A DNA stretch of 62,738 bases, filler included, from Bonamia ostreae (taxonomy: Eukaryota): NCBI GenBank assembly GCA_040357525.1. It is 12 parts of 12 records of this genome, joined end to end, with 100 filler letters (N's around TTAATTAATTAA, not from the genome) between each part and the next. Parts side by side here need not be neighbours in the genome. Positions count along the whole stretch, not along the records: positions 57,671 to 62,738 come from JBDODL010000231.1; 11 more parts are not named here. One strand, given 5' to 3'. Under the pieces are notes generated by a model, which made no database searches, was not told where the DNA came from, and saw nothing but the letters and a program-made list of their open reading frames with translations. Shown here in pieces: positions 1 to 62,738 of this stretch. Each line of letters opens with the position of its first letter. Within the stretch, counting starts at the first letter, position 1. A program made the translations under genes and the position numbers.

Positions 1-839
1 TTTTTTGATAGTCATTTTGAAAATCATTAAAAATTAGACAAAAACAGCGGCGGAAATGTAATAAGGCATTATAAAATTGGTGGAGATTATAAAATCGAAG
101 ATTCTTAGAATGCCTTCGATTTCTTGCTTGTTGTAGCTGAACCACGTCAGCAACCAAGACAGACTGAAAAATCCATTAATTTTGTTTTGGTGCAAATGCT
201 CGAACAGCATTCTGTCCTCCATTTTTATGATTTCGACACAAAAGCGCAGCACTGATTTTGTTTCTTCAAAAGAAGAATACAAAAAGTCTTTGTAATATCT
301 CTCTATGACGACAAGGGATATTCTGTAGCTAGCTTCCATTCCAGCAACATGGAAAAATATAGATACTAGTTCATGGAAGCCCTGTGTATAGCTAATGTCT
401 TTGTTCTCTTCGAAGATCGTTTGCAAAACAATGCCCAAATCTTTTCTGGCAAATTCACTGTTTCAAATCAATTTTAGTTGAACCGCATTTTTCTGTCCTC
501 AAACAGAAAATTGTCTCCGATAACAAAACTTCTCCGTACGTCGAGATTTATCTGGTTGACCCCGACTGTAAAATCGTTCTTGTTTCCCGAACTTTGCTCA
601 AAATAGTCTTTATTTAAAGGTGCCCTCGGGGACTCGTTTTTCAGCAAAAGTCGGGTCCACGCTGAAATCCTTGCTTCGTTGGAGCCAAATCCCCATTTTT
701 CGCCAAGATTTTTTAGAGAATTTGTTTCAGATGAGTTTTCTGATACAATTCTGAATACGCGTTGGCTGATGTCTGCTTCGCTTTCTTTGGTTTCTCGTCT
801 AAAGGCAATTTTTTTGATAAAGTCTATCAATTCAATCAT
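1..839 (-). CDS. TBC-domain Rab GAP, TBC1D20/Gyp8-like (3' end runs off window)
   Basis: ORFs 474-839 and 34-438 join via a 25-nt GT-AG intron (gttcaact...aaacag). TBC motifs QINLDVRRSF, YTQGFHELV, LSWLLTWF, RIFDFII. Confidence 0.8.
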
Positions 840-1116
840 TTCTAAATTAATTTAAGCTTTTCCTTATAAAATTTTCGTACTTCGACACATATAATATGGA
901 GTTCTATAAAGATGTTGCGCTTTACGAGGATTGAATTTTAGTCATATTTTAGTACAGCAAATCATATTTATCAACAACATTAAAATGCGAAGTCCAAGGC
1001 TCAAATTAGACTAATTAATTAGCCCATAAAAAATCCCATAAAAATCGCCAAGGTCATATGTAACAAAAAGTGCTCAAATTGTGGCGCTACAGATGCGTCT
1101 AAATAGCCAAAAATGT

Positions 1117-2336
1117 TTATTCCCAAAACGGAGAAATCTTTCCTTTGTTGATATTGTGCACAAAATCAATTTCCGCCTTTTGTTACGTCTATTTCAAATA
1201 AAACAATTCCCAGATTCCCAAACAGAGCCTTATTGTCCATATTTCTAGCAGATGCGCACAGGCCGCTTAAACAATAACACGTGTGGTTGAGGTCGCACAT
1301 TCTTTATAATGAAATCTAAAACATCCCCGGTTTGTCTCGAAACCCGCCATTTATTGTGCACTGGCAAGCGCCTAGAATATACTTTGCAGCTGCGTCTCCG
1401 TCGAAACACCCATTCTTGGTTTTGTCCTCTGGTTTTAGAGTGCTTTGAATCAAAATAGGGATCGCTCCGACCCAAAAAGAGTAACATCCGTCCACCAGTT
1501 TGTTCGTCCTTCCTTGAAACCCCCCTTCCACCGTCATTTGTCGTTTCACTGCCCAATCCAGCAATTTTTCTAGAGCAATCGAATTTTGCTTTTCGAGAAT
1601 TATAAGTGTAGCCAGCCCGCAAAAAGAGTAGCCGCCATGGGCCTCATCGCCTGGTTCTCCGGCAATTCCGCCTTCGTACGTTTGGCAACTTGAAATTCAC
1701 AAGTTATAAGATTAACCTGGCGACCCATTCGGCAACCCCGTCGGTTAGTTCTGGCGTGAGCAAGCCTAATAACGCGGCGGTCGAAATGACCGTGTACGTT
1801 CCCCGCACGTCACATTCGCCTCCGATGTTGACCGCAAACGAACCATTGTCTTTTTTGAGCCGAAAAAAGAAGTCGAGGATAGACTTTCTGTCGATTAGCT
1901 CAAGGGCTTCGGGCGTACCGATTATCATCAGAGAACGAACAGCGACATAAGTAGTTGCTGCGTGGGCGCTTAAACCGCTGCCGCCCGAAAAACCCCCCGA
2001 TTTCGCACACTTCAATTTCCTTAAAAGCTGCACGCATCTTTACAAAAATGGGGGAAAGGACCTTGTTTTAACCGAGTTGTGTAGAAAGTTGAGCGATTGG
2101 AGTATATCAAGCGAATGCAAGCACCAATAGACAAACCAAGGCTTGCTCGATTCAATAATGGCCATGTTTCCACTAATGCCGTTTTGGAGGATGTCCAATA
2201 TCTTGTTTATATGAGGCGTTTTTGTCAAAAAGAAATGGTTTCTTTTGGAAATTGCGTTTATGACCTCGTTTTCGATTTTTTTCTGTTGAACGATGGTTAT
2301 ATGTTCTTCGGAGATTGATCCAGATTTTTCGGACAT
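1117..2336 (-). CDS. FNTB: Protein farnesyltransferase beta subunit
   Basis: Motifs SKPWFVYWCLHSL, GECDVRGTY, CQTYEGG, EAHGGY, GFQGRTNKLVDGCYSFWVG, GGFRDKPG, HTCYCLSGL. Four GT-AG introns of 21-28 nt give a continuous frame ending IDFVHNI...PFWE*. Confidence 0.92.
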
Positions 2337-2803
2337 TACGGCAATATAGTAATTTTTAAACTACAAAACTTATAAATTTTTGAACTACAAAACAAGAAAC
2401 TTAATTTCAAAACAAAATGTTGTTATTAAAAATAAAATTGGAATCCTAACAGAAACGTTATTTTAGTGATTTGTGTATCAACGGTAATTTAACAGAATTG
2501 TTATTTTAAGGCATTCGTTAATTTTGAGGTGAATGGGGCAACCTTATGAAGGAAGACATATAAACTGCTGATACGCACAAAAATTAAATTTTCAAAAAAA
2601 TATTGATATAGATTATATTCAACGCAAAAGGCAATATATAAATCGAATTAAAAATAGTAGAAATGTCCTGTACTCGTCCATGATAGTCTTTTTAGGACTG
2701 CGTTTCGACTCACAATAAAAAACATTTAATTACTTATATCATAATCATATAATAAAAGCTAATTTTTAAACGATGTTAGGTTAGAATTAATGGATCATGT
2801 GAA

Positions 2804-2934
2804 GCTGTGTCTGCGTTCAATGAATCAACTGCTCAAAGGACAATTCCTTTTGGCACGTCAGGCACAGCATAAAAACGGAACTCCCAGCTAGAGCAACGCC
2901 GCTGCGTTGGCTCTCGTTTATAGTTCCTACATTA
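2804..2934 (+). ncRNA. Box H/ACA snoRNA, predicted guide for the LSU rRNA site equivalent to yeast 25S Psi2944 (snR37-like target)
   Basis: Hairpin 1 (GCTGTGTCTG/CAGGCACAGC), H box ATAAAA at 2869-2874, hairpin 2 (GGAACT/AGTTCC; AGAGC-AACGC/GCGTT-GCTCT), ACA at 2929-2931. Pocket strands CCCAGCT and CGTTT pair with rRNA GAACG-U-G-AGCUGGG, 14 nt from the ACA. Confidence 0.8.
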
Positions 2935-3161
2935 CAACCAATTTTCCCCTAATAAATTTGTACTATATTTTGTGCTTGAGATTGTCGTCTGAACATCTTT
3001 AAATATCTTAAAAAAATCTTCGTTTTTACAAAACCTAAATTTTTACAAAAGCCAAGATTTTCTCAAATATAGCAGAACTCCCTGTAATAAAATTAGAACA
3101 CAAAAGTGTGTTTTTAGCATACATTATATCGATTCTACCTAAATTATTCTACAATTGCTCA

Positions 3162-5199
3162 ATGATTACCCGTTCAACATCTCAAAAAACTAAAAGCGAG
3201 AAAAGGTTCTAATTGTCTAATGCCAAAGTCCTAAAAAGCTAACAGAAAATGAATCCGCACCGACAAAAGACAGCAAAGACAAATTGCAGCGATTAGAAAT
3301 CGAGAAGATCGATTTGCTCGAAAAATCGCAAAACCTGAAAACGCGTCTCGATGAACTGGCCTCCGAGAACCAAAGACTGAAAAGAGCGGAAAGTGATTTC
3401 GAGAATTACAAAACGTTGAACGGTTTAAATTTTATATCATGATTCGAACAGAGAAGCAAAAATCCGAGCACCCGACTCTCCTGCAGAAAATAGTAAAACT
3501 GGAAAAATCGAACGCAGATCTGAAAGAGTCTCTGCGCAAATCGACCGAATCGACCCAAAGACTCGAAAAGTTGACAGAAAAGACCAAAACCGCAAACGAA
3601 AAATTTGAAGCGGAAATGGATCAAAAGAACAAAGAGATTTTCGCGCTGAAACAACGAATTATCGACGGAAAAGAAGAAATCACAAATCTAAAGAACGAAA
3701 GCGACTCTTCCTTCGACAAGATAAAATTCTTAGAAACTACCATCGCCGACGCCGAAAAACGCCTCGAGAAGACGCTAAATGATCTCGAAGCCAAAGAGAC
3801 CGAGTTAACGACACAAAACTCGCTCCTGCTTTCCAAAACCAACACGACGTCCGTCGAACTAAACAGAACCAAAATCGAACTGGAAGAGGCTCTCCAGCGA
3901 AATTCAAGTCTCGCTCTGCGCAACGAAGAACTTGTTTCCAATTTGAATTTTTGTTGATTTTGATGTCTTCGCTTTTTCGGATTTTCGGATTTTTTTTGAC
4001 AATTTTTGACAATTCCAATTTTATAGAAAAAAGAAGCCGCGGCCGCTTCCGCCGACCACAAATCAAAGCTGACGCAAAAAACGCGCTCTTTGGAGCAGAC
4101 GACGATAAGCCTCGGAATGAAGAACCAACAGATCGAACTGTACAAAGAATCGGCGCGGGCGTACGAAGAGCACATCGAAGCGCTGAGAGGCGAAACGGTC
4201 TCAAAGGAACATGAAATCGCAAAGATCGCGGAACGGCTGGCGGAGAAGGAAAACGCGTTCAACGAATTGCAGAAGAAAATCGCTTCTTCCGAGTTCTCAC
4301 AGAACGGCGCAAAACGCGAATTCTCGTTCTCGCAGACAATCGGTGAAATCGCTTCGGTGCTCAACCCGGGCTACAGCCCGAGGAAAATTCTGCGGGTGGA
4401 GGCTTCTCCGAACTTGAGTCCGAACGAGCTCTACATAAAATTCGTCCGAGTCTACGACTCGTACAAAGCGGCCTTCAAAGAGAAACTGGCGCTGGAAGAC
4501 GGCTTGAAGCGGTTCTCCAGATACGTCGAGTCCAAGTCGCCGAACTTGCGGCGCCAACAGGTGAAGTACGAGATGCTCCGGAAGTCGTATGGCAACATGT
4601 CCAACCGTCTGGCGGCGGAAAAGCGCAAAGGCTTTTCTCGCGAAGTGGAGCTGAAAGCCGTTCGAAGCGAACTGGAGAAAGCTTTGGCGAAGAAGACGGC
4701 GTACAAGAAAAGCACCCGAATTCTCAAGCAACAAGTCCAGTTACTCGTCGCCGAACAAGTCCCGGAAGAGCAAAACACGAACGGTCAAGAAAACGCGAAA
4801 GATCTGGAAAGTCCGAAAAATAAAAAAATAAGCGAACATGTCTTTGTTGACTTCAGAGAACTGCACGGGAAATATCTGAAACTGCTCAAAAAACACAACG
4901 AACGGGCGCAAAGAGAGAAGTTCGAAAGGGCCGATTTGGAGAAAGAGAACGGGCGATTGGTGGAAGAGTTTGCGCGCGCGCGGGGATCGTGGGAGGAGTC
5001 GGAAAGACGGCACCGGCGAGACATGAAAGAACTTGTTGAAAAAATAAGCACGTCCAAAAAACTGTTCAGACGCGATTCGGAACGTTTTGTTGTTAAAAAC
5101 TGTACTAGAAAATTATTAAAAATTTGCAATTTTAGTCAATATTAAATCTCTCCCCATTCCCTTTAATCTTTTTTGGGCATTCCGACGCTTCGTTTTCGA
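3162..5199 (+). CDS. TPR: Nucleoporin TPR/Mlp1-like coiled-coil protein (3' truncated by contig end)
   Basis: Long coiled coil. VESKSPNLRRQQVKYE, ILKQQVQLLVAE and ISEHVFVDFRELH resemble TPR blocks VEAKAPILKRQREEYE, LSQQIRVLL and ISQHLVSYRNIEELQ. Introns of 23, 29 and ~94 nt. Confidence 0.7.
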
Positions 5200-5299
5200 N
5201 NNNNNNNNNNNNNNNNNNNNNNNNNNNNNNNNNNNNNNNNNNNTTAATTAATTAANNNNNNNNNNNNNNNNNNNNNNNNNNNNNNNNNNNNNNNNNNNN
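5200..5299. other. Artificial contig spacer (N-run + TTAATTAATTAA + N-run)
   Basis: The same 100-nt six-frame-stop linker recurs at ~10497, 15787, 21074, 26335, 31560, 36780, 41995, 47204, 52394 and 57571. Confidence 0.97.
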
Positions 5300-5309
5300 A
5301 GATATTAAA

Positions 5310-6330
5310 AATGAAATAGAATACTTAAATCCCAAAAAAGCTATAGGTATAGATAATATACATCAAAATATGTTAATTTTAGTAAAAAAATTTCCTCTGT
5401 TTATCTTATTAATTTATTTGAGAAAATTAAAAATATGGGTTACCAAAAAATCTAAAAACAGCTACTATAGTTCCAATACCAAAATTGAATAAGAACTGTT
5501 TACTGATAAATCAATTAAGACCAATTTCATTGCTAAGTGTTACTACTAAAATTTATGACAAAATAATTTAAATAAACTAAAATAATTCCAGATTGAAAAC
5601 AAAGTATTAAGTGATGTGCAACATGGATTCGTAAAAAATAAAAATACATATGAAATGATAATCTATTTAAAATATTTCCTTGATGAAAGATTTAGTTGAA
5701 AAATATAAAAATGAAAATGTAAAATAATGAGCATGAAATATGGCCTCCCACAAGGAAGTCCACTTTCACCAATTCTTTTAAATGTTTAAATCAATTGCGT
5801 TTTTGTCGAAAAATACGAAAGCGTTAAAATAAAAGCGTTTTCGGATGGTATATATATCTATAGTATTGATAAAAATACTAAAATATAAATATATCATTGA
5901 ATAACGCCTTGAAAAATTTCTCAAGAAAAATCAAAAGCAATGTTTATTTCGAATAAAAGTATACCTAAATATAAAATAAAATTGTACGTTAATGATATTT
6001 AATGTGTTACAAGTATAAAATACCTAGGTATCACGTTTGATAATAGGCTTAAATTTGATTGTCATTTAAATTTGACACTAAAAAAGCTCGAAAGAGACTT
6101 TACTTATTAAAATACTTGTCAAATAATATAAAAGGAGCAAAAAAACAATTTTAATAAACACATACAAATCGTTTGTAAGATCGATCATATACTATTAGTT
6201 TCCTATCTTTATATCTGTTACAAAATCAAGACAAAAAATTTATAATCATTCCAACATGTATGCTATGTTATCTATTATCGATAAATAAAAGATCATGTTA
6301 TTTGAGTTTATTGAATGCGATTAATCTACT
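5310..6330 (+). mobile_element. Decayed non-LTR (LINE) retrotransposon reverse transcriptase relic
   Basis: RT motifs in the correct order but broken by stops and frameshifts: KAIGIDNI, LRPISLLSV, QHGFVKNKNT, GLPQGSPLSPILLNV, AFSDG (YADD position), IKYLGITFDNRLKF. Confidence 0.85.
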
Positions 6331-6990
6331 AACATTAAAAAACAGGCAAACTTTTTGATAATTATAATAATAAATTTATTAATTTCAATGGTATTACAAA
6401 AAGCAAATCATTTTATAATAAATTTTCAATTTGGGCAAATTATATTAATTGGAAATCAAAATTAAATAATAATGAAAACAACAAAAACGTAAAAAATAAT
6501 CTTTTAGAAAATCAAATAAAAATTTTAATTGATATATAATTATATCAATTAAAAATATATAAAATTTTAATAAACTTATTCTATTGAATAAGGGAATCAA
6601 TTGATACATATAATAATAATTTTTAGTTGATTTTGAAAACGAACTCAATCTATCAAAAATCTATGATAAAATTTAAATATATAATATATTTTTAATTGAA
6701 TGAATGATCAGACAAAGCAAAGAATTAAATTTTACATGAGGCGTTAATTTACAACAACTCCACCTATAAAATGCAATGGCAAAATACATAAATTACAAGA
6801 TTGTGCAATAAAGGCCGTCAGAAATTGATTTTAAAATTATACATATTTTTGATTCAAAAAATAAATATAAGAAAATACAAATCTGCTTTTTAAATATACA
6901 AAAAGTTTGCAAATATGCAATAATTCAAAATTTTGAAACTAATAAAAATATACAAAAATAATAATCGAAACGAAAATTGCAATATACAGA

Positions 6991-7557
6991 ATGTCTGAAC
7001 CAGATTACAGAAAACCAAAAACTGTAATAAATACGAAAGGAGAGAAAACAGTCTATTCTGCCTACACAAATCGGCCCATAAAGACTTATCCAGGCGAAAC
7101 AGATGAAACTCGCAATAAGCGCCTACAGCGAAATTTCATCGCAGCCCGAAACAAACGCGTCTCCGAGAAAAACTTGATTAGGAGCCTCAAGGAAGATTTG
7201 CGCGAAATCGAAGATTACAACCAACGTCTCAGAGAAGGCTGCAAAATCCTCAGAAAATATATCAACGCGAGGAAATGTATTTACGGCAGTAACATGAGTT
7301 ACTTAAACAACAGAGTGGACTACAACAGCAACAAACTTGACTGTGTTTTCAAACCCGATTTGAGCAATTGGAGCAAAGCAGATGAAGAGAAGTTCAAACG
7401 AGAAGAAGCTTTCTACAAAGAAGAGAGAGAAGTTAATCGAGTAAAGTTACTGAATAATGACATAACCGAGTATAATTTTGGTGCAAATGAGGATCCTTGC
7501 CTCTTGACAGACGATTCCGAGGATTATCTGGATAAACAATTAAAAGAATTGTTTTGA
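6991..7557 (+). CDS. bZIP-domain transcription factor-like protein
   Basis: Basic region KRLQRNFIAARNKR (N-x7-R) followed by heptads IRSLKEDLREIEDYNQRL. Intronless 188-aa ORF. Confidence 0.65.
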   Translation: MSEPDYRKPKTVINTKGEKTVYSAYTNRPIKTYPGETDETRNKRLQRNFIAARNKRVSEKNLIRSLKEDLREIEDYNQRLREGCKILRKYINARKCIYGSNMSYLNNRVDYNSNKLDCVFKPDLSNWSKADEEKFKREEAFYKEEREVNRVKLLNNDITEYNFGANEDPCLLTDDSEDYLDKQLKELF

Positions 7558-7620
7558 GAAATAACGATTAAATACAACGGTTATAAATTCCAAACAGATT
7601 GGTTATTAAAAATAAAAACT

Positions 7621-8576
7621 TTATATATCATCGACTTCGCAACCTAAATTGATCTAAAATATTTATTAAAAACCAGAAATTGTTTAGTGCTTTTCGTAGT
7701 TTCTTCACCCATCACAGTTTCAGCAATACGAATCGCCTTTAATAAAATAATATTTAACCAGTTTTTTTCTGTTTATTAGCAATTTCTCACATTTTAAAAT
7801 TTTGTTCTTCAAATTTGCAATGTCCTTGGAAGACATTGTTTTTTTATTGTTTAAGTTTATCTCAGTCAAATTTTTTATCAGCTCTTTTTTGTTTCTAATT
7901 AGTTCGTTTGATTTTTTCAAAGCAACTTCAATTTCTAAATCTCTCATTTCGGATTTTAAAGTTTGTATTTCTGTTGATTATTAATTAAATAAAATATTGT
8001 TAAAACGGTTTTTGAGCTTTTCGATCGTTGATTTTAATGACGAAAGGCTGCGTTGGTTATCGTCTGCCTTCCGTATTATTTGAACAATATCTTCGTTTGT
8101 AATTTGTTCAAATTGCTTTTGAGGCAAATAAAATATTTTTGCTTTGTTAAAAGTCTTCATTTCCAATAATCCTTTTTTAGCCATTTCTTCGAGAAAAATT
8201 GGCATCTTTGAGTTTATAAATTAATTACTTTTGTCTTCGGCATCAATCCTTTATTTGCGTCTGCTGCATTTGTATGACTAAACGGCACATTGGTTTTCTC
8301 TGCGAACTCTAGAATCTTCTTTTCTGAGTCGATTTTAGATTTGTTCTGTTTTTTCGTTTTCGTTACTTTTTTAGCAGCCTTGTTTGTTGAAGGCTCAACT
8401 TTCGTCAAACTTGAATTTTTAGAATCTTTATTAAGCTGTTGCTTTAATTCTTTTAACTCTCGGTCTTTTTTAAAATCTTTTCGTTTTGATTTCGTTGTAG
8501 ACACTATTTTCGGGGAATCGGGGACAAAATCACTTCCGCTCGACTCATTTGTGTCGCTTATCTCCAAGATCTCCAT
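7621..8576 (-). CDS. HOP2: Homologous-pairing protein Hop2/TBPIP
   Basis: Winged helix ILEFAEKTNVPFS...LEEMAKKGLLEMKTFNKAKIFYLPQKQF (Hop2 YLQEQNRPYS...KIKEKMYGKQKIYFADQDQF), then coiled coil and C-terminus KQFL-INLGCEVDDI*. Four GT-AG introns (20-36 nt). Confidence 0.8.
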
Positions 8577-8589
8577 TATTCTCGACTTT

Positions 8590-10496
8590 ATGGATTTCCC
8601 TAAAAATGGCGACGAGTTTTCGCGTTTGAGTGAATTCGAAGAATTTATGATGAAAATGAAAATAATACCCTTACAAAATTGGGATAAAGAAATTTTATTT
8701 GATTCTCAAGAAATTCACTACAAAGATATGTTCGAATTCGCAAAATTGTCTATCTACTTTTTCGTTGTTTTCAACTGGCTAGGATTAGATTACAAATATG
8801 AATCAAAACTACATTTTCTTGAAAATCTTTTTAACGAAGAACTCAAGACAAAGTCCGATCAGGCTTTATCGATACAAGGAGAAAGATTTTTTAAAATGAC
8901 AAAATATCCATTTTTGCTTTATGTTTCAATAAGAAGTTTCCAATCGATTAGAAAATCGGACAAAATGTTATACAACATGGCGCAATGGTGGCTAGCTAGA
9001 TGCTACTGCATCCAACAACGTCTTCTGAGCCACAACTCAAGTGTCATCAGAGAGAGATTATACGCCATCTATAATTTTTTGGAAGAAAATCCTAGCTCCC
9101 TTTCTAAATCCGAAAAAATTGAATTTTATTTGGAACAATGTATGGCGAATCTAAACTTCAACGAAGAAAAAAGAGCGAAACAAAATTTTGAGAAAGCCAA
9201 GTCACTTCTGAATGCGAAGATTTCTATAAAAGGCGAACTCGGGAAAGCGACGAAACACCAAGAAAAATCGATCCCGCAACTAAAACTCGTTTTTGAAAGA
9301 AAAGACGTTTTGCGCAAAAATTCCACAAATTCCAAAAAAATCGCCGGAAAATCAAATACAATAAAAAACGTCCCTTTAGACGACAAAGACATTTTGGAGC
9401 AGATCGAATTTGACTCAGAGAAAGGCATTTTTGATTTGGACAAAATTGAATGTGATTTTGTGTTTTGCTTTTCTGAACTTCTAAAAGTTTTTCCGATTCT
9501 CTTTTCGAAATTTAAATTGCTCTGATATCACAGAACTGATTTGACAGATAAATTGCTTTGTACAAATTGCACCAAATCGGAAGATTACATTTTCTTAAAT
9601 TAAAAGAGCAGATCAAACGGAGAAGATTATGAACAAACACCATTTTTGAGCGTGAATCAAAGTTTATTGCAGAACGAAGATTGCCCAGAACATGTCAAAT
9701 TAGCTGCTTTAATGTCCCGGTCAAAAGCAGAATTAACGGATCCCAAAAAAATGGCGAGGGCGCTTTCTCAATTCGAAGTCATCGAAGCGTATTGGAACGA
9801 CGAATCGGTTTTGTTGGAAGACAGGAAAAAGGGGTTTTGGACGGGAATGTGGACAACCGGCTCTCGCTGGCAACGCAGCGAATCACTGGCGAAGGCTCAT
9901 CTTCGTCTCGGCTTCTACTGGAACGCTTTGACAGTTTTCGAGCGATTTGAGGATTGGAAACCGGTTGCGACTTGCTTGTTGCACGCAAACCGTCTAGCCG
10001 ATGTCGAAGAAGTAGCCAATAGAGAGATCAAGAGAGGGAACAAAGAGCACGAACTGCTTCTTTTCTTGGGCCACGCCACTGCGCAACCCCATTTTTACGA
10101 GCAATGTTGGGAAGCCTCTGAATTTCGGTGTTCGGAAGCCAAAAGATGTCTCGGACACATCGAATTCAAAAACGAAAATGTTTCATTGCAAACTTTTTGC
10201 CAAAACGAAAAATATTTTTTAAATTTTGCATCTTCGAAAATTAGTGGGAAAAGGCGATGGAGCATTATGAAGAAGCGCTGAAAATAAATTATTTGTTTTC
10301 TTTGGAATGGCGAAGACAATCTTTTTGCGCCGCAAAACTGAACTTGACCGACAAAGCGATCGATTATCTTACAAAGTGTGTGAACATTGATCCGGATGTT
10401 GTTTGCATTTACAATTATATTTAGGATGCGGAAGCGTGGAACGAGATCGGAGTGCTTTATTTGAAAAGCAAAAAAGCGTTTTAGTATTTTTGATAA
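8590..10496 (+). CDS. TTC27: TPR-repeat protein TTC27/Emw1 (3' truncated)
   Basis: WWLARCYCIQQRLL, GELGKATKHQEKSIPQL (TTC27 GALGKRTRFQ), ALTVFERFEDW, TPR repeats including DAEAWNEIG. The supplied ORF start at 8290 overlaps HOP2; the first ATG clear of HOP2 is 8590. Confidence 0.8.
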
Positions 10497-10596
10497 NNNN
10501 NNNNNNNNNNNNNNNNNNNNNNNNNNNNNNNNNNNNNNNNTTAATTAATTAANNNNNNNNNNNNNNNNNNNNNNNNNNNNNNNNNNNNNNNNNNNN

Positions 10597-12100
10597 TCAT
10601 ATAATGTTAAAAACCGTAATCGATCTCTCCAGTGTCTACAAAATATCTCAAATTCATTTTCTCGAAAACAGTTTCTCCGACCAATTGAAGTTGACCGAAA
10701 TACCCGACCAAAGCCATTGTTATATACAACAAATACACCATAACCATTCCTCCCGTTTGAACTATCCGCCATGATTTTAACGACTTGTTCAAAAGCGAGC
10801 AGTAGATCCCGAAAACGGCTTGTTGTATTATAAATGCTGACAGGAATATGCCAAGCACCGACAATTTGTCCATTGCGGTCGATTCGTACGGCGGTGCGTT
10901 GGCCAAGCTGTACTCCACAAATAGTTCTTGCGCATGTGCCTGGCCAACTGCTTCGACAAACGTCGACGGTATCGGTGCGTCGGCGGTTAGATTGGCTTTT
11001 ATCAATTTCTGGACGGAATCCGTGACATTTGGAAGAATCTTTAGCGCGTTTACGCGATTCAAAATTGCTTCAACGTCGACATTTTCGCAAGTGTCGTCAA
11101 GTGTTGGTTGCACAGATGCGTAAAGCGCCAAATAATTTTCTGCTTCGTAGACCGTAAAGCGCCCGGCGGCGGCTGGATTGTAGAAACTGCCGCTGTCCAA
11201 AGCCTTTTCGCAGATCCATTTTGCTCGTTCCGTGTCCAGTTTGCGTTCATTCGACAACATCTTTGCCGGGGACAAATTCTGCATCTTTTTGCGATTATAT
11301 TTTCCGCATCAATTTTTGCGCAACAATTTTGAACGTTTGTAAGTTTTGACGTTATTCGGGAAGAATAAAAACCAAGGTCAGATAAGTAAAAGATCTCGCA
11401 ATGACAATAAAAACGTACAACAAAACTAAAGCGCCGGAAAGCATTGAAGTGTACCCCAGAAACGTTATGTCCTTTTATTAAGTTGCAAAAACGCGAGGAA
11501 CGCAAAGCAAAAACACGGGCGCGATGATGGCGAGCAAAACGAGTTTGTCTTTGTCGAAGATTTTTCCGGAAAAATCTTCGATCAGCGATTTCGTCTGCAG
11601 TCTCAGCAAAATGACATAAATGGACATGGCAAAGACCATCATCATAACGATCAAAAAAGTGATGACGTATTGAGACCACGGCCCGATTGTCAGTCTTGCC
11701 AGCTCTGAATAAGACTTTGTATCGATTTTCTTCTTTTTCAGTTTCTGTGCTGTTTTGACCATCAAATCTGATGTGTAATAAATCATAGCACAGCAGAACA
11801 GTGAAGAGCAGACTGAGAAAGGTACCCCCGCTTTGTTCACTGCGTCCGGGAGGGTCACAATGCCAGCTTTGGATCAAAAATATGACCTCCGATTATCGAA
11901 TTGACGTAATTGGCCGTAGCATTGAATATATTTAAGATGTGTTTGCGAGTGCTCGGTCGATCATCAACGTCGTTTGTAGAGGCGCCAAATTTTTTGTCGA
12001 AGAGCACGCTGTTCTTTTTGTATCTCGAAGAGTTGTCAATGATGTCTTCGCCAGAAATTTTCTCCTTGAAAACGAGTGAGTTTTTTGATTCTTCAGACAT
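10597..12100 (-). CDS. Amino-acid transporter, AAAP/SLC38 family, paralog A (3' truncated)
   Basis: NYVNSIIG-AGIVTLP, SYSELA, LGYTS, AFIIQQ, ALVGY. Introns of 20, 21 and ~85 nt. Confidence 0.85.
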
Positions 12101-12494
12101 TGTATGAATAAATTCTTTTCAAAATTATATTTTGCGTTTAAATACGTTTTATTGCAAACTTGGTTTTGATAAATCTCTTTGCAAACTATTTTTATAATTT
12201 CCAAAGCAAAAGACTTGTTCAAAATTATAAAATGAATTTGAAGTTTATATAAAAATTCAAATGTTAAAAACTGGAAAATTTCGTTTTTGTGAATTTGAAA
12301 AAATTTGAATTTTCTTAAATTTAATGTCACCGTTCTTTTGTTCCATGTTTTACATTAATGTCACAAACAGCAAAAAATAAATTAACGCCACAAAAATAAA
12401 CTTTCGTTTATTCTCAGGTTTATCGGGAAACTTGAGAAAAGTGTTTTAAATGTTTATACACCGAAAAAGATTTTTCAGATTTTGAAAATTTAAT

Positions 12495-12878
12495 ATGTAC
12501 TATCCTAACTATTCATGTTGCCCGAGCTCGACTATTGTCATAGTTGTTTCGCCATGTGGGTCACCTCAGTTTCAACAATATGGTCATGACCACTATTCCA
12601 ATGGTCAATATGGTGGTCATGGCCATTATGGTCCTGGTCAATATGGTTATGGATATGGTCCTTACCATCCATATTCTACATGCACCACAACAACAGAACC
12701 ACCTACAGCAAATCCGATGAGTTGGGTTACGCTTGTGAATACGACCACGCCAGTTCCTGCTGTAGTACCTAGTGTTGACGAATCGGTATCGAAGAAACCA
12801 ACCGAAATTGTTGCTACAATTGCGCCAACATTTACTAGTCCACCGAATATCAATTCAAAGAAGTGGTTGAAGAAGTAA
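12495..12878 (+). CDS. Orphan low-complexity Gly/Tyr/His-rich and Thr/Pro-rich protein
   Basis: Intact 127-aa ATG ORF, GC-richer than its flanks, with QYGxxxY repeats. No family recognised. Confidence 0.55.
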   Translation: MYYPNYSCCPSSTIVIVVSPCGSPQFQQYGHDHYSNGQYGGHGHYGPGQYGYGYGPYHPYSTCTTTTEPPTANPMSWVTLVNTTTPVPAVVPSVDESVSKKPTEIVATIAPTFTSPPNINSKKWLKK

Positions 12879-13673
12879 TTTTCAGATTTTATTAAATTTC
12901 TTTGTTTTAGTTTTGCGAATTATCGAAAGTTTAAAAAATAAAATTAATGTTTTGAAATGGAAAGTTACATATTTATTACATCTCCGTTTGACTATCTATA
13001 TATTTTGCGAGCTCGACTGTCAGCATAATTCTTTATCATATCATTTTTATTTATCTTCAAGCCATTTTTATTTAATAGATTTTATTTCTATTTATTCGGC
13101 TAATTGGCCCTTTGAGCCCTCATAGCTTCCTCATTTTAATTAATGTGTTGTTTCAACGCGTAATCTAATGATTTGTTTTACGTATTCAAAAGTTCCGAAG
13201 AGTACAAGTTGAGGCAGAAGAGAACTTCCTCTAGAGAAACCTCTGGTCATATTAATCCTATTCTCTTTAACGTTGGTACTTTGGTACGATTAGACTTTGA
13301 TTTGAGATGCTTTCTTCAGAAACGAATTAGATTTAATTTGATCGTCCTTTTTATATAATAAACTTGGTTTCTATTTGTTTAAACTTGGTTTCTATTTGTA
13401 TTGAGAACTTGTTATCGCTTAATTAAATAAAAGACGATCGGCAGATAAACAAATTCGGGATATTTTTGTTAAACAGTTAACATCCAGTCAAATATTCATT
13501 TGTATGGATCTTTCGAAAGGTTTTTACTTATTGAAAGTTCAGTAAAAATATGCTCAATTTTAAAAGAGATTTCAACACAAACCCGATGTAAAACTAATAA
13601 AGTGTACGTTTTTAGGTATAAAAACAAATCAGTATCTTGTTATATTAGACAACCCCTTCAAAAATAACCTCGT

Positions 13674-15689
13674 ATGGAAGATACCTTAACCAATTCTATA
13701 CCCAAAGACAAAAAAACAAGCGACGAAAAAACTCTCTCTAATAAAGAAGATTTGGATAAGATACAAAGTAATGAAAATTCAACAAATGACGATATTGAAA
13801 GTTTAAACGGGGATCAAAATATATCGAGATTTCAAAAAGATGGCCACAATGTCTCCAAAAAGGACCACATTTTAAGCATTATAAAGTTTGATTTAAAAAA
13901 ATAAATCATCTATCTGCTCTTTAAAAAATAAATATCTAAAAAACTTTAAAAAATAAAGCGCCGTTGTCAATTATATCAATACGTTGGTTGGAGCTGGAAT
14001 AATAGCTCTTCCTATAACATTTGCACTTGCTGGAATAGTTTTTTCAATACTTATTTCCCTTGTATGCGCTTTGCTAATTTTCTACACGGCTGACTTGATG
14101 ATAAAAGTAAGTTTGAAATTAAAGAAGACGAGAAATATACAAATAAATTCTTATTCAGAACTTGCCAAGGCTACTATTGGTTCGTGGTCTCAACACTTGG
14201 TTACAATACTCATTTTGTTGCTGATGTTTTTTCTGATGTCAATTTACGCCATTATTTTAAGAAAGAGTGTTAAATCACTTATCGAAGATTTTACAGGAAA
14301 GGTATTTCGATATGACAAATTGGTACTACTAGCAATTATTGCACCTGTATTTTTGCTATGCGTTCAAAGAGTTATTTTAAATCAATTTAAAGAACATAAA
14401 AAACCTTGGTTATACCTCAAGTTTATCTGCTTGCCTTGTAGTGTTCTTCATGATTGTCATCATCATAAGATCTCCTTATTACAACAAATTGGTATTTTTT
14501 TTAAATTTAGATGAATGAACTGACACCTAAAAAAATGCTTCGAAACGAGAAAAAATTAAACATTGAACGGATGCAATGGCTCTGTATGAAAATACAAAAA
14601 AACGTGAACCTTTACCAACCAAATGCGGAAGATCGGTTCAATATAGCCGAAGCCAACAATTACAACCTCCTTTACTCTAATTTAAAATTTCTCGCAAAGG
14701 ACGATTGCGAACGAGTAGATGCTGATAAAATGCAAAACACACTGGATAATTTATTATCGATTCCAACATTCTCTCCATATTCAGGAACATTGGTCGCGCC
14801 CGTGCCCACAAAATTTAAGGAAGTTGTAAGTCAAGCGCACTCTCAAAATTTGTTCGTGGAATACAGTCTTTTTGGCGCGAAAAAACGTGCCCAAACAATA
14901 AGTGACGCGTTGTCTGTTCTCGGAGTGTACATCTCTGCTTTTATAATACAACAGGCTGTGTGCTCACTATTCTTGTCGTTGGAGATAAGGACGATCACAA
15001 ATTGGCGCATTGTGCAGACAGCCGGGATGCTTATAACGTATTGTTTGTGTATGGGTGTAGCTTTAGCTGGGTACTTGGGACAAAAAGATATTATCGGAGA
15101 AACTGTCTTTGATAAGATGAAGATTCGTTATTTTATAGATACCGGACAGATAGATTACGGTTTTAATTCGCCATTTTTAGTGGTTAATGCAGGAAGAATT
15201 GCTCTGTGTGTTACGATTGCCTTAACTTTTCCAATGATGTTTTTTTATGCGAAGAAGAATGTGCTCTTGATACTATTTGCGTTGTTGGACGTTATTTGGG
15301 GGATAAAAGCAAATAAAGAAAGACCAGAAGCAAAATATTTTTACCCTGTGACAGTGGGTCTTTTTGTTTTAGTGTTGATTTTCGGTTTGTTCGTTGATAA
15401 GATTATTGTCGTCTTTTCTGTGATCGGCACCTTGTTAGCTGCTCCAATCATTTACGTTTTATTAGTTAAAGTAAGATTATACCGATCATCTGTTACTTCA
15501 GATCAGCGGGCAGACTTTCAGATCACTTAAAAAGGAATTCAAAGGTTTTTAATTAAAAAAAGATCGTTGTCCGGTTTAATCTTTAACATCATACTTCCGA
15601 TTTTTACATTGATTTTTGGCGTTTTCGCAACAATCGTCGGAACTGTGATGAGCATCCTCACTGAAATAAAAAAAATTTTGAATAAATAG
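13674..15689 (+). CDS. Amino-acid transporter, AAAP/SLC38 family, paralog B
   Basis: NYINTLVGAGIIALP, SYSELA, AFIIQQ, LTFPMMF, IIPIICYF and a final TM LIFGVFATIVGTVMSI. Long identical peptides with paralog A (KSLIEDF, DKLVLLAIIAPVFLLCV, DTGxIDYGF). The last junction needs a non-canonical site or a 1-nt correction. Confidence 0.85.
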
Positions 15690-16067
15690 ATAAATTCATT
15701 TGACTATAATTATTAAGTGCTTAAATAAATAGTGCACGCAGACTATAAAATCTCTCCATTTTCCAATTTTTATTCGAAGATATGTCNNNNNNNNNNNNNN
15801 NNNNNNNNNNNNNNNNNNNNNNNNNNNNNNTTAATTAATTAANNNNNNNNNNNNNNNNNNNNNNNNNNNNNNNNNNNNNNNNNNNNTAAAACGACATATC
15901 TTCGAAAACAAAGCGTCGAAATCGCCACAAAAATGGAAAGCTGAGAGATTAAATCTTTATTGACTCTATAATTAAGCTACAAATTTTGTGCTACCATTAA
16001 AAACTAAATTTCGCTTATAAAAACCAAACATATTGAACGATACAGTAAAATCAAAGCTAAATTTTGC

Positions 16068-18490
16068 ATGTCGTTTGTAGACGAATCGATTGGAAAGCCG
16101 TTTTCAAATTGCTGTTCTATCCCGAAAGACAAAAATTCCGTTTTTCTGACGATCAAAAACCAAATTCACCAGTACAACGCTAAAACGGGTGCACTCGAAA
16201 ACGCATTTAAAAACGAAGGCGGAATCGTAAAACTGATCGCTTTGATCAACGACTCTGACAAAATCCTCTCATTAGACGAAACAGGCAATTTGTGCATATG
16301 GGAAATCACGAAGAACACCAAAACAAAATTTTCCTTGAACACCAACGTCGACATAGCCACGAAAGCTACAAATTGCGAGAAAATATTGATATCCTCCAAG
16401 ATGGTCACCGAAAGCACAAGTTTTCCCGCTAAAATATAGAATACAACAGAAAATCGAAGGAGCGATATGAAATAAGTACAATTAACTTTGAAAATATAAA
16501 AAACGCGAATCGCAAAAAAACGCTTTCCAAAAGTCTGAAAATCGAACCGCTCTTCAAAGTTCCGAATTGCAAGTCGATCGCCATTTCGGAAAACGGATCG
16601 ACGGTCTTAGCACTTTACAACACAACTCTGCACATCTGGAAGTCGGGCGAGCGAATCCGCATCAAAACCAATTCCGATTTTTCCATCGCCGCTTTTTCTC
16701 CGTCCTCGGACATATTCGCCACAGGCGATGTGAAAGGCGTTGTGAGGATTTGGTACACCGCAGACATATTCTCCGACAACGCGGTAAAAAGTTTTTCGCG
16801 AAATTTTAGAAAACAGTTTTGGCGTTCGAACAAAATCGAAAAATGGCCTTATCCAAAAGAAACCTCGCAAAGGAGCCGGTTACAATGCGAGTTTGCACTG
16901 GCACGCCAATACAGTTTCCGCCCTCTCTTTTCACGAAGACGGCAATTACCTGATCTCGGGCGGGGAAGAAGGCGTGTTGGTGATGTGGCAGATTTCAACA
17001 GGGAAAAAGGACTTCCTTCCGAGATTGGGCGCGAAAATAAGATCCATTTTTATAAGTCGCGACAGCAAAATTTATGTCGTGATTTTGAGCGACCATTCTG
17101 TAAAAATCGTCGACACGCACACAAATCGGATAATTTCGACCATTGACAATTTGTTTCTTAATCTCAAAAACCCCAAAACACAATCTTTAAAAATTTGTCC
17201 TTTCGATAATTCGCTGGTCAGCAATGCTTTGCCCGGGTCCGTCCAATTTTTCGGTAAAAATATTTAAGTTAAGATTTCCGGCGAAGATCTTGTTCGAGTA
17301 GAAAAACAATAATTCCATTCAATACGATATCAGGGCCGTCCGAAGCGCCGATATATTTGCCAAAAATAAGCCATGTCGCGTTTGACATAAGTGGAAATTG
17401 GATGGCGACAGTAGATTGGCGGAAATTAAATCTTTTTCCTTCGCGAAAAAAAGAGCCGGGCGAGCAGACACTTAGATTGTTTTCGCTCGATAGCTTTGAA
17501 AACAGTTCCTATAAACTTAAATCCGTCATCAAAGTTACCCGCAAAAGGGGGATTAAAGTTTTAATAATAATTTCAGAAAATTGGATTTTTTCAAGGAACC
17601 GATTCACAAGAAAAATTTGTCACTGTTGACAGAAAAACAGTCACAATTTGGGAACAGAAATACTTTGACTTAAAAAATAAATTAGGTCTAAAGAGGGTCG
17701 GCACAAAAAATTTTCCTCGACACGACGTCATTTCGTTTGACTTTAGTAAAGACGGCTCTGTTTTGATGATCACTCAAAAACAAACGGTGTCTTTGTTAAA
17801 CGCGGAAAATTTATCTCTGGTTGCTGAGCTTCCTCATAGCTTGGAGTTGGTGGCTAAGGACATTTTGATGTTGAGCTTTTAATTATATGTTGATCGTATA
17901 TTAACCAAATCTCATATATTGTATTTTCATCTTTACAAAGTATTTGCTAATGGCTGCAAGTATTGTGATATTGTAGTAATTTTAGACGGGCGGTTGTGAA
18001 ACCGATTCTAAAATTTTAATTTTTATAAATTGTTAAACCGATTTAGACAAAATTATTAATGGCTGTAATTAAAAAGGGGAGCGATTTTCATCGGCAATAA
18101 TGTTTTAAGTTGGTCAAAAAACAAAATGTTTTTGTGGAAATTAGACAGTCTAAAAATTGTCCAAAAATTTATTTCTGACGCAACAATTATTGACATTTCC
18201 AAAATACCAGAATGCAAGAAAAATGCATTTGCTGTTCTTCTAAACTGTTAAATCAACTTATTTTTAGTCAAAACAGCCAAAATACATTTTTATCTAATCG
18301 AAAGCGAGAAAAGGCTCTCCAAAATTTTTGAAAAGCAGTTTTCGCAAAAAGCTTCTGAATTTAATAACAATAAATTGATTATAAAGCGATCTGAAGAAAA
18401 CATTTGCGATTTTTTATTTCTATCGAATTCTGTCACTCTGATAAAAACATGTGTCGATATTGAAGAGAAATTTGATATTTAGTCGATTAA
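16068..18490 (+). CDS. WDR75: WD-repeat SSU processome protein WDR75/Utp17 (3' end approximate)
   Basis: Signature LHWHANTVSALSF...SGGEEGVLVMWQ...KDFLPRLGAKI, plus GNWMATVD and FSKDGSVL. Several 19-20 nt introns. Confidence 0.85.
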
Positions 18491-18751
18491 ATTTGATAAA
18501 GTTTGATTACATTGTACAATATTTGATGTGTAACTATAAACGCCATCAATTTTTTTTTTGTTTTAATGGCAAATTTTGTAACACTGCAATTATAAATATA
18601 AAGTTTCCGCCATCGGAAAACTAATATAAAAAATCGGTCGATTATCCACTTTTAACTTTAATTAATTTGATGATTTACAAGCCATGCAATATTTGTTCGG
18701 CAAATTACTAACACAAATTGAAAAAAACTCCAAATCGCATTAGTCGTAAAA

Positions 18752-20909
18752 ATGATAGAATCAAATTCAGTTAAAAATTCAACATCAAAAACACCGGAAA
18801 AATCATTATCTTCATTAATAAAAACATCCGATAATCAAATTCGACTCGAATTTGAAAATATTAATGTCTTCTTTTTATAATAAAAGTATTCAATTAAAAA
18901 CAAAAAACAAGTTTTAAAAAACTGCAGTGGATGTGCGAAACCTGGGCGCATGCTGGCTATTATCGGAACATGTTTTATAAAAAAAATATGTAGCCGGCGC
19001 GGGCAAGAGTTCCCTTCTAAACATTCTTGCCGGAAGACTGCGATCGAATAAGAACTACGAAGTGAAAGGCGAAATAAGATTAAATGGGAGTACAACTTAT
19101 AGTAGCGAGGCTTTCAAACAAAACACAGCGTATGTTCTGCAGCAAGATTTGGTATATGAGACGTTGCTCGTCAGGTTTCCCAAATTATTTTGCAGAGAAA
19201 CATTTGAGCTATCAGCGTCTTTAAGATTATCAAAAGATGTCAAGAAAGAGGACAAAAGAAAATGGGTGAACTGCATAATAAAATCTTTGGGGCTCAAAAG
19301 GTGCGAGAGATCGTTAGTCGGAGGCGTGCATATTAGAGGGGTGTCTGGGGGAGAAAGAAAAAGAGTTTGTATCGGCAACGAATTGATAACGAACCCGCCA
19401 CTATTTTTCTTGGACGGTTTTATTCCATCTACATTTTTAAAAAGAGCCAACTTCGGGATTAGACAGTTACACTGCACTGAAGATAGTCGAACTGCTAATA
19501 AAACTAGCCAGGACAGGGAGGACGATTATTGTCACTCTGCATCAACCTAGTTCTGAAATGTTTTCTAAATTTGACGATTTGATGGTGGTCTCTGCCGGAA
19601 TGATCGTCTACAACGGCCCGGCTGACAAATCGATGGCTGTCTTCAGCAAAATGGGCTACCCCATGCCAGAAAACAGCAATCCCGCTGACCATTATCTGGC
19701 TGTAGTGCAAATACAAAAGAATGAAGACATCCAGAAAGTGGAAACAATGGCGGAAGAATACAAAGAAATCCTCAACGAAATAGAAAATAAAGAGGGAAAC
19801 GAAGCCGAAACAGTAACGAACGAAAAGGCGTTGGAAGAAAAGAAACTCAGAACACCCAATTTTTTAGAACAAGCGATGATTTTGACACTTAAACGGTCAC
19901 TAAAAAACTACTTTCGAACGCCTTCTTTAACGTACGTCAGAATAGTGCAGACGGTTTTCTTTGCTCTTCTCTGTGGGATTTTGTTTTTCGATCTCGGTTA
20001 CACCGAATCGGAGGTGATCGCTCGTCAAGGAGCACTTTTCTTCATTCTAACCAATTTAATGTTCAACTGTGTTCTCAATGTTGTGCTTGTATGTTTTTAT
20101 TACCAAAAAGATCATTTTAATTTTAGGTAAAGATATTCGCCATTTAAAGAAACTTTTTTTAACATTAATTTAAAGTTCCATTAGAGAAACCAATTTTTAT
20201 AAACGAAATGGCGAATGGAATGTACTGCGCATTTGCATATTTTTGTTCAAAGATATTGGTAGAGATGCCAATTAATGTTTTTAGTAATAAAACTAAAGTT
20301 GATGATTGCTATGGTGTACCAATGTATTGTATATTGGATGATTGGTTTGGCGCAGTCTTCAAAACAATTTTTTCTAATGTTTTTGATTTTAGCAACGACT
20401 TGTGAGATTGGTTACTTTGTTGGGATGTTCATCGGATCAATTTCGCCGACTTCTGAATTAGCTATCTCTTTAACTTCATTTATTTTGCTGTTTTCAAATT
20501 TTTTTTCTGTCATTTACAAATTCAAAGTTGTAAATCGATCATGATAAAAGGCCTTCGATGTTATTTGCTGGATTTTTTATTAAACCAGAAGATATGCAAC
20601 CGTGGATAAGGTGGGCTACATATGCAGACTTTTTTAGATACATGTTGGACATGTTAATTTACAATGAATTTGATGATGAATCTAGGAAATATGTTTTTTG
20701 TGTACTAAGCAAATGCCAAAATCTCACAGGCAAAGAAGTTCTGCGGAAAATAAATCTTGATGACGTTTACTTTTTAAACTAAATAGTTGGATTTCTGGGG
20801 GTGGTATGGAATAGGACTTGGTTTTCTTTTTGGATTTGCAATAATTACATTTTTTGTTCTATTATTGAAGACTAGTAAGAGAATCGGGAAGACTTTGAAG
20901 GCAGCTTAG
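18752..20909 (+). CDS. ABCG-family half transporter (White-like)
   Basis: Walker A GTSGAGKS (split by a 22-nt intron), signature VSGGERKRV, Walker B FLDEPTSGLDS (split by a 28-nt intron), LHQPS, NPADH, then the TM domain. Confidence 0.93.
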
Positions 20910-21296
20910 ATTTGTTAAATCTTTGATGTTGCTTTTTAATTATATTATCTGTACGCAATAATTCTGTTAATAAAACATAATATTGACAAATAAAAAATAT
21001 TGTTATTGAGGAAGTTTCAAAAATTTTAAAATGTGTGGTCAAGTTACGTTGATGTTACAGCTCTATCAGATTGNNNNNNNNNNNNNNNNNNNNNNNNNNN
21101 NNNNNNNNNNNNNNNNNTTAATTAATTAANNNNNNNNNNNNNNNNNNNNNNNNNNNNNNNNNNNNNNNNNNNNCAATATTTTTGTATGAGAAACAAGCAC
21201 AATTTTTAATTTTCCCACTTTAAATCGAAGAAATGCCAATGCGAATGGAAAAAAGAGAACAAAATTCATTTATACCATTCGAATTTTTTTCTCCAT

Positions 21297-21432
21297 TAAA
21301 AAAAGTAATCGACAATCCTTTTCTTCATTTAAAAAAAGTAATCGACAATCCTCCAAAAAAGGGAACCGAAATTTTTTTCTTCATACAAAAAAGGGAACCG
21401 AAATTTTTTTCTTCATTTAAAAAAGGGAATTG
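21297..21432. repeat. Short direct duplications upstream of SEC24
   Basis: AAAAAAGTAATCGACAATCCT x2 and AAAAAAGGGAACCGAAATTTTTTTCTTCAT x2. Confidence 0.7.
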
Positions 21433-21690
21433 TTTTGAATTTATTCATCTTTTAAACAAATACGATATTTATTGAAGTGTAAACGAATTAATGGATTCGT
21501 ATTATCAATGGATAGGCACAGGAAGGAAACAGGATGTTAGCCAAATAATTTCCTTTAAACGATAAACTAAAGCTACAATCGAAAACAGAGAACTAATCAA
21601 AAAATTATATTTATAAATAAATCGATTAAACTTAAGCCCGATCATAAATTATATATAAATCGAGCTTTAAAATTCTCGTATACTGAAAAA

Positions 21691-24600
21691 ATGTCTTTCC
21701 ATGGGAATTTTGCTCACATGGAATTAGCTTATCCGGAAAAAGACTCGAGCTCTGACGCGGAATCGCATTTGCCGAAAGAAAAGAACTCCGCTTTCGCACA
21801 GAGCGCGGAATCGCGGCCGAGTCTCCCTTCTTCGCGGTTCTCGGCTGCCAAGTTGAACGCGAGCGAGAGCAGAAGCGACGCCTTCGGCTACACCCCCTCA
21901 AACAGTTCCTCCTTCTAATCGCTAAAGCCAAAGCAGGAGAGCGCAGACTCAAGCCCAAATGGCTCAAGCAGATAAAGAAATGCCCCGACGACTTCATCAG
22001 CGCCTCTCACGGCAGCTTCCCGATGTCCAGGAGCGCGCTGAAGAGTGTGGGCACCGACTTTTGCGTGCACGTGGAGTGCATGCCCGCGGAGAAGGACCGA
22101 GTGCCCATCGTCGATTGCGGGAACTCGGCCATCGCGCGCTGCAGCAAATGCCGTGTCTACATCAACCCCTTCGCCGTCTTCGTCACCGGAAACAGGTTCT
22201 GAAGATGAACAAAAGCTGGATCTGCAACATGTGCCAAACGCACAACAAAGTGCCTCCTCAGTACAAAGGCTCGCTGGACAGCGAAGGAATGCGCTCGGAC
22301 CGCCTCAAAGTTCGTCTCCTAATTTTCCCAGCGGCCCGAACTCCACAGCTGCTACTACGAGTTCATCGCTTCAAACGAGTACTACTACATAGACAGGTCG
22401 CCGCAGTCGCCGATCTTCGTGTTTGTGATCGACGTTTCGACCGAAGCGGTCAAATCGGGTTTTCCTTTAAACGAGAAGGAATGTTGGCGCTGATAGGCGA
22501 AGCAGTCCCGCCGATGATCGAGCAGTTGGCCGGAGACAAGAGGGCGCAAGTCGCGGTTCTGACCTTCGACAGAGCGCTCCACTTCTACAAACTCGGGTCT
22601 GAAGGCTCTCCGCCGAAGGTCACCGTTTCCCCAGACTTGGCAAACCCCATCGCGCGGACGCCAGACAAGATGTTGGTGCGGCTCTCTGAAAACAAAAACG
22701 CGATTTGCGATTTGTTCAGAAGGTTTTTGTTGTTGCTCCAAACTGAGTTGTTCCATATTTTTGATGTCAATGTTTGAACAAATTTTTCGACCATCCAAAT
22801 TTTCGATTATATCGACTAAACTTTAATGTTCTCATCCAAATTTTTTGTACTACATTTTAATATCGGACCTGTTTCGAAAAACAAAGATTAATTTGTCTGC
22901 ATAAACATTAAATCAAGACATTCTAATATCGGATCCAACATTAAAGCTCTTTGTACATCGTTCTAAATTCTGTTTTAAACATTCTCCACAGAAACTTAAA
23001 ACAACAGAATTTAAAGCTTATAAAAAAGTCTGGAAAAAATACACGCGGAGACGAGAGACGGGGACTCTGCTCTCGGCGACGCAATGGCAACGGTTAAAAA
23101 CGTGTTTGCGCCGGTCGGCGGTAAAATCTGCGTTTTCTCCGCAGCGACACCGTCCGTCGGCGTCGGGCGGCTGCACGCCAAAATGGCCAAACCGAAAGAC
23201 AAAAAAGAGGTTAAAGACTCGTTGCGCGCTCATCTGATCGACAATTCGTCTTTCTACAGCGAGCACGCGCGTTCGATGAACGAGCGTTTCCTCTCCGTCG
23301 ACGTCTTCAAATTCGCCCTAAACCACAAACCGATGGGCTGCGGATCTTTAGGCGCTCTCTCCCATCTCACCGGCGGCAGCTTTAAGCTCTACGAGGTGAG
23401 GCCGGGAGTTGAGGAGGACTTTGGCTCCCTTTTGCAACGTTTGTCGGGCGACCTGCGGAACAGCCTGCTCCGGCCCATCGCGTGGGACGCCGTGATGCGC
23501 ATCCGCGCCAGCCACAAATTGCTGAAGAAGGAGCTCCTCGGAGACTTCGACTTAAAAAAGAGCGATCTCATGAGCTTTCCCGTTGCCGTGGGGCGCAAAA
23601 CCGTCTCGATGACCGTCAAGTTCGACGACGAAGAAGAAGACCGCATGATCTTCGACAACTTTGTTTTCTTCCAGTCGGCGCTGCTGTTTCAAAATCGAAT
23701 CTAAGGTTCACCTCGCAGAATGGCGACCGCAGGATAAGAGTCTACAATCTTGCGGTCCCGGTGACCAACTCCGCGCCGAAGGTGGCCCAATCGGTCAACA
23801 CCGCCGCTTTCCTCGCGTACATCGCCAAGATGGCGGTTTCGAAGTGCCTGGACATCGGTTTTGAAACCGGGAGAAACTTCATCCAGTCCGCGGGGATGGC
23901 TCTGATTCGCCGGTTGGCCCTCTCGACGGGCAAAGCCGTGCGGTCTGCAGAGGACCTCCCCCCGAAAGCTCGCGAGATGGCGGCTGCTCTGGTCGGCCTG
24001 CTAAAAAGCGAGGCCTTCTGCGACGCGGCGAAGGACCCCGTGCCGACCCGCTTTTCGGAGGAGTCGCGGGTGTTCGTGTCGCCGATCAGGCGCTTCCAGC
24101 GGCTGTGCTGTCTGCGCGGAGCGCCGGTGGCCTCGGCGCAGCTGTTCGCGCGGCCTTTGGTTTTCCCTCTGTTGGACGTGTTGCTTTCGGAGGATTACCC
24201 CGAAGATCCCGATAAAGTAGTCGACGTGATAAATGCAAACGCGATGAAGCTCAATTCCTTGGCTTTGGTAGCAAGCGGAGTTTTGGTGATAAGTGATGGG
24301 CAGAGACTTATCTTCCGTGTGAAAAAGGACTCGGATTCCGAGATTCTCGAGGCGTTGTTTGGAGTTTCCAGAATCCCCGCCGATGGCAGCGTTTTTATAA
24401 TTTGTTTTAACGGTTTAAAAATGATCTTTGACATTATAATTCTTTGAACAATGTGAAAATTTTGCGAACATTTTATTTTTAATCGCAAATGTTCAAAACT
24501 TTGTTGTTTGAATAAAANNNNNNNNNNNNNNNNNNNNNNNNNNNNNNNNNNNNNNNNNNNNNNNNNNNNNNNNNNNNNNNNNNNNNNNNNNNNNNNNNNN

Positions 24601-24932
24601 NNNNNNNNNNNNNNNNNATTTTGTGCGAACATTTTATTTTTAATCGCAAATGTTCAAAACTTTGTTGTTTGATATTAAATGTACATTAAAATTAGTTGTC
24701 GCTGATTAGCTTTGCGGAATCCGAATCGGTATTGGCTGATAGATTGGGAGAGGTGATTGGATTTCTGCGAAAAATTTCGTACTCGAAATGGCTCGTTCCA
24801 GAAATAATGGTCGAAAGTCAAAACGTGGACAGACTGTGTGCCGCTTATCTCTACGAAGAACGCAGCGAAACGGTGATGAGTTTAGATGAGTTTCTTAAGT
24901 ACATTGTGAAAGTTATAAATACGTCTTATTAG
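21691..24932 (+). CDS. SEC24: COPII coat cargo adaptor Sec24
   Basis: Zn finger RCSKCRVYINPF...WICNMC, RPEL, trunk FVFVIDVS, GGKICVF, AVMRIRAS, GDRRIRVYN. Introns of 20-23 nt plus two long ones, one spanning an N gap. Confidence 0.93.
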
Positions 24933-25168
24933 ATTTTCAATCTGCCACTTTACAAAACATTTTTCAAATGTCGATATACCAAAATTTTTTACTTCTAAAC
25001 TTTAACATCGATCTGTCGTTTTATGGCCGTAAGGCTAATTTTTAAAATCAACAATGTAAAAACTTGTAAACACGGAAATGAACAAAATTAGCCGTGGAAT
25101 TTTTATTGTTTTAAATTAAAACTGCAAATTTGAATTCCGCTCACATCTCACCTGAACAAGTTAGTCTA

Positions 25169-25974
25169 ATGGACAGTGATCTGTGCATTCTCGTCGATCG
25201 ACAAGATCGCACTGTTGATTTTGCGGCTAAACGATTCTGTTTTTCCTTTCCAGTTAAACTCAGTCTAACGACAAAATGCAAAAAAATGCAGTTTGTTTGC
25301 CCGGCAACAACTGCAAAACTTTTATAGATTGTTTGGCTGCAACAAAAAAAATTAAAAGGTCACAAATCGGAAAATATAAAAAAAGGAGTTGCTCTGCACA
25401 GAGCTTTCAGTGTATTTTTATTCGACAGCCAAAACAGATTGCTGTTGCAGCGAAGGGCCGACCAAAAAATTACCTTTCCGGCACTTTGGACGAACAGCTG
25501 TTGTAGCCACCCACTCGCTTCTGAGAACGAAGACGGAGGCGAAACTTTCAGCGAAAAGTTGGAAGGCGTGAAAAGAGCCGCTTGCAGGAAGATGAAGCAA
25601 GAACTGGGGCTGCAAAGTTGTGTGTCGACGAAGGAGCTTGTTTTTGTAACGCGCATAATCTACTCTTCAGTCGAACAAGAATGGGGAGAGCACGAAGGTT
25701 CCAATTATGACATTTAGTCGATTACGTCCTCTTCATGAAGAAGGAATTGTCGATGGAGCCGAACTCGAGTGAGGTTGGGGAGGTGAAATTTGTAACTGCG
25801 TCCGAATTGCAAAAGGAGTTGAACAAAGATTCGGGCAGACACTTCACGCCATGGTTCAAATTTATCTCGAAGAAATTTCTGCTAAAGATGTGGGAGCGTC
25901 TCGATACGATACTGGCTGCAGGCGATAGTTCGGATCGCAAAATTCACCAAATGAACGCTCTCGAGCGCATTTAA
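25169..25974 (+). CDS. IDI1: Isopentenyl-diphosphate delta-isomerase type 1 (start uncertain, possibly 25078)
   Basis: CILVD, LHRAFSVFLF, LLLQRRADQKITFPALWTNSCCSHP, WGEHEVDYVL, FTPWFK. Confidence 0.93.
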
Positions 25975-26334
25975 AAAACATGGACCATTTTTGTATTTGC
26001 GATTCGATTTTCTGTTACTTGCAACAAAAACTGACGACTTCATTATCGATATCTGTCGTTTTGGATTTGACCATTACGTTATAAAACTTTTTCTAACTCG
26101 GCATGTTCCAAACTTTAGTGATATTGATCAGTCGGCGGTTTGAAAACCGTTTATTTCGAGTTCTCTGTTGTTCATCTGTTGCATTTTTTCAAAAATACAT
26201 TGCTCATATTCCTTCTTCTTGCCACTTTGAAAGCGCAAGACTTCAGTTGTCTAACAAAGATGCAAATAACTGAAATTATGTTAGTCCAAAATTGCCATTA
26301 ATTGCAGTTTTCTCAAAGAAGTTCAAATTCCTGC
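25975..26334 (-). CDS. Possible 3' exons of an unidentified convergent gene truncated by the contig end
   Basis: Two GTTTT...AG intron-like segments link the open frames QQRTRNKR-LEHAELEK-ISIMK. No family recognised. Confidence 0.25.
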
Positions 26335-26434
26335 NNNNNNNNNNNNNNNNNNNNNNNNNNNNNNNNNNNNNNNNNNNNTTAATTAATTAANNNNNNNNNN
26401 NNNNNNNNNNNNNNNNNNNNNNNNNNNNNNNNNN

Positions 26435-26670
26435 CCTCGTCTGGCCAAATTTTGCTGGTGGCGCTTGCCTTGAGTGTGCGCAAGATAGCTCCCGTCAGTT
26501 TGATGGATCGTAAGACATAATTTGCATTCGAAGGTGCCCAAGTGGTTTCGCATGAAATAAGGGTCGTTTTTTAGGTCCACTGTTTCCAGCGCCAATTTTC
26601 GCAGTCGCTCTTTTCTGTCTGCTTCAGATAAACTTGCGCTGGCTATTCCTCCGGATCCGGCTCTAGACAT
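26435..26670 (-). CDS. SF3A2: Splicing factor SF3a66/Prp11 (5' part)
   Basis: RKERLRKLALETVDLKNDPYFMRNHLGTFECKLCLTIHQTDGSYLAHTQGKRHQQNLARR, a U1C-type Zn finger. Confidence 0.95.
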
Positions 26671-26856
26671 TTTTACAATTTAGCCCGGACTTTATATGAG
26701 CTTTAAATAGATATATTGTTTTAAGAAATTTTAGAACATCGACTTGATTAATATCGATTAAAAGCAAAAATTACAAACTTTCGAAAAAATGAAAAAAAAA
26801 CAAAAATTTATGAATTTTAACAAAAATTGATAAACTTATAAACTTTTATAAGCTTT

Positions 26857-27249
26857 ATGAAGCTTTTATATATTTTATTGTTAATGGTAAACTTGCAGAT
26901 ATATTTCGTAAGATTGGCGGTTTCAGATGAAACCGACTTCGACGATGTTTCTGCAATGGACCAAAACGAACTTAAAAAAATGTTGAAAAAGCGCAAAAAA
27001 TCATTTGTTCAAAAAATGGCTTATAAAAGAAAACCAGAAATCGGCGATATTAACGATTTTGAATACAGAAACGACGTAAAAACAACACCAGATTCAGATT
27101 TGTCTGACGTCAAAACAATTAGCGAAGACGAAAAAGATTCCGTTATCGAAGAAAATGATAAACAGCACAAACTTTTCAATTCTCCAAGTTACATCAAACG
27201 AGCGCTGGACGAGGAAAATGCTCTTAATGATCAGATTAAATATATTTAA
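26857..27249 (+). CDS. Orphan small protein with predicted signal peptide
   Basis: Hydrophobic N-terminus MKLLYILLLMVNLQIYFVRLAVS followed by a charged body. Intact 130-aa ORF. Confidence 0.55.
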   Translation: MKLLYILLLMVNLQIYFVRLAVSDETDFDDVSAMDQNELKKMLKKRKKSFVQKMAYKRKPEIGDINDFEYRNDVKTTPDSDLSDVKTISEDEKDSVIEENDKQHKLFNSPSYIKRALDEENALNDQIKYI

Positions 27250-27369
27250 TTTTCAAATTTTTATTTGTTTTTTTTAAATCATTTCGCAAAAAAAGCAATT
27301 TCATAAATTTTCAAAAATAAATAAAAATTCGAAAATGCGTTTATAAACAAAACTTTTACTAATTTGAAA

Positions 27370-30300
27370 ATGGTTCTATTATTAATTATCCGATTAATCT
27401 CGAATTTTGATTTACAAAATTGCTTTACGACATCGATCGATTTTTATGGAACTGACGCTTTAGAAGAAAATTTTGATTTAAATGGGTCAGCGAAAAAATT
27501 AAATTCCTCTAAATTAAATTTTATTCAATTTGAGAATGAAAGTTCGAAATCAAATAGCAACAACCCGTTAGTTGTAACAATGTTTATTGAAAACATTTCA
27601 AATTCACTGATATTCGAAGATTCGGAACATATTTTTTCCGAAAAAACGAATTTAAAGAAAAAACTTTTAAAAAATTGTCGATTTCCGTTGCCAATAAAAT
27701 ATTATCAAAAAAAATTTGCAAAAAATAAAAAAATCGATCTTTTACACAGTTCTTGTCGTCCTTTTTTCGATCGTTGCGAAGGTTTTTAAATTGGGATCAA
27801 ATTAAAAGAATATAAAGGACTACATGGAAATGTTTATCGTTGGAATCTGATTAAAGGACAAGAGAAAATATGTACTGTTAATGACAGAAAAAATTTATCC
27901 GTCCATGTGACAAAAAATGTTTCTTTTTGGACATGTGAACAGTACGATTACGACTATAGAGAATTTCTGAATTTAAATAGCGTTCGAAAAAAAGAAAACT
28001 GTGACAAAAGCGAAAATTGCCCAATTTTATCGGCGAAAGAAAAGGATAAAATTTTGAAAAAGAAACGCAAACTGGTCTATACAAACAATTATTTTGATGA
28101 GAAACATGTTGTTTCAAGTTCGAAATGTCGCACAAGTTATGTGCGCAAAAATCTGCCAGTTTTTGGAGATGATCCTTATTGTCTTTTGAGATTTTCTACC
28201 TCTAAAACAAAGAAGCGTTTGTTAACAGTCAGATTTGGCATAAAGTATGCAAAAATGGAAAAATTTTTTAAAAAAGATTTGTTTTACAAAGATTTCAAAC
28301 AGTTCAAAAACAATAGTTTGGAAGTCGGTGCCCTGAAACTTGATTTTAACATAAAAAATATTTATGTTTAATAAAATTAATAAAAGAATAAAATGGTAAT
28401 GAGAAATTTTGAGGATTCGTTAAATTTGTTTGATATCAATGATCAAAAAGTTTTACATTGTTCTCCTTTTCCGAACATTCAAGGTTTCTATAATTTAAAT
28501 TTTTAAAATAGCAAAAAATTTAAAATTGTAATATTTTAAAATTAAAAAGATTGCAAAAAAAACTTCAAATTGAATTTGTCTAAAAACGGATTGAAAGCTG
28601 AATTAGTAAACAAAAGTAAAAAATTTTATTACAGAATTAAATTGAACAATTTGAAGAAAAATGTGGATTTTAGTCTTAAAATGAATCTAGTTTTTATTGA
28701 TTTTTGTAATTAAATAAATTTTTTTCCTTCATTTGTAATTTTTTTACATAAATTCTGTCAAAAAGTCGTAATTGTGCATTTAAACGACGATCAAAAACTC
28801 AAAAAATATAATTTAAAAATTTGAACAAAAAGAATGAATCTCTGTTCAAATTATTAAACAATGACGAAAATGATGTGAATATGAGATCATTATCATTTTA
28901 CAAAAACATAAATTTGAACAGTTTAGAACTCCATTTCATCGGCCAAACAACAAAGAGCAAAAAGTTCCCAGTTTACATTTCTATTCGTTTATTCGAGAAT
29001 CTGAGAGCAAATTCTGAAAGTAGCAGAAAAAACCACTATTTTCTGATAAAACAGAAGCGATTTCATATTGTGTTGAAGATATTTGATCTCAAAACTTCAA
29101 ACAAACACGTTTTAGTGCGTTTTTCTGATGCGAAAAAATTTTTCTTTTTTAGAGTCGATACGACACGCGTCGACAAATTCAATTTTACCGACTTTTACGA
29201 ACCTGGTAAAGTTTACGAATTGAAGTTATTTGTAAATGGTTCCAAAAAGCTAGTTATGTACTTCGTTTTGCCTTTGAGTATTATTGTCATCGTTGCGTTG
29301 ATTGTTACAATTTTGGTTGTTCTCACAAGCAAATATAAAAGAAAATCTTTTATTTTGTATGAGAAGAATAAAAGTGATTTGGAAACTAAAGAGTACTTAA
29401 TCGATCTTATAAAGTTCAAATTATAATTATTAGAATTTAAATTTTAATTCGATCACATTTATTCAAAATTAGAAAATTTAGTTCGATCACATTTATTCAA
29501 AATTAGAAAATTTTAATTCGATCACATTTATTCAAAATTAGAAAATTTTAATTCGATCACATTTATTCAAANNNNNNNNNNNNNNNNNNNNNNNNNNNNN
29601 NNNNNNNNNNNNNNNNNNNNNNNNNNNNNNNNNNNNNNNNNNNNNNNNNNNNNNNNNNNNNNNNNNNNNNNATTAAAAAATTTAGTTCGATCACATTTAT
29701 TCAAAATTAGAAAATTTTATTCGATCACATTTATTCAAAATTAAAAAAAAGTAAAAAAGAAAATAAAAAATCGAAATGTTTTAGATGCGATTTTAGACAT
29801 TTTGTGATATTGTTTATATGTTTAGGCGTGACAATAAAATCTGTGTTTTTTACTTTATCGTTGTGGTTCAAAATATACCAGATAATTACAGAAGACGACA
29901 TAAAAATTCTACAAAATTTCAGGCATTTTTACAGCGAAGTTGACGGTGTTGTAAGCGAAACAACATTAGAAATGAAGAAATTTTACGAAAACGAAATTTC
30001 TAGACAAAATAATCATTCGATCGCTCTTAAAAATTTAAACGATGAAAAAATGGCTTTGTTTTATGAAAAAATTGATGCGGAAAAACTCAATATTTTGAAT
30101 TTGTACAAGTTTTTATTTTTGCAACTTAAAATTTCTTACAGATTCGAAGAAAAGGGAAAGATGATCGAAAAAAAGAACGACGAAATAAATTTGTTGTTAA
30201 GTCAAAACAATGGAAATATCGATTATTTGAAGGAAATGAATTACTATCAATCCCAATTTGACCTTTTGAAGGAGATACAAACTGGACGAAATGATCTTGT

Positions 30301-31405
30301 TAAAAATCTGACGGCAATTTCGCCGATAAGTTATCCAAACACAACAATTTTAAAAACTAAAAAAAGTGCGTTCTTCAAAAGGAAAATGAGCACTTTCCAA
30401 ACCGAAAATTCTCCAGGATTAATTAAACCTTCTTTCGTTTTCGAAAGTGAAAAAATTTTGTCTAAAATCCCAATTCCCGATCTAAGTGCACTTTCTTTTC
30501 TTGTAATTTCTGATTCTATTTTATGGATAATTAAGAGTTTTAGAGTTATCGAGACGTATATCAAATATAAAAAAGATTTTTTAATTAAAGCGATATTTTT
30601 CAATTTCGTCGATTTGTCTACAATAAAAATCGATATTTAAAAAATTAATTTTTACGAGTTAAAGAGGTCTACAGAAAAAAAGAAGGAAGAGAAAAATTAT
30701 TGAAAAAGAAGGAAAAGGCGGAAATGCTGAAAACATTATTTTTGTCGCAAACTTTTACTTATTATTTGACATTAATTGTCGTTTTAATTAATGTCGCTAT
30801 TTTTGGATTTTTATTGGTTAATCATGTTATCAGAGTGGACACTTTAGAAAAAATTGGTGTCTATGACGCAATCGTTAAAAAATTTGTTCTAAAATAATAA
30901 AATCTTTGTTCAATTAACAATGTTAATTTAAATTGAAGATGGGACGACATGACTTTGAAGTAGAATTGACTAACAAAAGAATTTTATTAAATTACAAAAA
31001 ATTGCAATTAGAAAAGAAGAAAGAGAAAAAAGACCAAATTGAACGCGAAAAAAATTTAATCGTTGATTTACATCTTTTTGACAAAGAAAATGTTTTTATA
31101 AAATATCGAAAATTGATTTTTATAACTAAAATGTTTTGTAAAAGAAAATAATTAAAAACGATATTTTGTAAAAAAAATATTTTTATTGATCGATTAAAAA
31201 GAGAAAGAAAAATTGGGAATTGAAAAATTTGTTTTGTGATAAAGCGATTACGTTAAAATGCGTTAAAAAAGAAGGAAAATATATAAAACGAAATTCAGTT
31301 ATTAATTGCAAAAAAGAAATGCATTTTGAATTCGCTAAAAACAAATCAAAATTTAGAAATCTCTGTAAACTAAATGATTTTAAAAACGTTTTTGAAAAAT
31401 TTTAA
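27370..31405 (+). CDS. Orphan multi-exon membrane protein with large N-terminal Cys-containing domain and ~4 TM segments
   Basis: ORFs 27364, 27907, 28821, 29804, 30700, 30933 and 31220 appear linkable by GT-AG introns, including a phase-2 intron spanning the 29.4-29.8 kb repeat/gap. TM-like stretches LVMYFVLPLSIIVIVALIVTILVVL, FVILFICLGVTIKSVFFTLSLWF, YYLTLIVVLINVAIFGFLLV. Could be two genes. Confidence 0.5.
29444..29742. repeat. ~33-bp tandem repeat (TTCGATCACATTTATTCAAAATTAGAAAATTT) around an assembly gap, probably intronic
   Basis: At least 6 copies visible flanking the N-run. Confidence 0.9.
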
Positions 31406-31559
31406 TTTGAAAAGCGATTTAATTATCAAAATTTTTGCCATTTTTAAACAAAAATTTTAATTTGAAAAGCGATTTAATTATCAAAATTTTTGCCATTTTT
31501 AAACAAAAATTTTAATTTGAAAAGCGATTTAATTATCAAAATTTTTGCCATTTTTAAAC
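31400..31559. repeat. ~55-bp tandem repeat x3 at contig end
   Basis: TTTAATTTGAAAAGCGATTTAATTATCAAAATTTTTGCCATTTTTAAAC repeated three times. Confidence 0.9.
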
Positions 31560-31659
31560 NNNNNNNNNNNNNNNNNNNNNNNNNNNNNNNNNNNNNNNNN
31601 NNNTTAATTAATTAANNNNNNNNNNNNNNNNNNNNNNNNNNNNNNNNNNNNNNNNNNNN

Positions 31660-34251
31660 TTTTGCCCATCAAAATAATCGTTCTCGCAGCCAAAACGCGA
31701 CATTTGTAAAAATAGTCGTCGCTTTTGAGCACTTGAAGCAATAGTTGGATTGCTTGCAGTGCGAACGGAGAGTTTTGTTGAATGTTTGCGAGAGCAGAGA
31801 TCGCTTCGCAATTCGCTTTGATATCGTTTGTGGGTTCGAGGAGTTTCACAATTGTTACCAAATCGCCAAATTTTTGTTTTGCCAAGAATATCCATTCGTA
31901 GCGGGGATCTAATCGTAGCCATTTTAGTGCTCTTTTTAGTTTTTTTTTAAATTTTTAGAAGAATTTTGTCGTTTTTTTAATTTCAAAATTTTGACGATTT
32001 TAAGAAAATTTTGTTGTTGTTTTTAATTTCAAAATTTTGACGTTTTTAAGAAAATTTTGATGTTGTTTTTTTTTAAATTTTCTCGATTTTTAGAAGAATT
32101 TTGCCGTTTTTTTTAATTTGCAAAATTTTGACGTTTTTAAGAAAATTTTGACGTTTTTTTTTTAAATTGCAAAATTTTGTAAAAATTAATAAAAACGTAA
32201 AATTTTCACCATCGACATTCTTCTGAACAGATCCTCCACATTGAATTCGAAACTATCGAAAACTAAATTTAAAAAACATTAGAAATCGGCGAATTCGAAA
32301 TGGCAATCGATTTATCTAATTTCGATAATGTTATTCTTCTTATTCCGAGTTGATTTTCTTCGAAAACAACGACCGGTTTTGCCAAAGTCTAAAATTTGTC
32401 ATTTTTAAAAATCTTCAAAACTTTAGAAAAGCTAAAATCTTTTTGCAGAACATTTTTGGACACATTTTCCATTTTCAGGCCGACGACTCTTTTCCTCGAA
32501 TCGAAAGAGATATCGACCATATAAACTGGGACGTTGTTGTTATAGATATAATTATCAAATACCTTTTGTATTGTTACAATTGTCTTACTTAAAATGATTT
32601 TTTTACTACTTTTCACTTTGTTACAATTATTTGGAAAAATGTATTTTCATTGTTGCTACTTTTCAAATTTAAAACGTCTTTAATTTGTCGAGAAGGCACT
32701 TTGGATATCAAATTTTGCTCAAATTTTTCCGTTTTTACGATTTCATTGGACAGAGCAAGTCCCTTAAAAAAGCTTTTAAACTCCGTTTTCCCGATAATAA
32801 TTTCAATTAAACTTAAAATCAAAAATCCTTTTTTTCTTATTCTTTTTTCAAGATTTTTATCAAAATTGGAAAGTTTTGTTTTATTGGAATTGGACAATGA
32901 ATGATGGACATAATCGTTCTTCCAATCAAATCGACTTGAAAACTTCCGATATTCGCAAAAATTTGGTCCGAATTCATCTGCTATAAAAAGTGAACGAAGG
33001 TATTCGCTTAAAGCGAGGGATATCCATTGATCGGAAGAAGGAGGAAATATTTTTTGGCACCAATTTTTGGCTATTGCCAAAGCTATGTTTTTTCTGGACG
33101 AGAAAACTAAATCGATGTCTTTTTCAGAGTAGAGATATTTGCTGTCCAAAACAATTAGTTTGTGACAATTTGTAATTGGATTTACCGATTTATCAACGAA
33201 GCACTATTTTTGAAGTTTTTAAATCGAAGAATTTTGAAAATTTTTGCAATTTCAAGAAAAGCGACAAATATTTTTGCAATTTAATCAAAAACGACAAAAT
33301 ATTCAAATTTTTGTAATTTCAACAAAAATAAAAAATAGTTTTAACAAAATTTTTAGAAAAAACAAAATATTGTCGATCAAAAGGATATTCTGTACACAAA
33401 AAATCTTCATAAACGGCAATTGCCCGCTTAACAAATTTAAAGCTTTCTGGATTTATCGACTTTAAAATGGTCAATAAAACTTAAAAACTTTATTTTTTGG
33501 ATAAACGAATAAAAATTCTGTTTTTTCGTGAACGAAAAAATATTGTTCAAAATCTCCGCAAACGAACCTTATTTTATTGTAATCAAAGTTATTATTAAAA
33601 TTCGAGGAAAAGCTAAAATTTGTCATCTTTTTCGCTTTTCGTTTTTGTGCTGTTTTTTCTCCGTTAAAAACAACAATGTTTTCATCGTCACAACTAAAAT
33701 TCAAACAAAATTTTTTCATCGACTTCTCATTTTCAATTTTTGGGATCCAATTGGAATTGTAACTTAAGATTTCTAAACGTGAAATTTTAAACGGAAATTG
33801 GGTTTTGGCTCAACTTTTAATCCGACGTCGTTTTTGCATTTTGCCAAATTAATCGAATAAACGATATCTAATTCAATTTGAGCCAAATTGCAATCTGATT
33901 TTGGGATGTTTATTAACAGATTGCCTTCTTTTCTTTTCTCTAGAATTTTTGTAAAAGCCTTCTATCAATTAAAGTTGGAACTTGAACTTCCGCAAAATTT
34001 TGCAGTTGTGTTTTCGCAAGAATTTTTTTATTGTTTAAAATTTTGTAGTCGTTTTTATTGTTTAGAAAAGTTTTGTTCACAAAGATTTTTTCAATTTTAA
34101 TCGATTTGTTGCTGAAATTAAGTCTTATCGAATTTTGGTCTTTTTCTGTTTTAGCCGTTTTGGATTTAAGGCGCATCCAGGAATTGAACCGAATAGAATT
34201 GTCAAATGTTCTAATTTCAAGTTTTTGTTCTTCTATTAGAAAACCGGACAT
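31660..34251 (-). CDS. TAF2: TFIID subunit TAF2 (aminopeptidase-like fold; 3' truncated)
   Basis: YEDFLCTEYPF, YLYSEKDID, SDQWISLALSEYL, KWLRLDPRYEW, DIKANCEAISAL and YFYKCRVLAA match TAF2 blocks. Confidence 0.75.
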
Positions 34252-34396
34252 AGCTACTAATATAATCGGCGCTTAAAAGCTAATATATTAAAAGTTATTT
34301 TATAGAAATTACTTAATATTTAAGTGAGCTTTAATAATGGAGATATTGAATATTAAGTACATATTTTTGTTTTTAAGAAATCTTTATGAATAAAAT

Positions 34397-34948
34397 TTAT
34401 TCACCAAAAAAGCGTTTAAGAAGGTCGTTAAAGCTTTCGTTAAAATGGTGAAAGAAATCAAGATTTTGGCTAGAATCGGTTTCATCAGGAAAATTACTTT
34501 CGTTTGTGATTATTTTTCCGTTTTCGATGACAATTTTTCTGTGAAATGTTTTGCCGTTTATTGTTCTGGTTTCTTCGTTCATTCTGAAATCCGCTTCGTC
34601 GTTGCTAACAATTTTACTCTCTTTCGCTCTAAATGAGTCGACTGTTCTTTTTGGGCCAAAATCGTCTGTTTTTCTCGTTTTTGGGGTTTCGGCTAATCGG
34701 TCTATGCTCTGAAAAGCCTTTTCAATTTGTCTTTCGTTCATTTTTGCTAAAAATTTTAGATGGTTAAAAGTGTCTTCTTGGTTGTCGTCCCAAAACTTTT
34801 TCTGAGAATCGATTGGTTTTGTTTCCGTCTTTTCCATTTTGTTGCGTAGTCTATCGCAGACATTGTTGAACATTGGCAAATTGCAGACAAAATTGGTAAA
34901 GCGCTCTGTCAAACTAAAATCGTAAAGGAAGGAAACCCGGGAGGACAA
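34397..34948 (-). CDS. Hypothetical protein (start uncertain)
   Basis: 183-aa open frame, no recognised motif. Confidence 0.45.
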   Translation of the reverse strand: MSSRVSFLYDFSLTERFTNFVCNLPMFNNVCDRLRNKMEKTETKPIDSQKKFWDDNQEDTFNHLKFLAKMNERQIEKAFQSIDRLAETPKTRKTDDFGPKRTVDSFRAKESKIVSNDEADFRMNEETRTINGKTFHRKIVIENGKIITNESNFPDETDSSQNLDFFHHFNESFNDLLKRFFGE

Positions 34949-35128
34949 TCATTGCAACGTTTTTTGGGATTTTGATCCGACATTTTCGTTGTGCTGATTA
35001 TATGACTTTTGTTTAAAATTTTGATTTCCAAATTTTGGAATGTCGCAAAAATAAAATCTGAGATTTTAACTTATCTTTATTTGGTTTGCAAAAATATTAA
35101 TGTTCAACTTTAAATTTTACAAAAATAT

Positions 35129-35362
35129 TTATCTTTTAAGCGCAGTTTCGTATGCACTAGCGATGTTAGCAATTCTCCAAAGATATTTGAGATTCTCATT
35201 TATTCTTTTTTGGTATTCCAAGGCTCCGTAAAAATCTCTTTTTTCTTGATGTTCTTTGACAATTTGTAATAAAAGTCGATTTTCCTCCAAATATGAATCG
35301 ATGGTTGTTTTGTCTAAAACTGTTTTTGACATTAGCTGCGCCCTGTTATCCTTTTTGCCCAT
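35129..35362 (-). CDS. SSXT/SS18 N-terminal domain protein (SS18L2/GIF-like)
   Basis: TIDSYLEENRLLLQIVKEHQ...EYQKRINENLKYLWRIAN matches SSXT IQKMLDENHHLIQCI...YQQMLHTNLVYLATIAD. Confidence 0.8.
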   Translation of the reverse strand: MGKKDNRAQLMSKTVLDKTTIDSYLEENRLLLQIVKEHQEKRDFYGALEYQKRINENLKYLWRIANIASAYETALKR

Positions 35363-35588
35363 TTCTATCTAATTCTTATAAGATTTTTCAGTTAAAGATT
35401 AAAATTTTCAGTTAATTTTTGTTTTATTGGACGATTTTTGTCGTTTTCTAATATTTCGTCGTTTTACAATATTTTGTCGTTTTCCCATGTTATCAACATT
35501 TTCGAAAAGATAAATCGCTTTCCAAAATTTTTAAATTTCTAAAACCTTTAAAAAGACAGAAAATTTACATTACGATTTATTTTACATT

Positions 35589-36705
35589 TTAAGTTTTCAA
35601 CTCTCTTTTTGAAGGAGGAACCATTTCGAGAGGCAGCTTTCCTTCCATTGACGGACCGTTTCCCGCTTTAAACAATTCTACGAGATGCATGCAAACCGCA
35701 AATTCGTCTCGGTCCTAAATTTTTCCGAATTAGCAAAATTAGAAAAAGCAGATAAAAACGAGAGCTCGATCTCCGTCCATATCGCTCCATTCCCATATTC
35801 GGCGTAAAGCTTTCATCGGAAGATTAGATTCCGACATAATGTTTTTCGCTTTTTTGCCGGGAATTTTGGAGCCATCCTTGCTAACTTTGTCAAATAGGCT
35901 GTCAAAACGTGATTTCAACGCACCTGATATCACCCATCCTTTCTGTTTGTACAGTTCGTTTCCGTTGTGCTCCGTTTCTTCGTTGATGAGAATGTATTCT
36001 CTGTCTTCTTCGGGATTGTCTGAACAACAGAAGATTTCTTCTTTGTCGATGACTTGCAAATTTTTTTTCGAATTGAGATGTTTCGGAAGACTGCCCAGTA
36101 TTTGCGGAATATCTTAATTTTTGATTGTAAACTTTCAGAAAGGGCCACTTCCAAGCGCTGAATAGCTTTCTTCGTCAGCTTTTTAAACGAAGACAATTCG
36201 ACTGTTTCGAGTGCACTCCGAAATTGCAGAACATTCGGAAAGTCTCCCCGCGGCAGCCCATATTTGTCCATGACTTCTTCGAACTCGACTTTGAGGTTCC
36301 TTTGGATCTTTTTCTGCTTTTTCGCTTTCCCGAAGAAGCCAATTTTCTCTCTTAAATGAGAGATCAACAGTGCGTGTATCCTCACCATTTTCGCGCGTTT
36401 TACGAGTTCGTTGATTTTGCGCACCATCGAAAAACGCGGCAAAGAACGAAGGTCGGCGATCAAGTCGGATTCTTCTGCTTCGAACAATTCTGCGCAGGTT
36501 TTCTCTAGGAATTGCTGATCCCAGAACGATCCGATATAAATGCGAGGCACTTCCGGCGTTTTCACGGTTTTCCCGAGGCTCCACATCAATGCTCCGTAAA
36601 CGCGCATTAGTTGCTGACTTGTCACACAATCTGCTTTGTTTAGAATGCATCTTATTTTGTCGTCATGACCTTTTAGTGCATAAATGGCTTCTTTCATCTC
36701 ATCTT
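35589..36705 (-). CDS. EH-domain dynamin-like ATPase EHD/RME-1 (5' truncated)
   Basis: DEMKEAI...HDDKIRCILNKAD...QLMRVYGALMWSLGK...TPEVPRIYIGSFWD, then EH domain LRRIWEWSDMDGDRAL-DRDEFAVCMHL. Confidence 0.93.
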
Positions 36706-36954
36706 CAGTTTTTTAAAGTTTATCAAAAAAGCCATTAATCGCAACATTAAAAAATATTGCAATTTTTGAAATATCTAAANNNNNNNNNNNNNNNNNNNNN
36801 NNNNNNNNNNNNNNNNNNNNNNNTTAATTAATTAANNNNNNNNNNNNNNNNNNNNNNNNNNNNNNNNNNNNNNNNNNNNGCCAAAAATGTTAAAATTTTA
36901 GATAAAAATCTTTCTTATACCGCGAATAGCTAAAACATCTGGGCAATTTAATCG

Positions 36955-37985
36955 ATGACCAGACATTCCAAAAACAACACATCTCTCGGATATTTTACAA
37001 AAGCCGAGAAAGATAAGCTCAAAAAGGATTATGGCACCATTGAAGCCCGTCTCGACAAGCGATCCATTAAAAACTTTTGCGATTGCGGGATTTGCTTAAA
37101 AACGGCCATTAATCCGTTGTGCTGGTTTGAACCATTTTTATCACAAATAAAAATACATCAAAACGGCCATTAAAATAGCAACGAAGGCCATATTTTTTGT
37201 CGAGAATGCATTCTAAAAAACATTCTGGCGCAAAGGAAGAGCCACAAAAACTTGAAAATGGCGTATAAAAATCACAAAGCGTCACTTAAAGTTGAAATCG
37301 ATAAACAAAATTTAAAAGAACAAACAAAACATCGAAATCGAGAAAGCGAAAACGGAAGCGCTAAAAACTTTCGAAAAAACGAACAACACTTTAAATTTCG
37401 CAGATTCGAATTCGCAACTTGAAGTCGAAACGAAAAGTCTCGAAAACGAATATGACTCTTCAGTTTGGGGCCTCCGAGTTGTTATAATTTTGAAATTTGC
37501 AAAATTGCTTTTTTATCCCAAAAACACAACAAAGAAAACGCCCGAAAACAAAATCAGACAAATAAAAAAACCGAATAAACTTAAAATAATTTGCCCAAGA
37601 AAGCAAAAAACGAGCGAAAACACAAAAATGGGCACTTTAGATCATCAAATAAGTTTTAAAAAATTGGCAAAAATTTCGTTTCTACTAAAAAATGGCGAGA
37701 TTTGGTGCAAAATCTGCGATAGGAAAATTAACAACAATTGCCAAACTGTGGCTTTGGTCGACTGTGGACATGTTTTTTGCCAAAAATGCGTCGAAAAAGC
37801 ATTAAAAAACGTTTTGTTTGGTAACTTAAAAAGTCCAAAATTTGCATTGAATGCGAAGAAAAGTTTAAGAAATATCAAAAATTGGAGAAAGGAGGTTTTG
37901 TCATTATTTTTTTTAAGGAAGCGGATTTGCGGCGCATGGAAATAATATTGAAGCGAAGAAATATAGTCAGCCATTTATATCTTGA
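36955..37985 (+). CDS. NOSIP: NOS-interacting protein / RING-type spliceosomal protein
   Basis: MTRHSKNNT...YGTIEARL...CGICL...GHIFCRECILKNIL, C-terminal RING CGHVFCQKCV, GGSGFAAHG. Five GT-AG introns. Confidence 0.9.
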
Positions 37986-38061
37986 TTAAATTTTTTGCAG
38001 TTCAATATTGTACATTTCATGTTTAAATATTTTGAATTTGATCAAAATGACATTTTCATAT

Positions 38062-40259
38062 TTAATCGTCTTCGTTGTCGTAATCATCCTGTTCGATACA
38101 AAATGGAGATCCATAGTAACCCCTTTTCGCTCTTTGCACAGCGTCAACAACAACAAGTTGCTTGAAAAACAGTTCGAGAGGATCAGAGTGGTTTATTCCC
38201 AAAATTGACAAAATGTTCTCGTTTACCAATTCTGACAATTTTTGGAGATGTTTTTTGTTGTAACATGGAGCATTTGATAGAACATTTGACTTTTTATAAA
38301 ATTATTTTTAGCAAGTTTTTATTTTACAAACGGCAAAGTTACAAATAAAACGAAAACAANNNNNNNNNNNNNNNNNNNNNNNNNNNNNNNNNNNNNNNNN
38401 NNNNNNNNNNNNNNNNNNNNNNNNNNNNNNNNNNNNNNNNNNNNNNNNNNNNNNNNNNNATTGAAAACCGATTTTTAGCAAACAATTTTTGAAAATATTT
38501 TTACAAATAAATCGAAAACAAATTGAAAACCGATTTTTAGCAAACAATTTTTGAAAATATTTTTACAAATAAATCGCAAAACATCATTAACAATTTGGTC
38601 ATTTTTCTCGATTTTGCAAAACGCGATGTGACTCAACACATTTTTCACCGCGTCGTCATAAACATGATTCCAATGTGGCGCCAAATATGGCTTCAATTCG
38701 ATTTCTGCGACGAGCAAAGCCGGTTCCAAACCTTTTTCTAAAAGCGTGTGAGAAAAGATCTGACAACGCAACGCAAAATCAATGTCACTGTCCAAATTTC
38801 CGAAATTTTTCCGAACCAGATTTAAAGCCTTTTGTGGTTTTCCGTCCAAAATAAAGTCTGAAACTCTTTTTACAATTGATGAAATTGGCAAATTTTGCAA
38901 AAATTGATAATTTCCATTTTTATCGAAATTTGAAAAATTTAAATTTTGATGAACGTTGTTTATCGATTTAAAAAAACTGACGACGGATCAACATTGTTTC
39001 AATAATTTTTTTTCTGCTTTCTGATGTGTTTGTAGTCAAATCGACGTTTGGTTTATTTTCCAAAGCCTAATTTTTTTGTCATTTTTATTATTTTTATTTT
39101 TGGACAATTTTTATTTATTGTCATTTTTAATTATTTTTGGCCAATTTTTGGGCAAATTTAAAAACTGATAAAGTTTGATGATATCCATGATGAATCAAAT
39201 ATTCACTAACAAAGGAACTGACCAAATTATCTGAAATTTCTAGAGAAGGTTTAATCATTATTCGCCGCATATAATCTTCACACAAATTCTTAAAAAAAAT
39301 TTTTTAACTAAAAAACTTTAACAATTTTGTTGACGTTTTCACAAGCAAACTTCTTTTGACCAAAATTCACTTTTATTTCGTCCCCCAAACCACCGAGACT
39401 TACTGCTGCGTAATGTGCACTTTCTATGTTTTCAAAGAGCATTCCGTCTTTTTAATCAAAATTGCATTAAAAAATTCAAAAAGTTAATTTTGTAAAAGCA
39501 TTTTCAATAATTTACACAAAAAAATAATTTACGTTCCAAAAAACCGATTATTTTTCCGTTTTGCGTAAAAAACATTTCGGCGTAATTAAACAATATTCCA
39601 CAACCCAAAACATCGCCGTCCTTTACAGATTCTCTCGAACGAGGAAAAATGAGCTTTTGCTGGTTTGTGCCTGCACCGTCTGTGCCATATCCAAACGAAC
39701 TTGACATGTTATTACATTCAATTTCTTGTTTGGGATCAAAATTTTTGTGGATCATTCCAATCGTAATTTTCTTTTTAAGTTTGATAATATCCACTTCAAA
39801 ATAATAGAAGAACTGGTTTATTGGAAGAGGTTGCTCCGAACGGATAGTGTGTTTTTAAATAAGAAAAATTTGATGAATTTTAAAATTTTGGTTGATTTTT
39901 TTAACCAGTTTTGCAATTTTTTATTAAGATTTTGGCAGATTTTTTAAGTACTTTTACAATTTAAGATTTTGGATGATTTTTTTAAAGTACTTTTGAAATT
40001 TTTTGGAAGATTTTTCAAAGAGTTTTGCAATAAATTTTGGCAATTTATTGAATGAAATAACAAAATTTCAAGACTGCAAACAAATTTGACTAATTATTGT
40101 TGAATAAAAGGATATCCCGCCCCTGTCAATAGACAGTTTACATATCGCGTGAACTCTGTCTGGATAAATTTTAATTGGCCAAGGAACATTTTCGATATGG
40201 AAACAATTTGGTTTAGCCGAATTTGAATCTGTGTAGTAGTCCTTTTTTGGGATATCCAT
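38062..40259 (-). CDS. SPRY-LisH-CTLH-CRA protein, RanBP9/10 (Gid1)-like
   Basis: SPRY TIRSEQPLP...FYYFEVDI, SFGYG, GDVLGCGI, FFTQNG, IKVNFGQ; LisH VSEYLIHHGYHQTL; CTLH ILDGKPQKAL...FALRCQIF. The first intron is AT-AC. Confidence 0.85.
39849..40115 (-). other. AT-AC (U12-type) intron, 267 nt
   Basis: 5' end ATATCCTTTT, 3' end TTTTTCTTATTTAAAAACAC. Phase-0 removal gives SIDRGG-TIRSEQPLP. No AG lies between the in-frame TAA and the SPRY exon start. Confidence 0.8.
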
Positions 40260-40499
40260 TTTTATCAAAAATCGGCAAATTTCAGAAAAAAATTGCCAAA
40301 TCCGCTAAAATCGAAAAAATATTACAAAAATCTGCTAAAAACGTTAAAAAAGATCGAATCGAAAAAATATTCCGAAAATTTACCAAAATAGTAAAAATAT
40401 TGCAAAATCTGCCAAAAACATTAAAAAAGATCGCAAAATCTGTTAAAACCAAAAACACTTTATTAGACATTTTCAGACATTTTTGCTATATTTACAAAA

Positions 40500-41501
40500 A
40501 TGTCGAAAATTTCTAATTCAACTGCTAATTTGCACGAGAGAATATTTGCCGCGTCATTTGGCGCTTTTTTGTGCACTTTAGCTGTAACGCCTTTTGACGT
40601 GATTAAAACACGTCTGCAAGTTATCAACTTTCACTTAAAGGCGAAAACTCTCAGTTGTTCTAAAAAAGCTTTGGAGCAATGCGAAACTTGCTATCCTCCC
40701 CAAAGCGCCCCCAAAAAACAATCGCCTCTCCAAAACCTGAAGTTCAGGTCAATGCGCTGTTACAGCCACGTGAAGGGCCCGTTACAAACTTTTTCCTTCA
40801 TTGTGCGCAATGAAGGATTTTTCGCGCTGTGGCGCGGAACAAGTGCTTCGTTGCTCTTTAGCATCCCGTCTTCAGCGCTTTATCTGAATTTCTACGAAGC
40901 GCTGCGTTCTTCGAAATTCGGATCCGGCGACAACGCCGGGCCGATTTTTTCGGGGATCTGCGCACGGTTCATCACCACAGCCATAATGTCGCCGGCTGAA
41001 TTCCTTCGAACGCGCACGCAATCCAAGCCAGGTCACGGCGGCGGCAGTCGTTATTGCACGGAAAGCATAACGAGCCAAGTGCGCAGAAACGGGATTTTCC
41101 ATTTGTGGCGGGGCGCCGGGTCAACTTTAGCGAGAGATGTCCCGTTCAGCGCGCTTTATTGGTTCGGATACGAAAAGCTGAAAAGCTTTTACGGAAACGT
41201 TTTGCCAAAAGAAAGTCCGAGTTTAATTTCGTTTTGTTCGGGGGCTTCATCTGGAGCGATGGCGGCTTTTTTGTTGACTCCGATGGACGTGGCAAAGACG
41301 CGGATACAGATGGACGGCAGCAAAGAGAAGACGAGAGCGTTTGAAGTCGCCTGGAAAATATTGAGGAGAGAAGGAATAAAAGAGGTTTTTAGAGGAGCGG
41401 TTGCGAGAATGCTGAAAATTCCGATCGCGTGCGCGGTGATGATATCGACGTACGAAGAAAGTAAAAGGCGTTTTGCGAAAAGAAGATTAAATTTTTGTTG
41501 A
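40500..41501 (+). CDS. Mitochondrial carrier, SLC25A39/40 (Mtm1)-like
   Basis: Three carrier repeats (TPFDVIKTRLQ, SPAEFLRTRTQ, TPMDVAKTRIQ), RDVPFSALYWFGYE, ACAVMISTYE, Cys-rich first matrix loop. Probable 21-nt in-frame intron at 40620-40640. Confidence 0.88.
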   Translation: MSKISNSTANLHERIFAASFGAFLCTLAVTPFDVIKTRLQVINFHLKAKTLSCSKKALEQCETCYPPQSAPKKQSPLQNLKFRSMRCYSHVKGPLQTFSFIVRNEGFFALWRGTSASLLFSIPSSALYLNFYEALRSSKFGSGDNAGPIFSGICARFITTAIMSPAEFLRTRTQSKPGHGGGSRYCTESITSQVRRNGIFHLWRGAGSTLARDVPFSALYWFGYEKLKSFYGNVLPKESPSLISFCSGASSGAMAAFLLTPMDVAKTRIQMDGSKEKTRAFEVAWKILRREGIKEVFRGAVARMLKIPIACAVMISTYEESKRRFAKRRLNFC

Positions 41502-41597
41502 ATTTTTTTAGTTTTGGTCAGATTTTAAATATTTTCATGTTAAATTATATTTATAGGTCATAATATATTTAAATGTCAAATTTGTAGAACTTATTGT

Positions 41598-41669
41598 GGG
41601 GGGCTGGCGCAACGGTAGCGCGTTGGATTCCAAATCCAAAGGTTATGGGTTCGAATCCCCTGTCCCTCA
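41598..41669 (+). tRNA. trnW: tRNA-Trp(CCA)
   Basis: Acceptor GGGGGGC/GTCCCTC, D-stem GCGC/GCGC, anticodon stem TTGGA/TCCAA with loop TT-CCA-AA, T-loop TTCGAAT (one T-stem mismatch), downstream T-run terminator. Confidence 0.93.
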
Positions 41670-42094
41670 TTTTTGTTTTTCATTGATTATTTTTATTCAT
41701 AAATTTTTGTTCCCGCAATTTTGTCATCTTTCTAAAACTAAAATCGCTCACATCAAATTGAAAAATGTAAACCAAGAAAAAGCACGAACGCAAAAAGTTA
41801 TTATATTTATTATTGACATCAATAATTTTTATTTGAAATTGGGAACAATTTGTATTATGACAAATGTCTTTTTCGCTGCAAATTCTTGCTCACACAATTT
41901 TCGCCATTTTTTGTAAATTGGCTTTTTCGCTGCAAATTCTTTCACACAATTTTCGCCATTTTTTGTAAATTGACTTTTTAGTTGCAAATTTTACNNNNNN
42001 NNNNNNNNNNNNNNNNNNNNNNNNNNNNNNNNNNNNNNTTAATTAATTAANNNNNNNNNNNNNNNNNNNNNNNNNNNNNNNNNNNNNNNNNNNN

Positions 42095-43215
42095 AAAACT
42101 GCTCGGCATCTTGATTGGGTTTAGAACGCGCAACGCTTTTTTGAAAATGCTTTTTATTTTGCGGTTGTTCGGTTCTTCGTCGATCAAAAGATAAAAGATT
42201 TTGTTTTCGAAGAAATCGTAAAAGTCTAAAGACGTTTTAATGTTCAGCAATTTATCCGAAAAAGCTTCCAAAATTGCGTAAACTGTTGTGGTCTTTTTAT
42301 AAAAGCGATTTAAATCTGATTTGGAGAATTTAATTTGACATTGCGAAAAAATTGAAAAAATTTGTTTTGAAAAATTTTATTATTAATTGCAAAATTGAAA
42401 TTGCGAAAAAAATTGATTATAAATTTCAAAATTAAAATTGCGAAAAAATTTGATTTTAACCAATCCGGAACAACCATGCAGCAAAAGCAAGCGGATCGCG
42501 CTTAAACAAAATTCGGGTGGAAACTCGTTACACGAATAAACAGAAGAAACCCATTTTTTGACGATAAAACGGAAATCGATCAAATCAATTTTTAAAAACG
42601 AAAGACGATCTATCAAATTCGGGGCGTTTACTGAGAGAATTTGATTCAAATACAACAAGTCTAAATTGAACTTGTTGTCTTCGTTTCTTTTTGTAAAAGG
42701 GAAATTTTATTGAAAGAATCGGTTTGGATTTTACCGAAAAGACCATTTTTACATTGCAAAAAATGAAAATTATTTTGTTAAGAACGAAAGCTAAATTTTA
42801 ACATTGTAATGGCTTTAAAAAAGTAATCGTCAATTTGGTTTCGAATATGTTCGCTTGTATTCGAAGCTTTTTCAACATTATTGTTGAACGCTTTTAATAA
42901 AATGGTGTCAAGGACTAAAGAGGAATCGACGGAATCTAAAGGTTTGGAAACGGTAAGTTTTAGTAGACTTTGGAATGTCGTGTCTAATTCTTGGCTAAAC
43001 TTTGAATTTCCAGAATCGCCTGAATTCTGAAACTTGTAAATTTTCTTTATCGTTTCGCTTATTTTGTGTTTATTCAGTTTTTCGTATTTTGGATATTCGA
43101 GATTTCCTTTCTGATTAATTTAATTTGGCCAAACGTCTGAGCTGACCGTCTCGGAAATTTTTTTCGTGTTTAAATTCCATAATTCCAATCGTTGTTTATT
43201 CCCGTTTGCGTCCAT
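42095..43215 (-). CDS. Divergent TBC-domain-like protein (3' truncated)
   Basis: LNQILSVNAPNLIDRL...FIVKKWVSSVY...FPPEFCLSAIRLLLLHG resembles the C-terminal half of a TBC domain. Confidence 0.5.
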
Positions 43216-43397
43216 GTCGCAATTTTGCTAATTTTCGTTCAGCAATCGTTATAGGATCGAATATAATAACATTTTGCTATTTTTGCGCCAATTTTTCGTA
43301 TTTATATTTAAACAAATAACATTTAATTTAAAGCTCGCTTGTAAATAAAAACACGCAAAACATTTAAACAGTTTAAGCTTTAAATATAACATTTAGA

Positions 43398-46300
43398 ATG
43401 TCAGAAAAGATCTTGGTGGCGGTAAGAACACGGCCGATGATAAAAGAGGAAAAAGGAGAAAACGGAGAATCGCCTTGGACAGCAGAGCAAAATTACATTC
43501 TCAACCGCCGCGAAAACAAGAAATACATTTTCGGTCAAATTTGTGACTTTTAGACAAAGTTTTCGGCGAAAACACAACTACGCAATTTGTTTATAACTCG
43601 ATCGCCAAAGATATCGTCCGATCCGCTTTAGAAGGAAAGAACGGTAAATTTCAAAAATAAATTTGCAAAAATCAAAATTTACAAAAATTTTTAATTTAAC
43701 GCTAGGAACCATTTTCGCTTATGGCCAGACATCGAGCGGCAAAACTTACACGATAAGAGGCACTCCGGAAAATCACGGGATTACGCCGTTAGTGCTGAAA
43801 GACATTTTCAACAAAATAGCAAAGGTTGAATTCTACAATCGAAGAACATCTCGAGAGAGTTCCTGTTAAGCGTCAGTTACTTGGAAATTTACAACGAGAC
43901 CATTATCGATCTGCTGAACCCGGAAATCAAAGAACTGAAGATTTTCCAAGAAATAAATGTTGCGATTATCAAATTTCTAAATTAGGGCGGCGTCCTGGTC
44001 GACTGCTTAACCAAAAAAGTGATCGTGGACATTAAAGAAGGGATGACGCAATTCGACAACGGCGAAAGTTTTTTTGGCGACGTCAGGTTTTAGGCATTTC
44101 GGGGCCACGAAAATGAATGAGGAATCGAGTAGAAGCCACACTATTTTTCAATTGCACATCGAAAGCCGACTTGTAAAATGACTTTTCTTGATTTAGCCAT
44201 TTTTGTAAAATTGACTTTTGTTAAAATTTCCAAAATTGTCGGAATAATAAATGGAAAATTTCGAAAATAGAAAGAGAACAAGGACAAATCGATAAGATAT
44301 TCGACGTTGAATTTAGTCGATTTGGCGGGTTCCGAAAGACTGCGGAAAAACAAAGAAAGCGGAATAAGGTCGAGCGAAAGTGCTCATATCAACAAAAGTC
44401 TTCTCACGCTCGAAAGAGTGATCCACTCGTTAAGCGAAAATAAGTTTTTTGGGCTTTAGAAATTTTTCGTTAAGCGAAATTNNNNNNNNNNNNNNNNNNN
44501 NNNNNNNNNNNNNNNNNNNNNNNNNNNNNNNNNNNNNNNNNNNNNNNNNNNNNNNNNNNNNNNNNNNNNNNNNNNNNNNNNTGTCACTTTGAAATTTCAA
44601 AAATAAAACAAATTTCATAAATTGAAAATTTTTTGACAAAACAGAAATTTGTCGCACATTCCCTTTCGAGACTCAAAATTGACTCGGATTTTGCAGCCAG
44701 CTTTAGGCGGAAATTCGAGAACAGTTGTAATCGTCACGATAACTCCGTCAAGCGCATTCGTCGACGAGACGAAAAAGTCGCTTTCGTTTGCGAACAGAGC
44801 CGCAAATGTGACGAACCGCGTTTTCGTGAACGAAATCGTCGACGACGCGACCAAAATACAGTTTCTCAGGGAAAAAGTAGCCCAACTCGAAAACGAACTT
44901 GATTCGAACAACGCAGAAAACGAACAACTCGATTCCAAAAAAAGCGAAACGGAAAACATAAAAAAAGAACTTGAAACGTTGAAAATGAAATTGGAGATCA
45001 GCAAACGCTCCGAAGAAGCGTGGAAAGAACGCTTCAACAAACTTTTCGGATTCGAAAACAACTCCAAAAAATTGTCAAACAACAACAAAAATATTGCGAA
45101 GAGTTTGATAAAAAGGAAAATGGACCGAAGAAAAACTCTCGGCGTTCTGGGAAACAAAAACTTCAAATTTGAACAAACCGAGAAAAAACAAAATTTGTCA
45201 AATAATTTCAAATTCGACAAAAACGCAAATTTGCCGAATAAAAAATTTGCCAAAAATTTGACGGCGAACAAAACGTTAATAGAATCGATGAGACTCAAAT
45301 TGTCGGAAGCGAATACAAAAAACGATTTGCTGGAAAAGAAAATTTTTGAAATGGGAAACCAAATCGAGAATTTTGAGAAAACCAAAATTAATTTGGAAAA
45401 CAAAATTGAGTTTGAAAAAAAGGAGAGAATGGCGGAAATTGTAAAAGCAGAAGAAAAGTTTGAAGCAAAAGTTGGCGATTTTAAGGAAAAAATGGATTTT
45501 CTGAAAAGGAAAAATCAAAATTTGGAAGAAAAACAGTTTCGCTATTTTTAATAAAGCTTTACTAAAAAAATAAACAAAATTTGTCATAAAAGATTAAAAA
45601 TGAAAATTTCAGAAAAAATTTTAATAAAAAAGATTCGAATTGAAGGAAAGTTTGATATCATCAAGGAACAGGTTAAAAGAAAAAGAAAATGAAATCGAAA
45701 CGAAAAATCGAAAAATCGAAAAAAATTTGGAAAAAATGGCTAAAATCGAATTCAAATTTAATCAAAAAAGAAGCGATTTAATCAAAAAAGTGACAAATCT
45801 CGAGGAAAACAATGTTTTTCTAAAAGAACAGAGCAATAAGAAAAGTTTGAAACAAATTGAGGAATTACAAAATTTGTTAAAAGAACGCGAATCTGTTTAT
45901 TAAAAAACGCAATTTTCAAAATTTTTCGATTTTGCCAATTTTTAAAAATTAGAAAATAACAGAACTTTCGAAAAGTTTGATATGCGAAGAGGACAAAATG
46001 GCAAAATTGGGGCGCAGTTTGAACGAGATGAACGATGTTATTTCCTTTTAAAAATTTAGTCGTCGCAAAGAGATAGAAATATTATCGTCGAGTTAAAAAG
46101 CCGTTTGAAGAATTCTAAACAAATCGAAGTCGAGTACAAAAATTTACATGAGAATTTGAAGTACCTTAAAAATCAGTTTATTTTTGACTAATTATTTAAT
46201 GAATTTTCGAATCGACAAAATTTTTATTATTTCGCGATTTTTGATTTTGCAAAATAAATTCGCAATTAAAAAAATTAGACAAAAAGAGAAAACAGAAAAA

Positions 46301-47019
46301 TGGGAAATGACCGAAAAACAGTTAGAAAAGGAAAGAACGAAAAGAGAACAAACGGAAACTTTATTGAACAAAGAATCGCAATCGACACAGTTTCTCAGAC
46401 AAAAATTGAACGAAAAAAGCAAAATCTGTGAAGATCTGCTCAGAAAACTTTCTGAAAATACTCTCAAAATGGCGCAGAACACACAAAAAACAACTGAAAA
46501 AGATATTGTCAAAGTCGAAAACAAATCAAAAAATGGTGAAAATTACTCAAAAGAACAGTTCAAATTTGCTCAAAAAATGGCGAAGTCGCCAGAAAATAGT
46601 AATCTGAGAAGAGAACTGGAAAGATTAAATGCCGAAAATTCAAATTTAGTGACACAACTCGAATCAATGGCTGACGAAATTGAGAGGCGAACATGTCAAT
46701 TTGAGGCTAAAGACGAAGAGAAAAATCGACTAGAAAACATTGTAAATGAACAAAACGCAAAAATTGAATCTCTAAAAAAGAGATTGTTGGCAGAAGATTT
46801 CAAGCGCGGAGAGATTTTTGGAAAAGCTGACGTTCCAAAAATTTATATTGATAACAATATCTTTTATAAACTTTTTAACAATATAAAAATTGATTTTGGC
46901 AACAATATTATAAAAATTGATTTTGGCAACAATATTATAAAAATCAATATCGGTAACAATATTATAAAAATTTAGTAACTAAAAATTTTAAAGAAAGAGA
47001 ACATAAAAGAAAAAAGTGA
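43398..47019 (+). CDS. N-terminal-motor kinesin, kinesin-7/CENP-E-like (3' end approximate)
   Basis: [79 protein letters not shown], then a long coiled coil. Many 19-27 nt introns. Confidence 0.9.
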
Positions 47020-47420
47020 AACAGAAATGCCGGAAAAGGATTTGACTGAAATCGAAAAACTAAAAAATGAGGTAAATAGATTGGTGTCAAGAGAGCAAGT
47101 ACTTTATAAAAACTACAAGGCAAAAATTGATAAAAAGGACAAAACTTACGACAATGTTTTAGAATTTCATAAATTTTCATTGTTACCGGTCAAATAACAT
47201 TTTNNNNNNNNNNNNNNNNNNNNNNNNNNNNNNNNNNNNNNNNNNNNTTAATTAATTAANNNNNNNNNNNNNNNNNNNNNNNNNNNNNNNNNNNNNNNNN
47301 NNNTAATTCCATTAACGCTTTTTAGACATTCCAGTTTTTAGAAGAAAAACATTATCTCATTACATTTTTCAAAATTGAGCAAGATAAACAATTTTTGGCA
47401 GTTTAAATTGATCAAAATTA

Positions 47421-50400
47421 TCAAAAAGAAATAATTTGCGCATAAAAACGAGGGAAAACAGATTTCAAAACCGCAAAAATCAGCTTAATCATCAAATTCT
47501 TAATAAAATTGATCAGATCGAGCACAGGACACATCGACTTTTTGTTCCGCTCCACTTCCGTTACATGGTCTGACGTCGATTCGGTACTGGTATCGGACAA
47601 GACAGAGCTGAACACACTATCGCTTTTAAAAGAGACGAGCACCCAAGTGTTCGTGAGCGCTTTGTACATGATATAAAGCGTTATTCCGTGCATCAATATC
47701 GGGATGAGATATTGCGCAAACTTGTTGAAACCGTTTTGAAAGATTTCTTTCAATACTTGCCAAAAGCCAAAACTGCCGAGCAATCCGGGCGGCAGCGGAG
47801 GACCTTTCAATTTGGCCATTGTTTTCGCGTCGAGAGAAAATCCTGTTGTTTTCTCGGCGCTTTCCGGGATTATCGGGCGGAAATGCTTTGCCTTGTTGTA
47901 TCTGTCTTTCGTCATTCTTGTTTTTATTTCGTCTTTTTCGTTTTGGTTAAAATTGGGAATCGCGTTGATTTGATTAAAAATGGCGCCCAAAAGCAATAAT
48001 TAAGTTGCGATGGAAAAAAGTTGCGATGGAAACAAAAACAATAATTAAGATGGCTTTCCTCGATTTTGTTGTTAGCGACAACAGAGACGTCGAATGTGTT
48101 GTCGAGTTGGTTCTTCATTTTGGCCACTTTGCCAAAATTCGGGACGCAGAAGCAGATTTTGATCGGATTCCAACTGCGCTGGAACTTTCCGTCGTAGAAA
48201 CAACAGCAGACGAAATTTGCGAAGAGGTTCGCAACGCGAGTGTCGTCGTAGACGGGGTTCAAATCCTCCGTGCACGGACAGAAGATGTATTTTACGAATT
48301 TTGCCGACGTGTCGCCATCGTTTATTTGGTCCACTTTTGTTCAACGGGTCGCACCAATAAAAGTTTTTATTTTAACGCGATTCAAAACCTTTTTTGTCGA
48401 AACAGCAACAGAGTCTGTTGCAGAGAGTGGCGCAAGCGTTGTCGTCATGCTGCCTCCCGCGCGGACTCGCGACCAAAGGACAACACAATCTTTCGAAAGA
48501 CGGCCACACAAACGTTTCGACTTTCGGTTTAATTAGCCAAAACAATAGCAAACTAAATAAAACCGTCCATTTCGTCGAAGAAGTTCGAGTTCCTCATCCA
48601 TCCGGACGAATAGCCGATCGCGTACGACGCCAGAATCAAAGCGACGCCGAGACAGACCAGAATAAGAGAGATCTTCGTGTACAGGATGCCGTACCCGGGC
48701 AGGATCCGCAGGAACATGATGACCAAGTCGTAGTTTTGGCTGAAAATGTACTCCGTGACGTAGATGAAGCCCAGATAAGCGAGCAAGAGGATTTCGATGA
48801 TGAACAGCGTCATCACGAACACGGGACGCGACACCTCCAAATACCGCTCCGCCGCGTAGAAGTAGACGGTCACGATGCCGCCGATTGTGATCAGCATGCC
48901 GAGGAGGACCATGAAGTAATAGATGGTGGAGCCTTGCTTCATTTTGCTGACGGAGCTGGTCGACGCGGAGTCCTGCATCGCCTCCGACTTTTTGGTGAAG
49001 GTGTAGATGTTCGTGAAGACGTCTTGGAGATTGCGGATGGAGCGGATGACTTTGAAGAGCATTTGCAGCAGCTCGAACAGTTTTTTCATCAACATGGACG
49101 CCACGCCGACGCCGAACCCGATCAAGACGAGAATTGCGACGAGGATGGTGACGCCGATCAGCACAATGCAAAAGTACCCGCCGGTCACTTTGTTGAGCGC
49201 GTTGGCGATGTCGGAGAAGCCCGACAGGAACGCCATCACCACGTCCTTGATCGCCTTCATCATGTCCAGGAAGGCCTTGAAGCTTTTTTCGAGCGTCAAG
49301 TACGAGTAGAAGTAGCTTTGCATGTAGGAGTAAGCGGAGAGGGCGAACCCGATCAGGACGAGCAGGATTCCGCCGATGCTGAGAATGGCGGCGATCCCGC
49401 CCAGCGAAAACATCCATTTTATTACGAAGAAGGTGAGCGAAATCAGAGTCGTGGAATGGTAGAACAGCATTAACGCAAAATTGAAGGACATGAAGATGGC
49501 CAGGTACAGCCACAAGACTTTCTTAAGGTGACAAGGCAAACCATCGCACCGCCCCAATTCCAACCTTCGGCGTAGAAGCCGTCGCTGAAGTTCCAGGCGC
49601 TCGGTTTGGGCGCGGCGGAGGAGACCATCGCGTTGGAGAGCAAGTCGATGTGCATTTCGAGGCAAAAGTAGGCGACGAACAGGCCGAGGTAGAAGAAGGA
49701 CCTGTAAATGTAGGAATTGCGCATTCTTCTGAAGAGGTTGTAGAGCATGTCGGCCATGTAGATGAGCAATGTGACCACCGGCATAATCAGACTAACGTTG
49801 TCGCGCCAATCTGTGTGGAAAGTGTTTTCAGCCATTTTGAAATCCGCTAGGAACTGGTTCGGTGTTAGAAATCAAACGAAGAGGAAGTAGAAGACGAAGA
49901 CAGTGTTCGAGATGAAGACGAAGACGGTGAAAACGGAGAGCTTGCGTTTTTCCGCGCCTTTGAACTCGTACGACGACTCCCAGTCGGCCAGGAAACTGTT
50001 CGCGACGGCATCTCTATTCCCGCTCATCGTCCCCACTTTGTTCATCCACAGAGCGACCACGTAAAACGGAATCGCGAGCAGAAAAATATACTCTAACACT
50101 ATCAAAGCCAAGTTGTCCGGTTCGCCTGCTTTGGAGAGCGTGGTCAGCGTATGGAAGGACAGGTCTTCTGGATAAACCTTTGGCCATTGTTTATGAAAAC
50201 GATGACGCACAGAACGGTGAGCCTCATCACGTGCACGTTTATGCCGAATTTGGAGGCGAAGCGCGAAAAAAGCATTCTCGACCTGTAATCGTTCAACAAT
50301 TTGAGCGCGTAGGATAAGTTGGCGAAGTCGAAGAGGAGGTAAAGAACGGCCAAGAAATTGGCGAAGACGGAGATGTGCTTGAAAAATATCAGCGATCCCC

Positions 50401-50645
50401 TCGGCACGTCGAAGAAGGCGGGATATCTAGGATTTAATCAAAAACGATAGCACGATGAAAAGCGCCAAATCAGTTATTCTCAGAGTGAGGTAAATAATCA
50501 TCATCATTCGACTCAGTGTGCAAAGCCAATTAATAAAAATCCCCCAGTAATTGGCGTTGTAGCCAATGATTTTCGGCCGTTCGAAGGGGATGTTTAGAGA
50601 AAGAGAATATCGGTCATCTTTCGAATTCGCTTTTTGGTTCAACAT
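47421..50645 (-). CDS. Orphan large multi-pass membrane protein (~900 aa)
   Basis: ORFs 50427, 50144, 49872, 49470, 48553, 47924 and 47421 join in frame through GT-AG introns (19, 23, 24, 20 nt and longer). More than 10 hydrophobic helices; Cys clusters (RLCC, FVCCCF) in the C-terminal part. Confidence 0.7.
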
Positions 50646-50915
50646 TATATTTTTGGTTTGGATCGGTTTAGTCTTATATCAAAGTCGCCTAGTTTCGTTG
50701 AGCGAAATTTAAAAGAATTGATAATTCATGAAGCGACCATTTTTGGCATTGTTCATCGAACAACCATTATTTTGGTTAACGAGTAAAAACGCATTTTTAT
50801 TAAAAATGATTTTTGGTTAACGAGTCAATGAAATAAGTCGCTCCCGTTCAATGTATGTTCGAGATCGCTAACATTTGAAGTAAAAACACTTAAAAGAATA
50901 TAAAAACTATCTGAA

Positions 50916-51338
50916 ATGTCCATGTTCTTCCTACTTGCAAACCTGTTGCAGTTCGCCCCTTATTTGGCCCAAACAAAGAGCAATCACTGCAAAGTCGAAA
51001 TAGACGACAGAATCTACAAAAACACAATTAAAACAAGATTTTGGCTGAAAACGGGGACCTTCCTCTATTTGGCGTGCCGCTTCTCGCAGACAAAAGTGGT
51101 TTTTCGTTGCGAAGAAATTGATTTCAAACCAACATTGACCAAAACTTCCGAATGCCCTTATCCTATTTGCGAGAAAATCGGCAACGCAGTTAGCTATGAA
51201 TGCACTGATGGCGATTGTGAAAAAAAAGTAAGCAAAGAATTTGATGTTAATTTCAATCACACTTTGATCATTCCGAGAATCGCGAAAATAGCTTGCAAGC
51301 CTAACGGAACTGTCAAAATGGAATATTCATATGCTTAA
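50916..51338 (+). CDS. Orphan small secreted Cys-rich protein (weak sushi/CCP-like spacing)
   Basis: Signal-like MSMFFLLANLLQFAPYLA, 8 Cys, motifs GTFLYLAC and IACKPNGT. Confidence 0.6.
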   Translation: MSMFFLLANLLQFAPYLAQTKSNHCKVEIDDRIYKNTIKTRFWLKTGTFLYLACRFSQTKVVFRCEEIDFKPTLTKTSECPYPICEKIGNAVSYECTDGDCEKKVSKEFDVNFNHTLIIPRIAKIACKPNGTVKMEYSYA

Positions 51339-51668
51339 ATAAATGCGAAAGAGATCTTATTTTTGCCGCTTTTTTGTTTCAATTCGTTATGAAAGTCATT
51401 GTTACTAAATATTTGCCGCATTTAGCTATTTTGTCTCATTAAATATTTTTAGTTGTTTTGTCACATTAAAATATTTCAAAATCAATGTTGCCATTTTTAA
51501 ATATTATTTGCCGTTTCGTACAAATATTATTTCAAAATCTCAAGTTTTGACGTTTTTGATCTACAGTTTTTGATTTGATAATTTTTTGCAGTACAAATTT
51601 TAGCCATTAAAATTTTGAGATTGAACAGACAAAAAGAGTTGTCGATTTCAACAACAGTCGAAAATATT

Positions 51669-52393
51669 TTATCTTTCGCGCTTAAAGTTTTTTGTTGTTC
51701 TCATTTGAGATAAAAGAGCGATGTCGTTGTCGCTCAAATTTTTCAGTTTCTGCCATTTTTCTATGTCTTTTCTAGTTTGCTCTTCGCCTTGTAATTTATT
51801 TAGCGCCTTCAGCGCCATTTCCGCCAATTTGGCAATTTTCGTCTTGTTGATTTTGACAACTTTTGCTCGTTCAGCCGATTTTCTCAGCTGCGAACAAATC
51901 GATTCTTTTTTGATGTATTCCGAGTTCTCCAACGTTTCAAGTTTTGCAGCGTATTCGCCGATCGAAGAAGGCTGTCCCGTCTGTTCCAACAAAACGGCTT
52001 CATGCACCATTTTCGACAAAAGTTCCATCGCTCTGTGTTTGTTGCTGTTTTTGGTGGCCATCTCTTCGCATTTCAATTCGATGACATTTTCTTTGATCAG
52101 ATCCGGGAAAAGAGCGCGCAAGTTCGCCTTCACAGCGGACGAAAAATTGTTTAAAGAGAGCTTAAAGATAGTCAAGACAACTTTCAGAACGATTTTGCGA
52201 TCTCTCGCGATGTTCGCTGCGGTCTCCAGTCCGATTCCCGGGGAATGGTGCGAGACTGAGCAGAACTGAATGTGCAAATCGGAGAGATAAGGGAAATCGG
52301 CTTTGACGAGCGACTTCATTTTCTGATAGTTTGATCGCTGTTCGAAAATCTGACTTTGAAGAGTTTCGTACATCTTTCTCGACAAACCTATTT
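51669..52393 (-). CDS. Mitoribosomal small-subunit protein mS35 (Rsm24)-like (5' truncated)
   Basis: RKIVLK-LSL...NVIELKCEEMATKNSNKHRAMELLSKMVHEA resembles the mS35 pattern RKVVL...IKMSCEKF...QNKRY...LIxEA after removing a 21-nt intron at 52161-52181. Confidence 0.55.
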
Positions 52394-52493
52394 NNNNNNN
52401 NNNNNNNNNNNNNNNNNNNNNNNNNNNNNNNNNNNNNTTAATTAATTAANNNNNNNNNNNNNNNNNNNNNNNNNNNNNNNNNNNNNNNNNNNN

Positions 52494-55400
52494 CTTTTAT
52501 ATTTTTATAGCGACCTGTTGAAACACAGAACCCAAAAAATGATAAAATTGATAGACAAAAATTTTTCAGATATTCTAAAATTTTTTGAATTGGCTAAACA
52601 CGTCGAATGCGCGGATCCAATTATCAGAATTTTCTGCCAAATTCTTAAAAACTCGCCGATGCTAAAAAGGTCCCAAAACATTAAGAACATTCTTTGCAGA
52701 GAACTGTTCGCCAATTTGGAGGAACAGCGCATTGATAAGCAGATTTATACCTTAATCTTTGGCATTGCAATGGGCAATTATTTTGACAAATTGGATTACA
52801 AAAATTCTATAAGCGGAAATAACGTTTTTGTTTATATCAAATTTTAGCTTTTGACAAAATTTTGGCAATAAATCAACAAAATATAATAAATATTCAATTT
52901 ACAAAATAAATTTGTCCAATATCATTTCTATAAAGCTATTTTCTAAAAATCTAATATCATATTCACAATAATTAATTTTATAAATATTCTAATAAAAAAG
53001 ACGATAAAGAACTCGATAGCGATGTCATTTTTACTGAAAAACATTAAAAACATGTCTTATAAAATGAAACTTGATTTCTGTTTGGACTTGAACATTCTTT
53101 TCCAAAACAAATCTAATATTGTTAAAAATTTTTAATACCAAATTTTATATTTTTAACATTCAATCCAGACAAAGTTTGCTCAGATCAATATGTGGGAAAC
53201 TCATTTTATGATGTTTTGGATGAAAACCAACAACAAAATTTATAACACTCATTCGGAAATTCAAGTAATGAAAGCTCTCGCGATTGAAAATTGCACAACA
53301 GTTTTGTTGCATCAAATGGAATCTAATGAAGATTCGGCAATGCCGTTATTTAATTTAATCGTTTGTACCCGAAAAGCCATTTTTGTTTTTTTATAATTTT
53401 ATAAAAATTGCAAAATTTTTTCAAAACAAAATTTTTCGAATTTTGAAATGCAAAATTTAAAATTGCTCAAAAAGATAAAAGAAAATGAAAAAAGAGATAA
53501 TATAAAAAGAGCAAAAATCAGAGTAAAGATATTAGACGACCTTTTTAGTAAAATTTTTACCATTTTGGAACTTCACTCCTTTAAATTTGACGAAGCAAAT
53601 TTAGTTCCTGAAACTTATAAAAAGTTTAAATTTAAAAATTTTGCTATTTGAATTAGTTTGATGATAATAAATTTGAAATGATTGACAATAAAATTTTTTG
53701 GTTAAATGTTAATTAAAAGCATTCAAAAATTCAAAAACTTGGAAGGAATTTTAGATTTCGCCGAATATATTCTCATTCGAATTGAAGATTTAATTGGTTT
53801 TATCGAATCATGTGATCAAAATTGCAAAATTTTAACAATGTAAATTTTAAAGTTCATTTTAATACGGACACAATTCTATCAATAATTTCAATGCTGAAAA
53901 AAATTATTTATTTAAATGTTCGATTGGGGCTCTTAAAAAATTCAAAAGAAGTTTTAATTAATATTTGACAATAAAAATTGACAATAAAATCGAAATTTGA
54001 TAATAAATTGGCAATAAATCGAAATTTAACAATAAAAATTGTCAAAAAAAAAGAGATTATACAGAATAATAATGACAGTCGTAAAACTAAATTTAGAAGA
54101 TGATAGTTACAGCATATTCTTACTCGACATTATCCGGATTGTAACAAAGATTTTTAAAATGGGATGTGAATATCAAGAAGAAAAAATGTCAATCTATTTT
54201 ATCGCAAAACAATTGTTTTTGCAAACAAGAATCATTGAGAACCCAAAAATAAAGCTCGTTTTCACCGAAAGAATGGTCAAAATGGTTAAATTTTATTCGC
54301 CAAAATATTTATTTGGATTAACACACGATCTTAATAAAATTAATTTTGATGTTGTCGAAAAAATGTTTGGGCTCGGAAATCCTAAGATTTCTGACGAACA
54401 TGCAATGACAGTTTTTTATTTTTGTCAAATTTAAATTTTTGTTAAATCAAATAATTTAGTTTTATCAAAATTTTGAATTTTTTTAATATTAAATTTTTGT
54501 TGTTCTATAAATTTTGAAATTCTAAATTTTAAAAAAGATAAGTCACAAATTTTTGAAAACATCCAAAATGAATGTCGATAAAATGTATTCGCATCTTGAT
54601 TTGCTACAAAAATTCAACAGAAAAGAATCGAATAAAAATGTCATCAACTTTTTAGAATTTCTTGGCAAACCTAATAACCAAAAAAAGTAAAATTAAATAA
54701 CAATTGATCAAAATTTTATTAAAAAATTGATCAAAATTAAAAATTGCAAAATCGATTTTTTGATTATTTCAAAAACAAAAAGAGCAAAAAGATCTCAAAA
54801 AGTTAAATTAGAGAAAAGCAAAATAATATCGGATTCAAAAATACGAAGAAAAATAATTTATTTTATGAAAAATTATTTAAAAAGCCGTCAAGCGCATTGT
54901 AATACAAATGATTGTAACAACGGACAAGGAGTCTTTGCTCTTGACATTATTGGTCAACATTAATCAATTTTTAACTAGCAAAATTTTTATAATTTTTGAG
55001 AAAATTTTTTGCTTAAAAAACTTTTGTCAAATTTTAGTTTCGGAAAAGAATACAAGAACAGTCACCAAATATTCTCCGTTCGCAACGATTACAAAATCAA
55101 AAATGATAAAACACAGTTTAGACTCTCCATTTACACCGATTAAACTACAAATACCGGTCCCAAAAACAGCGGATACTTTCTATCCAATTTCAGGTTTTAG
55201 ATAAATTTTGTTAATAAAAAGTTACAAAAAAAAACAAAAAAGACGACAATCAAAAAGAATGGAAAGAAAATGCCGAAAATAGGAAAATTTTAGATTATAT
55301 AAATTGGGTAACGCCGAAAATTAGAAAATTTGGCAAAATCGAAAAATGGCTTCCGTGCAAACTAGTCATTGCCTCATCTCAAATGTACGGAATAGTTTGT

Positions 55401-57569
55401 CTTTCGGATACTCATTTTGGTTTCTTTGGAGGTACCAAGAAAACTGCCTTTCTAAATTTGAGTCTAAATGACGACGATAACGGAATGGAAGATCTTATGG
55501 AAGAGGAAATGGACGAAATTGGAATCGATATAGATTTGCTGGATAAAGAAAAAATGGTTGAATCAGAAATTTGGAACTGTTGCTTTCGATATTGGAAAAT
55601 TTTGCAAATCTTTCCGAGAAAAATATTTTTGGAGGGCCACGCGTTGGAACTATTTGTTGCTTCGCATGGCAGTTTTATTGTTGTTTTGAAAGGTTTATAT
55701 AAATTAAAATTATCGACGATTTTTTACTGTATTATTATTTTGAAAATTTGATTAAATATTTATCGATTTTTTTGAAGTTTTATTATTTTGAAAAATTATC
55801 GACGATTTTTGAAGTTTTATTATTTTGAATCGATTTTTTGAAGTTTTATTATTTAGAAAATTTATTTAAAAAAGTATCCACGATTTTTGCAGTTTTATTA
55901 TTTTGAATCGATTTTTTTGCAGTTTTATTATTTAGAAAATTTATTTATCGACGATTTTTGCAGTTTTATTATTTTGAAAATTTGATTGAAAAAATTTGAA
56001 AAAAATCAAAAATTTAAGACAAAACATCGAAAGACGAATTGCTCAAATCTCTTTCCGTTAAAACAAATCTCCATATTGAAACAGATCCCGTCAAACGCTT
56101 CTTCTATTCCGGCTCCGTCAAAGAATGGCAAACCGGTGCCATCAGCAACTTCGAATTCCTGTTGCGCCTCAACACTTTCTCCGGACGAACCTTCAACGAC
56201 GTCACGCAATATCCCGTCTTCCCGTGGATAATCAGGGACTACAAAAGCGAATCGATAAACTTGTCGTCCGCGGAGACGTTCCGGGATTTGTCGAAACCGA
56301 TGGGCGCTTTAAACGCGGACTCGGCGAAAGAGACAAAAAAGCGCTTTGAAGAGATTGCAAAGGATAACAAGCAAATGCCACCATTTCATTACGGGACAAT
56401 GTACTCGAGTGCAGCGATTGTGTTGGAATTTCTTATGCGGTTGGAGCCTTACACAGAAATGTACACAAATTTTCACGTTTTTGATGTGTTGTAACAACAA
56501 CAATTTTGTTTTCAATGTGTTGTAACAACATTAATTTCGTTTTCGATGTGTTGTAACAACATCAATTTTGATAAAAGGACGGAAACTTTGATCTGCCGGA
56601 TAGAATATTTTTCTCGATCGAAAGCAGTTGGAATCTAGCGGCAACGTCAATATCAGACGTGCGAGAGTTGATCCCGGAATTCTTTAACTTTCCGGAAATT
56701 TTCAAAAATGTAAATGGTCTCAATTTTGGAAACAGACAAGATGGCTCTGTCGTCGTTTTTAAGATTTCGCAAAAAATTTAAATTTAAAGAACGATGTCAT
56801 TCTTCCGCCGTGGGCAAAAAGCGCTGAAGAATTTGTATCGATAAACAGAGCAGCACTTGGTTTTCAGAAAAAACTTTTAAGAATCCGATTTCGTCTCTAA
56901 TCAGTTGCACAAATGGGTCGATCTGATTTTTGGCTACAAACAAATGGGCAGCGAAGCAGAGAAAGCACAGAATGTCTTTCATCATCTTATGTACCACAAA
57001 AACGAGAATTTTGAAAATATAAAAGATGAAAATCTCAAGTTTATTTTTCAAAAATTTGTAACATTTTTGTTCAATGAAGAGAAGCGACCAAAACGCAAAT
57101 TTCGAACTTTGGGCAAGTACCGATTCAAATTTTAAAAACACCGTGTCCGAAGAAAATGATACATTCTGAATTCGCAAATTCGCCAACTAGAATAATTTTT
57201 GAACGCAACACTTTTCATATTGGCAACATTGACGATTTAAAAGAAAGTTTGAAACTGGACAGATTAGTTTTGATGCTTTTAAGCAGTTGCTTTGTTGTTT
57301 TTTTCATTATTTTCATAACCGATTGTCCCCAAAAATTTTGTTTTTTTTTATTGTGAACATAATTAATTGACCAAATCAAACATTGAAAGAAAAACACGAT
57401 ATCAAAGTTTCCGAAATTGTTTTACAATGAAGAATTTGATGATTTGATAAACAACGAAAATTTTACCAGAAAAAGCAACTTTTCAGAAGATAATTTCTTT
57501 AGAAATTCAAATATTTGGGACAAAGCGAAAATTGCCACAGCTATTATATACGACAAATCAAAGTTTTTA
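52494..57569 (+). CDS. BEACH-domain protein (neurobeachin/LRBA-like; both ends truncated)
   Basis: WQTGAISNFEFLLRLNTFSGRTFNDVTQYPVFPW, FRDLSKPMG, FHYGTMYSS, DVRELIPEFF, VILPPWA, LHKWVDLIFGYKQ. Upstream PH-like exons. Confidence 0.9.
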
Positions 57570-57670
57570 ANNNNNNNNNNNNNNNNNNNNNNNNNNNNNN
57601 NNNNNNNNNNNNNNTTAATTAATTAANNNNNNNNNNNNNNNNNNNNNNNNNNNNNNNNNNNNNNNNNNNN

Positions 57671-59148
57671 TTGTTCGATAAAAAAAATTTGTTCGTTAAA
57701 AAATTTTGTTATCACTAATTAGCCAAAAATGCGAAAAATAGCCAAATAGAAATTCAAGAACATTCCTCGTTTGTTTGAGCGTCAATCGCTTTTTTGAAAT
57801 AATTGGATTGCATGATCGTTCTCACCGGTTCATACAAAGCGTCTCTATTCAAAGAGTCGATGTCGGAACCCGAAAATCCCTTAAATTCTTTTAAAAACTT
57901 CTGTTCTCCCGGCCAATTGTTCAAAGTCCTCTTCGCAAAGCTCATTTGGCGATTTTGCGATGAAGCTTCTAAACATCGCTTTCCGGGCCTCTTCATCGGG
58001 AAGAGGAATATAAACACGTTTTTCGAACCTTCTTCTTATAGCGGGGTCCAATTCCCACGGCATGTTGGTCGCGCCGAGCACCAAGACTTTTTCGTTGCTT
58101 TTGCCGACGCCTTGCATTTGGACCAGAAATTCGGTTTTGATTCGTCTCGTCGAATCGTTTTCGCCGTCAGTCCTGTTCCCGCAAAGCGAGTCGATTTCGT
58201 CGATAAATATGATCGCCGGGGACGATTTTCGGGCCTTAAAATCTGGATTGATTACGCTTTCGAAAAGGGCTCTGACGAGCTTTTCCGATTCGCCGAGGTA
58301 CTTCGAAACCAAATCTGAAGAAGACACGGAGAAGAAAGTCGAGTTGTTGGCTTCGGTCGCTACCGCTTTCGCGAGGAAACTTTTGCCGGTGCCGGGAGGA
58401 CCGTACAAAAGGATCCCTTTCCAAGGCTTTCGGTTTCCGGTGAAGAGCTGCGGAAATTTGATCGGGAGAATTACGGCTTCTTTCAACATATTTTTGGCTG
58501 CTTCCAGACCGGCTACGTCAGTCCACTATTTTTAATCGATTTCAGATTACATTTTTAATAAAGCTTGTTACGGTGATTGCAATTATAAGATTAAATCTTA
58601 ATAATCAAAGCTACAAGCTTTTTAGATTTTTAGCTAATTAAATAGTTTGTGACAACATGTTTTCCGACAAAAGTGGCAAATAAGCTGTAAAAGTGTTAGC
58701 GATATTACGTAATTGAAAATCCGAAACTTTAATGTTGGGCTTTTCTATAACAATTGCGCTGGAAAGCGCCTTTTCCATTTTGTTTCGTTCGTCGTTTGCT
58801 TCGTCTTTGTCGCTCAAGTCGTTGTTTGTGTTGCTTTCCTAAACTTAAATTAAAGAACGTTGTTGTGCTGCTGCTTCATCTTGGACATGTTCGCTTTCAA
58901 ATATTCAGCGCGTTCAATATATTTGTTTGCCTTCTCCGTCAACGTTTGTTTCAGCTTTTTGTTTTTTTCGTATTGTGCGCCTTTCACGAGATGTTGAGTG
59001 CCATAGACATACTATTTTGTATATAAAAACGTTTTTCAGCGCCAGTTCATATTCGCCCTTTAAAATTCAATATGAAAACTTTGTCGTCTGCTTCAACTGC
59101 AGTCTTAATGGCCTCAATCCCTTTATTGATAAAATTGCTTCCGCTCAT
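57671..59148 (-). CDS. VPS4: ESCRT AAA ATPase Vps4 (3' truncated)
   Basis: MIT domain exons, [68 protein letters not shown]. Confidence 0.95.
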
Positions 59149-59319
59149 TATTTCAAATTTTAATATAGTCTTTATAGATCTTTTGAATATAATTGGCTAT
59201 TCTCGATATTAATGGCGTTCTACTTAGTTTAGCGTTCGATGTTAGTAGCTAAACTTAAATTATTTGTATAAAATCTTCAGAGCGTTAACTTTCGAGCATT
59301 CGATTTGCGCAATATAAAA

Positions 59320-59400
59320 ACGACAATGGCGCGATGGCTCAGTCGTTCGAACTAAGCGCATGTTTTGTGAGTGCATGGGTTCGAATCTTGGTGTTGTCGT
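59320..59400 (+). ncRNA. tRNA-like element with Pol III A and B boxes, identity unknown
   Basis: Terminal stem (AA)ACGACAA/TTGTCGT(TT), A box TGGCGCGATGG at 59327-59337, B box GGTTCGAATC at 59378-59387. No canonical anticodon arm or variable region. Confidence 0.5.
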
Positions 59401-59727
59401 TTCCAAACTGTTTTCAAAGCGGGAGAAGTAGTTTTATCTGTGACTAAGGTTGCCCCTAAAACTTGAGACCTTGAATGTCTGCACTAAACAATGGACAGCC
59501 CCAAATTCCAACTTTAATGTAAATGTTATCCAAATTTTTTAAATGGCGAATGATGTCTTAGCATTTTTATTGAATGGCCAGATTAGTCAAATTTCATATT
59601 ATTTTTCGTATAAAAAACTTTGTACAAAATAACATCACAATTATTATTTTCTATTCGCCAGAAATCAAAATTTTGTGGTGCTAAGATTAAAGTTTACACC
59701 ACAAAATTACTTAAAATTTCATTAAAA

Positions 59728-62700
59728 ATGTCTTCCAGCAAAATAAAACCTTTACATACCTTAAAGCCATTTGATAACAGCATCGATATTCTTCACAAAA
59801 AGTTGGTTAAGAATCGCCATGAAGCGATTTGCAAATGGATAAACTTGTTACTAGATCGCGATGTAGTGAGCGAATCCTGCATGTCCAAAGCATTTCATGA
59901 TTTTACTCTTTATTACGAAATTCTTGAGAAAATAACAAATTTTAGTTTTGACCAAAAAATCCTTTTGGGACTAGAAAAATTATGTTTTTTAATTAACCCG
60001 TTTTGCAGATGAATTTTGCGATAATTTGAATTTAATCGGCATTGGTACAGGTCCTCCACTAAACAAACGTTTCTTTCCTTGCCTTTTACTCCAAACATTT
60101 TTGAAAATCAAAATATTTACAATCAACTTTCATCTTTAAAGAAGGACTACTTGATGGCGACAAAAAACATATTTACATAATTTTATATCGTATTCTGGAT
60201 TACTTTTCGCGATTCGGTTTCAGTTCCAAAAGATCGTCAGTTTACATAGCCCCAAAACAATATATCCAGTGTTCACCACATAACGACCATTTCACGTGGT
60301 TAGAAGAATTATTAGGAAAGAGTCTTAACCGTAGTAAAATTTTAGTAGAAAACGCAAAGACTGTAATTTGCGACTGCGTAGACAAAATTGTAACAAGATA
60401 TCACTTCCGGAAAAACAAAATTAGCGACTCCCTTCAAGACAAAACTTCTTTACAGAAAGTAGAGCGCAACTTCAAAATTTTAGAGACTGAATTAAAAGTA
60501 CCTCACGTCTTCGATACTCGATCACTGCTTAAAGAAGAAGTACATTCTTCTTTGATACTGATATTCATCAGCATTTTGAGAATACTCTCGACTCAAGAGG
60601 AGGAAAAAATCCCAGAATCTCCGTCATCTAAACACTTAAACGCGTTCTCCAGGTTGACCGAAGAGAAAAAGTCTTATTCCTTCAATAAACCGCCAAAATG
60701 TGTCGTAAGAATTGAAGACTTGAAAAAATGGACGAACAGAGATGTCTTAAACTGGTTAAGTTCCATCAGTAACTTCAATTACAACACTTTCTATTCCAAG
60801 TTCCACAAAAAACGGGTCGACGGCAAAATTCTTGCCCGATTCGGTGTTTCCGACGCCATTGACATGATCAGTGACGCGGAACAAAGAAATATATTTAAAA
60901 GAGCTTTAAGTAATCTCCGACTCAAAAACGGTTAAATATTTTAAATCGATAGAAACGGAATTTGAATTGAAGTCTAAGTTGTTCATTGAAACAACAGAAG
61001 TTGTTATCGGCCCTGTCATCGGACTGGTAACAAGTACTTCTGTCAGAATACTATTTGAATTTTACAACGCATTTCTAGTGTACGTTTTTATCTGTTGCAA
61101 TTAAATAGCAAAAGTACCCGATAACGGTGAACCTTCAATCAAACTTAGATAATGTGTCAATAACGAAAAGAGTGAATTCCAACAAACCGGTTGTTTTTGT
61201 ATTCCAGAACCTGAAACCGGGAACACAGTACGCTGTTACCATCGAAGTTTATTTGAATCCAAACAAAAGGGCAAAAGAACGATAAGTAGCAGATTTGTCA
61301 CGGACGACGAATCACCGGGATCCAGTCTGAGATTTGTTATGGTAAGCTGCAACGAAGTTTTGATAATTTTTCAATAAACGTAAAGGTACGTGTAACAAAG
61401 AGTTTGGAGGCGACAAAACCAGAATTAAATTTGTGGCGAAAAATAGCGATTTATGCGAAAGAACGTCGCATTGATCTCATTGTTCATGCGGGTGACCAAG
61501 TTAATTTTCGAATTCATTAAAATCGTGTCATTGGTACCAAGTTAATTTAGCTGTCACTTAAAATTAATAAAATATGATTGTTTTGATTACTTTACAAAAT
61601 ATTATTGTTGTATCAAAAAATTTGAAAAGATATATGGTGATTCTGACATTTGGTTTGGATCCCGGAAAAGTGCGTATGCTAAAAGTTTAGACATGTTGAA
61701 AAATGTTCAACCGATTTATTGGATCGAATATAAAGAAGAGATCAAAAATTTGTACAGAGAAGTCTACAGAGAAACTTGGAAACAAACAGCGCAAAGGATA
61801 GCAATGGCGAACGCAAGCAACTTGATGATATCAGACGATCATGAAATCGCGGATGATTGGGGAGAACAGCCGAAACACAGAGACAAAAAATCATTGGACT
61901 ATTTTGTTGGAGTCTGCGCACACGAAGTTTATAGAGAATATCAAGTGCAATTAAGATCGGATCTGGAAAGTATGAAATTGAAAGGAAAAGATCATTATTG
62001 TTACATTTACAAAAAGATCGCATTTGTGTTCATCGAAATGCACACTGGTAACACCATTTATTATGTTTTTATATTTAATAATTTTTTCGTAAATGTTGAT
62101 AACTACATTGTTTACAAAAGACAACAAATCAATAAAAATAATTTTATAAATGTTGGTAACAACAAATAGAAAGAAGAAGACGAACACAGATTTTTAGGAG
62201 ACAATCAATGGCGTGATTTAGAAGTTTGGTTTGACGAGGAAAATGGAGTTTTAAAAGATATCCGTTGTCTAATGCTGGTTTCACCAATTCCACTCGTTTA
62301 TGTACCAACTGCAACTGCCACGAAAGCTTCTCAATTTGAAAAAGGATTGACACAACATTGGTCTTACGGTGAGAAGAGATATGAACAAAAGAAAATGCTA
62401 GACATGTTGTTCAAATGGAAATTTTTTAAAAAAGGAAGAGAACTGATTATTCTTGGCGGTTATTTTAATGACGAAATTTATAAAATTTTGTAATCAATTT
62501 CCATTTTATTCAATTAATTGCCAAATTTTGTGATCTTTTATTCAAACAATTGTTAAATTTTGTGATCAATTTGCATTTTATTCAATTTTTATTCAAACAA
62601 TTGTTAAATTTTATCAACAATTTGCATTCTATTTCTATTCAAACAATTGTTAAATTTTGTGATCAATTTGCATTTTATTCAATTTTTATTCAAACAATTG

Positions 62701-62738
62701 TTAAATTTTGTGATCAATTTGCATTTTATTCAATTTTT
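59728..62738 (+). CDS. CH1-CH2-SAM-PhoD-type phosphatase fusion protein (3' truncated)
   Basis: CH1 AICKWINLLL...LIGIGTEGLLDGDKKHIYIILYRILDYF; CH2 NFKILETELKVPHVFD; SAM WTNRDVLNWL...FHKKRVDGKIL; PhoD GPVIGLVT, NLKPGTQY, VSCN, HAGDQ-IYGD, DDHEIADDWG, FLGDNQW. Confidence 0.8.
62500..62738. repeat. Intronic tandem repeat
   Basis: TTTTTATTCAAACAATTGTTAAATTTTGTGATCAATTTGCATTTTATTCAA units repeated about 4 times to the window end. Confidence 0.85.

Follow-up and report, generated by a model that had tools for sequence, protein, structure and literature searches.

The RanBP9/10-like (SPRY-LisH-CTLH) gene of Bonamia ostreae, an oyster parasite and reduced intracellular haplosporidian (Rhizaria, Ascetosporea), carries an AT-AC intron at its first coding intron position, and we consider it probable, at roughly 60%, that this is a genuine U12-type (minor-class) intron. 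The intron occupies positions 39849..40115 (minus strand) of the window, which is the 62-kb stretch of DNA analysed here and consists of 12 joined contigs with ~61 kb of sequence. The lineage to which it belongs is one in which minor splicing is so far undocumented. A transcript-confirmed AT-AC intron suggests, short of proof, that this protist group keeps a minor splicing machine.

The assignment of the gene to the RanBP9/10 family, made originally from the DNA, is borne out by its Pfam domains (SPRY, LisH and CTLH) and by its relatives in the PDB. In the deposited NCBI protein of B. ostreae, MHBO_001069, SPRY is detected at E 4.3e-12, CTLH at 26.5 bits (cut-off 26) and LisH at 18 bits, short of its 21.6 cut-off; the closest solved relatives are RanBP10 (9soc_A, E 1.4e-11) and RanBP9 (7nsc_A, E 4e-10). 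The domains follow the order SPRY, LisH, CTLH/CRA found in CTLH-complex subunits of the RanBP9/RanBP10/Gid1 type. Homologous-protein searches with MHBO_001069 returned the protein itself alone, and a metagenome scan returned no relative.

Coding exon 1 (40116..40259, minus strand) comprises 48 codons (MDIPKK...SIDRGG, residues 1-48 of MHBO_001069) that run from the ATG at 40259-40257 to the GGG at 40116 and end in ...GAC AGG GGC GGG. It is preceded by 5' UTR (40260..40442, minus strand), given here to the limit of a contig from the public run X1, one segment of which covers 40115-40442, and is followed directly by the 5' splice site ATATCCTTTT (40106..40115, minus strand), in full agreement with the donor consensus of the U12 type. 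On the minus strand the last bases of the intron are ...TTTTTCTTATTTAAAAACAC, with the 3' splice site AC at 39849..39850 placed both by reading the sequence and by the contig joint. Exon 2 (39545..39848, minus strand), which encodes the SPRY domain core (TIRSEQPLPINQFFYYFEV..., Pfam SPRY E 4.4e-10), opens at 39848 with ACTATCCG (ACT ATC CGT TCG). An in-frame TAA had been noted two codons upstream of this exon, with no AG by which a GT-AG splice could reach the exon start. The TAA is present at 39857-39855 (TAA AAA CAC, then ACT), AG is absent from there to the beginning of exon 2, and the first AG downstream lies within exon 2 itself (TCGGAG). Excision in phase 0 keeps the frame, as had also been foreseen: the 48 codons of exon 1 continue as TIRSEQ..., the splice joins codon 48 (GGG) to codon 49 (ACT), and the mRNA lacks exactly the 267 nt that begin with ATATCCTTTT and end with ...AAACAC. 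The conserved SPRY core would be untranslatable from the sole upstream ATG without this splice. The intron length, 267 nt, is a multiple of 3.

The junction 40116^39848 is real, since a spliced contig and a deposited protein both cross the same border. A 1289-nt contig of run X1 (depth 135.8) joins exons 1 and 2 exactly and skips 267 nt. Its joint falls at 39847^40115 (skipped 39848/9-40114/5), and the ends of the skipped segment on the plus strand, TG..TA, are, given the 1-nt ambiguity, equally AT..AC on the minus strand. The interior of the intron is covered by none of the X1 contigs, one contig joins across it, and MHBO_001069 shows the same junction (...DRGG, then TIRS...). The same contig lacks GT-AG introns 2, 4 and 5, shows a gap of 28 letters where intron 3 lies, and carries on beyond the intron 6 donor as far as the last exon; because introns 2 to 5 are absent and the last exon is reached, it is taken as a copy of processed mRNA rather than of DNA. 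Five substitutions and one inserted letter distinguish X1 from the window, including a synonymous substitution at 40233 (TAC to TAT) and the insertion within an A-run right before the ATG, and X1 therefore represents another isolate or haplotype. A second run, X2 ('mollusc metagenome', share 0.07), placed no sequence on the window and is counted as no evidence.

The RNA nature of X1 is a guess as to the kind of run and the AT-AC joint is carried by a single contig; together with an intron length divisible by 3, these points would suit an explanation in which there is no real intron, the joint being a reverse transcription or assembly artefact, or a 267-bp DNA deletion polymorphism, with translation starting elsewhere. 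Such an explanation is highly improbable. It is opposed by the removal of introns 2 to 5 from the same contig and its extension into the last exon, by homology at the joint of only 1 nt, insufficient for template switching, by in-frame stops within the intron, and by the occurrence of the same junction in the deposited gene model. The splice also brings the conserved SPRY core back into frame at the point where the alignments to RanBP10 and RanBP9 begin (residue 48), and if translation started at the following in-frame ATG, which lies in exon 2, the SPRY domain would be truncated.

The other five introns of the gene, all on the minus strand, are of the GT-AG class. Intron 2 (39448..39544, 97 nt) has the donor GTTTTTTGGA and the acceptor AAAAAG; intron 3 (39289..39316, 28 nt) runs GTTTTTTAGT...TTTAAG, coincides with the 28-letter gap of the contig and lies in MHBO_001069 between ...IVK and NLCED; intron 4 (39067..39165, 99 nt) has the donor GTTTTTAAAT and the acceptor AATTAG; and intron 5 (38866..38977, 112 nt) has the donor GTTTTTTTAA and the acceptor AAAAAG. 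Introns 2, 4 and 5 correspond to joints in the X1 contig, with a cut of +1 at intron 4. Intron 6 (38290..38582, donor GTTTTCAATT, acceptor AAAAAG) spans an N gap at 38360-38459, and the loose end of the contig at 38583 continues as MHBO_001069. The last coding exon (..VKCSIKCS...GNKPL, stop TGA) occupies 38183..38289 on the minus strand. The original prediction spoke of a tiny-intron genome, a description that fits only one of the six introns of this gene (28 nt); four measure 97, 99, 112 and 267 nt, and one lies across the N gap.

U12-type donors conform to the consensus RTATCCTTT, and the donor had been called perfect. This is upheld, as ATATCCTTT at 40115-40107 agrees with the consensus at 9 of 9 positions. 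The chance that seven further consensus bases follow AT is ~1e-4 under the composition of either the window or the intron. The motif alone is not above chance in the window (RTATCCTT, 2 observed versus 2.96 expected); what is beyond chance is its position exactly at a transcript-verified non-GT-AG junction. The GT-AG donors of the same gene read GTTTT[TC] in every case (5/5), their introns running GTTTT[TC]...AAG or TAG, and the donor of an intron in a TAF2-like gene, GTTTTTTCTA, starts in the same way. The AT-AC donor, ATATCC, has A, C and C at positions +3, +5 and +6 and belongs to a class distinct from GTTTT[TC].

The second RTATCCTT in the window, at 33388 (minus strand), was rejected as a donor: it encodes E-Y-P-F within a TAF2-like or aminopeptidase-like exon whose real donor, GTTTTTT, lies 20 nt downstream. 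A relaxed scan of the window, for RTATC[CT]T[TC] preceded by 30 or more codons of open frame, returned 10 sites. Three were read in detail, 40115 being the AT-AC intron and both 33388 and 16389 (I-S-S) being coding, and 46857 was dismissed as a donor and taken as coding, inside the ORF 46160..46975. With these 4 of the 10 sites assessed, the intron at 40115 is the only one of the AT-AC class found in the ~61 kb and 12 contigs.

Loss of a minor spliceosome is followed by decay or conversion of U12-type donors, so that a perfect match speaks for selection still being exerted by U11 and U6atac. An alternative is that the intron is a relic or look-alike of the U12 type, spliced by a major, reduced or hybrid spliceosome whose relaxed 5' site recognition tolerates ATATCC...AC, with no separate minor spliceosome. 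We judge this unlikely, though it has points in its favor: U2-type AT-AC introns exist, and the local GTTTT[TC] donors already fit canonical U1 pairing poorly. Against it, a donor matching at 9 of 9 positions (chance ~1e-4) would not be expected to persist without selection by U11 and U6atac, and the AT-AC donor has no specific feature in common with the gene's five donors of the GTTTT[TC] form. U2-type AT-AC introns, reportedly treated by Wu and Krainer and by Dietrich et al., 1997, share the AT-AC termini, but beyond position 1 they have donors similar to the U2-type consensus, whereas the Bonamia donor, ATATCC, fits the U12 consensus and is unlike the GTTTT[TC] found locally.

U12-type branch sites are TCCTTAAC-like and are located ~10-20 nt from the 3' splice site. 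The candidate branch site here is TTCTTAT (39859..39865, minus strand), whose candidate A, at 39860, precedes the final base of the intron by 11 nt. A degenerate branch match had been proposed, and it stands insofar as TTCTTATT agrees with TCCTTAAC at 5 of 8 positions and places its A 11 nt from the end; it is weak, as 36% of AT-rich background 40-mers also reach 5/8, and simple branch-site matching was rejected as evidence on this account. A YYCTTA core at 11 nt is found in 0.47% of the background, a figure for a pattern picked after the sequence was seen. Human minor introns are listed with branch sites like CTTTTCTTGACT and CATTCTTTAATA, T-rich variants thus being in use (PMC6717393 supplement). 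The stretch from the branch candidate to the 3' end, TTTAAAAACAC, contains no polypyrimidine tract, an absence that does not discriminate between intron classes because the GT-AG introns of the same gene also end in A-rich AAAAAG without a tract.

If the intron is of the U12 type, the donor ATATCCTT would be read by U11 and then by U6atac, TTCTTAT would be bound by U12 at 11 nt from the 3' end with A39860 as the putative branch point, and a U12-dependent spliceosome would still be at work beside the major one, which would handle the five introns of the GTTTT[TC]...AAG or TAG form. That B. ostreae keeps such a working spliceosome appears on balance probable, and it would then be the first rhizarian with demonstrated minor splicing; any rhizarian species counts in PMC10639083 may bear on the word 'first'.

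Within the window, Rfam searches for snRNAs (gathering thresholds, and E up to 1) yielded none, the matches being a tRNA and a chance-level mir-287 hit. Pfam likewise detected no RRM or snRNP protein in 122 of the 156 window ORFs of at least 90 aa, nor in 150 of a set of 185 shorter ones (55-99 aa). The 122 were those of at least 100 aa, minus the RanBP9/10-like and carrier-gene ORFs, which were scanned separately, and the ORFs overlapping them, and the 185 short ORFs were those with GC of at least 0.33 from 266 in all.

The published record bears on both readings. In the accessible parts of the survey by Olthof et al. (2024; PMC11347168), no minor spliceosome components or minor snRNAs were identified in rhizaria, represented by Bigelowiella, Plasmodiophora and Reticulomyxa. 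Minor or minor-like introns are nevertheless described there in groups with no detectable minor snRNAs, namely alveolates, a cryptophyte and, among rhizaria, Reticulomyxa for example. The failure to find minor snRNAs in the surveyed rhizaria and the cases of the alveolates and the cryptophyte favor a relic or look-alike intron, as do the reduced spliceosomes of ascetosporean relatives (PMC11069148, from the portions available) and the hybrid U2/U12 features of Giardia snRNAs (PMC6679479, likewise in part). Bonamia itself was never surveyed, having 0 occurrences in the supplement of PMC11347168 as accessed, a point against the relic or look-alike reading. In Ascetosporea, according to the available portions of PMC11069148, splicing genes were lost at the ancestor of paramyxids and mikrocytids, and mikrocytids have almost no introns. 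The same paper contains 'U12' and 'AT-AC' 0 times, its supplements contain no U11, U12, RNPC3, SNRNP35 or ZCRB1 and refer to splicing only in GO enrichment lines, and splicing terms have 0 occurrences in PMC9329632. The literature search found no paper linking Bonamia, haplosporidians or Ascetosporea to U12, AT-AC or minor introns.

Minor introns classically tend to avoid phase 0, according to a survey passage, and the survey's table of minor-intron 5' positional bias (Table 2) has no rhizarian clade among its rows, in the part accessed. Neither RANBP9 nor RANBP10 occurs in the minor-intron gene lists searched for human and mouse (8 supplement files), and the intron position is therefore not a known conserved minor intron. 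A position shared with minor introns of orthologues would support membership of the class without strictly defining it. Phase 0, the weak branch match, the single intron of this kind, the negative rhizarian survey, the absence of RANBP9/RANBP10 from the lists searched, the lack of minor snRNA and snRNP protein hits in the parts of the window scanned, and the existence of minor-like introns where no minor snRNAs could be detected (PMC11347168, as accessed) were all counted against the U12-type reading.

Compared with the U12-type AT-AC introns of animals and plants (Minor Intron Database, PMC6717393), the Bonamia intron has the same AT-AC ends and the donor ATATCCTTT, and on the U12-type reading it would likewise be a single minor intron among several major ones. 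A branch-like element ~11 nt from the 3' end recurs here as a weak candidate, and a pyrimidine tract is lacking, as it also is in the GT-AG introns of the gene. The Bonamia intron differs from those of animals and plants in its rhizarian host, its degenerate branch TTCTTAT and its phase 0; unlike the human and mouse minor introns in the lists searched, it lies in the RanBP9/10 family. Another parallel is Blastocystis, a parasitic stramenopile of the SAR supergroup and likewise a reduced parasitic protist, in which, by the accessible part of its description, minor splicing had earlier been missed and 77% of minor introns are AT-AC, with a bias to phase 0. Blastocystis is documented there with 346 or 253 minor introns, 4 of 4 snRNAs and 7 specific proteins, whereas Bonamia is represented by one intron. 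The minor-like introns of Reticulomyxa and other lineages in PMC11347168 share the rhizarian context; in the portions available they were called by position-weight matrices on annotations, whereas the Bonamia intron is a transcript-verified AT-AC intron with a perfect donor.

Mapping where minor splicing survives provides the basis for models of its persistence, and Rhizaria are a blank in the accessible parts of the surveys. If Bonamia does splice in this way, the missing minor snRNAs of other rhizarians would reflect later losses or divergent snRNAs that were overlooked, and both spliceosomes would have been present in the ancestor of Ascetosporea, with the mikrocytid branch later losing almost all splicing. 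Were the machinery present, Ascetosporea would span everything from Bonamia, with two spliceosomes, to mikrocytids, with almost none. Now that an ascetosporean has an AT-AC intron verified by transcript and a perfect U12 donor, the rhizarian question becomes directly testable on the existing Bonamia assembly and RNA-seq. Gene finders restricted to GT-AG introns would miss the start of the RanBP9/10-like gene.

The minus strand of 38400-41200 was read directly and sliced by script, and the AT-AC intron of the original prediction was correctly described in its exon borders, donor, stop codon, lack of AG and phase. Exon 1 of the RanBP9/10-like gene runs from the ATG at 40259 through 48 codons (MDIPKK...KLSIDRGG) to its last codon, GGG, at 40116, and is directly followed by ATATCCTTTT (40115-40106). 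The SPRY-coding frame begins ACT ATC CGT TCG at 39848, with ...TTTTTCTTATTTAAAAACAC just upstream; a TAA lies in this frame at 39857-39855, and no AG occurs from there to the SPRY exon. The intervening 40115..39849 is 267 nt long, starts with AT, ends with AC and is in phase 0.

The stretch 38480-41480 was matched in two public sequencing runs, of which only one, X1, yielded alignments (Logan contigs; that this run is RNA is a guess) and the other, X2, none. A single 1289-nt X1 contig (depth 135.8) spans the gene as five pieces. It lacks 38866-38977 (112 nt), 39066/7-39164/5 (99 nt) and 39448-39544 (97 nt), each bounded by CT..AC on the plus strand, i.e., GT..AG on the gene strand, and has a 28-letter gap at 39289-39316, where a GT-AG intron of only 28 nt, GTTTTTTAGTTAAAAAATTTTTTTTAAG, sits on the minus strand alongside longer ones of 97-267 nt. 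It also joins 39847 to 40115, skipping 267 nt, the listed ends being TG..TA with one letter ambiguous; moved by that letter, the skip becomes 39849-40115, AT...AC on the gene strand, the alternative placement is TA...CA, and neither gives GT-AG. Beyond 38583, a further 9 letters of the contig agree with the exon that follows in the deposited Bonamia ostreae protein MHBO_001069. Because all six introns are missing from it, the contig is a copy of processed mRNA, and it joins the exons across 40116/39848, where the original prediction had placed the splice, in the AT-AC placement. The interior of the AT-AC intron is covered by no X1 contig. X1 and the window differ at five positions, including a synonymous substitution at 40233 (TAC to TAT), and by one inserted letter in the A-run immediately 5' of the ATG, so X1 derives from another isolate or haplotype. 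An artefact in place of a true intron is very improbable, as the contig lacks every other intron too, homology at the joint amounts to just 1 nt, and the reading frame continues into a conserved domain.

The gene lies entirely within block 36880-41994 (5115 nt), and its SPRY exon matches one protein in the database at 100% identity: MHBO_001069 [Bonamia ostreae] (hypothetical, 410 aa). This protein reads ...KLSIDRGGTIRSEQPLP... across the junction, meaning that the exact AT-AC junction was already built into the deposited gene model; X1 and this annotation possibly derive from the same RNA data and were not counted as independent support. Pfam places SPRY (E 4.3e-12) and CTLH/CRA (26.5 bits, cut-off 26) in the protein; a LisH match falls below threshold. 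The closest solved structures are human RanBP10 (9soc_A, E 1.4e-11) and RanBP9 (7nsc_A, E 4e-10), and both alignments start at residue 48, the junction (GTIRSEQPLP vs ASVRATHPIP), indicating that the conserved SPRY core is translatable only with the AT-AC intron removed. Starting instead at the in-frame ATG that follows, which lies in exon 2, would cut the SPRY domain short. The human and mouse minor-intron gene lists searched contain neither RANBP9 nor RANBP10, and the intron position is therefore not a known conserved minor intron.

The U12-type donor consensus is RTATCCTTT, with which ATATCCTTTT agrees at every position. It falls outside the pattern of introns 2-6 (38290-39544, minus), all five of which begin GTTTT[TC] and have A-rich ends (AAAAAG, TTTAAG or AATTAG) that lack a pyrimidine tract: GTTTTTTGGA with AAAAAG in intron 2, GTTTTTTAGT with TTTAAG in intron 3, GTTTTTAAAT with AATTAG in intron 4, and GTTTTTTTAA and GTTTTCAATT, both with AAAAAG, in introns 5 and 6. 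This unusual major-class consensus pairs poorly with the canonical U1 5' end, and its GTTTT[TC]-type start is shared by an intron of a TAF2-like gene at ~33364. Known U2-type AT-AC introns have ordinary-looking donors except at position 1, whereas ATATCCTTTT does not resemble an ordinary donor in this way.

RTATCCTT shows no enrichment across the window (2 copies observed vs 2.96 expected). Given AT at the border, seven further consensus bases have p ~1e-4 under window or intron composition, and chance does not account for the motif falling at a junction that is both non-canonical and verified. A relaxed donor scan of the window returned 10 sites; three were read in detail (40115, the intron; 33388 and 16389, coding), and 46857 was taken as coding because it lies inside a long ORF. 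The second ATATCCTT (33381-33388, minus, block 31660-36779) was rejected as a donor: it encodes E-Y-P-F (GAA TAT CCT TTT) in a TAF2-like or aminopeptidase-like exon whose true donor, GTTTTTTCTA, is 20 nt downstream. The minor introns catalogued in the PMC11347168 supplement happen to include one of human TAF2.

Within the last 40 nt of the AT-AC intron, the best match to TCCTTAAC is TTCTTATT (5/8), with its A at 39860, 11 nt before the final base, a spacing typical of U12-type introns. Equally good matches 8-20 nt from the end, however, occur in 36% of AT-rich background 40-mers, and a 5/8 match is also found in two GT-AG introns of the gene. A YYCTTA core with its A 10-16 nt from the end is found in 0.47% of background, for a pattern picked post hoc, and accepted human minor introns are listed with T-rich branch sites, e.g., CTTTTCTTGACT and CATTCTTTAATA. 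The candidate branch site is compatible with the U12 type and is no evidence for it.

The intron is most likely (probability about 0.6) a genuine minor-class one, removed by a U12-dependent spliceosome that the organism would have retained. This reading rests chiefly on the donor, which is perfect for the U12 type and differs from the major-class donors nearby; such a donor should be lost unless U11 and U6atac read it. The main rival, distinctly less probable, is that a major spliceosome, whether relaxed, reduced or hybrid, processes a relic or look-alike; in its favor, PMC11347168 reports a negative snRNA survey in other rhizarians and minor-like introns without detectable minor snRNAs, and PMC11069148 reports spliceosome reduction in ascetosporean relatives. 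Neither gathering scores nor E up to 1 brought up any snRNA in the window, a sample of 12 unlinked contigs with one U12-like intron per 62 kb, and the scanned ORFs encoded no RRM or snRNP protein.

In kind, the intron is ordinary, a U12-type AT-AC intron, and the closest parallel to a minor-class intron here is Blastocystis, a reduced parasite also belonging to SAR, whose minor introns are mostly AT-AC and phase-0 leaning (PMC10639083) and whose complete minor machinery was found only after a dedicated search. The novelty is the lineage: published minor splicing was not found for Rhizaria, nor for Ascetosporea. The Ascetosporea genome paper describes a 12.24 Mb B. ostreae draft in 9705 scaffolds with "canonical introns," a mean of 2 per mRNA; "U12" and "AT-AC" occur nowhere in the paper, and U11, U12, RNPC3, SNRNP35 and ZCRB1 are absent from the supplements examined (PMC11069148). 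The species list of Olthof et al. (PMC11347168) includes Bigelowiella, Plasmodiophora and Reticulomyxa without Bonamia, and in Larue and Roy (2023; PMC10639083) the main text never says Rhizaria and Table 2 (minor introns, 5' positional bias) has zero rhizarian clades. Among the papers listed in literature searches, none linked the parasite's names with U12 terms. The junction is already in a public gene model, and the U12-type label was not found in the literature examined.

The 12 contigs descend from 5199 to 5068 nt and are joined by 100-nt spacers (44 N, TTAATTAATTAA, 44 N) at 5200-5299, 10497-10596, 15787-15886, 21074-21173, 26335-26434, 31560-31659, 36780-36879, 41995-42094, 47204-47303, 52394-52493 and 57571-57670; being separate contigs, they carry no real synteny between blocks. 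The AT-AC intron body (39879-40047) contains degenerate ~40-nt repeats that are the inverted complement of repeats in the 5' UTR and upstream (40270-40451; arms of 34-50 nt, 74-80% complementary), and TTGCCAAAAT-like units also occur within introns 4 and 5. These repeats could pair in the pre-mRNA or may be just a dispersed AT-rich repeat. A 39-nt stretch occurs twice, 62 nt apart at 97% identity (38480-38580), beside the 100-N gap of intron 6 (38360-38459), and may be an assembly artefact. Over 40803-41307 in the mitochondrial carrier gene (40467-41501, +), summed X1 contig depth is 6,988-47,956 vs ~136 for the RanBP9/10-like mRNA, contig depth being a poor measure to which other organisms may add; one 170-nt X1 contig there is identical to the window. 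Directly 3' of the carrier gene, on the contig that holds the AT-AC intron, is a tRNA gene (41598-41669, +; Rfam 62.8 bits).

Follow-up and report, generated by a model that had tools for sequence, protein, structure and literature searches.

A multi-exon gene lies on the plus strand at the end of the window, the 62,738-nucleotide stretch of Bonamia ostreae DNA analyzed here. It runs from an ATG at 59728 to a splice donor at 62459 and is cut off by the end of the window. The spliced model consists of at least nine exons and 760 codons without a stop (Table 1). A first-pass annotation of this DNA had proposed that the parts of the gene can be joined by ordinary tiny introns, and the spliced plus-strand model does stay open over its entire length.

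Table 1. Exons and other features of the gene, with the intron that precedes each exon in the spliced model.
Feature	Position	Strand	Preceding intron	Basis and content
Exon 1	59728..59983	+		ATG start; ORF and in-frame GT-AG options; first CH-like helical segment
Exon 2, 42-nt mini-exon	60009..60050	+	59984-60008	In-frame GT-AG joins only, without independent support; followed by intron 60051-60141
Exon 3	60142..60930	+	60051-60141	276-codon open frame; end of first CH-like segment, second CH-like segment, linker, SAM
Probable SAM domain (within exon 3)	60723..60917	+		SAM-clan Pfam families, E 0.047-0.14; 5/5 PDB matches SAM
Candidate 22-nt GT...AG intron, SAM to PhoD	60931..60952	+		Frame arithmetic: frame 0 joined to frame 1
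Exon 4	60953..61083	+	60931-60952 (22 nt)	19-residue linker and start of beta-sandwich; profile positions 63-111, E 1.7e-10
Exon 5	61109..61246	+	61084-61108 (25 nt); alternative start 61078 (31 nt)	Rest of FN3-like/DUF7800-type beta-sandwich; profile positions 114-159, E 3.7e-10
Exon 6	61270..61356	+	61247-61269 (23 nt)	SCN motif (Cys) at 61342-61356; profile positions 161-189
Exon 7	61386..61499	+	61357-61385 (29 nt)	Ends in GDQ; profile positions 187-222, E 7.4e-8
Exon 8	61630..62064	+	61500-61629 (130 nt)	IYGD, YRETW block, DDHE (within 61831-61863), IEMHTG (62032-62049); profile positions 222-373, E 2e-51
Exon 9, last in window	62170..62458	+	62065-62169 (105 nt)	Profile positions 378-471, E 1.5e-27
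Start of next intron	62459..62738	+		GT at 62459; tandem repeat inside

The 5' part of the model has alternatives. An alternative donor for exon 1 at 59945 would give an intron of 64 nt instead of 25 nt, and skipping exon 2 (59945 to 60141) is likewise frame-preserving. The open frame of exon 3 has a chance probability of about 2e-9 per frame start and contains, from 5' to 3', the tail of the first CH-like segment (to ca. 60206), the second CH-like segment (ca. 60222-60611), a linker and the probable SAM domain. Exon 4 carries a GPVIG motif at 61009-61032 and does not encode a methionine. Exon 9 stops one motif short of the GGDVH of the family consensus; matches to the homologue profile, which has 652 positions, end at position 471, and the remaining ca. 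180 positions including GGDVH are expected beyond the window end. The last 203 nt of the window (62536-62738) form a tandem repeat with a period of 51 and 4.1 copies (Tandem Repeats Finder). Searches against Rfam yielded no match at E <= 0.1 in 59000-62738. A ciliate-type reading of stop codons was considered and rejected because with the standard code no stop interrupts the long conserved ORFs; if the TAA at 60933 is read as Q, a TGA follows a few codons on and the PhoD frame is not reached.

The 3' part of the gene encodes a PhoD-type metallophosphatase region preceded by a beta-sandwich. Six ORF pieces between 60953 and 62458 on the plus strand are colinear with a profile of 45 homologues, and the spliced model aligns with this profile without interruption (419 bits, E 2e-129), the junction of exons 5 and 6 included. 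The PhoD region with GDQIYGD and DDHE described in the first-pass annotation is thereby confirmed, with the first motif split between the end of exon 7 (GDQ, to 61499) and the start of exon 8 (IYGD, from 61630). The FN3-like sandwich described ahead of it is found as well and corresponds to profile positions 78-160 and to a Pfam fn3 match on 61109-61282 (E 1.3e-3), while DUF7800 gave no match on the separate exons. Pfam scans of a single exon detected PhoD_2 (E 3.5e-5, 22.6 bits with a cut-off of 22) and PhoD (E 4.6e-5, 23.1 bits with a cut-off of 27). When the family profile was searched against the PDB, only two sequences were matched, both of them PhoD-type alkaline phosphatases (9uya, 5.5e-13; 2yeq, 7.3e-12). 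Using phmmer with the PhoD exon alone, the only PDB match was a designed protein (E 0.1), and the family profile is needed to reach the PhoD structures. A word-index search set to longer lengths returned no relatives of the PhoD exon. We take the cysteine of SCN, GD..Y, DDHE and the late GD.H to be the metal-centre ligands of PhoD.

The closest relatives belong to a large eukaryotic DUF7800 + PhoD family (PF25077 with PF09423/PF19050) comprising 298 clusters at E <= 1e-3. Its members have the same sandwich and core, are 29-41% identical to the Bonamia protein over the largest exon and share the motifs GPV.G.VT, SCN, GDQVY.D, YR.TW and DDHE.RDDWG. Among 150 homologue representatives, 44 are longer or N-terminally extended, and Pfam PhoD was detected at E <= 0.001 in 42 of these and in 100 of the 106 others. 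Family members usually begin at the sandwich, whereas the spliced Bonamia model has an addition of 364 residues ahead of the PhoD part, about 250 of them helical sequence. Accessory domains identified in the 44 longer or extended members are C2 (six), EF-hand, a four-repeat ion channel and PPR (one each). CH or SAM domains occur in none of the 150 representatives, and no paper among the matches listed in a literature search concerned a protein combining PhoD, calponin-homology and SAM domains. The first-pass annotation had called the CH+SAM+PhoD architecture unfamiliar among characterized proteins, and the SAM-bearing combination is indeed rare. Literature searches for DUF7800 found no paper, and nothing relevant on PhoD-like/C2 proteins was present among the matches listed. 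Most likely, a known enzyme family has here undergone a domain fusion particular to one lineage, in a combination that is unusual for PhoD enzymes.

Bacillus subtilis PhoD is exported through the Tat pathway and possesses an Fe/Ca centre. Its structure (2yeq) and that of the secreted alkaline phosphatase 9uya have the same layout of N-terminal sandwich and metallophosphoesterase domain as the Bonamia protein. In contrast to these secreted bacterial enzymes, the Bonamia protein lacks a signal peptide and, in the fused model, bears its long N-terminal extension of cytosolic type. The best 10-residue Kyte-Doolittle mean within the first 40 residues is 0.55 on this crude scale, in agreement with the first-pass annotation, and the most hydrophobic 19-mer of the protein is the conserved GPVIG strand. 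The contrast drawn at that stage with typically secreted PhoD enzymes was however overstated, as 84 of 107 relatives likewise lack an N-terminal hydrophobic segment in a crude hydrophobicity test. Because most relatives have no export segment and some are fused to cytosolic modules such as C2 or EF-hand, a cytosolic PhoD enzyme is not new in itself. The characterized eukaryotic PhoD-domain enzymes BdPhoD of Babesia and PtPhos5/6 of Phaeodactylum vary in gene architecture, contain signal peptides and/or a transmembrane helix and localize to the ER, the apicoplast or plastid endomembranes (PMC10907312); the Bonamia protein possesses neither a signal peptide nor such a helix.

The end of exon 3 probably encodes a SAM domain. 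Five of five PDB sequence matches of this exon are SAM domains, namely those of liprin-beta-1, STIM1, SHANK2 (two sequences) and a RING-finger-36-like SAM, all of them weak matches at query residues 193-262 (E 0.012-0.97). The matches to the scaffold proteins liprin-beta-1, STIM1 and SHANK2 span the W-T...V..WL opening as well as the DG..L block. Every Pfam SAM model scored under its cut-off: SAM_1 with 14.4 bits (cut-off 23), SAM_2 with 12.8 (20.5), SAM_Ste50p with 14.4 (21) and SAM_PNT with 13.3 (24). The SAM assignment made on the first pass can be kept as probable. Oligomerization through this domain, which had been proposed together with it, is at present a matter of speculation.

The SAM-bearing front end and the PhoD part most likely form one reading frame across the 22-nt candidate intron. 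The first-pass annotation had linked the two through this intron; the GT-AG stretch, the restoration of the frame and the TAA inside it (frame 0, 60933-60935) are as it described, and its use as an intron is what we infer. A 43-nt intron at 60910-60952 is likewise frame-preserving and is the less likely junction. Tiny introns, here of 20-31 nt, are an ordinary feature of this genome, as had also been claimed: a kinesin gene in the same window contains a 20-nt intron (43825-43844), and three tiny introns within the PhoD part (23 nt, 25 or 31 nt, and 29 nt) agree with the homologue profile. All of these begin with GTT, as does the 22-nt candidate. Within the 25-nt overlap zone, however, a GT-AG pair that restores the frame would not be an uncommon chance event. 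Window-wide, 1699 frame-joining GT...AG pairs compare with 1800-3335 for six control dinucleotide pairs, which is uninformative. Searches of metagenome contigs for related loci using the homologue alignment gave 591 pattern matches, none of them confirmed, and no orthologous locus was found in these contigs that would show conservation of the SAM-PhoD junction.

Two adjacent genes, a helical and SAM-containing protein ending at the TAA of the candidate intron followed by a separate PhoD gene, would be in keeping with the location of this stop where the SAM domain ends, with the lack of CH and SAM domains among the homologue representatives and with the rarity of long N-terminal extensions (at least 300 residues in just 2 of 95 homologues), the junction being read from sequence alone. 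The start of a separate PhoD gene would then have to come from a mini-exon further upstream that escaped detection, from an internal promoter or from trans-splicing onto the AG at 60952. The profile alignment, however, has its start at model residue 365, which immediately follows the 22-nt intron, and the spliced model contains no methionine between residues 341 and 476, which leaves the first ca. 110 residues of the PhoD part, and with them the beta-sandwich, without an initiator of their own. Given that the extension ahead of the sandwich has a median length of 5 residues in the 95 homologues, a PhoD gene of its own would have to place its ATG immediately before the sandwich. In addition, the conserved domain with its GPVIG motif opens only about 60 nt past the stop, too little space to hold both a 3' UTR and a promoter, no AATAAA or ATTAAA is present between 60900 and 61099, and the candidate intron fits the local tiny-intron type. 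We consider two genes quite unlikely. As the N-terminal domain of the PhoD part has no methionine of its own, a single fused gene gives the best account, and we regard it as likely that a single plus-strand gene encodes a non-secreted PhoD-family enzyme preceded by a 364-residue addition of helical sequence and a probable SAM domain.

The nature of the helical segments and the state of the catalytic domain allow further alternatives within a single gene. The tandem CH motifs of the first-pass annotation could not be confirmed, and no alignment stands behind their designation as an actin-binding CH1-CH2 module of the alpha-actinin/spectrin type. Pfam scans of the exon-1 ORF and the 276-residue ORF detected no CH, CAMSAP_CH, CH_2 or HOOK_N at E <= 1; these scans took the exon ORFs separately and so covered the first CH-like domain, which is split over three exons, in pieces. 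In phmmer searches of the PDB at E <= 10, exon 1 had no matches and exon 3 returned SAM matches only and no CH chain. Among all 150 homologues, the best phmmer match of exons 1 and 3 had an E of 0.81, and word-index searches set to longer or to near lengths found no relatives of the CH-like/SAM exon. The two CH-like halves are not significantly alike (61 of 1000 shuffles reach their score), giving no internal repeat signal. The AlphaFold check proposed for the spliced protein was carried out on exon 3 and on the second CH-like segment, and both single-sequence models are unusable (pLDDT 36.9 and 45.5, respectively); with the latter model, Foldseek found nothing at E <= 0.001 and five unrelated rows at E 5.7-9.7. 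The likeness of the exon 1 and exon 3 segments to CH-clan domains (CH, PF00307; HOOK_N, PF19047) thus comes from language-model searches and not from profile or sequence matches. Exon 1 resembles HOOK_N/CH clusters at 0.86-0.88, the best being a HOOK-domain cluster (0.88) with HOOK_N in 21% of its members, and exon 3 resembles CH clusters at 0.77; all scores are under the tool's line of 0.9, and the tool rates the matches of both exons as leads only. HOOK_N-type domains are not known to bind actin, and actinin-type CH signature residues are, in our judgement, not evident in either segment. That the N-terminal 250 residues of this one gene are no CH domains, or are CH domains of a kind that fails to bind actin (HOOK-like or a novel helical module), leaving the enzyme without an actin tether, is for these reasons a serious possibility that we place somewhat below an even chance. 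It has to contend with the observation that two independent, non-overlapping segments both return CH-clan clusters, with the ten best family-bearing matches agreeing in each search, and with a spacing of hydrophobic and aromatic residues that by eye presumably fits the CH fold. The ca. 250 residues are probably two CH-like folds, which may bind actin or microtubules. As to the catalytic domain, the IEMHTG block has E and H where the family has D.R, a nearly invariant pair (D in 28 of 29 and R in 29 of 29 homologues), and the two closest fragments, P0001 and P0005, have the same residues. Such changes could mean that catalysis was lost or altered and that the PhoD-like domain now serves as a binding module. 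We find this unlikely, given that no change touches SCN, GDQ.Y or DDHE and that the largest exon retains 22 of 26 highly conserved columns. Both changes, D to E and R to H, are moreover conservative and recur in three sequences, pointing to a subclade variant that still functions.

In the fused protein we favor, removal of the 22-nt GTT...AG intron would join the SAM exon to the first PhoD exon. Phosphate mono- or diesters are the predicted substrates of the catalytic domain, which would hydrolyze them at a metal centre of PhoD type formed by the conserved cysteine of SCN together with the GDQ.Y and DDHE motifs. The N-terminal module would perform no chemistry; it would anchor the enzyme to a scaffold of the cytoskeleton or the cortex and, through SAM-mediated association, may permit self-association or the binding of another SAM protein. 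SHIP2 is a SAM-bearing phosphatase with targeting modules and offers an analogy only: in both proteins a catalytic phosphatase domain would be positioned by non-catalytic interaction modules, but their catalytic folds are unrelated, as is the order of their domains. A more far-reaching joint reading, which we offer tentatively and with considerable doubt, combines a CH-like tether to the cytoskeleton or cortex with clustering through SAM and views the DUF7800 + PhoD family as cytosolic and spatially controlled. It takes the C2-, EF-hand- and ion-channel-fused relatives together with the Bonamia fusion, and if it is true, the family would act in the cytosol on localized substrates such as membrane phosphodiesters or phosphoproteins and not in phosphate scavenging. 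On the same reading, retention of the 22-nt intron, with its immediate in-frame TAA, could also yield a scaffold-only isoform.

Domain shuffling onto enzymes is common, and no general principle is changed by this locus. It would represent a compact example of introns of 20-30 nt, with an in-frame stop at the donor, joining functional modules. PhoD enzymes have been studied as secreted or endomembrane phosphate scavengers, while a large eukaryotic branch has no export signals and is fused, lineage by lineage, to C2, EF-hand, channel and, here, SAM and CH-like modules. If the fusion is real, it would provide a handle on where this export-less PhoD branch works, with the N-terminal module of the Bonamia protein serving as a bait and as a localization reporter.

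The PhoD part of the gene and its exon structure are confirmed at the level of the sequence and of comparison with proteins of other origin. A single exon matches the Pfam families PhoD_2 (E 3.5e-5) and PhoD (E 4.6e-5) and an ORF piece upstream of it matches fn3 (E 1.3e-3). When the largest exon was used as query, exhaustive HMMER searching retrieved 298 cluster representatives at E <= 1e-3, of which 134 reach E <= 1e-10. Two short fragments come closest, sharing 69% and 63% identity with it in the region matched; the others are for the most part 400-1000 residues long, with identities in that region mostly of 30-50%. A 45-homologue profile matches six ORF pieces in three frames colinearly, and the GT-AG-spliced model of 760 codons is stop-free and aligns to this profile in one piece (positions 78-470, 419 bits, E 2e-129). 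A profile of the largest exon and 30 homologues matched only two PDB entries, 9uya (5.5e-13) and 2yeq (7.3e-12), both PhoD-type alkaline phosphatases. The SCN, GDQ/IYGD and DDHE motifs are all found and the largest exon retains 22 of its 26 strongly conserved columns. The colinear alignment and the motifs bear out the first-pass annotation, which had proposed a PhoD region from GDQIYGD and DDHE. The D.R block of the family is replaced by E.H, as it is in the two closest fragments. This replacement would be consistent with altered or lost activity of the PhoD domain, a reading we consider improbable. The gene is cut by the window end inside an intron carrying a tandem repeat, and the GGDVH motif of the family lies in the ca. 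180 profile positions that would fall past this end.

Seamless alignment to the homologues requires introns of 23, 25 (or 31) and 29 nt in the PhoD gene, which also contains longer introns of 91, 105 and 130 nt. Elsewhere in the window, Pfam profile positions 68-118 and 120-158 of a kinesin gene lie on two separate ORF pieces, and excision of the 20-nt stretch between them restores the motor-domain sequence. This GT-AG intron is one of the shortest of the spliceosomal type and begins with GTT, as do the tiny introns in the PhoD gene. The premise that tiny introns are ordinary here is thus upheld by both genes. An EHD gene contains a 45-nt intron, and intron lengths across the window seem to fall into two classes (~20-45 nt and ~90-200 nt).

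Coordinates of features in the PhoD gene and elsewhere in the window
Feature	Position	Strand	Description
GC-rich island	22001-24000		GC 0.53 (surrounding ~0.3)
Kinesin intron	43825-43844	+	20 nt, GTT...AAG
GC-rich island	48001-50000		GC 0.50 (surrounding ~0.3)
Long ORF in island	48376-49470	+	no Pfam match
Long ORF in island	48556-49791	-	no Pfam match
MIT + AAA ATPase gene	57884-59149	-	ATG ~59149
AAA domain	57884-58525	-	Pfam E 1.9e-41
MIT domain	58853-59011	-	Pfam E 2.6e-7
tRNA-like stretch	59327-59400	+	A-box-like and B-box-like motifs
276-codon ORF	60105-60935	+	stop TAA at 60933-60935
Candidate junction intron	60931-60952	+	22 nt, GTT...TAG
Alternative junction intron	60910-60952	+	43 nt
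PhoD ORF pieces	60931-62460	+	colinear with 45-homologue profile
Tandem repeat	62536-62738	+	period 51 nt, 4.1 copies, 87% matches; intron after last exon, up to window end

The 276-codon ORF upstream of the PhoD part is far too long for chance (probability ~2e-9), and the first of the PhoD pieces starts at 60910, in a different frame. Either candidate junction intron joins the two frames, and a frame-joining GT-AG pair is by itself weak support for a fusion, such pairs being easily found. The spliced protein contains no Met from residue 341 to 476, leaving the whole beta-sandwich without an initiator of its own. In 95 homologues the median N-terminal extension before the sandwich is ~5 residues, and a separate PhoD gene would therefore need an ATG exactly where none occurs. 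Only ~60 nt separate the stop from the conserved GPVIG motif, and the homologue alignment begins at the first residue past the 22-nt intron. We consider it likely that the ORF and the PhoD part form one fused gene. The 22-nt SAM-PhoD intron proposed earlier is supported in that its excision joins the frames ahead of a Met-free sandwich; the less likely 43-nt alternative also does so. An in-frame TAA abuts the donor of this 22-nt intron (G/GTTAA, 60931-60935), so that intron retention would end the protein directly after the SAM domain. Such stops inside tiny introns are known from some genomes of the tiny-intron type.

All five PDB sequence matches of exon 3 are SAM domains: liprin-beta-1 (E 0.012), STIM1 (0.061), two forms of SHANK2 (0.17 and 0.3) and a RING-finger-36-like protein (0.97). 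Four SAM-clan Pfam families match residues 204-258 of the 276-codon ORF, all below cut-off (E 0.047-0.14). The SAM domain of the first-pass annotation is judged probable. No CH-clan Pfam family was found at E <= 1 in the exon-1 ORF or the 276-codon ORF, no CH chain at E <= 10 in the PDB search with exons 1 and 3, and similarity between the two CH-like halves is not significant. Two AlphaFold single-sequence models of N-terminal segments were both too poor for fold assignment. A CH assignment draws support solely from language-model look-alikes: exon 3 resembles CH clusters (0.77), and exon 1 resembles HOOK-domain as well as CH clusters (0.86-0.88), scores that rank as leads only. HOOK_N is a member of the CH clan. 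Because two non-overlapping segments point to one clan, we favor a CH-like fold by a modest degree; the actinin-type actin-binding CH1-CH2 module claimed earlier is unsupported. Word-index searches with exon 3 and with the PhoD exon returned no relatives, and phmmer with exons 1 and 3 found none among all 150 PhoD homologue representatives (best E 0.81). The exon 1/2 model is ambiguous, with a first intron of 25 or 64 nt and a putative 42-nt mini-exon.

The gene lies in AT-rich eukaryotic sequence (GC 0.24-0.53 in 2-kb windows), read with the standard genetic code. Neighboring ORFs encode an ABC-2 transporter, Sec23/24, an EHD-type protein, a RING protein, a mitochondrial carrier, a kinesin and an MIT + AAA ATPase (Pfam). 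The last, predicted to be VPS4-, spastin- or katanin-like, is divergent from the PhoD gene across a 578-nt intergenic region. A tRNA-like stretch in this region gave no ARAGORN call and no Rfam match at E <= 0.1 and may be a degenerate tRNA or tRNA-derived repeat. Two GC-rich islands are present in the window, one with long ORFs overlapping on opposite strands.

A Pfam scan of all 150 representatives (27 with N-terminal room, 17 other long, 106 short) revealed a core of DUF7800 and PhoD/PhoD_2. Accessory domains were C2 (six representatives) and EF-hand, four-repeat ion channel and PPR (one each); CH and SAM were absent from all 150, in line with the unfamiliar architecture noted previously. 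N-terminal extensions of at least 300 residues occur in only 2 of 95 homologues. In one representative, P0113 (2372 aa), C-terminal DUF7800 and PhoD come after a cation channel of the four-repeat, voltage-gated type (Ion_trans E 1.2e-177, GPHH), which reflects either a genuine fusion of channel and phosphatase or a merged gene model. A literature search for PhoD with calponin homology and SAM domains gave no such protein among the matches listed, and no mention of DUF7800 was found. By a crude hydrophobicity test, the Bonamia protein has no N-terminal hydrophobic stretch, which agrees with the reported absence of a signal peptide, and neither do 84 of 107 full-length-like homologues. In contrast, the passages of PMC10907312 on characterized eukaryotic PhoDs, from Babesia and Phaeodactylum, describe proteins that bear a signal peptide or transmembrane helix and localize to ER or plastid membranes. 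The homologue count indicates that the family is largely non-secreted, and a cytosolic location is therefore a family trait and no novelty of the Bonamia gene. The new element is its SAM/CH-like front end.

Overall, a single gene for a non-secreted PhoD with a CH-like/SAM front end is probably the best explanation. The helical/SAM-PhoD fusion is well argued from sequence; CH and actin binding are unproven. Most likely, we infer, the protein would act as a PhoD-type phosphomono/diesterase, its substrate likewise predicted, that an N-terminal module without catalytic function would hold at the cytoskeleton or cell cortex on a presumed partner filament, with the SAM domain offering self-association, possibly oligomerization, or partner contact. 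The gene is best read as a lineage-specific fusion in an enzyme family that is already known.
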